NCBI GenBank assembly: GCA_001642005.1
Contig: LWCA01000061.1
Location: forward strand, 1 to 64,000
DNA length: 64,000 nucleotides
Source: Intoshia linei
Lineage: Eukaryota > Animalia > Orthonectida
Reading direction: 5' to 3'
Below the pieces are notes generated by a model. That model saw nothing but the letters and a program-made list of their open reading frames with translations. It made no database searches and was not told where the DNA came from. The number at the start of each line of letters is the position of its first letter. Position 1 is the stretch's first letter. Shown in pieces: positions 1 to 64,000 of this stretch. The translations under genes and the position numbers were made by a program.

Positions 1-670
1 AATTCCGATGTTAGAAGCATCTACTTGAACAATAGTGTCACTATATGGATCAAATGTTGAAATTATCACGTATTTACCTATGGCAGCTTTAATTTGTTCA
101 AATGATGTTTGACATCGGCTATCCCAGTTAAATGTAGAATCTTTTCTTATTAAGGAATACAATGGTTCACATATGATTAAAAAGTTCTTTACAAATTTGG
201 TATAGTAGTTACACATACATAAAAAACTACGTACTTCATGGACCGTAGTAGGTGGTTTCATCTTCAATAGACACGAAACTTTATCGGGATTAGCTTGGAC
301 ACCTTTATCTGATAAAATATGTCCAAATATTTTAATGCTTGTTTGAGAGATTAAACATTTATCTGTGATAAGTACAATATTATATTTTTTTATTCGCTGC
401 AATACGTCTTTGAGTATTTCATCGTGACGTCGGGTTGAATTAGCATGTATCAATATGTCATCAAGTATACATTCTATGCCCGGTATCCCGTCTAAAATGC
501 TATTCATAATTCGTTGAAACGCAGCCGGGGCTGACGCTAAACCGAAAGGTACTCTCTTATAATAAAATAGATTTATAGGCGTTGTAAAAGTTGTCAAATA
601 ACGTGATTTTTCACTAAGGTTCATTTGATGGTAGGCTTGTTTCAAGTCAATTTTTGAAAATATTTTACTA
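1..670 (-). mobile_element. Ty3/Gypsy LTR-retrotransposon pol fragment (RT into RNase H), inside an intron of the LCAT-like gene
   Basis: Minus-strand open frame reads KIFSKIDLKQAYHQ...TTFTTP...YKRVPFGLASAPAAFQRIM...GIECILDDILI...VRSFLCMCNYY...FNWD...VQVDASNIGI and runs off the window edge. Confidence 0.92.
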
Positions 671-976
671 TATGAGTATTATTTGATTTACGATCATGTG
701 ATTTACGATATTGTGAACGGACACGATATTAAAGATACGATCGAATCAAATGACTCATTATACATATATCATTTTAAAGGCAATATTCACATAAATATAG
801 TATGAAATAATTAGCTATGTATGTTAATTTAAATAAATTTAAAATTAAAATTAATTTTTGTTGACATACTTTTGATGCTGACTACATTCTACGACTTTTC
901 CATATAATGTGTACATTTAAATTTTGCACATTCTATACGACATATATAAAAACTTAATATATAATATTATAATAAC

Positions 977-3900
977 CTGTCATTAATGTGAACAACGCAT
1001 TTGGAGCTCCACCAAGGGGGCATGATACAAATATAACCTTGTTTATGTGTTTTTTTACAAGTTTTATGTTAATTACAGACATTGCATGCAATACCTGAAT
1101 GCAACCATATGAATGAGTCACAATATTGATTTTATCTCCAGTTTCAGTAACATTAATAAAATGGTTCATACTTTTTACTATCGATTCATCTATATAAAAA
1201 AAATTATTGATAGGAATCAAGTTATAATAACCAGGAAGTATACAAATTTTTTTCAATCCCTTCATCAATAGTATTCATTCAATAAATTGTCAATCTAAAT
1301 TGTCAAAACTCCAAATTACTCTTTTTTTGAATTAACTTAATTCTCAAAATTTTATAAAACATACATTCTGTGATAGTTTTTAAAAGCATAAATTCTATCA
1401 TAGATCACAACTTCAAAAAGTTGCACCTTAACGATCAAAACCCAGATTATACTTTTTTTAAAAATAATTTCCTAGAATTTATAAAAAATCGCCATTAATA
1501 CTTATTTCCAGTTAACATACAAAATTTTTTCAATCTCACGCACTGATACCTTCACGGTCAAAAAATATTTTTAGTATTGCTATTTTTCATTTCGTACCTA
1601 TTTTATTAAATTATATAAAATATTAAATGAATAATAGTCCTAGAATTAAATAAAAACATAATTCTGATACATCCTATTTAACTTGATATACATATATAAT
1701 AAATTATAATCGCAGAAGTCTACGCATTCCCGGTGAAAAATAACTTTTAATATATCATAGACAATATTTTTAAATGTTTGAATTAAACTTAAAAATCCAT
1801 CAATAATTTCAAAAAAAGTGGCAATTGCCTATACAATCCTAACTTATATAAAAGGCTACGCGATTTTTGTTTGTGTGTGTGTGACTTTAATGAAATAACT
1901 ACCTCTTAGAATTTTTTAAAGACCACATTTCAATTACAGTTTTTTCCGGGACGTATAATAAAATAAATTTCAACCTTCCAATTTCACATCTTATAAGTCA
2001 AAAACCCCTGTTGTCCTTCTTTTTGAAAATCAAACGAGTTGGAGAATTTAAAAAATATATACGCTGATAAAATCATAAACATTACCATAAATTTAAATTT
2101 AAAAAATTATATCTTCAGAGCCAAAACCCAAATTACCTTTCTTTTTTAAATGAAAACAGCTCTAGAATTTCAAAAAATTTACAGGTTGTACAGTTGTATC
2201 CTGTTAACACACACATAAAATTTCAATCCGAATAAGTGACAACTCATTCACGGTCACGGTCAAAAAAACATTTTAGTATTCATATATTTTCTTTCGAAAT
2301 TTTATTAAAACAAAAAATGTGAAATAATTAACGGTCCGAAAATTAAAAAAAAAGATTATTCTGATAGAGCTTATTCTAGTTGATATAAATACCAAATTTT
2401 AACCCCAAAAATCTACGTATTCCCGGTGAAAAATAATTTTAAATATATTATGAACCAATGTTTTTCAAATATATCGATTAAAATTAGAAATTAAAAATGT
2501 AAATAATCATTCTATAATTTAAAAAATATGTGCATTGTACGTCTACTCATTTCCAATAGACATATGGGTGAAAATCTATATACAGTGAGGCCTCTCAATA
2601 TCGCCAACTCTCAATACCGCCATAAATTTAACTTAAATTGGAACAAAAATATGGTAGCACTAGTTTACCATAAATTATTTTTACCTCCAAGTGTTACCAG
2701 TATTCTTCAACTACTCGATCAAGGAATAATTAACTCATTTAAGGTAAAATTTAATAAGAAAAAACTTTATGGGATCATCAACCAAATTGAACAGGAGTTA
2801 ATACATACATAGCATACAAGAGTTTCAATGTAAACGATGTCATTATTTATTGACAAATGGCATGGAGTGATGTAAAACAGGAAACGATAGTGAACTGTTT
2901 TAAAAAAGCGTTTAGTGTGGACGAAAATATTCCCATCGAAAATAAACCTAAGGTAATAGATTCTAATTTCACCAAACTGATTCCTTAAATGTGTATGTTA
3001 TTGAAGGCATGGATATGCTTAGTAAACCATTAATGTTAGATGGAAAGAGGATATAAGGGATTATTTTAAAATATAAAATTATTTACAATTCTTAGTTGTA
3101 TGTATTCTTAAGATAATAATTATATATTATTCATAGTATATTAATTTTATTTTATTATATTATTTTGGTTCGTTGAATTATCGTTTTTTCGTTATTTTAC
3201 GTTACATATTTATGTTTATTGTTTAACCGTTCCTATATTATTTTTAAAATGCTTTACCCAAATGTTAAAAAACAAAAAATTAAGATGTAATAATTTACTT
3301 TATAGTAAAAAGTAATGTGATATGGTGGTTCTACCTGAAACAAATTTGGGAACCACTCTTTTAAAAGATGGATAATAGTGAATAGTAGGATTTTTAAGTT
3401 AGATTTTCAACATGAATTTATTTTTTTGATATAATAAAAATTGCCTTCAGCAGAGCTAGGTGCTGTTTGTACGTAGTACATTACAGTCAAGCTAGTATAT
3501 ATATAAAACTGATATCAATTACTCGGATAAAATCTAAAGTCGTATGGTAATCCAAACATATTTACTTTATTTTTATACCCACTTCTAATCAACATGTCAA
3601 TAAATTTCTTGAATATTGGCTCTAAATAAAATATACGATATATATGCTTATTCCCTCAATCTCCATATCGGTGGTTCCCAAACTTTGTATTGTTGCGGCG
3701 CAATCCATATTAATGAAAGATTTGACGGCGTACCCAATATGTAAAAAAATTTCTTAAAACTTAAAAAATTGACGCGAAAAATTTGACTGGGTTTTGCTGG
3801 AATAGTCCCCAAAAAAAGTGAACTTATAGTGGAAATGTTAAAAAATGTTAAATGTTTAAATATTATCAAAATGACATCAAAACGTATGGTGATTTGTTGT

Positions 3901-6119
3901 ACGTTGAAATTATAAATTAAGGTCAATAACAAAAAACAAATATTAATTCAGGTATGAATCATATTTTTCAGACTCACTTATTTATTTGGTCAACTTTTCT
4001 CTTTAATAAAGATTAAATGGGGTAAACGTTTAAAAACGTTGATAATTTTGAAAAAAATATTAATTTGATCTTAATATATCTTAGATTTCTACAAATCATG
4101 TATTCATATATCAGTTTGCTACATTACCGTATTTTGTGTCTGAGTCAATATAGCAAATTTGATGCACACTATAATTTCCTAATTTAATATGTGATTGTGA
4201 ATAATTATATTTATATCCATGATAAATACTATTTGAGTAATGCAATCTAAATAATCAACCTTTACTATACACTTTTCCGATTTATTTTTAAAAAGCTGAC
4301 ATTCAAATTAAAAAAACTGATATTCGAATTTTAATGCTAATTTTTTTTAATTTGAATCAAAAAAGTCAATTTAATTTATTTATTTACATTAATTTACTTA
4401 ATTTTGAAATAATATTAGACTTTCAAAATACAGAAATTAACTTACTGTAGAGATTTTATGAGATATCCAGACATTCCATAAACAACTGTACTGAAATTTG
4501 GTTTTATTGGCCACTGGACACATTCCCTTGAAGTATAATTTACACGGCAGGAATAATACATTTTTGATCCACCAAAACCAGGAACTAAATGATTATACAA
4601 AAATGATATGTACAGATGGGCCTAGCTAATTTTATTCTTCAAAAGTCAATAAATTTTCAAATACCATATTCACAAGTTGTGAATCAATACCAGTGTCGGA
4701 TCTAGGATTTTCAGATAAGGGGGAAAAATAATTATTAGGGGACAAACTCATATAATGTATTTAAATTAAAATTTTTGTATTATGTTAATGTATTTCTATC
4801 CATAATAATTTATATTTTTTTTCTAATTTTTATTCTACAAAATTTTTCAAAAATTGCATCAAAATCGACAAGTTCTCTTTCGATTATCCATAACGTTAAG
4901 TCCCATAATTTAACTTAAATTGCTGTTACTAGTATAACAAATAATACATATATTAATAACGACGTCCATTCTCTGGAGCGACATTCATTTGAGCGATGTA
5001 TTTATTGGAGTGATACATCTTAGACTCTAAGATTTAAACTAAGTCTGTACCACCTGTAATTTTTTTAATTCTAGCGCTGTTTTCATAAAAAAAAGTGTAA
5101 TTTGGGGTTTTGGTACTGAAGATATATTTTTTTTAAATTTAAATTTATGATAATATTTATGATTTTAAAATCCGTATCAGAGTGCATATTTTTTTAAATT
5201 TTCGAAATTGTTTGATTTTCAAAAAAAAGGACAATTAGTTTTTTGACCCGTAAGATGTGAGTTTGGGAAGTTAAAATTTATTTTGCTAACACCCCGCAAA
5301 AAACTGTAATTTAAATGTGGACTTTTTAAATTCTAAGACTAAAACTAAACGATAACACACACAGACAAACAAATCATATTATGTAAATATACATTTTTTA
5401 TATATTCCTCTTGATTTCGTTCAATATAGTTGAATTCTGTTAATAATTTAGTAATATGTAACGCAAAGGTTTACCGTTTCCAATCATATATAATACTCCA
5501 CATATCTATTTTATTTAGCACTTCTGTGATCTTCAAATATGTCAATTTTTGACACTTTTTCGAAATTTAGGCCTATTTTAAAAACAACCTGAACGAGATA
5601 CAGAAAAACTGATTATACCATCTTGTTGAAAATAAAAATCTCATTCAGGTGCACTAAATTTTACTCTTGCATTCAAAAAAAGTTGTTATTTTGTTGGACT
5701 GTGTAATCATTATATACATACAACGTAACAATGAAAATAAACATAATTCAATAAACCCAATTTGATGGGTCTTATAAATTTTTTAAATTTTACACAATGT
5801 TAATACACAAATAAAAATATTTTAGTGACACATTTTCATGCCAGGGCAGCCGCACCCTACCGCTGCACCCACCTAGATCCGCTATTGATCACAACCCTGC
5901 AATTCAACAACCATAAATAATATAATTACCTAATATGACAGTAGTATTGCTTTGGCTTACTTTTAGGTATTCTAGTACATGTATGTAATTATATAATTAT
6001 TAATACCAATTACCTCGAATGTTCATTAAAACTAGGACGCATGAGAAAAACAGTAATGTTATAAGACTGCAGACATATAAAACAATGTTATTTTTTTGTT
6101 CTTTATTTTCTTGCATCAT
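977..6119 (-). CDS. LCAT / lysosomal phospholipase A2 (PLA2G15)-like alpha/beta-hydrolase, 5' part. Exons 6119-6014, 5971-5930, 4584-4446, 4246-4128, 3621-3523, 1189-977; continues beyond position 1
   Basis: GT-AG introns with matching phases. Spliced protein has an N-terminal hydrophobic anchor, TTVIL-VPGFGGS, SGY...MFGLPYDFRFYP, nucleophile motif IVTHSYG and SCPLGGAP, in canonical LCAT-family order. Confidence 0.88.
1290..1830 (+). repeat. Internal fragment of the non-autonomous Helitron family
   Basis: Shares core motifs (cttcacggtcaaaaa; tctacgcattcccggtgaaaaataa) with the full copies. Confidence 0.75.
1837..3495 (+). mobile_element. Non-autonomous Helitron (5' subfamily A), carrying a pogo fragment
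   Basis: A|TCCTAACTTATATAAA 5' end; 3' hairpin CTGTTTGTAC-GTA-GTACATTACAG followed by CTAG|T; no TSD. Confidence 0.82.
2583..2950 (+). mobile_element. pogo/Tigger DNA transposon remnant (left TIR + DDE fragment)
   Basis: TA|CAGTGAGGCCTCTCAATA terminus; peptide FLPPSVTSILQLLDQGIINSFK matches the pogo LPPNxTSxLQPLDQGII motif. Confidence 0.85.
4691..5887. mobile_element. hAT-type MITE (CAGTGGCGGATCTAGG family) with a nested minus-strand Helitron fragment (~5040-5400)
   Basis: TIRs CAGTGTCGGATCTAGG / CCTAGATCCGCTATTG; imperfect 8-bp flanks ATCAATAC/ATCACAAC; homologous to 20926-21358 and to an end at ~9732. Confidence 0.75.
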
Positions 6120-6477
6120 GTTTTGTATATTTAAAGAAAATGAAACATTTTATGTTATGTAAATATCGTTAAATATTCTAATAAAATTTTTTTATATAAT
6201 CCGGTAAAATCAATATGAGCGAACATTCAATTGAACGATGAATCCTAGACTTTGAGACCTAGAATCTAACATAGTGTTTCTCAAGAGGTGCGCCCCGAGG
6301 CAATAGTGTGCCTCAGAAAATTTAAGTATACCTAACGAAAAATTGAAAGCGATCTATAAACCATTTCGTAAAGGGTCAATTACATGAGATTTTTTTGTTT
6401 GTTGTACCAAAACAACACTTTTTCAAATTTGCAGCTTTTTCATAAAAAATCTTATACATTGTACTACATACATTGTA

Positions 6478-6960
6478 CAGGGTGGGCCGTAAGTCGCTGT
6501 TTCCATCTATGTGATTGCACCTACGAATTATCTGCTGGCGAAGATGGTCGACATCTTCAATTCTTGTAGAGTACACTATTTGTTGGAGGTGGCCCCAAAA
6601 ATAAAAATCTATTTAGGTCAAGTCAGGGGACCTTGGTGCCCATTCTACGGTGCCTCTTCGTACAATCGTTGCGTAATTAAGCGGGGCGTTATCTTGCATA
6701 AACCAAAGGGGTTTTCTTTCACCGATGCGATCCATCTGTGGTATGAGATCATTTTGTAGCATTTTTAAGTACACCTCGCCGGTCACTGTCTTGTTGAAAA
6801 AGAATGGGCCCAAAACATGACTCCTCCAAAGTCCTCCAAAGTTATAGTAACAGATACATACAAAAAATGTTTCATTAATCTATAAAAGAACATGTATTTT
6901 ATACCCAAGGAGAGGAAAACTTCACCTAATTCTTTGGTGCGCGACTTATGACCTACTCTG
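6478..6960 (-). mobile_element. Internally deleted Tc1/mariner-superfamily element (Tc3/rosa-like)
   Basis: TA-flanked TIRs CAGGGTGGGCCGTAAGTCGC / GCGACTTATGACCTACTCTG; peptides GPFFF..TVTGEVY, WFMQDNAP, WAPRSPDLT*IDFYFWG. Confidence 0.88.
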
Positions 6961-7815
6961 TATAATAAAAATTTTCAGTAAACGTCCAACAAATATGAAA
7001 TTTTTATTGTTTTGTTATTTACGTGGTGGTCCATTAATTTTTAATTGCTTCCTAGCAAACCCCAATATCAACCTACCATATCAAATAATACAATTGTTAC
7101 AATTGAATTTGATTGCCTCAGCCAATAATAAAATTAGGTTAACCTGATAAATGATTTATGAACTTGCACTTTAAATTATGATAATCTTTTGTAATATTTA
7201 TTGTAATATAATAATGAATGAAATTGGTTCATTAAATGAAAACATTAGTAATTGGTCAATTTGAAAGTTGTTGAAAAGTACCTGCTACTATTGATTATAA
7301 TTGTTAAAATAATTTCAAGTAGTTAATAATTTATTGGCAATTTAAAGAAAAATTAATTACCACTTAACTAGCCATGAAAACGTTTTTAATGAAGCATCAC
7401 TGATTGATTTATCATATTTGAAATATTAAGGTAATTTTTAAAAAAATATAAAAAACTTGTCATGATATCTAAAACAACGGCTCTCATTCCAAAAATAAGA
7501 TTAAAAAATTAAACTATATTTTATTTAATCAATATATCGACATGTAATGTAACGTTAAAATGATTATTCAAATTTTAATTATGAATGAAAATTTAAAATT
7601 TAACGAAATATTCGATTTATATTTCAATGCTTTCTATTTTGGGTACATGTTATTAGATTAACTATTTAGTAAATGTCAGTATTTGACATAGTTAACATTT
7701 ATATAATGATTAATGAAGGAGAGTCGTTAAATTATCATTAATAAATGTGTACACAATTTAAACCCAAGTGTACAAAGTGTTTTTTCAAAAATATATAACT
7801 CTAGTGTAGATTTAA

Positions 7816-10800
7816 ATGGACCAAGATAATTCAGAATTAATTTCTAATAATGGTTCATTTTCTAAGGAATTATCTACCCATGACAGCACTTGTCTCGATA
7901 TAAATGAAAATGACGAAAAATTCCATTTGCTTTCCAATTCAAATATTAAACAGCCTTCATTTAAAAATAGACTGATACGTGCTTACAAAAAATTAATCAT
8001 TATCAGCTCTGAACTGACATTTTTCTTATTCAAAGTTGCATCTTCCATGTATGATCCAACCGTTCGCCTATCTGCTTATGACAAGGTTTGCGTGTATGAT
8101 TTTAATATTGATAGGGATATTTGCAATTCTCATGTCACCAATCATTTTTCAAATTCCTTCAAAAAGGTTCTCAATCGCGATGTTCAAAAATTGGCAGCAT
8201 GGCATAATTTTATTTATCGCATGCTGGTTAATTTACCAGCCATTGTTATATCCTTGTTTACTGGACCATGGAGCGATAAGGTAAATTTAAATTCATTGTA
8301 AAGTTAAAATTTAGCTGAATGCATGTATGGTTCCTGGTATAGTGCAGTGATTCCTAACCTATGGGTATTTACCCACGAGTGGGTAATTTGATATTTTTCA
8401 AAGGAAATAAACAAAATTAGTTTTTAAAAAATGGGAATTTTTTTATTTTTTTTCCGTCGCATGCAATGACGTATTATATAGTAGTCATATAATAAATGAA
8501 TATCGCTACGTACATATAACATTGAATATCTTTGTGTGTTACAGTTCATTTATAAAATTACCAGTCGTAAAATTTAATAAAAGTCAATATCTAATGCAGA
8601 TTTTCGCAGGTATCATGAATGGCAACCTCAAAAAAGTGCATTTTCATAATAAAAACTCCAGATTATCCTTTTATTAAAAAATAAAAATAGTTATAGAATT
8701 TTTTAAAAAAATTACAGTTGATACAGTTATATCTAGTTAACACACGCAAAAAACTTGAATCTGAAAAAGTGACGCCTTCACGACCAAAAAAGCACTTTAT
8801 TATTAATTTTTTTATCTGGAAACTATTTTATTATCAAAAAAGTCATATTTTGATTATACGTGACAAAAAATAATAAATGGTTTTTATCTTATCTTAAGCC
8901 GATATGTTCCAGAAAGTTAAAAATACAGATTCAAAGTAACATAATAATGGCATATTTTGAGCTCTGAGCAATTCTGCTAATAAGCTGATTCAATTGATCC
9001 TGAAAAATGTCTTTAATTCGACTACATACTGTATCATTTAAGAGAGGTATTTTCCTTAAATTTTCACCGGATTTCATATCATACAATGCATTTTTTTTCA
9101 TAATTATTAAAGTTGAAGGTAAAATCAATTTTCACCAATAGTAAAAAGCATGTTTTCTTTTGCAATAAGATATTTCATCAAATATTTTTCATCAAGTAAA
9201 ACGTGTTTTTTTAAATAATAAAATTTTGATTAACTATTACACGGTGTAACAAAATGAAACTTTTTTTGAAGATTTTAAAAAATATGAAATAATTAACGGT
9301 CCGAAAATTAAAAAAAGAAGATTATTCTGATAGAGCTTATTCGAGTTGTTATAAATACAAAATTTCAACCCCAGAAATTGACGTATTTCCGGTGAAAAAT
9401 AATTTTTAATTTATTATCAACCAATATTTTTTAAATATTTCGATTAAAATAAAAATTGAAAATGTAAATTTGATCCTACAATTTTAAAAATAAAGTGTAT
9501 TGAACGTTACAAATTTCCAATAAAGAAATATACACCGCAGATGTTATTTTTATTGCATTTCTCATGCATGGTGTAATCATTCAGCGAGCTAGGGGAGCAG
9601 TGCCTGCAACGAAATGATATAGTTAATATCGAATTATCTGATTATGCCTCTTTAAAATACATTATTAACATGACAAAAGAGTCATTTATTATTAATGTAA
9701 CGAATTTAATATAAATGAGGATTAATAAGACCAGTAGCAGATCTAGGTGGGTGCAGGGGTGGCCGCCCCCTGGCGTTACAAATGTGGAAAATAAGTATTT
9801 TAATTTGTGTAATAACATTGTGAAAAATTAACAAATTTTTCTAGTACCCATTATTTAGACTGACCATATTTTTGTCGTACTAAAAGTAGTACTTTTATTG
9901 CTTATAAACAAAATATGTTTTTGATTAATTTTTGATTAGAAAAATTAACATTTAAGTTAAAGTTCAATTAATAAGTTTATTTAGTTGTGAAAAGTACGTC
10001 GAAAGTACGATTTTGGAACAATGAAAAATGTCGTACTTCTGGTCGCACTACATTATTTACGTTTTATGTATATAAGGATAATTTATCATTAATCTAATTA
10101 TCAATTTAAATATATTATAATATGTATGCTTTTGGCACACTAATAATTATAATTTTTTTTAGGGGACTTTAAAAAAATATATTACTAAAAAGGGGCGGTA
10201 GACAAAATTGAGTTTGTGAACCCCTGCTTTAAATCATTAAGACATTTTACATGCAATCTCCTAGTTTGAATATTAATATATAATGTTTTTAAATTTAGAT
10301 TGGACGACAAATACCTCTAATGGGCAGTATAACTGGACATATATTAGCAATGCTCGTGTTCATAATTTCACTATTTGCCAAATCATATTATATGGTATTT
10401 TTTTCTTTGGCAAGTTTTATAATTGGAATATCAGGACGATCTTCAATAACGACATTTTCAGTATATAGTCACGTTTCCGATAATACATCCGTCAACACTC
10501 GAACATTTCGAATTGGAATGCTGTCTGGGTGTGGTTACATGGGACTATGCATTGGATCTCTTTTAGTAGCATTATTATCTCCTTACATTGCCGTCTATTA
10601 TATACTTGCCATTGTTATATTTTTTTTAATACTATGTTTGCTAACGGTATCGTTTTTTCTGGTACCATATGTCGGAGAAAATGATACACGGATAGAAATG
10701 AAACAATATGACGCTCTAAATGAAAATAAAGATGATTTCGAAAAGAAGTTAAATGTTTTAACAAAAGGAGAAAGTAGTAACGAACAGTTTTATTATGCCT

Positions 10801-11522
10801 GGTGGAATTTTAAAAAGAGAGTAAAAGAAAAACCAGATCAAGATACAAAAATTTCTGAAAATTGTAAAAGAACCGCAACCAGTGTAATGACACTTTTCAA
10901 AAAACGTGAAAACTATCAACGGCTTTATCTCAACTTTTTGATCATTTTTGTTTTTTTACATCAAGCCTCAAAAGCATATCATATTGATGCATTGTTAATG
11001 ATTACTAAAAGCGAACCTTTTTTCTTTACTACGGCCCAATTTGGATACCTATTATGTATCACTTATATAATATTTGGGTTGGGTGCTCTTGTTTTGACAC
11101 CATTATTTACAAAAGTATTAATGTTAAATGATGTGGTATTGCTTAGTTTTGGTTGTATGGCTAATTTTGTACGATTTTTGTGTTTGACTCTTTCAAAAGA
11201 AGTTTGGATGATTTACGCCAGTGAGTGTATCATTGGTGGGTCCCTAGTAATTGCAGCCTTAAAATCAATTTTGTCTAAACAAATTTCCGCGTCTGAATAT
11301 GGATCAATATTTAGTATTGTAAGTGCAATGGAAACTGTGGGAAACCTGATGGGTTCAGTTATTTTTGCAACCATATACACTCTGATGCTCAAAAACGACA
11401 TTTTGATTACACTGTGTTTTACATTCGAAATTTGTAGCTACTTTTTTATTCTCACCACCTCACTTACATTGCATTTTTTAATCAAATACAAAACAAAAAT
11501 TAATAAACAATGTAATATTTAA
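7816..11522 (+). CDS. SLC46 / proton-coupled folate transporter-like MFS transporter; exons 7816-8280 and 10299-11522 (562 aa)
   Basis: Phase-0 splice rebuilds MFS motif A (GPWSDK|IGRQIP); Cys pair in first loop (DKVC...DIC); VSDNT..RTFR; KSILSK...EYGSIFSI; about 12 hydrophobic segments. Confidence 0.9.
8931..9180 (-). mobile_element. hAT (Buster/Charlie, ZBED5-like) transposase fragment in the SLC46 intron
   Basis: Frameshifted peptide TIGE/LILP...KIPLLNDTVCSRIKDI; hAT-like terminus CAGTGATTCCTAACC at ~8346. Confidence 0.8.
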
Positions 11523-12505
11523 TTAAAATACATGATAGCGTGTCGAATTTCCAACAACATTTGGCCACCTCTAATATTGTAAGGATTGATGTAAGTTGTT
11601 TCGATGCGGTTCCCCACAAATTCAATATATTCCTTTTTTACGTCGTTGAAATTGATATTTATACAGAATTTCATTTCTTTGTATATTGTCACAGGTATTT
11701 TACAGGTTGTGTCGTTTGTGTAAATTATGTAGTTTTGGTTAATTCCTCTCGATTTTTTTGTAACTAATTTTCGCATTTCAAATATTTCGGCTTCTGTATC
11801 TGCCCAAATGTGTTTGTTTTCCACTAGACTTACATTTAAAATAACTTGCTGTGTTCCTTCTTCGTGTTCAAAACATAAATTCTTGACATTGTTCTTGTCC
11901 GTCAACTAATTTTACTATGAAATAAAAAAGTACAATATAAAGATACATTTTAAAATGAATATTGAGTAAAACCAATATGTCGACAAACTTTTATAAATTT
12001 AAAACTTTATAACACTGAAATATTTGGTGTTCATTTCTATTCATAATATTGATACATAATGTATCTGTAGTTCAATACATTATAATTGTCACATATTGAT
12101 GTTTCATTAATTGAAGGAATTGACATTTATCAAAGAATGTATTTTGCTTATTTACTTTATTAAATTTTTATATTTAACATTTCCTTAATTTTACCAAACT
12201 CTTTTTTGAAAAATTTATGCCGTTGAGGCAGAGTCGAAGCTATTATGTTTAAACTCCGAAAAGCATAATTCGTCTTCGAAAATTCTTTGCAAACTATTAG
12301 TGATGCAATATAACCCTAGAAACCACTCCACCGATCGGTACTTGATAATTTCAAATTAACACATTAAATCTTTATGATTTTCAAAAATAAAATTATTTCT
12401 AAAAATGAGGCCTTTACAAAATGTTTACAAAATTTTCATCGATACCTCGTGGAGGGTCTCGATACTGTAAATTCGTCTTTTTGTTGCGGACAATTGGAGA
12501 ACTAT
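11519..12505 (-). CDS. Putative multi-exon gene of unknown function (3' part); possible exons 12505-12446, 12315-12195, 12064-12006, 11905-11519
   Basis: 128-codon stop-free terminal exon preceded by TAG acceptor at 11906-11907; upstream segments join in phase via GT-AG. No recognisable domain and no start codon located. Confidence 0.45.
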
Positions 12506-12622
12506 CTAGCTGGTTAAATAAAATACTATATGAATTCATCGTGAAAGATAAATCAGCTTTTTAGAAGAGACCAAAAATTAAAAAATATACTTTTTTCTGG
12601 TGCCCATATTTAAAATATAATA

Positions 12623-13317
12623 CAGTGAAATCCGGTTATAAGAGACGTCCGGATATAAGGGACAAAAAGCTAGGAACGGAATCAAACGCTTGTTTTGTAT
12701 ATAAATCACAGACGGATATAAGGGACAAAAATCCGCTTATAGTGTTCAGGCAATTTGTTTTTTAAAATGAATATTCAAAATTTTTTTAAAATAAATTATT
12801 ACATTTTTGAAACCTTAACATTTTGACTAATTGTTTTAATAATAAAGTTTAACCTCTAAAATGGCGTTAAACAGAAAATCACTAATATTAGAAGAAAAAT
12901 TTGATTTTTTTAGTTTTATTGCTGTAATAAAAAATAATTAAGTATGTTATATAGAATGTGTAAAACTGTGATCAAAAAAATCTTAAAAACCCCCCTTGAA
13001 AGTTTGGTTCAAAAAAAATTTCCTAAAAGCCCCTTTTGTGAAAGTTTGATTCAAAAAAATTTCTTAAAAACCCCCCTTAAAATTTTGGTTCAAAAAAAAT
13101 TACTAAAACCTAAAATTAAACTAAAGTATAAATGAAAGTTTTACATATTCTACGATTAACCCATAAAATGTGTACATTGCACAGTTTTACACGTTCTATA
13201 CGACATATATATTACTTAACATTTTATTTATTTATGATTTTTCGGATATAATAGACGTCCGGTTATAAGGGACAAATTGCTTGGTCCCGATGCGTCTCTT
13301 ATAAGCGGATTCCACTG
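12623..13317 (+). mobile_element. pogo/Tigger-derived MITE
   Basis: TA-flanked TIRs CAGTGAAATCCGGTTATAAGAGACG / CGTCTCTTATAAGCGGATTCCACTG; subterminal repeats; residual N-terminus MALNRKSLILEEKF. Confidence 0.9.
12943..13207. mobile_element. Nested MITE containing a ~38-41 bp minisatellite (about 4 units)
   Basis: Inverted ends TATGTTATATAGAATGTGTAAAACTGTG / CACAGTTTTACACGTTCTATACGACATA; same right end at ~885-945. Confidence 0.75.
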
Positions 13318-13799
13318 TATATACGAAAATGTGCATCAAATTGCATTTTTGTGGGCACACTAGCTCACTGACATTACAATACCTTTTAAAATTGTATTTT
13401 CAGTTCAATTTCCTATGGAAAAGTAATGATAAGATACATTATATTACATTAATTAATTACTACATAATAAATGTAGATTAAGTGTAATTGTATTTGTTTC
13501 TGTACAAAAATTTTTTCATATTTCCAGGTTAAGTAAAATTAAGTTATGAAAACAAGGATTTGAAGATTGTTTCCAAAAGATTTCTGTTGATTATTAAAAT
13601 AAAGCTTTGGTGTAAATTTTAATATATTGGTAGTTTATGGGTTTACTCTATTTGACGCATATGCAGATTTAGAATTTTTTTTTATAAAAATTCAAATTTC
13701 ATTGCGGTTTGAGGACTCCTGGTTGTTTCATACAAGTTTTCCATCGAATTAAAAAATAGTAGTTCCTAGAAGGGTACTTCATTGAAATGTTAATTTCTT

Positions 13800-14590
13800 T
13801 ATTAGTATTTTCGAAAAATGTGCAAATGTGAAATTGCAGGATGAATATTTACTTTTTCATTTGAATCCAAAATTGGTTGATAATATATTAAAAATTATTT
13901 TTCACCAGGAATGCATAGATTTCTGGGCTTGAAATTTTGTATTTATATCAAATAGAATAAGCTCTATCAGAATAATCTTTTTTTTAATTTTTGGATGGTT
14001 AATTATTTCATATTTTTTGTTTTAATAAAATATTTTTTTGACCGTGAAGGCGTCACTATTCAGATTGAAATCTTTTTGTGTATTAACAGGATACAACTGT
14101 ACCATCTGTAATTTTCTTAAAATTCTATGGCTGTTTTCATTTTAAAAAAAATGGTAATCTGGGGTTTATATTGTGAAAATTATCTTTTTGAAGTTTCCAT
14201 TTATGATAATGTTGATGATTTTAAAAACTATCCCAGAATTTAAGTTGTATAAAATTCTAGGACTTTTTTAATTTTTACAAAAAAGGTAATTTGATGTTGT
14301 GGCCGTAAAGGTATAAGATTTTGAGATTGAAAATAATCTTATTGTTGATAATTTTTAAATCTGATAAGAGTTAAAAAATTTTTGATTTTTAGGACGGGTT
14401 TGAAAAAAAGGACAATTAAAGTTTTTGACTTGGACTCAATTTATGAAAATAAAATTTACGATAAAACAACACTCTCGGAAAACTATCATAGAAATATGGA
14501 ATTTTTAAAACGAGACTCCTCTTATTTTCTTAAATAAACTTGAGCAAACAGACCGACAGACAAATAAATGTACAGTTTTATAATAACTAA
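13800..14590 (-). repeat. Helitron family copy (minus strand, 3'-truncated)
   Basis: Reverse complement of the core of 18854-20008. Confidence 0.75.
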
Positions 14591-14917
14591 TGTAAATTAC
14601 TTTATATAAATAAGTATTAGAGTTTAATGATCGTATTAATTTTTGGGAAGGTCTGATTTATACTTTAAATCAATAAAAAATGCAATTCCTACACATTTTT
14701 GTTTAAATTCACACAATCAATCATTAAATTAGACATTACAACAGTGATTTATAGAAACGACAAATCCATAAGAATTTGATTAGTAGCTAAAAACTGATTT
14801 GACTATCAATTACATTCAAAACAAATACAATAAAAAGACTGAAAAAATACAAATAAAATAAAAACTAAAATATGATTTATTCTATACATAATTAGACATT
14901 TGATCCAATTAACGGAA

Positions 14918-17900
14918 TCATACATTTTTGAACTTTAGAATGGGTTTTACATCAGATAAATTAAAAAATTCATTAATTTGAGGTTCCTGTTCAATTTGAT
15001 TTTGTTTGTTTTTATAGACAATAGAATTGGGTTCACTAAAACGACAATAAGGAGAAACGTCGAAATTTTGAGGTAAATCAGTATTGGGAGACGATTTGTG
15101 TGACAATTCATCATTTGAAGAAAACGTTGAGGCTCTTTGAGAAGAATCGGAATTTCCATTCCATTTATAAAATTTTTCAATGCAACATTTAGCATTTTCA
15201 GAATAATTTCCATCGAAAAATTTTTCAGTTTGAAAATTTTCAGGAAAAGAAATTTCATTTGGAATCATTTGGTTGACATTGGAAATAATATTATAAGATT
15301 GACGAATTTGATTAGGTGGGTTTGGTAAATTTTGATTAATATTAGTGGAATATTGACAAGATGGTGGTATATTTTTAATTCCATTGTGCGGTGGATCATT
15401 TTCACGTGGATAGTTTTGATTACCATTTACAGTGTAATTTCCAAATGAATTGTCGACATTGACAGAATTTGGTTGGTTAAATGTCCATAAATTGAAAGAA
15501 TTTTGGCAATTAGGGACAATTTCCGGGTTAAAATTATTATTATTAAATTTAAAAGGTGGAACTTGATTTGAAAACTGGTTATGTACTTTGTTTATGGGAA
15601 TTTCTTTAAACTGACCGGTATTATAATTTGGGTTTGTTTGATATGGGTAATATCTTTTCAAAGAATACTGATAATTGATTTCCATTTTTTCAAAATTGGA
15701 CATGGAAGGATATTTCATTTGATTAAAATTTTGATTTCGATAATTACAATTGGAGTATTCATAATTTTGATTATTTGTATTAACTTTGTATAGGGGTCTC
15801 GTAGGGTCTAATGTGTATCCTTGAAAATATTGCGCATCTTTTACAGGATGAGAATAAATGGAAGGATTTACAGTTTGAGGGTTGTAGGAATCGGGATAAA
15901 CTGAATGTTTTATATCCAAATCAGCATTTGGCATTGTAGGAGTATGTTTAAAATTTAAAAGTTTATCTTGAACGACTTGACGCAGTTTACTTCTTTCCGG
16001 TTTGAATTTTTTTTTTAATTTTAAATTTGTTTTTTTCATCTGATTGGATTTGGTGCACTTTTTATTTTTTACTTTTACATCAACAGGTTCAACTTGAAAG
16101 GTTACGTAAATGTTGGATTCAAGATTACGTTTATATTTTTCAATGTCTCTATTACAAATGAAAATGAAAATAAAATTTTCAATTTCGAATACACATTCTT
16201 TGCAATTTCGTATTGTGGCCAGATCCAATGGAGTTTGATTATAAACATTACGAAGAGATAAATCAGCGCCTTTGTTTAGAAGAAGTTTCAAACAGGTTGT
16301 ATTATTACACATTGCTGCAAAATGCAATGGTGTTTGTCTTTTATTATTGGCAACAGACACATTGGTAAATTTCGTGAGGATAAGGTTTAAAATACTAGCA
16401 TCTCCAGATATACTAGCCCAATGAATGGGTAAAGAATGATTCATGGTATCAGGTATATTCAAGTCACAATTTGCGTCAAATAAAAGTTGAAATGTTGGAT
16501 AAAATTTTAATCTACTGGCTAAATTAATAGGGGTCAATCCACCTTGGCATTTCAAATTGGTTTTTACAGAAGCTTCCAACAAAACGGCAACAGTTTTCGC
16601 TGATAAGTAATAAACTGCCGTATGTAACGGCGTGTAACCTTCATTATCCAAAATATTTACATCGGATTTATATTTTATCAGCACTTTAATGGTTTCAACG
16701 TCCATACATGATGCTGCAATATGCAATGCTGTTTCACCACTTGTACAAGGATAATTAATGTCGTTCATGGATTGCTGAATGGTACATTCAATTTGCCCAT
16801 TTATTAAACTGACGCATTCGTGTTTCATAGACATTACTTGTTTGGTTAAAATCAATTCCATTAACTTAGTTTGATTTGACCTAAGGACATTTGAAGGTAA
16901 TTTTTTAATCTCGGGAATTATTTTTACGGGATAATTTCCATCGTCTTTATTCGGTATGGATAAATATGCACCATTATCAAGAGGCCTCAAAAGTTTGTCT
17001 AAATTGAGCAAATTTCTAGGGTTTTTAGTGGCGCTATGACCTGATGGATAATATGTCAAATTTAAAAGTCGTTTTCTAATTACGACTAGCAATATAAACA
17101 ACGATACTACCAAAATATTGACTGCCACAATAATACTATAACTATAATCACTTTTATTCAAATCTACAGTTTCTACATCGTAAATTTTTCCCTCGTGAGG
17201 TAAACCACTGACACGTTTTGCCACAGCAGAAAGCAAAAAATTTTCAGCTTCTTGTTCAGATTCTATAAAAGTAGATGCATTGGCATTATTAAATATACGA
17301 TGTACAATATTACAACATTTCTGTTTGGAAGATGGGCACATGGTGTCTTGTACCTCTTCCAAGAGAATAGAATTTACATGAAAAAGTTTTTTTAAATTTG
17401 CAGTAACATCATACATATCAATTTCCATTAATTGACATTCTATGAAAAACAAAATTGACAATTTAATGTCAATCTTTACATCTTTAGCAACATTTCCGCA
17501 GTCAAAACCATCAAAATTACAAACACTTGAATTGCAGTCATCATCGCAGTAATTATTTTTAAATTTCAAATGACAATTGGACGAAGAACAATGCTGCCAA
17601 GCTTTTTTATAAAAGTTTGTAGAAATGGCTTCACATTTGTATCCATTTACATAATTTATGCAAATTTTTTGTGAACCACAAATATTTTTATCACAATGAT
17701 TTATAACAATATGGCATTGTTTCCCAGTAAAACCTATGGGACAATCACAATAAAATTTCCCAGCATTTTCAATACACTTTCCACCATTAAAACACATTTC
17801 GCAAGATACATGTTGACACATTTCACCAGCGTAGAAATGGCTACAAATACACATTGGAGTCACTTTAGAATTTTCCACCTTCATTAAACATTTACCATTC

Positions 17901-20900
17901 AAGCATTTTTTAAAACAAGAACCTCCACTTTTGAATTCACAGTTAAGTCCATAAAATTCATTTACACATTCACAAATATAACCCAATTTGTTACTTGATC
18001 GATGACATTTTCCTTCATTTGAACAATTGTTACAATTTAGATTTACATTTTCACAAAGTTTACCGGAAAATCCATCGATGCATTTACACGTAAAATTTTT
18101 GTCAGGTAGTTCAATGCAATTTGAATTATTTAGACATGGACTATTTTCGTAACAAATATGTTTTTTCGCCAAGTCACAGTATAAACCTGTAAAAGTTGGC
18201 AAACATTTACATGTATAATTTGGTCGTTTTTCAGAATTCAGTTGACAATATTTATTACCGTCGCAATTTGAATAGTTGCAAATTTTTGAAGCATGGAATT
18301 GGCAATTTTTCCCAAAATAGTTTGATTCGCATTTACAAATATAATCACCGTTTGATATTGACGTGCATTTTGAGTTGTTATGACAGGGTTTTTCATAACA
18401 TTTACTCTCGATTATTTCACAAATTTTACCTAAAAATTCATTAGATATAAATAATTAGTAATAAAAAAATCAAAGTAACACTAAAAAAAAAAATTTTCGA
18501 CATTTCCCCAAAAATTAAATAAACTTTACGGTAGTAATACATACATTAAAAAAATTAAAGATTCTACAGTGTGAAAACCATACAAGTTGAAAATGCTTGT
18601 CTTGCATCATAAAAATGAAATGTCTATAGAAAAAGTTTGACACAAGTAAAAAACTGAAAATTAGTGAATCGCATAGAAAAACTTGTAAATCCATTAATTT
18701 TAGAAGAATTTTATTATTAGCTTATCTAATCTGAAAAATAAAATTTTAGTCATGAATGTATGGATTTCTCAGGCTGACATTTTTGTTTTACATCAACTGA
18801 AATAGACTATCAAAATAATCTTCTTTTTTTTAAATTCTAGGACCATTAGATAATCCTTACTTATATAAAGTAAAATGGTTAAAAATGTATGTCTGTTTAT
18901 TTATTTGTTAAAAAAGTAAAGGGAGTCGAGTTTTACAAATTCCATATTCTTATAACAGTTTTTCCAGAGTGATCTTTTATCAAAAATTTCAATTTCAGAA
19001 ATTAAGGTTAAAAACCACATTCTCCTTCGTTTTTAAATTCAAATATCTTCAATAATTATAAAAAATATACATTCTAATAAAAACTTTTAAATTCATCCAT
19101 ACTATGATAATTACAATTTTATGATATCTTCACGGCTAAAACCACAAATTACCCTTTTTTGTAAAAATTAAGAAAGTCTTAGAATTTTATACAACACAAA
19201 TTCTGGGATTGTTTTTAAATTCATAAAAATTATCATAAATATTAACCACAAAAAAATATCTTTCTCAGTCAAAAACCCAGATTACACTTTTTTTTAAAAA
19301 TGCAAACAACCCTAGAATTTAAAAAAAATAAAAGATGATACAGTTATATCCAGTTAATACACTCAAAATATTTCAATCTGATCAAGTGGCGCCTTCATGG
19401 TCAAAAAAGCACTTTAATATTCATTTTTTCAATTCGAAACTATTTTATTAAAACAAAAAATTTGAAATAATTAACGGTCCGAAAATTAAAAAAAAGATTA
19501 TTCTGATAGAGCGTACTCCAGTTGATATAAATACAAAATTTCAACCCAGAAATCTACGCATTCCCAGTGAAAAATAATTTTTAATATATTATCAACCATC
19601 TCTTTCAAATATTGGATTAAAATTAAAAATGAAAAGTAAATAATCATCCTACAATTTCAAAAAAAAATGCCCATTGAATGTCTACCCATTTCCAATACAG
19701 AAACATGGGGGGAAATCTATATAATTGATTTCTTCGAATTTGTTACGCAATTCCTATTTCTCAAATACAAATTTTAAAAAAATTTTAGTCTAAAACTACA
19801 ACGAAGTAGAACTAAAAGTAAAACTTTTTTATTATCATTTTAATATTTATTACTAATAAATTATTAGTAATAAATAAATAATGAATGCTTTGCAATGTTG
19901 ATAATATTATCTGAAATATGTATCTAAATTGCAAAATTTCTCAGATAATAAAAACGTGCCCTCTGCAAGCTAGGTGCTGTTGGTACGTAGTACATAACAG
20001 TCCACTAGTTATTTAATATTATAATAATTCATTTTATCACAATACTAAAATGTAATAGTAATTATTCTAATTAATACTTATAAATCAATAAATAGTATAG
20101 TGCATATTTGATCATAAAGTATAATTATTACCGGTCGTTCCTTCTGGACAAGTGCATTCAAAATCGCCAATTAAAGACTTGCAACCTCCATTGTGTAAAC
20201 AAGGATTATTTTCACAATAATCGTAAAATTTTTGACAATATATACCAACATATCCATCATTACATACACACTTTGGATTTGATTTCTTTACAACGCAGTA
20301 CCTAATTTTTTTTTAAATATTAATAAATTAAATCTGACCACCAAACCACGACTCGCGATTTTTTTTTAAAATGATAAAATTCAAAAAAATGTAATATTTA
20401 CAGGTTGAGTTGGTTACTTGGTAAGTTGAAATTACTGGTGATACATATATTTATGTACTACTAAATTCTCAAAATGTTACCCATTGATGCATTTATAATT
20501 TTGACAAAAATTAGTGTGATATTCGCAATTTTCTCCATAATTATCTAAATTGTTCATAAATAAATTCAATTGAATATGTTAAATGTACCATCAACACATT
20601 GGCACATATATCCTTTGGTATTATTGTGATGCAAACAATGCCCACCAAATTGGCAAGGTTTAAGACTACATGGGTCCGTATAAATATCACAAAATTTTCC
20701 AGAATAATCTAAAAATAATAAGATTAAATATAAGTTTAAATTACTGAAATCGCAGTCACATTTATAACCACTGACTCCGTCACGCAGACCAATACACAAT
20801 GAATGACTGCTACATAAATTCTTTTTAAGACAAGGATCATTGTAATTATTGCATGTTTCTCCGGTATAATCTAAAAATACATTGTTATATTATGAAAAAG

Positions 20901-23900
20901 AGTTTTAAGAATATATTAGTTAGACCAGTGGCGGATCTAGGATTTTCAGCGAGGGGGGCTAAATTCATATATTGTATTTAAATTGAAATTTTATATTATG
21001 TATATTAAATATTTCTATCTATAATAATAATTTATATTTTTTTTCAAATTTTTATTCTATTAAATTTTTCAATGTTGACCATTCAACTGTTGAGTTGTTC
21101 AACTGCATACAAATCGACATTTGAGGCAGGTTGTCTTTCGATTATGAACAACGTTAAGACCGATAATTTAACTTAAACTGATGTTACTAACATAAAAAAT
21201 AAGACATAGATTAATGATTATATACATAAAACGTAAACGATTGGTCCTAGAAATTTTTTTTAATTTTTCACAATGATAATACACAAATTAAAATATTTTA
21301 GAGCACATTTGTCACGCCAGGGGGCGGTCTTCCCTGCACACACCTAGATCCGCTACTAAGTTAAACATGTTAAATAATATAGTGCAACCACGTCAAACGA
21401 TCAACTATTTAAAAATTGGAACGGCTACCCACGAATTTTACATGTAATCCTTACTTGTAAAATATACTACGCGATTTTTGTTTGTGTGTGTGTTCCACTT
21501 TATTTAAATAACTACCCGTCTTAGAATTTTATAAAGTCCACATTTCAATTACAGTTTTTTCCGGGAGTGTTCGAAAAATAAATTTCAACTTCGAAACTCA
21601 CATCTTACGGGTCAAAAACCCCAATTGTCTTTTTTTTGAAAATCAAACGAGTTGAAGAATTTAAAAAAATATATACGCTGATACGGACTTTAAAATCATA
21701 AACATTATCATAATTTTAAATTTAAAAAAATTATATTGTCAGGGCCAAAACCACAAATTACCCTTTTTTTATGAAAAAAAGGCCTAGAATTTAAAAAAAT
21801 TTACAGGTGGTACAATTGCATCCTGTTAACACACAAAAAAATTTCACTCCGAATAAGTGACGACTTCACGGTCAAAAATCATTTTAGTATTCATATATTA
21901 TTTCCAAAATATTTTATTTAAACAAAAAATGTAAAATAATTAACGGTCCGAAAATTAAATAAAAAGATTATTCTGATAGATCTTATTCCAGTTGGTATAA
22001 ATACAAAATTTCAATTTTAGGAATCTACGCATTCCCGGTGAAAAATAATTTTTAATATATTATCAATTAATATTTTTCAAATATTTCGATNAAAAAATGT
22101 AAAATAATTAACGGTCCGAAAATTAAATAAAAAGATTATTCTGATAGATCTTATTCCAGTTGATATAAACACAAAATTTCAATCCAGAAATCTAAGCATT
22201 GCCAGTGAAAAATCATTTTTAATATATTATCAACCAATATTTTAATGTAAATCGATTAAAATCAAAAATTGAAAATGTAAATATTAATCCTACAATTTAA
22301 AAAAAGTGCATTGAACGTCTACACATTTCCAATAAAGAATATAGGTGAAAATCTATATAATTCATTTCATTACTACGCTATTTTAAATTTCAAAAACCTT
22401 ATTTTCAAAACACTTTTAATAAAATTTAAATAGAAACTACAACAGTGGTTCCTAACCGGGGTGCACAGAGCTATTTTCAATTTTTTTTCTAAATGAGTCA
22501 AATTAATTAACTGATATTTTTATTATAAACATAAAGATTAGATATAAGACATAATTTCATCTTGTAAGTTCTATTTTGGTAATGGGGAATTTATAATAAA
22601 AAATGGAACACAATGTATTAATTCTTTCGAGATGAATAATCAGCCTGAAATTTTGTAGTAGTGATGCGAATCATCAAGGATTTGAATTTGACATACAGCG
22701 TAGAAGCCACATGTTAGGTAATGAAAAACTTTTATTTTTGCTGAAATTGAAGTTATTTATGAAAATTTTCAGGATTGTATTGTTTTACTTTATTTGTAAC
22801 ATTATAAACTCATTCTCTTAACACATTAAGAACATGACATCATAAAATTGTTTTTAAAGGTACACAAATAAAAATAAAATTAAGTGGGATTAATTCACTT
22901 TAAATTAAAATGTAATGTGACACGATGGGTTCCTGGTAAAACAAGATTGAAAACCACTCCTTGAAATATTGGTAATAGTGCAAGTAACACATTTTGGTAA
23001 AATTAAAAAAGTTAGCCCTCAGCAGAGCTAACTGTCGTTTCCACAAAGTACATAACAGCCAAGCTCGTATAATTATATAAAAATAAAAAACAACCTATTG
23101 TGCATTCACAGTAATATGTGTCTTTTACATGATGGCATACACCCTGATTTTCACAAGGATTTGACCAACAAGCATTAGATAATAACAAACAACTAAAGCC
23201 TTCAAATCCCGGTTGACAATCACAAACATAACCTCCCAAAATATCCCTACACGTACCTCCATTAAAACACAAAGGATTTTCGGTAGGATGATCTAAATGA
23301 GACGTGAATTTAAATTACTAAGTTATTTACGATGTATACATTCAGGGTAGTCAATATCGCAAAGATCTCCCATAAAACCCATTGGACAATTACACTGTGC
23401 ATCTCCAGTTGCAAAATTAACAACACAGGTGGAGTTTCCGTAACATTTGTTGTCAAAATAACATTTATCTTTAAGTTCGCATTTTGAACCTAAAATAAAA
23501 AATTAGGAATCATTAAAACATTTTAATTTAATACCAGTCGACCCTTTAGGACAAAAACAATAATAATGGTTATTTTTTAAATAACAATCTCCTCCATTGC
23601 AGTACTCTGAATCGCATTCTTCATACTTTTTATCGCAAATGTCCCCATAATACTTTAATTCACAGTTACAATAAAAACCACCATGAACATTGACGCATTG
23701 TCCATGTTGACAAATATTTGTATCACATTCATCAATGTCAGTTTGGCAAAATAAACCTATAAATCAATTATATATTGAACTAATAAAAATATATACCAGT
23801 AAACCCCTCATCGCAATGACAGCTGTAAGAATTGTTTATTGGAACGCATAAAGAATCATTTTCACATTCATTGTTTTCGCAATAATTAATTTTCTTTTCA

Positions 23901-26900
23901 CAGTCAGCACCTGTGTACCCTAAACATATATAGGTATTACGATAATATCAACCTTCTAAGCAGACACATTTGTATGTATAATTTCCTGTCACAATACATT
24001 CTATAGCGTGCAAACACTTGTGCGATACACATGGCTTCATTGATAATTCACACGTTTTCCCGTGCCATTGAGGTGGACATTCGCATCTAAATTAAAAATA
24101 ATGGTTAGGAAAATTATCAAATTACTCAAAATCTGCCAATAAATTTCTACATTTTCCATTGTGAAAACAGGGGTTCAGTTCGCATTCATTTAAATCATCC
24201 AGACAGCGTGGACCCGTCCATCCATCTTTACAATGACAAATAAACATGTCAAATGATATTTGTTCACATTTCCCATTTCTTTCACAAGGGTTAGGATTAC
24301 ACAATGACGACATTTCACAATATGAACCTATTCAAATATTTTTAAGAGTGAGATATAGATACCATGGAATGGATAATTGCAGAGACATGTACCATCTTCA
24401 CAAACACCGTCGTTCATACATAGACAATTGGATTCTTTTGGTTTGTAACAGTCTAAATTTTTAATTAATGTGAAAAAAATTTCTAGATGCAAATTTTGGT
24501 TGAAATTAAGTTAACTCGACGTATTTAGCGATTTTACTAATTTATGATATTATAGATTTTTAAGATAATTGTGGTTAAAATTTGGTAGGGTTTTAAGGAA
24601 AGTTTTTTAAGCCAATTTTTAAATATGTTGAAAAAATTTTGCGACCAAATTAGTAGGGTTTTTAAGAGAACATTTGTTTTACTCAATTTTTAAAGATAAT
24701 TATTGTCTAAATTTTGGTAGAGTTTTTAAGGGAACATTTTTTATCACTCAATGTGTAAAGATTTTGAAGATTTCTTAAAATGTAAAAATATTCCCTTAAA
24801 ATCTTACAAAATTATAGTCCAAAAATTAAAGTCACTATATTACTATTTTATCAAATTTTCTTAATATTGCCTAGTATTTTCACTTTAATGGTCCGTTGTG
24901 AAAAAATGTGGGAACCCCTGAGTTATGATATTCAAGAATTTAAGAAATTTTGAAAAATTTCAAAGAAATGAATTATATCGATTTTCACCCATATTTCTTT
25001 ATTGGAAATGTGTAGACATGTTCAATGCACAATTCAATTTTTTCAAATTCTCCAACTCGTATGATTTTAAAAAAAAGGAAAATTGGAGTTTTTAACCCAT
25101 AAGATGTGAGTTTGGGAGGTTGAAATTGATTTCGCTAACACCCCTGGAAAAAAAACTGTAATTGAAATGTGGACTTTATAAAATTCTAAAATTGGTAGTT
25201 ATTGAAATAAACGGTAGCACATACATAAATAAATATTGCAAAGGATATAAATACATTATATTAACAATAATAATATGTAAATAGTAAATCCCAAAAGTAT
25301 TTATCAAAGAATGGAAAATGTAAAACTTAATATACAATTTAATTTATATATATACAATTGTACAATGTAAGACACTAATTTTAATTATATAAACATTAAG
25401 TTATTCCAAACCCAAATTTTTGAACAAAGCTCAAAATTTGGCTGAAGCGCAGCGAAGAGTATTATGTAATTTCGCTGAAGGAAAAAAAAATTTTTGGGGG
25501 TCTCTTTTTCAAAAAATAATAACAGTTTACATACAATTTTTATTGCAATCTTCAAAATGAATGCTTTAAATTTTTCATAACAAATAGCACATTTCAAAAT
25601 GACTTCATGATGAATACTTTAAAAAAAAAAACAAATGACACAACACAAAAGACAAGATCAAAATCAATTATTTTCGACAATTATATTTTTGTTGAGTTTT
25701 GGCCATATTAATAAGGTTATTTTGAGCAGGCTGTTTTAAGTAGTTCATAAAGTCTTTGCATTCCATGTTAAAGTTGATTCTTATACTTATTTCTGCTTTC
25801 ACTAAACTTATTCTCATTTTATTTCGATCTTTTCTCCACACAGATTCCATAATTGAAAAAATTCGTTTCACAAAAGCATTGTTTACTGGAATTGACAAAA
25901 TTATTTTTTAGAAGCTATTTTTTTAATTTCTGAAATATTACATGAAAAAAATTATAGAATATAAATAAAATATGTCTGATCTGATGATTTTGATTGAAAT
26001 AATTACATTACCCTGAGTAATATCACTTAACCCTGAACCCTGAGTTGAATTTGAAAACCCGAATTCTCAGGTAGAAAATAACGCAGTTGGCAACCATGTG
26101 AGTAACCCAAAAGTGGATGAGATTCTACAGTTCCTAATTCTTTCTAATACCCGTAACGGCAACACATAAAATAGTCCATACAATCATATTAATTCCATTA
26201 CATTTCATAAATCATATCCTTTTAAGGGTAATATATAAATCACAAGGACTTGCAATAAAACCTACTTTGATTCTATACAAAAACATTTCTCCCTACAATT
26301 AGTCGGCAAATGCAGAAATAAAATATACGTTACAATTTAAATTTTAAAACATACAAATGTCTTGTCAACTTGTGTAAATTTCCATGAAATAATAAATGTA
26401 TAAATCAATATAAGTACCATCTTTATCGCATGTACAATTTATGGAAACGGTGTAATCTTTGATGATGGGATTACATATAGCACCATCGATGCATTTATTA
26501 TCTTTATTATAACAAGGATTTACATATTGGCATAAATTTCCGATATAATAATCATTGTTGCATCTAAAAATAAGATTTATTAGAAAATACAAATTATTTG
26601 CAAAAGATGATGTGGACAATGTAATTATTAAAGCGAAATAAGTATCATGAGAAAATGAGTAATAAGAGCCTGATATTAAAATTAAAGTTACAAAGTTATA
26701 AACATTTGTAAATAACCAATTATGAACCAATTTTATGATTTTCACATACATATAAAAATGTAACTGAAACATGAAAAGTTACTAATTTTACAATGCAATT
26801 GTTTTACAATAGTTAATAATTATACGTTTTTTGTCAATTTTTTTTCAGTAATTTTATAAATGTTAAAATACGGTTCTATAAAATTATCTAAAATTACTGG

Positions 26901-27133
26901 CATTGAACTTTGCTCAATACGACATTAACCGAATCATGCAAGCAAGGCAATCGATAGGGTATATCTTCAAATATTGAACGTTTATTTAATTTATGGTGTA
27001 TTGAAGTATAATTTGAATTGGTTTCATTGATATAGGTAATATTGTCAGGTTTAAAATTTACATATCCTGAAATTGGACTTGAGAAGGAATATAATTTGAA
27101 TATGTACAGAAACAGAAATATAAACAATTTCAT
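14918..27133 (-). CDS. NOTCH: Notch receptor, 14 exons: 27133-26898, 26563-26418, 24452-24363, 24327-24126, 24086-23953, 23919-23797, 23756-23535, 23489-23331, 23292-23095, 20870-20745, 20708-20589, 20544-20481, 20301-20132, 18429-14918 (about 1833 aa)
   Basis: Signal peptide, about 23 EGF repeats, LNR (CDDDCNSSVCNFDGFDC), NOD/NODP-like HD, TM helix + RKR, 6-7 ankyrin repeats (GETALH, GYTPLH, QTPLH), basic NLS, N/Q-rich tail. All introns GT-AG with consistent phases; total 5502 nt. Confidence 0.95.
18854..20008 (+). mobile_element. Complete non-autonomous Helitron (5' subfamily B), 1155 bp, in the last Notch intron
   Basis: A|TCCTTACTTATATAAAG ... hairpin CTGTTGGTAC-GTA-GTACATAACAG, CTAG|T. 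Confidence 0.88.
20926..21358. mobile_element. hAT-type MITE
   Basis: TIRs CAGTGGCGGATCTAGG / CCTAGATCCGCTACTA; 8-bp TSD AGTTAGAC/AGTTAAAC. Confidence 0.85.
21448..23067 (+). mobile_element. Non-autonomous Helitron (subfamily A) in a Notch intron
   Basis: A|TCCTTACTT 5' end; degenerate 3' hairpin and CTCG|T end; assembly N at 22091. Confidence 0.8.
24960..25250 (-). repeat. Internally deleted Helitron fragment
   Basis: Reverse complement of subfamily A 5' region joined to the core end. Confidence 0.65.
25400..26098 (-). mobile_element. hAT (Blackjack-like) deletion derivative with C-terminal dimerisation-domain fragment
   Basis: Terminus CATGGTTGCCAACTGCG; peptide SIPVNNAFVKRIFSIM..W..DRN; related copy in opposite orientation at 41438-41810. 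Confidence 0.8.
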
Positions 27134-28095
27134 AGGATAAATTACAATTGTTGTTTTAGTTTAGTTATGTATAAATGGATAAATTTGTAACTCAATCACT
27201 TCATTTTCATATTTTTATCTTGACGATATTAAATCTACTTGTTCATCTCGTATTCTTTGGTTGATTATATAATTGCACTTGAAAAATGACTTGAATTTCA
27301 AATGGCGATACCAAATTAGTTTACATAACAATAGAGGCGGTATTATCTACGAAGTATACAATTACTAAATTGTTTCAACTTGCTGAAAAACAATTTAACA
27401 ATAAATCATGTCACTAAATTCCAAGTTTTGGCATATTCTTTTGTTTGCAGATTGCAAATCAAAACTTTTCATATTTATTTGAGTATTTAATTATGTTATG
27501 TTTTTGTTATTAATATATTTTTATTTAGTTCGTTAGTGCAAAAATGTTTTTTTTATTTCAATTGTCTTGACCTTTCATCAAAATGTTACTAAATGTAAAT
27601 GTCATTATTTAAGTCATTTTGACATCTATAATACGGTGGAAACTTAATTAAATAAATAATATTTTAGTCGAGTAGAAAACATTTACTTATTGAATCAAAA
27701 AAATTTATCCGAAACAGGTCAAAAATGTTTTGCGGCGTTAATCCATTGACAATATAAAAATAGCTTTCGTTTAAATTTTAAAATGTTACATTCCAAAAAA
27801 TAACATTTTTAATGGATAAAAAATAGTTCATTGCCCCTTATATTATGGATAATCGAATATTATCAAACTCTTGGGAAAAATGAAAATTTTGTAAACGTAG
27901 GATTGTGTGAATGCGTAATATTACTAATATGTGACAAATTACAGTTAAAACTTGTATAAATTCGTGATTCATGATGTACAATATGTAATACACATTGAGC
28001 GACAATTAACAGTGTCAATTTTACACTACTGTAGTTTCAAAAATAATTTATTCTACTTGTGTAATTTCTAGAAATTTATTCAAATTGATACAATT

Positions 28096-30582
28096 ATGAA
28101 TATTGCAAATAATATTCTAATAAAAAAGTGTAAATGTATCTACATTACTCAATTGTATAAATCCTATTCAAAATTTGAAAATATACACAAAAAAAATTCC
28201 ATTCAATTAACTGCTTTGCAACAACATCTTTTGTCAATTACATCTTCTTATATGTGTCTTTTTCACCCTGAAAGAGGAGGTAATATTTTGACTTTCTCTT
28301 TACATATTATAAAACGTATACGTGTTTAAGAACGGCATTACAAATTATAAGAAATTAAATCAGCAGAAATTTAATTTCATACCAAATGTACCAATGTATT
28401 ACGAAAAAAGTAATCCTCTTAAAATCTACCGTTTTGAGGAAAATTTTTGCGTGAGATACCCCGCCTTTTGTGGCACTGTGATAAAATTACGGCCCAAACC
28501 GGGGTCAGATTGTATAGTTATTGTGCCGGAAAAAATACGGGAAAATATTTTTAACTACTGAAATAAAAAATTTTCATTTTCGAAAAAAAGATAATTTATT
28601 TGAAATACATGTATTTGCGTTAATTATCCTTACTTACAGTATATACAATTATAATCCTTGCGTATGTTAATGGTTGAAAATGCATGTCTGTTTATTTGTT
28701 TGTTCCAGTTGATTTGAGACAGTAAGGGGAGTCGAGTTTTACAAATTCCATATTCTTATAACAGTGTTTCCAGAGTGATGTTTTATCGCAAATTTCAATT
28801 TTAGAAATTAAGGTTAAAAACCACATTCTCCTTCGTTTTTAAATTCAAACCCGTACAATAATTATAAAAAATATACATTCTAAGGAAAAGTTTCAAATTC
28901 ATCAATATTATGATAATTTCAATTTTATGATATCTTCACGGCTAAAACCACAAATTATTCCTTTTTGTAAAAATTAAGAAAGTCATATAATTTTATACAA
29001 CATAAATTCTGGGATGGTTTTTAAATCCATAAGTATTATCATAAATGGTAATTTTCACGGTGAAAAACCTAGATTACCATTTTTTTAAAAAATGAAAACA
29101 GCCCTAGAATTTAAAAAAAATTACAGATGAGTTATATCCAGTTAACACACCAAAAATTTGAATCTGATAAAGTGATGCTTTCATGGTCAAAAAACCAGTT
29201 TAGTATTCATTTTTTTTTTATTGAAGAAACTATTTTATTAAAATAAAAATTGAAAAATTAACGGTCGTATAATAATAAAAAAAAATTATTCTGATACAGC
29301 TTATTCCAGTTGATATAAATACAAAGTTCAACTCTAGAAATCTACGCATTTCTGGTGAAAATTAATTTTTAATATATTATCAACCAGTATTTTTCAAATC
29401 TAACATTATGTAAAATTTAAAAGGTAAATTCATCCTACAATTTTTAAAAAAATTGGAATTTACTGTGTATCAATTTTAAATACAGAAATATGGATTTCAA
29501 TCCCATCAATTTATTACTTCTGTTTTTATATCATTGCTATGTAATTTCTCATTTTCAAAAACTTAGTTTATAATCAAATGAAGTATAACTTTGTTATTAT
29601 CATACAGATGTATTGAGATTTATATTATTTTAACAGTCCATGGGCAATCAAATTTGGGAAGCACTCCTTTAAAAGAGTGGCAATGGTGAATAGGAGCATA
29701 TTTATTTAAGATTTTATTTTTTGGGTAGAATTAAAAAAGTCCCCCTCGGCAGAGCTACATACTGTTTGTACGATGTACATTACAGTCTAGCTTGTAGTAT
29801 ATAAAATAATGGGTTGTAAGTAATTGATAACTTAGATATGGTTGCCACATTTGGTGAAGTATCTGCATCTTGCTTTGTACAAAACCTGCACTCAAAAATG
29901 CTTAAAAATAAAATTGGTTGTAAAATTTTAAGGTTAACTCTCAAACTAGTTACCTCATTTTTTCAATCTTTAGAGAAAAGCCAATTTTGTCAACTAAATA
30001 TTTAAATATTGAATATGAAAAATTACGTTGTCTACCGAAAGACACATTCGGATACGTTTACTACCAGTTTATGAAATCTAATGTAATGGATAGATACAGT
30101 ACTTTTATATTTTGTGCTTAATTATCCATAATGTTAAAATGGTTGTAGAATATAAATATGGACGACCGACCACCAATTCAGTTTGTTAATGACGTTGAAT
30201 TGGCTTACGTTATGCTTAGATATCGACAAATCCATGATTTTATACACACATTAACTAATCAACCTACTAATTTAATTGGCGAAATTACAGTAAAAATAAT
30301 TGAAGCATATCAAACTAAATTACCAATGTGTGTATTAGGATCCATTTTTGCTCCGCTGCGATTAAAAAACAAGTAACTTGTATCAAATTTAAAATATAAT
30401 TTAGACATTTTCATTTTTTTTTAAAGCACAATTTGTACTGGGCAATAAAGACTGCTGCAATGTCTCCACTATTCATCAACGTATATTACGAGAAAGAATG
30501 GAATACACCTATTAATGAATTACGTGACAGATTAAAAATTTACAATATACCAAATACACCAATGAAAAAATTGTATAAATAA
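28096..30582 (+). CDS. COQ4: Ubiquinone biosynthesis protein COQ4; exons 28096-28279, 29836-29932, 29974-30082, 30149-30372, 30405-30582 (263 aa)
   Basis: HPERG|DMVATFGE, LPKDTFG..Y, DDRPPIQFV, RYRQIHDFIHTL (HDxxH metal motif), GEITVK..E..QT.LPM, NVYYEKEW; phases consistent. Confidence 0.96.
28322..28561 (+). mobile_element. Probable Gypsy pol fragment (segment preceding the integrase zinc finger) in COQ4 intron 1
   Basis: Ends in IVPEKIRENIFNY, resembling the xVPxxxRxxIxxxxH lead-in of Gypsy integrases. Confidence 0.45.
28627..29794 (+). mobile_element. Non-autonomous Helitron (subfamily B) in COQ4 intron 1
   Basis: A|TCCTTACTT 5' end; 3' hairpin CTGTTTGTAC-GAT-GTACATTACAG; CTTG|T end. Confidence 0.82.
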
Positions 30583-30586
30583 ACGT

Positions 30587-33500
30587 TTATGAAAAATATA
30601 AATGATTTAAATCTCTCATAATATCTGCAATATTCAACAAATTAAATGAAGATTCGTAAATGTATCGTATGGCTAATTGAGATATTTTGGTGGAATATTG
30701 TTCGTTTTTCTTTGATAAAAGTACTTTAAATGTTTTTTCAGTGAATTTTACAAAATCTGACGAATAAGGTAAATCCCATTGTGACAAATGAATTGAACTG
30801 TCGTATCTAACATTGTTATTTTTAGAATACAAATTTGCAGATAAAAACACTGCAACAAATGCCATGTATTGTACATATCTAGGTAACATTAGATTTTACA
30901 TTAAATAAAAATTACGGAGTAGCATTGTTGAGTGGTATAGGCATAATTGAATGTAAATGGCGTTTGAGCAATTTTACGTCAATTATTTCGACAAAATCTT
31001 TAATTTCTCGACCCAGTTCTTGTAATAATGGGCTATCCGGGTATACAAGTTTATCAATAAAGGAAAACATGTCATTTAGTAATATTATTACATATCGGGT
31101 TTGATTCATACTAAACAGTATAATTATCACATGAGCGTTTTTAAAAAATTACTCTGTACAAAATTCAATTATAATCTTTGAATACAATTTAAATATTTCA
31201 ATTAGTTTGTTTTTATCGCTCAAATATACATTTCGAAGGTATTTTATTAAAACTGCAAAAACTATTGCAGTTATAGGACATTTAGCCGGAAGTAAACTTT
31301 TTGTTAAAGTGTCGTTAATAATTTTTGACAGTGTTTTTCTTTTACTAAGAATTGGTCGGCAAGAATATAATGCTGTCTGAATGATATCATGGACATGATT
31401 TACATTGGATTCCTTTATGTGCTCAATTATGACTTCAAATGAATTGGTTTCTATTTTAATAATCAAATAAATTGTAGTTTTGGACAACGTGGTCAATGAT
31501 ATAATTATTAATTACCTTTTGAAAAGTTATCCATCATGGCATTACAAAGACTGTACAAAATATCTGATCTATACATTCTCAACATAATGAGAGCGATAAA
31601 CCTTTCAATGAAATTGCTCATTTTTTCATCGGTTTTTTGATTTGTTGATAGAACAAACATCCATTCAATGGTCGTGTTTATAAATAACTGGATATTGTTG
31701 TATTCAACGCAATTTAGTAATGATATAATAGGCTTATATATAATGTCCATATTTTTCATTGAGTTTGTTGCTAATAAAAATATTATAAATATTAACGTGA
31801 AAGTCAATATTCCGCAAAAATTGAGAATATATTACAATATCATTACAATAAATCACATTATAAACCAACCCAATTTTACAATGGTTTCGATCCCTCGGAT
31901 TTATGCGACATTGTATGTACTCAATGAAATATAAATTAAACCACATTTTTAGTCAAAAGATCTGATGATTAGTTAGAGGTAATGAAAAAAAGATTGGGAA
32001 CGCCTGGATTAGATTGTACAAACATTTAATGGTTTTTAAAATTACTTGGTATCGATGAAAGAATAATAGTAACATCTTCCAATAACATTGAGTACAGTTT
32101 TATCGTAAGATTGGCATGGTTTGAAATTTTAGGTAACAATTGCTGTACAACTGACGTTATCATTACAACATAAATCATATGATGACTTTTTACTTGTTCT
32201 TTATCATCTTCACTGCAATCATATTTTATGTTACATGTAAGGCTATGTAAAACTCTAAAATTAAAATATAAATCAGCTTTACAATGTCTACATTTTTTGT
32301 TAGTATAACGGATTTTCAAATTATGGGCTGGCAAAAAACAAAATATGCATGTATTAGATAAAATTATCAATTTATGATTAATAACTATTTAATTTATGAT
32401 GAATTACTCTAATAAACTTTTTAAGATAATACAGTATCGAAAATTTTATTCTTAGAAATTGAAATTTTCAGGCTCAAACCACGATTTTCAAAAATTGAAA
32501 AAAACGATAAATATCAACACCCACATTCAATTAGGTATTTAAAATTTTATTTTTTCAACTTATTTTTGGTCTATCCGTTTGTCAATTAAAAAAGTCGGCC
32601 CTTGACACGGCCAATTACAGTTTGTACAAAATAGAAAACAGACAAACTAGTATTTAATATAATACTGTGCTAACACACTACCTGAACAAAATGGAAAATT
32701 GTTCCAAGCTATCTATAAACATATCGATTGATAGATTATTCATAACAACTGTTACAGCCGCAACAAGAGAATCTGCGTCAATGTACTTACTTTTCAAATT
32801 TGTTATAACATTGATGTAGTCATAAAAGTCGTTTTTCTAAAATGATTTACATACAAAAAATAACGTAAATGTATTTAGAAAAGTCAATCACAAAAATTGA
32901 CACACACCATAAAAAAAGGTAAAAATATATTATCATGCACCCACACCTTGCTACTTATCAACTTCGACATTTCCAGTAACCTGTTGAAAATTTTTAACTA
33001 TAAAAGTATAGGCTTATAAGTAACCCTATTGAGCAGGCTATATTGTCATCAATGTAATCATCGTGAACATTAATACAGTACGTAAAATTTACCTTTATTG
33101 GATTGTCGACGAGAGCATGGCAAAAGACTCCTAAAAGGTTTCTATGATAAATTCGGATGAAATTATCATCTTCTGTTTTTAATATTTTATTTGAAATGGA
33201 AATCCAATCTACATCCGCCAATATTTTCATAATAATTGGTTTATTATCATTAGTATTGCAGTATTTTGTCTATATGAATGATTTAACAAAATTGTAAATT
33301 GTAAATTTTATTTATTTTACTTTTAAATTTAAAAAATTACCATCAACATAATTGTACTTTCACAGGGTTGAAAATGTTTCCAATTAATCTTGACAAATTG
33401 ATCCCGATAAACACAATTCATAAACAAACAATTTGAGTTTTCGATATTTTTTTCATAGTAATTTAAGGCCAAATTTAGAGGTAAATTATTTACATTAATA

Positions 33501-36500
33501 TCAAAATCTAATTGAAAACCATAAAATGTATAATGAAATGGTTTTTTTATTTATACAACGTAAAAAAAGTATTGTCTATTTAGCTCTACCGAGAGCGGAC
33601 GCATTATCGTTGCCCGCAGGGGCGATTCATTCAGTTAGGAGACGATTTTAAATATATTACATGGACTAGTATATAATGTAGAGTGAGATGTTGATGAATT
33701 TTTTAGTTGTAAGGGTAGATTTTTATAGCAAGTTTTAGAAAATTTTATCAAGTGGCGGTCGACCAAACTATTTTGGAAACCCCTGGCTACATTATCATAA
33801 AAAATTTTTGGAAACGTTTATATATACTTTATTTATATTATAAATATTTATTATATATACTTTACATTTATTATTACACATGTTGTTTGCGACACGACAA
33901 TTATTAATTATTATAAAAAAGAGCTTTCCAAATAATTTAAAATTTTGTTAAGTGGAATCGTTAGGTGATACAGGGACATGTACACGGAAATAGAGTAAGT
34001 TATATTTTAGATATATGTAACCAAATAATGGCAATGGATATATTTATCCGTTGTGGCGCGTAACTACGCACACAAATTTTTAACTTTTTCATCGGTCAAA
34101 ATTTTGTTAGACTTAAAAACGTTCAAAACCGATGAAACTGACATGCTCTAATATAGTATAATTAATCAAATGTTGCAAAAAGCAAAAAATTTTGATGAAA
34201 ACGAAAAAATATTGAAATTTTTAAACAAATTTTTTCATAATTATGACAATACATTTATGTATTAATAATTATAATCAAATTTTCTACATGTAACCAAGTT
34301 AATAGTAAATTTTCAACAAAGACCGCCTTCTAGCAGCCTCATTTTTCTAAAAACATGGTTTTGAAAGCAGCCATTACATCTATATATTTCTTGTAATGAA
34401 ATCTAATTTGATAAAATATTAAAAATTTAAAATACAGTAAATGTAAATTTAAATTAAATTTGAGAATCAATAGTAACACAACTGTTTGAATGGACTAAAA
34501 AATTAAAAAATTAAATTTGTATTTCAGCGGTTGAAGGCTAGATAATCAAATTCTAAGTAAAAGTGTAAAATGACGTTTCTAGGTAGACTACCATCGTTTC
34601 TAGGGAAACGGTAATAACTAGGATAACAAACATTATAATTCAATTGATTTATTTTTAAATGCCAAGTGTGGTTCTTTTAAGAGTTAGATAAATTTTATCT
34701 AATGAATTATTTTATTTTGTTTGATTTTATGATAAAATCAAATACATTTTGTCTGTAATAAAAAGTTCTATCTTGCCCATGGGCTACTTTTTCATTTATA
34801 AAAAAGGAGTTTGAATATAGTTATATATACTTAAACACTGTTAACATATTTAGTATATAAAATTATATTTTTATAACCACATGTGTATTTAGAAATTTAG
34901 TAACCCTCGGCGTACAATAAAATTTAAAAAATGTGAAATTTAAATAAAAAACCTAAATATGTATCCATAAGTTTAACAATAACCGAAAAAAACATTTCAA
35001 TCATTTCATAAACATTAATTTCATCATTTTGATTCCACGGTAGATATTGGTTGTTCAAATCAGTGCTTTTAATTGGTTTAATCCAAGGTTCATAGAATGT
35101 TATAATAGATTCCCACAATAAGGAAACTCCTAAAATAAAATAATTCGAAATAAAAAAAATAACAAATTACTTTCATCGTCTTTTAAAATGGAAAACGTCG
35201 GATCACTAAACGACATTTCAATGGATTTGATTGAAATCAAATGAAACAATTGACTAAACGGTGTAGTATACTTTGACCAAAAAGAATATAAAGTAGATTT
35301 TTCAGGTAAACTAACAATGTGTCCATTTTTTAACTGTTTAACCATTTCTACTTGATTTTCTTGACTTTTTAAATTGTACTTTGTATAGTTTTTTGTATCA
35401 ATTTCAAGTTTTTCAATTAAACTTAGGCGATGCTTCATTAAATAATTTGAAACCAATTTCATTATTTCATGAACCTAAAAAAATTCAATTTATTTCAATA
35501 ATAAACATTATATACATCTTGAATCAGAATATTTTTTAAAATTTCTTCACCATTTTCTTTTGTAATATCATAAAGATCACTCCAAATTTGAGCATTATTA
35601 ATTTTATTTTTAGACACTAAATTAAAATGATAAATTTTAAAACATACTAATCTACATTCGAGTAACTCAAATAAAACTACATGGTAGTGTGTTTTAAATG
35701 TATGAGTTATAATTATTTTGAAATGGTCTTTTATTATCTAAATTAATGATAAATGATTTCATTATACACATATTATATAATTTACCGTTAATAAGGCATC
35801 AACTTGACTATTATTCATTTCGTTAATTTTAAAATAAGACTGAATTATAATTTTGTATATATTTTTAATATCTTCTTCGTCTCCTTTCAGTAAACTGTAC
35901 CATTTTTTAATATCAAACTAAACATGAACAATTAAATTAATCAAAATGATGAAATAACTATAATTAATGTATATATTATTTAAAATTTATTATACCTTAG
36001 GTAGTAAATTTAGTGTAAAATCAAATTTATTTTCTTCAATTTTATTGATAGTCGTTTCGTAAAATTTTACAAAATTATTAAAATTTGTAATTGGTTGAAA
36101 AGCATTACAAACAATGCTATTTTTACAATTGTTGTTCACTATATATTGAAATAGTATATAATTGTTTTTTACATCAGTTTTTATAAATTCCTAAATATAA
36201 ATTATAAAAACTATTTCATCCTTAGTTATGTAAACCAAAATTTGAATTTTAATTAATTTAAAATAAAAATTACATTTCCAATCATGTCCATTGATTTTTT
36301 AATGTGTGAATTTATCCTATAATCATATGTGGCACATTCATTAAAAATTTCAATTAAAAAATGAAAAATATTTCCACAAATATTACAAATTTCAGTCAAT
36401 TTTTTTTCATTTTTGTCTTTAAGAAATTGATTTTTTAATTCAATGTAAAATCTAAATAGAAAATGGTAACTTTTGAATGAAATTTTTTACTTTGTTATTT

Positions 36501-39500
36501 GCTCAAATTGTTCAATGATTGCTACAGGTCTAATATTCATATTTTTTATGATAGTAGAAATTAAATGAATTCTAGTGCTCATATTTTCGTTCATATTTTT
36601 TTTTAGTACTTCATTTGAAATGACAGAGTTTATCTAAACATTATACAATTTAAAAATATAGTATAAAATATAATATATGAAGTTCAAACATTTTATTATA
36701 ATTATTAAAAAAATAAATAAAATCAATTCAACTCTTCAACAAATATTCAAATTCGAATAGTAGACTTGCAAATACAAGAAAAATTAAAAATAATATTTAA
36801 CCATCAATTTTAATTTCACACAACATCTAAGATCTTTTAATCATTATTCATGATATATAAAATTACTTTCGAAAAGAATAATCAATTTACCCTTTTTTTT
36901 AAAACTGCCTCACCGCTGCATGATCCTAAATATTTCTTACATTCTGCTCGACATGAAACCTAAATACATGTATCAATAAATGTATATATAATAAAAAGGA
37001 TATAATAATATTTACTGTTAATTTAATTTAATTAATATCTTAGTATGATAGTTAGCGGTGTCAACTGTCATAAATTACGACAATAATTAATAGAACAAAA
37101 CATTCGAAAGCTGTCTAAAGTAATTGTAATGATCTATAACAACAAATATCATGTATCGTTATCCAACAACTAGAATTAATATCTTGTTAACATTAACGAT
37201 CTAACTTAATATCTTTACAACAAACTTAACATATTAATTATTAGTAATAATTATTAGCCATTTGAATAGAAAAATTTGAGGAATTTTATTTACTCCTAAA
37301 TATGAATACAAAAACAGATGAACACATCAAAGTGACATTAGTTAAACATTTGATAGATATAAAAGCAGAAGATCTGATAAAAATAACTGGTGTAAAAGAC
37401 AATTATACGTCTATAAAATAATTGTCTTTAAAATGAAAAAAAATCCTCTCTTGGAACGTATCAAGTTAAGGCGAACTTATCGAAATGATAACGAAACATT
37501 ATTTGACTTTATATGCAGACTTAGAAATAAGAAAAAATGATAGCCACTGGTCTAGATTTAATCGATCAATACAGTAAAGAAAAATTACTTATTATTTAGA
37601 GAATATATTTACCTCGACTAAATTGATGTGTAGACTAAAACAATTATGCTACAACGCTACTGTACGATTACGATTATGTACGATTAGAGAAAACAGAATA
37701 GTAAGTTAATATACATTAATATTAAGAAAACAGAAGTGTAAACGTAAATACTCTGAACATGATATGAAGTCTGATATGGGTATCGGTGTGATATTAAGAC
37801 AAAAAGACAGTGATAGCCTATGCAAGTAAAAAATTGACTGATAGCCAACACCGTTACAGTGTGATGCAGAAAGAATTATATGCCATATTCTGGGCGGTTA
37901 TGAAATATAAGTAGTATTTATTTGTAAAACAATTTACAATAATAACAGACCATAATCATCCACTCGTTAATATCAGGTTGTCAAAAAATATAAAAAATTG
38001 CGTATTCGGATGGTTGCAAGTATTAGCAGAATTTAAATTTGTTATACAGTACAGACCGGGAAAAGAAAATGTAGCAGATGATGCCCTATCACGACTACCC
38101 ACAGTAAAACAATTAATCCTTCAAAGCGATATGTTTAATGTAAAAAATGCCAAGCAGAAGATCCAGCATACATTGAATTATTCAATTGCCTTACAAAAAA
38201 CACAAAATTATCAAAAATAAATCCATATTTTAAATATCAGCGAAATATTTCTGTAGAAGAAAAAGTACTCAAATTTGAGCGTGGGCTACTAGGTAAATTA
38301 CCTTTAATTCCTGAAACACTGATTAATTTAATCATTAAATTTTATCATGAATCACCTTTATATGCACACCCAGGTGCAACTAAACTCAGTAAAATTATTC
38401 ATAAACTCTATTTTTTCCCAAAATTATACAAAAAAATATCAGAATTTATAAAAAATTGCTCTTTATGCCAGACATCCAAATATTAAAACCACAGAAAAAA
38501 ATTACCCTTAAATCCCGTTGTTTGTTCTAAGTTTAACGAATTCTATCAAATTGATATAATGGGTCCCTTGTCTATAAGTACTCACGGTAATAAATATATT
38601 ATTTCGATGATAGATCATTTTACTGCGTGGCCAGAAATGGTTGCAGTTTCTAATATTTCTGCTTAAACAGTTTGCAATGCTATATGGCAACAAATTATTT
38701 CACGCTACGGACCACCTACAAAAATCCCAACTGACCAAGGTACTCAATTTACCGGATCACTAATGGAACAGTTATCTAGTATATTTAACATTTTACACAT
38801 TCTGTAAACCTTATGTACATCAACAAATAGGTTCCGTAGAAAGACTCCACAGAACGTGTAGAAAAAAACTAAGGATCCTATGTCAAGATAAAGTAGATAA
38901 ATCGGATATACATCTCGATTCTGTATTGGCTAGCCTACGCTTTACACCCGCATCTAAATCAGGTGTATCTCCACTTAATTTTGGTTTACGGCATTAATGC
39001 CAGCATTAGGACATTCTCAAACCCGTTTAAAGGAGTTAACAGCTAATGCAAAAATTCATATAAAAAGTATATTAAGCGTATGAAAAGTTATCACGACAAC
39101 TCTATCAATCGAAATTATTCTCATGATTTACTATATGAACCCAATGTTCCAATTTTATCAAAAGATAATCCATATAGACAAAATTGTAAGGAAAAAAGGA
39201 AGTGTAGTTCGATCACCTCATTATTTAGTTCCATTTATTCAGCGAAATCAACATGAATCAGTGATTAAAAGTATGATCGAGCAAAATATAATAGAACCTA
39301 GTCAAAGTTCTTATCGTTCGAGCTGTTTCTTTGTCAATAAAAAGGATGGACATAAACGTTTAGTGCAAGATTATCGTAAACTTAATGATGCCACGATTCG
39401 TGATACATACCCACCACCTTCATTACGAAATTGTATAGATTTCCTTGCGGGTAACACTATCTTCTCAACATTGGACCTTACTAGTGGGTTTTATCAAATT

Positions 39501-42500
39501 CCATTACGTAAGGTCGATCGACCAAAAACGGCTTTTAGTTCAACATATGGGGCAAAGTTATACCAATTTGTTGTCATGCCTCAGGGTTTAGTAAATGCGC
39601 CAGTGTCTTGCCAACGTATAATGAACAGAGTTTTTTGTGGTATTTCCAATATTATATTGTATATGGACGATATCTGCAGCACAAAATGTATTTGAATTGA
39701 TAAAAACAAAAATTACTACTGCACCTATAATGTCACTTCCAATAGTTAATAAACCGTTCGTGTGAGAATGTGATGCGTCAGCATCTGGTATTGGAGCGGT
39801 ATTACTACAAGATAGACATCCTATTGAATATTTAAGCAAAAAATTTACAGATACCAAAATGAGATAATGTACAATTAATATGGAATTCTACGCAATGGTA
39901 TATAGTGTTGTCAAGTTTAAGCACTATTTATTAGGAATGCATTTTACTATAATTACGGATGATAATCCACTCGTTCATTTACGTGCCTCTAAAAATATTA
40001 CTGACAAACAATTTCGCATGATGTCTAAATTGGAGGAACTTGATTATAATATTATTTATAGGCCAGGTCGATTAAATTTTACGGCCGATTTTTTGTCGAG
40101 AAATTAAAAAATTAACCAAATTTCCTTTCACGATTTCTCAAATTCATTACATCAATCTCAGGATGATGATATTCAACACATAATAAACAAAGGCGTTAAT
40201 GATATTCCTCAATCAATTATTGTTAGTGAAAATATTTGTCATAAATAAATTCTTTTGTTGTGCAGCAGCTGTCACATTTTCATTGCATCGTAAAATATTT
40301 ATAGCTAATAAATTAGTCTTAGTACGAGAAAAAATGGTTAAAATCATCACCTCTGGTAGTTCTCGTTATATTTTTTACTGGGTAGTTCTAATATTAATAC
40401 TTTCTATCAAAACATTACAAGTATAGTAAAAAATACATAACACAACAGTAATGATAATTGCATTTTATTAACAGTAAGTTGTCAATATTCAACTAAAAAT
40501 CAGTCTTATAATTAACTACATTCTGCAGAGCTAGCTGATCTTTGTACAAAGTACATCACAGTCAAATTAGTGTATGTATAAAAACCTCTTCAGTAGAATT
40601 GTGATATAAATACGGAACCGAATCCGAAGTAGTCATATCCACTGAAATATGCTTGCTGACAATTGATCCATATGATCTAATAAATAAAATTATATTTTAA
40701 ATTTAAAAAATGTACGTGGCAGCAAGTTTTATTTGATTCAAATTTTCTTCTAAATCTTCATAATAATCATAATTTTCATTTTCAATTATTCTTAAGTATA
40801 ATTTTTTCATTTCATTGATAATATTTTTGTAACAATCGCGGCTGATAGAATAAGAAAATATCTCGCTTGAATCGCTTGAATCTGATTGTATTTTTTCTTC
40901 AAAATGTATAGATAATTTTTTACAATTTGGTAATTTTGATAGAATTAATTTAATTTTTTCTTCTCGGGATACTATAAAGATAATTAATAAATAATGACAA
41001 AACCAACAAATAACTAATTTCGTACAATACTGGTCTAAAAATTGCAAGTTTCAAATATTTACATTTAACAATCATTAAAAAAAATCACTTAACTCATTCC
41101 GGAATCCGGATAAACCATTAAGATTTAAGGAAAACTAACATTTTAGCATTCCACTGAGAAAAATAAAATGTCAAAAATTTGCGATTAGTTAGGGCTACCA
41201 TATTATAGTAGTACTAGCTTAGCTGGTTTGTACTTTGTACAAACAGCACCTAGCTCTGCCGAAAGCGAATATATCTAATGTTAGTATTAAAAATTAAATC
41301 TATTATGGTTCAAATCACTTTTATGAACCAATTAAAGTAAGGCTACAAAAATGTATTATCGTAGATCATAACTTCATATAATTCTACTGAAAATTTTCCT
41401 AAATGTATATCAGAATGAATACATTATGATGATTAATCAGGTTTGCCAACTGCGCTATTTTCCCCCTAACAGTTCGAGTTTTCAAATTCAACTTAGGGAT
41501 CAGGGTTAAGTAATATTTCACAGGGTAATTTAATTATTTCAATAAAAATCATCAGATCAGACATTTTATTTATATTCGATAATTTTTTTCTCTATGGTAA
41601 AAGACTCTTAGTGTTGGCAGTTAATTTTATTTTATTACTTAGAGACACCCATATTTTGTTTTTTTTCTCAAAAGTATTCATCATAAAGTCATTTTGAAAT
41701 GTGCTATATGTTATGAAAAATTTAAAGTATTCATTTTAAAATTTGCAATAAAAATTGTGTGTAAACTGTTATTTTTTGAAAAAGAGAGGATCCAAAAAAA
41801 ATTTATTTATTTATAAAAAATTTCAGAATTAAATTTAAAGGTTCAAAATGAACAACCAAACATGACGACCAACACAAGACCACTCAAAACATAACTACAG
41901 GATCTCATCGTAACATTCGAGTAAATAAAGTTATATTTTAGTTTTGTAGAACATTTTTGTATGAAATTTTTAAAATGGCAAGCTCTTCCACTAAAAATTT
42001 CCGAAAATTTTTCTTCTTTTCACGATTATCATAAAACTATCACACGCAACTTTATCAGTATTTGGACCTAATTTATAAAATTTTGATACACTCCTAATAT
42101 ACATGTATTATTTTCATGATCCATCAAATTTAAAAAATAATCTCAAATTTCATTTACATATTTCTTAAGATATCAAAAAAACAATTATTAATTGCTTTTA
42201 TTATTGTATTCCGTATCAACTCTATTGTTAAAAAAATTTTGTAAATTAAAAAAATATCGATTGTCTTTGTAACATATCACAACTAGGGTCACAATTAACA
42301 AAAAGTTAATCACATTTTAACCGTTTTATGGCACATTCTTAAATGTATTACAGACGATAACCATATAAACTAAATTAAATTTAAAATTATTTAAATTTTT
42401 ATTTTTATCATGTAAAATGTACATGTAATTTAGTGTAAATTTACACTAATTTTAACTTATATTTTATTTATTATGTATGTATTTTTATTTATTATTATTT

Positions 42501-45500
42501 ACTAAAATTTAATTTAATTTTTGTTAGTTGAAAGTACAATTTCAAAAAATTTCAATGAAAATTTATCAGAAAAACAATAATTTTGAAATTTATTATCAAT
42601 CTGCAAAATCTGCCCAAGAATGTGCCATAAGATAGTCAAAAAACGGTGGCCCTCATCACAACTCATGTGTATATTAAAATGAACCATTATTTATTCATTC
42701 TAATTCTATTACTTAGCAACACGAGTAAAAAATTCATTATCAATCACTGCAGAATATAAATCTTATTGTAATTTTCTGCATTAAAACATTAATCTACGAT
42801 TCTTGTAACGTACAAATACTACAGTCTTTATGGGGCGATAATTTTATTTATGTTGAAAAATAGGCAATTCTCCAAAAAACGTTAAGAACCACTGATATCA
42901 TGATCTTATTGAGACGTCTATTCTTCATACTTTTTTCTGGTAAATGTTACTTTTCTTTTTGGCATTTTCAAACAATGAGTTATTGTTTTATTTATTTTAT
43001 TTTATAAATACGCTGCTGTAGTGTTAAAATTTAAGTAAAGTTTATAAAAAAATGTTATGAAAATGAAAATTTGAAATTTAAAAATTGCTAAGAAATGAAT
43101 TATATAGATTTTCACCCATATGTCTTCTTTGAAAATGTGTAGACGTACAATACACATTTTTTTTAAAATTGTAGGATCAATATTTACATTTTCAATTTTT
43201 AATTTTAATGGAAATATTTAAAAAATATTGGTTGATAATATATTAAAAATTATTTTTCACCATGAATGCGTAGATTTCTGAGGTTGAAATTTTGTATTTA
43301 TATCAACTGGAATAAGCTCTACAGAAAAATCTCTTTTTAAATTTTTTGGACCGTTAATTATTTCATATTTTTTGTTTTAATAAAATATTTCGGAAAAAAA
43401 TATATATGAATATTAAAATGCTTTTTTGACCGTGAAGTCGTCACTTATTCGGATTGACATAAATACTAAAACGATTTTTTGACCGTGAATTCGTCACTTA
43501 TTCGGATTAAATTTTTTTATTTGTGTTCACATGATACAACTCTACCACCTGTAAATTTTTGATGAAAAAAATAGCACTATCAACGCAACTTATTGACTTA
43601 AAAACTACTTTCTAGCGTTTATAATTTCGTGCAAAATTACATGCTTACAATTATATAAAGTCAATAAAATTAGCATTATCATCGAATTTTTAGTGCTATA
43701 AAATGTCGACTCTAGTGATGATATATATTCAGTATCACTTTAATAAAGGCAGTCTATTTATTAGCCATCAAATAAAATGCGCTAACATCAAATAAAGTGA
43801 CATAACATCAAATTGTAAATTCTATCATCAAATAAATACGATAGCAGTCAAAAGAAAGTAATTAGACAATACTAATTACTATATTAGTAGGTTAGTTAGT
43901 ACTATACTATATTATCTATACTACTATACTATATACTATCTTTCATTTAATTTGAAGGCAATTTATTACGTCTAGCAACAATACATATATTTGTGCTCAA
44001 ATTAAATGTTATACCATCAGTAAAGTTAATTTATCAAATAATAACATTTAAAGTCAAATTAATTTTATTCAACATCTAAATTTCATTCAGCAAGATTAAT
44101 TTTAATTAACAAAGATTAAAAATTAATATTCATTAATAAATTTGAACAATATCAAAGGAAAATGGTCCGCTTCACTGAACATAAAATTTTATTGCTCATT
44201 GTTGAGTCATATAATTTGAAATTGAAATATTGGAAACAAATGAAAATATATTTGATGGATATATGAAAAAATGTTCCAAGAATATGAAGTATGTTATAAA
44301 AATCAGGAATAGAAGCTATCAACGTGTACTTGTCGATTCTTTTTAAAAAATTTTAAATGTAAACACTTAATATTGGTAGCAATGCATTTAAATTTATTGA
44401 AAAATGATGATTTATTGGTTGAATCAAAATCAATTTTTGTCGGAGAGAAAAATGAGAGGACGCCCAAAGGAGTCACAATAGCTTTAATTGTAGATTAAAT
44501 AAACATTAATCAGTAGTAAATTTACTGTTTTCCTCATCTTATTTATATATAATTTGATACTACACATGCGATTTAATTTGATATTTATTGTAATTATTTG
44601 ACTGTTCAATCAACTATTTTAATTTAAATTCAATTTTATATTCTTAAAAATATCTTTATTTTGACTTGATGTGTGTTAACATGATACAACTCTACCACCT
44701 GTAAATTTTTTGAAGTTCTAGGGCTGTTTTAAAAAAAAAGGAATGGAATTTGGGGTTTTGGCCATGAAGATAAAATTTTTTTAAATTTAAATTTATGATA
44801 ATGTTTATGATTTTAAAATCCGCATCAGCGTATATATTTTTTTAAATTCTCGAACTCGTTTGATTTTCAAAAAAAAGACAATTGGGATATATATTTTTTT
44901 AAATTCTCCAACTCGTTTGATTTTCAAAAAGAGGGACAATTTTTTAAATGCTCCAATTCGTTTAATTTTCAAAAAGAGGGACAACAGGGGTTTTTGACTC
45001 TTAAAATGTGAAATTGGGAGGTTGAAATATATTAATATACGTCCCGAAAAAAACTGTAATTGAAATGTGGTCTTAAAAAAATTCTAAGACGGGTAGTTAT
45101 TTAAATGAAGTTGAACACACAGACACACAAACAAAAATCGCATAGCCTTTTATATAAGTTAGGATTATAATTTACATTTATTATCATCTTTTATTACGTC
45201 CTGCTTGCAAACTATTTGTTCAATTGAAATATTTTCAAAAAACCATAAATCCTAGACAAAATTGTTAATATAAAAGATAAATTAAATTACACGGTCACCT
45301 TCCACAAATTCTGTAAGTAAATCTCCATTATATTGACTTGGTAAAGGTAGTGTATACATATTTGAATCCAAAAACCTTTCTTCTTGAAGCCAATAGCAAA
45401 AACTTTGAGAATAACTAAAAATATTATGAACAAAAACATTGAATTTAAACTTAAACTTTCTATACAAAAACAAAAATACCTAATTTTTCGGTTATAAAGT

Positions 45501-48500
45501 GTGATTGAATTTTCTAAACTTTTATTGTCTTTTTGAAAAGAAATTTCTAAAAAAGAATTAAAATTGAAAAAATGAAATAATTAGTAATTATCTCAAAATG
45601 TTACCTTTATTATATTTATCAAAAAGATCCAGTTTGTGTTTTTTAACCAAATTTGTATAATATATATTCAGTTCTTCTGCCATCAAATTCAAATCATTAA
45701 ATACGCTCTTTCCTTTTTTTAATTTTAAATACTTTCGAATTATCTGAGGATCAAAATTGGTTCTAATAAATATTTATAATTATTAGAGTTAAGAGTAGTG
45801 CAGTGCTTTCCAACCGGTGTGTCTTGACACTTTTGTGTGTCGCCAAACAATTTTATTTAATTTTTTTAAATTCCATTAGCAGACAATACAATTGTAAGAC
45901 TTAAAAATGCAAATCAAAGATATTTTTAGTGATAATGATAAATTTTACATAGCTTATTTTCAGATTATTATTAGAAAAAAATTAGTTCAACTATATTTAT
46001 CAATCAATCGTATATTTTTTTGATTGGTGTGTCGGGAAATTTTTTGAGATTAAAATATGTGTCGCTAACCAAAAATGGTTGGAAAGCATTGGAGTAGTGT
46101 TTCAGAATTAAAAATTCTTTGACAAAGTCATTAACCAGGATGGAATAAAACAGACCCGGATAAAATTAAGGCAATAATTAAATAGAACACCATACAGTAT
46201 GCTAACTTAATACAATAACACAGTAAATAACGTGTTGTAAATTAAACTTAAGGATAGTTAAATTGTAATCAGTTTTTCATTAAGTTATACTATTTAACTA
46301 AAGTGCCCAGAAACATTTAGAGACAAAACTTTAGAAGTAAAATAAATGACAGATACCGCTTTTCACATATGCACTCCATTATCAAATTGTCTTCCAGTAT
46401 TATGTTTTGTGGTGCCGTAATGGTGAAACGGAAGAAGGTCCCAGTCAAATTAATTTGGATGAATTGTGGATAATTATTAAGGTTTACATGTAATCGTTAA
46501 ATTTTAAGTATAGGTAATTATTAAAATCTCACATAAGATATTTTGATGTCTAAGGGTTAATGCATATTTGTGTTTCATCTGATAACAATGGTGACAATCT
46601 TTTTTTCCGCTAACACCGCTAACTTTTTTTTTCAATAATTTTATTAAAAATTAAAAAAATTCATTCATTAATACATAAAAACATTTTTAATATGTATTGT
46701 TAATAATATATAAACATACATTTTTAACGTTTACCCTTGCCAGAGCTAGCTACTCGTTATACAACGTGAAAAATAGACAAGCTAGTAATATTAAAACAAA
46801 CTAATATAATATTATCGATCACTCAAACATTCTATATTGAGGTAATGTAATAAAAGCTTAATAAAAATAAAATGTAGTAATAAAACATGAACATACCTAT
46901 TATTAACCACCCTTTGAAATCGTTTAAGATAAATTGAAAAAAACCGATTCCAAGCATTCATAGTAATAATAGAATCAACACTAAGTCTTTTAATGAATTC
47001 AACCCACAACAAAATGGATGTTGACGTTTTGGAAGGAATTCTACATTCATTTTTGAAATTCTAATTACATTAATACATTAAATACGAATAAAAATATGCC
47101 ATTTACTTGTACAGATTCAAGAAAGTTGGAATCAGAAACATCATAATCAACGTATTTGATTTTTTTCCATAATTCATTTTTTTCTTCATACATTTGAAGG
47201 CAGTAGATGAAATAAAATGATATATAATATGCATTTTTAAATTGATTGTTATATATTGTGCTTTGTACTGGCCATTTACTTGATATCCAAATATCTTTAA
47301 ATGTTTTGTTTTCATCTTCATCTATATTCTTTTCTCCAGATTCTATTTTATAATATTTATCCAATATATCCTAAATTTTTTTTCAATTTAATATTATTTT
47401 AATTGAACTTCATAAATTTTTATTAAAAAATCTAATAGTTTTTTTTGGTAATTTGAGTTGTCACTACATTTTTTGAAAAGAGCATTTAGAATATTGACAT
47501 TGTTTCTAAATTTTAATAAAATCATTAAAGTGTAGATTACAGCATAATAGAAATCCATAGATTAGTGCGATTTAGTAAATTGGTAAGGTAGGTTATGCAT
47601 TATGAAATATTATAATTATCGATTATATTGAAATTGGTTGTTTATAAGCTTATTTATTTTGAGAATTGGATAAAGCATACTATGTTATTATGATTTTTAA
47701 ATAAATAGTACCAATAGATTGACTTTAGTTAATCAAGATGACACAATTTTTACTGCCTTACGAAATATCACAAATTCTTAGCTAATAGATAATGGCCTAA
47801 ATTACCAGCACGTTGGAATCTCGTTATATTTATAACTGGTTGTTCTACGGTTAACGATTCGCAACTTGGTATGGATTCTAGTTTCACTTATTAGCTAATT
47901 TCTTAAGTGAAAGTAACGGCACTAATCATTGCATAATAGTTATCTACATCAATTAACCATTTCGCTATCTACATTCTATGTTATGCCAGTATAATAATGA
48001 AAAACGTTATTCTTTTATGCTATATGCTCCTATATTTTCAATGTGAATCACATTTATAATTTCAAATTATACAAATTTGAATTAAAATAAATTTCAGACT
48101 GCGAAAGGGTTCATAAAAGCTAATTACTTTGATTCAAACCACATTTGCCAGGATATGATACTTTCGATAATGAGAAAAATTTCATCAATATTGTGCATTT
48201 GCTCCTATATTGATAATTATTTTTATTAGCCTGTGCCCTTACACAAATAAAAAAAATTATAAATGTAAAAAATATTAAAATTTCTATTCACGAACATTAT
48301 TTGGAGATTCTAAATTCCTAACTCAAAAAAATAGCGAACATTTTAAAAACAATTTTTAATGCTAATATTCTATAAAAATATATAATGTAGTAGCCATCAT
48401 GCTAATTAATGCTTGATAGTTGTTTATTTATTATTTTTATTTTGTATATTGTCATGGAAACTTTAGTTAATTGCATTCATTATTATATAATTATAATTAC

Positions 48501-51500
48501 CATTAAATTTCACTACAGTTGCTATGTTTTATGTCAGCGTTAATACAATTTTTAAACACGATAAATAACGTGTACCAGTTAACTGATAATATATAATTAA
48601 TTCAAATTTTTTGTAACTATAGATTTTCAAATTTAATTTAACTTTAAATTTATTTTATTTGATTTTTTTCAAATATAATTTGATCTTTCGTATTTATTAA
48701 CTATCTGATCCTTTTACATTGCATATACAGTGCAATACAAATAAAAAACAAATAAAGTTGGAACCGGTCAATGATCTTAATTTTATATTACACAACATTA
48801 AGGTCGTTACGGAGATACATACGACATATTTTGTGTAATTTAGTTTTAATCATTTTTCTTAAAGGGTTAGAGTTCATAAAAACAAACATTTGTTTTACAA
48901 CGCTTATTTTATGACTTTTTCATGTACATTTGAACTAAATTTTAAGTCGAAAGTTTGTGTCATAATAGATAAATAGTTTTGGCTTAAAATTAACACCAAA
49001 TAAACTAAAATGGATATTTTTAAACATATTTTTATAATCACTTTAATTAAAATAAACATCGACGTTTTCGCTTTCAGTGGAGCTAGATACGAAGTACAAA
49101 GCAGATACGCTAGCATATAAGAGTATTCAAAATAATAATAATAATAATAAATTAATTTTTTTAAATACCACAAGGTAAACATTGTCTAATTTTTCGCATT
49201 GCAAATCATTAATTTCAATTTCGCCAATATATGTCATAATTGTGTGCTTGAATCTATAAATTAAGTTAATAATTAAACTGTGATACTTTTCTCTAATTTT
49301 GCCATCCGGGTCTTTAGAACTCAATACCCTTGGTATTATCAATCTTATTAAATCATTTGTACAATTTTTAAAATAATAACGATATGAAACATTTTCAGAT
49401 TGTACTATGATATCGACATGTTTGAGAATTTTCAATATATGCAATCTAAACATAAATAATATCTATAAAATTATATCATGACTTTATTGTAAAATTTGAT
49501 GTGGAAGAAAATAGTCAAACACCAAATCAAAAATTTGCATAGTTGATATTAATACCAATCATTCAGTATAAGTCTATTATGCTATTTAAACGGACAACGA
49601 ATACGAACTCTTAAAACAGAATTAGAAATACTTCTTAATATGTTGGTATATGTCGCGGACAACACAAAGTTTATGTATATTATAGTCTATGCTTCTTAAA
49701 AAAACATAATTATCCATCAGTACATCCATTGAATCTTGCTCTAACAAACGAAGTGGCCGAACGTGGAATACACAGAGTCCAATACCTTCGTGAAATGGCG
49801 TCAGTCAAGTATATTGATAATGAATTATTAAATGACAGTGTTAATCATCTTAAAAATTATATTACATTTAATAATTACTACTCAAAATAAAGTTACATTC
49901 AAATTAAAAGGGTAGTTTTAAATCGCTGAGTAGTCCGATGTTTTTGCAATAATATAAAAAACTAAAATAATAGAGGTTAGTTTTAACTGATTTATCACGT
50001 TGAACGACCCTGGATTTTTTGTTTTAGAAAAATGTTAACACCTTAATGCTCCATTTTCTGCTGACAAAAGTGCAAATTTACTAAAACTGCACTAAAAACT
50101 TACCAAATATTTAGTACTTTTGGAGTGGTTGCTCTAATCCTTACCTATATAAAGTAATATCGCTAAAAATGTATGTCTCTTTATTTATTTGTCCGTTTCA
50201 ATTTACTTAACCCTTAAACACCTTGATTTTTTTTACATGAAATTTTACAAAAGCTAATAATCAAAAAATCTAACCTTCAAAAATTTACATAATTGAAGTA
50301 AAAATAAACTAGCTTCAGAATAAGCAATACAAATAAACACGCCTCTATCAAAAAGTGTGGTTCTATAACAAAAAATATTCAAATGGAATGTTGACAGTTT
50401 AATATTTAAAAAAAGTAATTAAATTTACTAGACAAAATAGCATGTCATCAATTTAAATTATTTCATGCGTATCAAAAAAATAATAGATAGGCGTGTTTAT
50501 AGTCTAATCATTATAGACTACACATTAGACTCTAATGCATAAAATATAAATCTCATTTTGTACTTACATTTTCTATATTTTGTTACTTTTAGTTTATACT
50601 GTACTTACTTTATACTATATATTACTTTATATGTTACTTTTAACCCTTACGAGACTATGCTGATTTTCAAAATTGAAAGCAAAAAATTTCACTTTTGCAA
50701 TGTTAAAAAACACTAAAATTTAAAGCTTAAAATTCACAAATTTCAAATGTCATTGATTTGTAAAGTGAACAACTTAAATTTGGCTAAGAATTATCAATAA
50801 AATATATTTAATTTATGACACACAACTACAATGACGTTGCGTCTATTGTATTTCGAATATAATTTATTTTATTGTTGACACAAAGTAAACATTGATAATA
50901 AAATTAATTTTTACGCATATTACATGTTATTGTATGAGCAGTAATTTGTTCAAAATTTATATTGGTACCGCCTTATTATGGTTTGTATACAAACCAATGT
51001 AAATTTATGACTGTAGTTTTTGGCATCTATACATGCAATTGTCTCGTAAGGGTTAAAACCTCACATATGAAATTATGGTGTCTAAGGGGTAAGAAAGTAA
51101 GAGGAGTCGAGATTTAAAAATTCCATATTTATAATACAGTTTTTCCAGAGTGAGGTTTTATGTCAAATTTCATTTTTAGAAATTGAGTCCTTCAATGTCA
51201 AAAACCTCAATTATCCTTTTTTTAATCATTGAACGAATCCTAGAATTATAAAAAATACACAATCAGTAGTTTGTGTTCAAAGCCGACCGAATGGTGTTTC
51301 GCATCGGGTAAGTGACTCCAATGTTGACATCTTGACAGGTGGGATGGTTTCAACCAGATTATCAGAACCCATTATGTATTTACGGTGAGGTTCGAATATG
51401 GTAGGCTCCGATCTGAACTTTTAGATAAAAAGTTTTTTCTAAAACTACCTTTGGATGATATTAAAATATTTTTTACATTTCATTTGATTTCTTCTCATAG

Positions 51501-54500
51501 TATATGATAAAATTTACTTTTTACAGTGAAGTAATAAAAAAGCATAAAAATAATGTGCTATTTCATTATCAGACTTTTCCGATTCCAGCATCGTATTCAA
51601 ACGACCCATTCTTTCGTCGTTTTTCAATTCTTTATCATTTTCAAAATTAAGTTTTGTGTTGTAGGTATTGATTAATCTTGAAACAACAGTTGTCATACAT
51701 AATAATGGGTCGATAAAATTTCCCACACCCGAACGAGTAAAAGTGGAGGTAATCTAAATTTTAATATCATTTTCACATAAAAATGAATAATTTGGATAAC
51801 TATTAAAATATACATTATATACATATAAAGTAGAATGTTTCACATTTCGAAAAATATTAGATTTTTATACAATTGAATTTCTTATATGAACTTGAATAGC
51901 TTCTACCCTAATAATTGCTAATATATTATTATATATTATATTATTAGTATTGCTTTCATACCGTGAAACACCTTAATATTAATATTAACCTTAGATATTG
52001 CACTAATGAAATAATCGTAATTTCCAATGTTTTTTTCATTGCTCCATAATTCTGTAACAATATGAACAGTTGACAAAAAATATTCAAATGTAATTTCACT
52101 ATCAAAAGACACTCGATTTAATAAATGTAAAAGTAGATTAATTTTGTCTTTCGATAAAGTTTCTCTGTTTTCAATAATAAAGAATAAATTTTGAAATGTA
52201 TTGTAATCTAAATGTAACATTTCAACGGCAGTTGAAGTATTGAGATCATGAACAATTTCCTATAATAAAAAAAATAAGCTACAATAGTTGAACATTGTTC
52301 AATGAACATGAGGTTGTCTATTTGCTTGTAACGATTCCGAAAAAATTAAGAATTTTACAATTCTGAAAATCCACAAATAATTTTTAATTTAAATATTTAG
52401 ACCCCTTTAAATTATTCTAAATTGTATCTTTACGGTCAAAAAACTCACTATTTTATAAACCGATATTTTGAAAATTAGTGCATAAAAATTAAAATTATCA
52501 AGTATAAAAGCATCGTATTACATTTCAATTTCAGAAATTTGCATCTTCAATATCAAAAAACCATGTAACCTTTGTGCTACAAAACATACACAGAAAACGC
52601 ACTACCAAACAGACAAGCTATTAAATAGATAAAATTACCATTTCAGTGTTGATGATTCGATTAATATTAAAAACAATATGAATAGGCAAAGTAGAAAAAA
52701 CTAAATTATGCTTTTTGTCTTTATTTTTAAAAGTAGACCAAAGAAACTTTGAAATAACCTGAAGATTATCAAAATATTCACAATTATTAAAAGTATCATT
52801 ACTGATATAACATGTATCAAACAAGGCCATAGATATAGAATCATTAATTTTTGGGTTCTGTTTGGTTGACACTATAGACAAAAGTTTGATAAAATCAACA
52901 AGCTGCAAATGAGTTATTTTGGAATGAGTCAATATATAGTAGACATTGTTGTAAGCTTGTGTATACCGTTTAGCCGCATAAATGGTATTGATATTAGCCT
53001 CACAATGAGCAGTAAAAGCCCATATCAAATTGTACAATTTCTCTTTAGACATTCGATGTAGAGGTAGCCGACGTATAAGAGAAAAGGAATGAAAATTTAA
53101 AGTACAATAAATATCAAAAACGTTAAACAGTAAAAGATATTCAATTTCAGATATAACTTGTAAGAACATATTGATATCTTGACTAGTTTTCTCAAACTTA
53201 GCCAAAACACTCTTGTTGATTACAAAAAATAATTCATACAAATTACCCATAACACCAAAACATTCATTCGTTATAATGGAATCGTTCATTTTTTCAACAA
53301 TTAATAGTAAATGACAGATTAAACATTTCATAAAATTTTTAACATCTTTATAAGATTCTATCATTTCATTAAAATCCACATTTTCAAATAATTTAGATAA
53401 ATCATATTTTTCATTGCAGCAATCAACGCCATATAATGATAAAAAAACATTTTTAAAATCAAATTGATTGAGCAAATTAATCATATCATCACTCGAAGTT
53501 TTTGTATAAATTTCCTTATTAATTATATTCACATGACCATCTTCATCCATTTCAACCCATTCATTTTCCACAAGTATTGAATTTTCAGATATAATTTTAT
53601 TGTAAATACTATCCAAATCATGAAAATCAAACAATGAAATATTTGCAAGTAAATCAAAGTATTGAGACATGCCCACATTTATTAATCTTTTTGGATTTAA
53701 AAAAATACAACAGGTTGACATTGAATCATATGGTAAACGCAACAAGTGGTAAATTGTAAAGTTTTCTATAGCAAAATATGTCGACTTATTTTTTACGTTT
53801 TCTTGGATAAAGGAATACAGTTCATATAATAATTGTAGAAAATAGTTGATTACGAAATTAGATTTCAAAATGTATGATAATCGTAAACTGCAATATATTT
53901 CATTTAAATATTCAAATATATTGCGCAATGAAGATGTATTTGTTTCACTTTTATCAAATTCTGTAGTCAACTTTTCTATTCCATTTTCAATGTCCATTCT
54001 AATACATTTAAATTAGATTTTTATGTGTTTTAAATTAAATTTCATTTATTTGAATAATATAGTCTATGGCAGTGACATGGGGGCCGGAATAACTTAACAA
54101 AAAATCCGCGGACCAAATGGAGAATATACATGACGGTATTTTAAATTAACGATTTAAAATTTAAGTTCATGATCTAGAAATAACAAGTCTATACTATCGA
54201 GTCGATATATATTTAAAATCTAAGTCTATGATTGTTGTAATTTGTATGTATGATAATTTGTAAAATATCACCGGTGTATTTTGTAATAGATTTGTAATTT
54301 GTGGACCGGATAAAATTCAATTTCTGGACTGATTTGGCTCGCGGCCGTAGTTTGGTGGCCACTGGTCTATGGCATATATTCTATGCACATTCAAAATATT
54401 TATGGGACACACCATATACTTCAATATCTTTTGTTCTATAAAGAAGACCTTGGTAAAAATGTATGCCTGTGTACTTGTAACCATTTATACAGTGTTGTGC

Positions 54501-57500
54501 ACTGAGATATGAGCTATTGTGCAGCTAAATAAACACAATTGTGCAATTAGATGCTAGTGTGCATCCACATATGGAGTATTATCCGCATGTGGATGCACAA
54601 TAGTGTCAATTTAGTTGCACCATAGCGTTTATTGAGTTGCACAATAGTACGTATCTCAGTGCACAACTCTGTATAGAAAACAGATAATCCCAGAAAATTT
54701 AAAAACATAAGTTATTACTAATAAATTATTAGTCAGTATGCTCCGATACAGAAATTAAGATAAATAAAAAATTTAAATCGCAAGAATTTACATCTTTATG
54801 GTGAAAACCCCAAGATAACTCCTTTTTTAAGTCCTGGAATTAAATACACATTTTTTTTTAAATTGTAGGATGCTTATATTTACTTTTTCATTTTTAATTC
54901 TATAATCCAACAATTGAAAAATATTGGTTGATAATATATTAAAAATTATTTTTCACCGGGAATGCGTAGATTTCTCGTTTAAAATTTTGTATTTATCAAC
55001 TACAACAGTGCTTCTCAAACTTTTTTGAGCGTTCACCCCCAATAAAACAAATATTATGACATGTCATAATTGTGTAAGAATACACAATTTGCACTTATAA
55101 ATGTACTGAATTAATTAAATTTGAGTACACATGACGTCTTCATGTGATCACATCATTTTAAATTTTCATTGTTTGTTTTAGGAATCATATATAATGCATG
55201 GTTTTTTCAATATTTTCATGAGAGTAAACATGTTTAAATCTACGTTGTAGATACAATTGTAGATGACCAACTTTAAAAAAATAATTGATTTAAAAATTTG
55301 GTTAAACTGAATGTATTTTCATAAAGAGTTAAGTCAATTTTGTACACAAAACATCTAAATTTGGTTTTTCAAAAAAATATTGGTAAAATAGGATTATTTC
55401 CTTAAGGGTTGGTAAAATTGGGATTTTTCTTTTGGGATCTGATAGAGGGATTTTTTATCTATAAGTTTGATAAAATTGGATTTTTCAAAAAATATTGGTA
55501 AAAAGAGTTTTTTTCCTTAGGGGTTGGTAAAACTTTGGTTTTTCACATATTTGACTAAATTGAAAAAAATATGTTAAAAATTTATCATTCCCCCTTATTC
55601 ACCCCTTAGGGTGCACAGTCACCCCCCATGAGAAGCACTGAACTAGAATAAGCTGAATCAGAATAATATTTTTTTTAATTGTACGACCGTTAATTATTTC
55701 AATTTTTTTGTATTAATAAAATAGTTTCCAAGTAAAAAAAAATGACTATTAAAGTGCTTTTTTGACCATGAAGGCGTCACTTAATTAAATTGAAATTTTT
55801 TGAGTGGGTCAACTGAATATAACTATATCGTAGCTTATTTTTTTTAAATTCTAGGGTTATTTTCATTTTTAAAAAAAAGGGTAATCTGGGTTTTAGACTG
55901 TGAAAATTACTTTTTTTGAAGTTACCATTTATGATAATGCTTATGAAATTTAAAAACCATACCAGAAGTTATGTTGTATAAAATTATAAGACTTTGGTAA
56001 TTTTTACAAAAAAGGGTAATTTGTAGTTTTGGCCGTGAAGGTATAAGATTTTGAAATTGCAAATTATCATAATATTCATCAATTAAAAACTTTTTATAAT
56101 TCTAGGACTGGTTTAAATTTAAAAACAAAGGATAATTGTGGTTTTTAACCTGAAAGGACTCAATTTCTAAAATTGAAATTTGCAATAAAATATGACTGGA
56201 AAAACTAATATAAGAATATAGAATTTGTAAAACCCAACTCCCCATACTTTCTGAAATAAATAAACAAATAAAGACATACATTTTTAACCATTTTACATTA
56301 TATAAGTACGGATTATCAAAAATAATAATATAATATGTAATATCGCTCAAAAATATGTTTTAGTTTTTTAAAAATTTTTATATTGCTGGTACGAGTGTCA
56401 GCATTTAATCCAGCCCTGTTAATGGTTGTTGTAGTAGGGAAGTTATAGTTCACTTTAATATTAAACTTCCTTTTAGTACATGTATTTTATCTATAATTTA
56501 ATAATGTTAGATTCGGACATTAAATCTACAAGATTCCTTCAGATCTAATAACCTATCTATTATATTACCACTACAATAGTTCTAGAATTTAAAAACTAAA
56601 TTTAAAACAGTAATAATAAACTTAAATTAACAATAATACGACTAACAACTCTAAAAAGAATGCATACAAACTATCACAGCCAAGCACAAGACCACCTGAA
56701 AATAAAAAATGGACCCAAAAAATTTTTTTGTAAATAATCACATTGTCTTTGTTAAATCAATTTCCTTGCCAGTATATTCATTGTACAATAATTCTCTTAA
56801 ATCAGACAAAGCTGTATTAAATTTGGTGATGGCAAATGTATCAAAAAGGGCTTCGCAATAATTCAAGATGAATGGTAAAAGATTTCCGTCTTTACATTCA
56901 ATCTAAATTTGATTATGTATTAATATGTCAATATAAATTTAATAGAATTTAAATAAATTGAATCAAATGCACTAAAAACAAATTCCCATTTTAATATCGA
57001 TGGGGATTAAATTTGAGTCTTGTTTCGTTTAATTGATATCAAAATTAGTTACGCAGTGTTACCAAAATTTTTTGTAAAATAACTCAAAAATCTACTCTTT
57101 TTCCCTCTAAAAAAGGAGAAAGAAAAGAGGCAAAAGGCCTATGATATTAACTTTGACTAACCTAATTTTAACTTTTTACTAAAAACTATCTTGAAATTAT
57201 TTAGTTTTAATTTCATCAACTTGACCAAAAAAACGAAAAATCAAACCTTGACATCCTGTGTCTTATTTTCAATAGACCAACATTTCTCCAAGTTTAATTT
57301 TATTGCATTGTGCTTGTGTTCAATAAGAGTAATGTTGTTATGAATATAAATGGACTGATTACACGCATTTCTGAATGTGGTGATAAGTTTTTCGTTTCTG
57401 ACGGTGTTTTTCTCTGCTATCAACTAAAAGTAATGATTAATTTTTGAAATGAAATGAGAATCGTTAGTCATGTAACAGATTAACTTATATAGAGTAATCA

Positions 57501-59053
57501 ATGTACAATCTAAAAATGTGCCAATTTAGGTAAAACATGTGTCATCTCATTAACTTGTGTTTAGATAACTTAAAAACGAAAATTCTGAGTCAATATTGTA
57601 CGGTGCATAAATTAAGATATATTTCACTTTTAGAAATGTTCATTTTCATTGACCAAAAAAATCTAAAGTACCTCTTTTTTAGAAATAGTCTGTACTGAAA
57701 AAAACTTAAATTTTAAGTTTTTTATATCTAATGCAGTCTTATAAATTTTATTATCTGAAATTTGCATCTTCACGACCAAAACCCAGATTACAGATTTTTT
57801 AAAAAATATAAAGTAACAAGTCGTAGAAATTAAATAAAAATCAAATCCATTTTCCAGGTATTTGCAGTTAACATACAAAAAAATGTAAATATCAGAATGT
57901 TACGCCTTACCGGTTAAGAAAAGGAATTGACTATTAACTCCGTTTTACATTACTGTACCAATTGTATTTATAAATTATTTCATTACCAAATATTTCAGTA
58001 TCAATAATATTTCATTTTATCATTCCACGCAATTTTTTATTTTCAAAAATTTTCAGAAATTATACACTTCAATCAAGTTTATTTAATTCTAAACTTTGAT
58101 AGTTTTGAAAATAAGAAATTGCGTAGAAATGATAAAAAAACCGAAGAAATTAATTTATGAGATTGAAAATAATATTTCTGTATTTCAAATATCTATACAT
58201 TCATTTCCACTTTTTTTTAAATTGTAGAATGAATATTTAAATTTTCATTTTTACATTTGTTAATTCAAAAATTTGAAAAATATTGGTTGATAATATATTA
58301 AAAGTTATTTTTCACCGGGAAAACGCAGATTTCTGGGGTTGAAATTTTGAATCTATATCAACTGGAATAAGCTGTACCAGAAGAATATTTTTTTAAATTT
58401 TAAGACCATTATTTATTTTAAATTTTTAGTTAATTTAAAATACTTGTATACTTGTAGTTACCAAATAAAATAAATATAAATACCAACGCGCTTTTTTGAC
58501 CGTGAAGGTGCCACTTTGTCAGATTGAATTTTTTTGTGTGTTAACTGGATATAACTGCAATTTTTTTAACAATTCTAATTTTAAAAAAGAGGTAATTTGT
58601 GATTTTTACGATAAATGTGTAAGTTTCAGCGGTTGAGATTTACGACAATGTTAATGCTTTTAATCTGTATCCCAGAATTTATGTTTTTAAAATCCCAAGG
58701 CTGATTTTATTTTTAAAAAAAGTGGAAATTAAGTTTTTGATCCAGAAGTACTCAATTTCCGAAAATGAAAAGTGGATTACAACATCACTCTCGAAAATTA
58801 TGTGACTAATCGGCTTTAAATACGACCAATAATTTTTTAAATAAACACACACACACTTAGTGACTCAGATATTCAATTTCATATCTGATAAATGCATAAT
58901 GTATAATTATAATACAATTAAAATTTGAATTTAAATTGAAATTCATTATTTCAAATTAATAAATATACATAAACTAATAATTGCCTCATTTTCATAATTA
59001 TTATTGCCAATATAATCAGTTTTGCAAATAATTCTTTCGTCTGTAGTCTTCAT
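30587..59053 (-). CDS. EPG5: Ectopic P-granules autophagy protein 5 (EPG5) homologue, many exons (e.g. 57423-57247, 56902-56742, 53998-52639, 47370-47107, last exon 30878-30587); 5' start uncertain
   Basis: Colinear EPG5-like motifs: CWSIENKTQDVK|IECKDG, HLLRLP, WVEMDEDG, DDMINLLNQFDF, WNRFFSIYLKR, YWLQEERF....MY..PLPSQY, LWESIITFYEPWI...YLPW, AFVAVFLS. Not every exon was traced. Confidence 0.88.
37280..40200 (+). mobile_element. Degenerate Ty3/Gypsy sequence in an EPG5 intron: gag-like, RNase H, integrase, RT, second RNase H
   Basis: RH1 (YASKKL, ELYAIFWAV, TDH, YRPGKENVADDALSR); INT (HPG, C..C, IDIMGPL, IDHFT.W.E, TDQGTQF, VER.HRT); RT (KKDG..RLVQDYRKLN, FSTLDLTSGFYQI, MPQGL, YMDD); RH2 (CDAS..GIGAVL, YRPG..N..ADFLSR). 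Many stops and frameshifts; no LTR pair seen. Confidence 0.9.
40515..40570 (+). repeat. Helitron 3' terminus (further isolated 3' ends at ~46735-46785 and ~49075-49115)
   Basis: GCAGAGCTAG + hairpin TGTAC-AAA-GTACA + degenerate TTAG|T. Confidence 0.65.
41214..45164 (-). mobile_element. Composite Helitron (~3.95 kb) with nested hAT elements and internal tandem duplications
   Basis: Minus-strand 5' end TCCTAACTTATATAAAAGGCT at 45164; hairpin + CTAG|T at 41214; 3x ~55-bp and 2x ~54-bp tandem duplications. Confidence 0.78.
42284..42654. mobile_element. hAT-type MITE
   Basis: Ends TAGGGTCAC / GTGGCCCTC, subterminal inverted GGCACATTCTT, perfect 8-bp TSD ATCACAAC. Confidence 0.75.
45801..46091. 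mobile_element. hAT (Buster/Charlie-type) MITE
   Basis: TIRs CAGTGCTTTCCAACC / GGTTGGAAAGCATTG; perfect 8-bp TSD GAGTAGTG. Confidence 0.92.
49700..49830 (+). mobile_element. hATm-like transposase C-terminal fragment
   Basis: Peptide LALTNEVAERGIH resembles the NDxAERGIK motif. Confidence 0.5.
50211..51088. mobile_element. piggyBac-type MITE A
   Basis: TTAA|CCCTTAAACACC ... GGTGTCTAAGGG|GTAA; same right end with intact TTAA at ~46525-46560. Confidence 0.78.
50644..51052. mobile_element. piggyBac-type MITE B, nested in MITE A
   Basis: TTAA|CCCTTACGAGAC ... GTCTCGTAAGGG|TTAA. Confidence 0.9.
54070..54364. mobile_element. hAT (Buster/Charlie-type) MITE
   Basis: CAGTG...CACTG ends; perfect 8-bp TSD GTCTATGG. 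Confidence 0.85.
54490..54671. mobile_element. TA-flanked foldback (whole-length palindromic) MITE
   Basis: TA|CAGTGTTGTGCACTGAGATA ... TATCTCAGTGCACAACTCTG|TA; arms pair up to GTGCATCCACAT / ATGTGGATGCAC. Confidence 0.88.
54845..56312 (-). mobile_element. Helitron subfamily B copy (3'-truncated)
   Basis: Minus-strand 5' end TCCGTACTTATATAATG at 56312, followed by the family core. Confidence 0.78.
55006..55640. mobile_element. hAT MITE with internal degenerate tandem repeats, inserted into the Helitron
   Basis: TIRs CAGTGCTTCTCA / TGAGAAGCACTG; TSD AACTACAA/AACTAGAA duplicating Helitron sequence. Confidence 0.87.
57990..58860 (-). repeat. Diverged Helitron family copy
   Basis: Reverse complement of core (ttttcaccggga...gatttctggggttgaaattttg; ttttgaccgtgaagg). 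Confidence 0.7.
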
Positions 59054-60051
59054 TTAATTTTATATTTTAGAGATTAAAAATTATCATTTATATCAAATGA
59101 AGCTATAGCAGTATAAAAATGTTTACACAATGATAAATAAATATTTTACCTTTAACACAGTTTTCATAATTTTATTTTACATATATTGTATTATCTTTGT
59201 TTGAGATTAAATTTGTTTTCAGTTATAGAAAAATTGGAGCAATATTTTATTAATTAAAATATTAGTATTTTATAATGATTTATAAAGTAATGATTCACCG
59301 AACTGAAGAGAACGCCATTGCACTTGGATACATTTCAGTTTATAATGACATTTTCCGTAAATAAACTTTTCAATTTATTAATTTCAATCACAATTTATTT
59401 CAAAAATAGAAATTGACCTGAATATCTTTGGTTACACGGTTATTAAGGAAATTATACAATTATAACAACACTAATCATAATTAAACTATAATTACATAGT
59501 ATGTAATACATACTATGTATATTAGTGTGCTTCAAAAAAAAGAAAATTTTTAAAATTGAGAAAGAACATTTGATATTTTGATAAGGGTGGTAAATAATGA
59601 TTGGCAAAAAAATTAATTCGATTCGATTAATTTTACTTTGGCACCCGAGTTATTATTTGACAAATATTAATTAAAACAATAATCCAATGGGTGACAAAGG
59701 CAAAGATTCATTTTATGAAAAAGTGAATTAAAAATAATAGTCGTATCGATTCGAAAAACGGAGGTTTTTTAACATAATATGTAATTTTTTATATATTTTA
59801 AAATTTGGACCAAAATTAAAATAAAATGATTTATAAATAAAAGAGCAAGTGTTTCATAATTTTAATTTATATGTAGTGTACCAGTTATTTGTTTAGTTGT
59901 TATAGCGTAGTTGTATAGTTTTCATAGAGTGAGCGAGTTGTCGATATTTAAAAATTTAAGAATGAGGAAATTATACAAATAAAATAAATCCAATTCTACA
60001 TTCTTACTTATATGATACAGTATCGGTAAAAAGGCTTGGACCCTCTGTGGT

Positions 60052-60349
60052 GAAAAATGTTATGCCTATCAAAATTTTATATCTATCAAATAGAAGATCA
60101 ATATAGAAACAGCATTACACTAACAAAACAAGGTAATTGAGCACTGTTTAATTAATGATGAATGTATTTTAAGCCAGATTAATTGTAGGTTAAATAACAG
60201 CGTGCAAAATGCACGAAATAGTGTATTATAAGACAAAATTAATTTAGGTTACATTTCATCTTGAAAAATTATACTATACTATTTTAGTCAAAAATATTAA
60301 CTAAAATTAAATCGCTAGGTATAAACTTTTGATAGGCATAACATTTTTC
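60052..60349. mobile_element. MITE-like inverted-repeat element
   Basis: GAAAAATGTTATGCCTATCAAAATTTTATATCTA / TAGGTATAAACTTTTGATAGGCATAACATTTTTC. Confidence 0.7.
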
Positions 60350-60361
60350 GCGACGGATTGA

Positions 60362-60992
60362 TGTTATTGAAAAATTTTCGAACTACCAAAAAAAAATTTT
60401 TTTACACATAATTCACTTTTAACTGGTCATAAAAAAAGCCCTTAAAAATTATACCGTACACTATTAGCGCTTCAACGCAAGATTTTTAAATTTTATCAGT
60501 TTATGAAGAATAGATATTTAAAAAATATTATAATAAATAATTCCTGAAAATTAAAAATTGATTTTGTTTATAAAAATCAATAAGAAACGAATTTTACAAT
60601 AAAAGAGTTAATTTAGTTCTAAATTAAATTAAGCTATGTGTAAGAAAAGATAGAATTCCTGAAGATTACATTTTTAAACAATTGACAAGATTAGTTTTTA
60701 TTGAAAATTTAAATCAGAGTTTAAGTTTAAAAGTTTGACACTAATTTTTAAAAATTTACAAAATAAACTCAAATTTCTTTTCGGTGTACCGGTTAAGAAC
60801 TACTGCTTAACAGGAATATGAGAATATATTTAAACATGTACTATTTATCAAAGACTGATAAAATTTCAAAATTTTGCGTTGAAGCGCTAATAGTGTACGG
60901 TATAATTTTTAAGGGCTTTTTTTATGACCAGTTAAAAGTGAATTATGTGTAAAAAAATTTTTTTTTGGTAGGTCGAAAATTTTTGAATAACA
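60362..60992. mobile_element. Non-autonomous DNA transposon with ~125-bp near-perfect TIRs
   Basis: 60362-60487 is the reverse complement of ~60868-60992 with few mismatches. Confidence 0.85.
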
Positions 60993-63099
60993 CTAATGTT
61001 AGCAATAATTTTTGGTGGTGAAATATCCCTAAAAAAACCTAGAGCATCGTCAAAGGCCAGATGGGTGTCTCATATAATTTATTGTGCTAAATCGTTTATA
61101 TTGGATATTAATAAATCCACGAAACAAAATGTTTCCTAATATGGGTGTTTTATGGATATTTAACATTTTGGCTAAGGGCATCTGATACACAGCAAATTAG
61201 GATCAATGGTATGGCCATGGTCATTAGGGTGTCACAATTTTAGAATTTAATGGGCGATTAGTAATCCCGGATTTAATTTAAGGAGTGGTTCCGAAACTTG
61301 TTTCAGGTGGAACCATCATATCACATTATTTTTTACTTTAAAGTGATTTATTCCATCTTAATTTTTTTTAGTTAAAATTTGCGTAAAGAATTTTAAAAAT
61401 AATTGTTATCCCATTGTTTTAATTTATTAAACAGAATGTGTCTATAATATTAAAAATAAAATAAAAATAGTCCAATCCTAAAAATTGTCATAAATAGCAT
61501 AAATTCAAAAAAAAAATAAAATTATAAAAACCTATTTTGTCAGTTTCAATGTGATAATATATATTCAGTACTAACTTAATAAATACTTAAAAATACCAAT
61601 TATGTATTATAATTAATTAATGTAAATAATATAATTAAATGTCTACTAATAAAAAATTTTGAATGCGTATAAAATTTATATGAGTGTTGCCGTTTTAAAA
61701 ATTTAAACTTTTAAATTTTTGCAACAACGTGAATTTATTTTATAAGTATAATAAAAATGTGCCCTCGGCACAGCTAGGTGCTATTTGTACGTAGTACATA
61801 ACAGTCAACCTACTATTATATAATCAGCATCATTCTTGAAAAAATAAATTAGATATTGGAAATATTAAATTCTACGACTCTTAGTTTTTTGAATTTTTAA
61901 ACTAGCAAAACTCACATAAATTTTATACGGATTCAAAATTTTTTATTAGTAGACATTTAATCATAATAATTTGAGCAAGTAGTATTATAAAATGCTATGT
62001 ATCTATTAATTATTTTGGAAATTGTTCAATTTATAATATGTGGAATTTGCATTTGGATATATATTAGTATGTACATATTATTATTTATATATTATAGTGT
62101 ATATTTAGTTAAATATGTTTAATTAACACAATGATGTGAATAACTAAAAATTTTTCACGTTTTAGTTTAAATGATTGTTATATGCATATTTGAATCCTAT
62201 ACTAAACTATATGACTTTCAAAGTATCATATATGTATATGAGTACAAAATATGTACTTACAATCAATATTAAACTCATTAAAATCAAACTTACAATATGT
62301 TAATATTAAAATCTAAGTAATGGATAACACATTTTTTCAGAATTTTTTCATTTTAGGCTAAAATTGAGCTCATTTTTAGAAGCAAAATTAATTTACAGTA
62401 GTACAATTTTATTATAACTTTTAAAAAAGTGGCCAATTATATGAATTTCGTATTAATTAGTATAGCCATTTTTCTAGCGTCTACCGCAGGAGTCATTTTA
62501 AGTTTTTATAATGAAAAATTTTTAACAGTAAATTTGAATTTGTAGTTGTCAAAAATCGTGTTATATTATCTTTGGAAATTTAAATTCAATGTAATTTGTA
62601 CAAAAATTAATTGACTTATTGAAATTTCAGCAATATGTATAATGTATGTAAAGTTAATTTAATTCGAATTCTAATAAAGATTTGATATATAAATTAACTT
62701 TAAATTATTGATTTTCAATTTTTTTATGATCTTATCCAGAGCCGAGCCTACAAATCTCGAGACCGTCCAATAATGAAAAATAGACCATTAAAAAAGTTTT
62801 CTCAAGAGTGGAGAGGGTTAAATAGCCCTATCCATCCATCAAATGCTCTTGATTTGCCATTTTAAATTAACGCACAAAATGGCATTCATTATAATTTATA
62901 ATTAACCCATTTTCTCCCAATGTGACTATATGGTCACTAGATATATGACTAATTCAAAAAATAATTAATTGTAAATACCTGTATGTTGGAACAATGAGAA
63001 AATATATATGAAATAGTGTAGTCATTTCAAAATTCGTTGAAACTCAAAAAGACATACGCAATAATTGAAAAGCTTTATTTTATAAATAAAATATATAGT

Positions 63100-63990
63100 T
63101 ATAACTCAATTGTCGCAATAAATTTGTAATTCAACTATATATCACTCCTATAGGAATCCCATAATTCTGTCATCACCTTTATGCTTTGCTCGGCAACAAT
63201 ATTTGTTCTAGGAACTTTAATAATGGGAGGTTCGAAATTGCAATGATTTAAAAAACACTTTTTTGCTTTAGGGTACTTTTCTAGTGCAATCTTCATACCA
63301 CGTTGAAGAATTTTTTCAAAATACTAGTTATGAAACCACAATGAAGACTATTGATGAGATATAAAAGAGCACAACAATCTAAAGTCATTATTTTAGTGGC
63401 ATTCAAAAATACAAAAATATGCAATCACGCATATATTGCAAGAGAGTTCCACCTAGCTATAGAAATTGACGGCAATTTATGCCATATAATTTTTGGAAAA
63501 CAATTGTATCTTTCGAAAAATTCAAAATCCTTTGCTAATTCATATAGAAACTTGAAATCTGCTCTTCATGTCGAATTTTCTCTGTCAACTATCTTTGTTG
63601 CCGTAAATTTATAATTTTTTACAAGATTTCCATAATTAGAAGTTACATCTGCTAGGAATTTGTGATTTAAATTAGGGGAACTACTTGGACATCCTGATAC
63701 ATGATCTATAGAGTGTTTCAAAATGCGATCCAAGATATGATGTTGACACATAACATATTGGGATTTATCCAGAAAACGATTAAAAAATTGTTCACAACAT
63801 TTTTGAACAATTTCCAAGCACGTAATTCAATTTCTGTCATAGAACTATCAAATCTTTCACATTTAAAAATTTTATTTATTGGTGGTCCGGTAAAAATTGC
63901 ATTTAATATTTTTGCATCGGATATATGAGGAAACAAATGTTTTATCACATGATCTACTGTAGGAGAATTTGGAGGGTTTCTTTGAATTTT
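63100..63990 (-). mobile_element. Degenerate DNA-transposase sequence: Chapaev-like fragment joined to an hATm-like fragment
   Basis: FPHISDAKILNAIFTGPPI...AWKLFKNVVNNFL, then (frameshift) CQHHILDRILKH, ARWNSLAIY, VPRTNIVAEQSIKVM. Confidence 0.7.
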
Positions 63991-64000
63991 ACAAATAAAT

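Follow-up and report, generated by a model that had tools for sequence, protein, structure and literature searches.

The window analysed here, 64,000 nucleotides at the start of contig LWCA01000061.1 of the Intoshia linei (Orthonectida) assembly GCA_001642005.1, carries on its minus strand a receptor gene that encodes protein OAF71325.1, 1833 residues long and mislabelled 'Epidermal growth factor-related protein 1'. Part of this protein matches exactly the translation of a 1178-codon frame that runs from stop to stop (18454-14918, minus strand), and the reading frame is unbroken across all 1833 codons. The N-terminus is hydrophobic and, by inspection, fits a signal peptide; it is followed by 20 regular EGFs together with two atypical N-terminal units, then a half-EGF, one LNR, an HD-like segment, a membrane helix, the RAM position, ankyrin repeats and a low-complexity tail (Table 1). 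From residue 902 onwards, cysteines occur at 902, in the half-EGF (909, 914, 920, 929), in the LNR (944, 949, 958, 962, 967, 974) and in the HD region (995, 1028, 1035, 1036), and every module of the receptor has an even number of them.

Table 1. Features of the Intoshia linei receptor gene in the 64 kb window.
Feature	Position	Strand	Basis or remarks
Notch-type receptor gene	14918..27133	-	14 exons, 1833 aa; X3 contig reaches 27289 and 14880
Terminal exon 14, aa ~665-1833	14918..18428	-	last EGFs, half-EGF, LNR, HD, TM, whole intracellular part
Last complete six-cysteine EGF, aa 873-902	17714..17803	-	Pfam, sequence
Half-EGF, C909, C914, C920, C929 (C-x4-C-x5-C-x8-C)	17633..17713	-	23rd EGF-like unit, counting the two atypical N-terminal ones
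Linker, aa 930-943, with F936-Y937 (candidate plug) and W941 (LNR-B-type W)	17591..17632	-	sequence
Single LNR, aa 944-974, six cysteines, B-type or A/B hybrid	17498..17590	-	Pfam, profiles
Shortened HD-like segment, aa 975-1092, no S1 loop, no R-x-K/R-R, four cysteines	17144..17497	-	
Predicted S2 site, D1081-V1082	17174..17179	-	aligned with D-V of Notch3-type beta5; 11 residues before membrane helix
Transmembrane helix, aa 1093-1114, then RKR	17078..17143	-	
Degenerate RAM motif TYYP, aa 1122-1125, Tyr replacing conserved Trp	17045..17056	-	exact register with W-F-P
Ankyrin repeats, aa 1228-1410; first Notch repeat missing or unrecognisable	16190..16738	-	
Basic stretch and N/P/Q/Y-rich tail without (L/I)(T/S)PS degron	14921..16189	-	

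Elsewhere, the window holds a major facilitator superfamily transporter (7816-11522, plus strand; Pfam MFS_1), a Coq4 ubiquinone biosynthesis gene (29924-30582, plus strand; middle exon matched) and broken pieces of an LTR retrotransposon (37915-40250, plus strand), with integrase zinc-binding frames upstream of a reverse transcriptase frame. A dispersed high-copy repeat family occurs in both orientations in introns of the receptor gene and downstream of it (14000-14533, 18908-19732, 21462-22368, 24962-25248).

The first-pass annotation had placed a single LNR and a half-EGF within one uninterrupted exon, and this is what we find: both lie inside exon 14 and are contiguous in genomic DNA and in spliced contigs. 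The stretch encoding the negative regulatory region (NRR) is present in six sequencing runs from two studies, and region 16400-18400 is a single contig with neither indel nor joint in four of the four runs examined (one of which, X1, may be the source sample). X2, a DNA-like run, spans 15009-18819 in one piece and has the same variant letters as the spliced contigs. No run is recorded as RNA; splicing was recognised from contigs that skip predicted introns. The X3 contig skips all 13 predicted introns of the receptor gene, while those of X4 and X5 (second study) skip 12 of the 13, both ending before the first intron; none of the three has a joint within the NRR. As the skipped segments have CT..AC ends, these contigs are spliced forms, and the receptor is transcribed and spliced. 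Two variants fall within residues 903-1092, both synonymous and too few for a selection test.

Contiguity was read from assembled contigs, which drop rare variants, rather than from raw reads, so an assembly collapse or missed exon that conceals further LNRs has to be considered. One-piece contigs without an indel or joint in the NRR were nevertheless obtained from five of five runs (X1-X5), covering two studies, two haplotypes and both DNA and spliced forms, and a profile of 113 LNRs run over six frames of the 64 kb window gave only one match above 5 bits, with no second LNR. Concealment of this kind is exceedingly improbable and has been largely refuted. As a separate observation, X3, X4 and X5 each contain one extra contig that matches a short piece ending at 17401, in the HD alpha2 region, and then diverges from the window; its loose letters on the minus strand encode a faintly similar peptide, either a chance match or a paralogue.

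The two atypical N-terminal units (26897-27133 and 26419-26562, minus strand; both junctions present in the spliced X3 contig) comprise one with four cysteines (64, 78, 80, 90) and one with a short last loop (C124-x4-C129); a variant at 24396 gives D147Y. Motifs tied to glycosylation and calcium binding are rare in the 20 regular EGFs. The O-fucose motif occurs in two of them, compared with 162 of 343 in a Notch set (binomial tail 0.0005), the O-glucose motif in one, compared with 100 of 343 (0.009), and calcium-binding-type starts in two, compared with 149 of 343 (0.001), the repeats not being independent in any of these tests. Because O-fucose motifs and calcium-binding starts are scarce, DSL binding by the Intoshia receptor appears doubtful. 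When single repeats were mapped onto the EGFs that bind ligand in Notch, their order was not consistent; 12 of the 20 repeats were nearer to Crumbs and eight nearer to Notch, in comparison pools of unequal size.

Among 58 proteins with at least eight EGFs there were 19 four-cysteine EGF units, namely that of Intoshia, 16 in Crumbs and two in other Notch records. Of 17 Crumbs-like proteins inspected, 16 conserve the unit, with the same C-x4-C-x5-C-x8-C spacing, without C5 and C6 and straight after a full EGF, but ahead of a laminin-G domain, a domain that Pfam does not find in the Intoshia receptor. In all 16 Crumbs proteins (within P0129-P0208) it is located between the full EGF and laminin-G. 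The Intoshia half-EGF has a mean score of 31.5 against the Crumbs unit and 31.3 against 804 truncated ordinary EGFs, and, like an ordinary truncated EGF, scores best against full EGFs. Since the Intoshia and Crumbs units have no special likeness in score, we read their similarity as convergence. A Crumbs-Notch chimera was considered and rejected on the same scores. In the known EGF fold, C1-C3 and C2-C4 pairing would apply to the four remaining cysteines, and the half-EGF would most likely be a folded two-disulfide remnant serving as a spacer.

Pfam reports one LNR stretch (E 3.8e-8, 34.1 bits against a cut-off of 21.2) when given shorter queries. The whole-protein scan does not list it, which accounts for the missed annotation of this receptor. 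Subtype profiles built from 23 three-LNR proteins (three of 26 were dropped where the pattern missed one repeat) gave 40.1 bits for LNR-A, 40.5 for LNR-B and 25.5 for LNR-C; the first LNRs of mites, by comparison, score 54-69 on the B profile and 30-37 on the A profile. Features of LNR-B include the diagnostic tryptophan before the first cysteine (W941), a phenylalanine four residues after the second (F953; 23/23 in B, 1/23 in A) and an F-D-G-F-D-C end with F969 and F972 (the latter 11/23 in B and absent from A and C), while K952 is of A type (19/23 in A, 1/23 in B). LNR-B was the top global match in three of three comparators. Against solved NRRs, the start of the repeat aligns with LNR-B, and its end, together with the 40 residues that follow, gives a gap-free alignment to LNR-C and HD-N. 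The original assignment to LNR-B therefore survives in part: W941, F953 and F972 favour it and the low C score rules out LNR-C, but the A and B profiles tie and K952 points to A, leaving a repeat best described from its residues as LNR-B or an A/B hybrid. A chimera of LNR-B and LNR-C was rejected, the C profile scoring lowest and the C-terminal half being B-type.

It had also been proposed that the NF of the A/B linker was retained. That proposal falls, because NF occurs in only one of 23 A/B linkers (a vertebrate NOTCH1-type), most having L-G-hydrophobic, and so is no sign of retention. F936 does lie five residues ahead of W941, which is the position of the plug leucine in the common seven-residue linker. 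At its other end the LNR is joined to the HD at the usual LNR-C-to-HD spacing, as would be left by a clean one-repeat deletion. Separate loss of LNR-A and LNR-C is plausible, since each loss occurs alone elsewhere, in mites and in Gordionus respectively.

The statement that the LNR runs directly into an HD domain can be kept only for an HD-like segment, which does adjoin; its similarity to known HDs is weak and its name only partly confirmed. The Pfam search that reports one LNR gave no NOD or NODP match in the receptor at E ≤ 10. The HD alone scored 3.2 bits on a Notch HD profile in HMMER, not above shuffles (up to 8.6), and only its alpha3-beta5 part beat them (18.1 against a mean of 10.6 and a maximum of 16.1 in 60 shuffles). 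Global hhalign of the HD found no match, and HD-N taken with the LNR showed weak similarity to solved NRRs. Mean pLDDT was 36 for a single-sequence fold and 58.5 for a 40-sequence fold, in which alpha3, beta5 and the membrane helix reached 65-98 and the LNR was not folded. Searches with the predicted model gave no Foldseek match at E ≤ 0.001 and a best VIA-align Z of 3.3; ESM Atlas returned matches below 0.9 or none.

Alignments show the S1 loop to be deleted, and no R-x-K/R-R furin motif occurs anywhere in the Intoshia protein. The distance from LNR to RAM, 148 residues, is the shortest among 39 proteins (156-250 in the others), and the four HD cysteines compare with two in 42 of 45 others. 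For the middle of the HD, the MAFFT alignment retains the usual HD disulfide as C1028-C1035 and lacks beta2 as well as the S1 loop, whereas HMMER keeps beta2, puts C1028-C1036 in a loop and reads NIVHRIFN as beta4. The HD of Notch has a SEA-like topology. The HMMER register fits this and would place C995 beside C1035 or C1036, stapling the two halves; the 40-sequence model, of low confidence, draws NIVHRIFN as a helix and not as the strand that this disulfide proposal needs. The D-V of NOTCH3 beta5 has been named as the S2 site (10.1101/2025.09.28.678708), and D1081-V1082, 11 residues before a single helix with the basic stop RKR, is predicted to occupy the corresponding position.

Beyond the membrane, W-x-P is found in 79 of 81 proteins spanning the RAM motif, Intoshia being one of the two exceptions in a set whose search profile favours W-bearing matches; the P-x-G frame of the motif is kept. 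One study regards W-x-P as critical for binding to CSL (PMC12166595), and another attributes most of the CSL binding to RAM (PMC3415683). Two adjacent variants at 17057-17059 produce L1121P immediately before TYYP, X1 having the letters of the window and X2-X5 the others. One ankyrin stretch aligns with the NOTCH1 ankyrins across ~190 residues, and ANK1 was not recognised in the Intoshia receptor. The ankyrin domain scores 160.8 on a generic ankyrin profile against 113.9 on a Notch profile, the generic set consisting of Intoshia's own best matches and thus being biased. The Intoshia tail has no (L/I)(T/S)PS degron motif, which was found in P0126 (fish Notch3) and P0130 (Brevipalpus obovatus). 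The losses of the S1 loop, the RAM tryptophan, ANK1 and the degron motif, not noted in the first-pass annotation, alter how the receptor's function is read.

To place the receptor among its relatives, we searched with a profile built from three sequences over the HD, the membrane helix and RAM; of 1.84 billion proteins, 149 matched at E ≤ 0.001. LNRs were counted in 31 proteins, drawn from these 149 and three earlier Notch matches, whose last EGF was within reach of the first LNR: 22 had three, eight had two and one, that of Intoshia, had one, a uniqueness that holds within these 31 proteins, as the sample misses strongly diverged receptors. Two-LNR receptors without LNR-A come from Brevipalpus obovatus (two genes, P0130 and P0251) and a Dermatophagoides/Euroglyphus dust-mite cluster (P0379), and one without LNR-C from the horsehair worm Gordionus (Nematomorpha; P0342); one record, from a sturgeon and flagged as unverified, probably reflects a model error, and three further records also have two. 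The acariform mite proteins P0130, P0251 and P0379, and their look-alikes P0250 and P0355, lack both LNR-A and the gatekeeper linker; the two Brevipalpus genes have neighbouring numbers. In P0318 and P0339 a two-cysteine remnant stands where LNR-A would be and the plug linker is kept.

Canonical Notch (NRRs of NOTCH1-3, PDB 3eto, 2oo4 and 4zlp; fish Notch3 P0124 and P0126) has the same order of EGF, LNR, HD, TM, RAM and ankyrins as the Intoshia receptor. LNR-C and HD-N of NOTCH1/2 align without gaps over 69-77 residues with the Intoshia LNR and the first half of its HD, and NOTCH3 shares D-V at the S2 position. Unlike canonical Notch, Intoshia has one LNR, a half-EGF, four HD cysteines, tyrosine for the RAM tryptophan and few O-glycan motifs, and lacks the S1 loop, furin motif, ANK1 and degron motif. 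Acariform mite Notch is similar in being without LNR-A, in an NRR that begins at the LNR-B tryptophan and in a short beta2-beta4 loop—and P0130 also in having no furin motif—but keeps LNR-C, a two-cysteine HD, the W-x-P of RAM and a complete last EGF. In Gordionus P0342, as in Intoshia, LNR-C is missing and LNR-B leads into the HD, but LNR-A, an L-G-L plug and W-F-P are kept and a long linker replaces LNR-C.

In the available texts, Notch is defined by three LNRs (PMC8166818) and LNRs are described as conserved across animals (10.1101/2025.09.30.679519), while reduced Notch ectodomains are reported from early-branching animals and myxozoans and a Notch without LNR from a ctenophore (PMC12166595); the domain figure of the last study may hold single-LNR cases. 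Judged by domain order and by the register from LNR through HD and TM to RAM, the Intoshia receptor appears to be Notch-derived; its membership of canonical Notch is not established, because it lacks the full set of three LNRs, W-x-P and the degron. A word-based search with the NRR for a second orthonectid Notch returned the Intoshia protein alone, and wider searches gave mostly ankyrins and Crumbs, which is not evidence of absence. Our literature search, which covered neither the Intoshia genome paper nor most subscription journals, so that a prior remark is possible, found no match for a 'single LNR' Notch; the papers on Intoshia that were checked mention Notch in their references only, and the reviews and surveys searched do not mention Intoshia.

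We tentatively prefer, with a little less than even confidence, a reading in which the Intoshia receptor would be a leaky, low-threshold and still ligand-responsive switch with weak CSL/nuclear output. Its HD would stay one uncleaved chain and serve as the principal lock. New disulfides would probably stiffen it: C995, where beta1 ends, would pair with C1035 or C1036, where the neighbouring strand starts, and C1028 would close a loop. One LNR with F936-Y937 would shield S2 only in part; modest pulling or trafficking would then allow ADAM10 to cut near D1081-V1082 and gamma-secretase to free the tail. Loss of the RAM tryptophan and of ANK1 would make the released tail a weak binder of CSL, and weak output would offset the leak.

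This HD-based lock, its low threshold and weak output are suggested by the RAM-CSL results given above and by published simulation and fly work. In simulation, it was LNR-A and the A/B linker that resisted pulling most strongly (PMC3145759). In fly Notch the S1 cut is not needed, and HD-core mutations are not activating, which the authors link to the absent S1 cut; mutants of the gatekeeper (A/B), the LNR-C/HD interface and the HD disulfide are constitutive in fly cells, with a raised basal signal (PMC13436963). A Drosophila FSHR-Notch chimera without the three LNRs, weakly constitutive in the wing and still answering ligand, is a precedent for a leaky, ligand-responsive lock based on the HD, albeit an engineered one, unlike Intoshia; in the Table 1 legend of that fly screen a receptor 'lacking the LNR' appears among the uncleaved, which contradicts the text of the study (10.1101/2024.07.10.602225). 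The NRR of C. elegans LIN-12 is a precedent for a low force threshold, but has three LNRs, unlike Intoshia. Reduced locks should be viable, since mites keep Notch genes without LNR-A. Against the preferred reading, the HD is barely recognisable by sequence, its middle fits two registers, DSL binding is doubtful, and the ankyrins score higher on the (biased) generic profile than on that of Notch.

Input, lock and output are all eroded together, with O-glycan and calcium motifs scarce and the RAM tryptophan, ANK1 and degron lost. This pattern, along with ankyrins that have drifted to generic and the critical role described for W-x-P in CSL binding (PMC12166595), would suit a receptor outside canonical signalling, whose lock decayed as CSL output no longer mattered and which was kept for adhesion or as a CSL-independent ankyrin scaffold. 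We regard this as somewhat unlikely: the exact six-cysteine LNR, the D-V in S2 register, the 11-residue stalk, RKR and the P-x-G frame are kept, which exceeds what adhesion needs, and a co-evolved CSL could accept tyrosine. A CSL co-evolved to a tryptophan-less RAM also belongs to a bolder proposal, in our judgement an unlikely one, that Intoshia would have the smallest natural force switch, in which a half-EGF and one LNR sit on an HD that is a single chain stapled by disulfides.

The lock might instead have been rebuilt: the half-EGF and F936-Y937 would stand in for LNR-A and for the plug, and together with the additional disulfides they would give a normal force threshold. Half-EGF and LNR do form two small disulfide modules ahead of the HD, F936 is in plug register, cysteine counts are even per module, and conservation of the four-cysteine EGF in Crumbs indicates that such a module can be stable. 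What makes a rebuilt lock quite improbable is that the half-EGF resembles an ordinary truncated EGF, that mites without LNR-A have no half-EGF module and that, without LNR-C, the LNR must move or hang on a 13-residue linker. Constitutive, ligand-independent cleavage, with control through expression, trafficking or turnover, would agree with the absence of both LNR-A and LNR-C, with the scarcity of ligand-binding glycan motifs and with the fly gatekeeper and LNR-C/HD interface mutants, which are not further inducible (PMC13436963). We hold it to be very doubtful, because the LNR-less fly receptor remains ligand-responsive (10.1101/2024.07.10.602225). In addition, 22 EGF units and an intact LNR would be hard to explain without a role for ligand.

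A lock of three LNRs is regarded as an invariable element of Notch, and mutations in it drive T-cell leukaemia. Were the receptor to lie outside CSL signalling, it would be a case of decay and of less interest; were the smallest-switch proposal true, a working bilaterian Notch pathway could dispense with two LNRs out of three, with the furin loop and with W-x-P. Intoshia, a tiny marine parasite, offers a natural test of how small a lock can be and displays the erosion of a receptor in an extremely simplified parasite. With mites lacking LNR-A and a horsehair worm lacking LNR-C, its single LNR makes up a natural deletion series. Placed in chimera assays that already exist, its NRR can help to show what determines the force threshold, part by part. 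It could also point to a more compact design for the core of synthetic Notch receptors.
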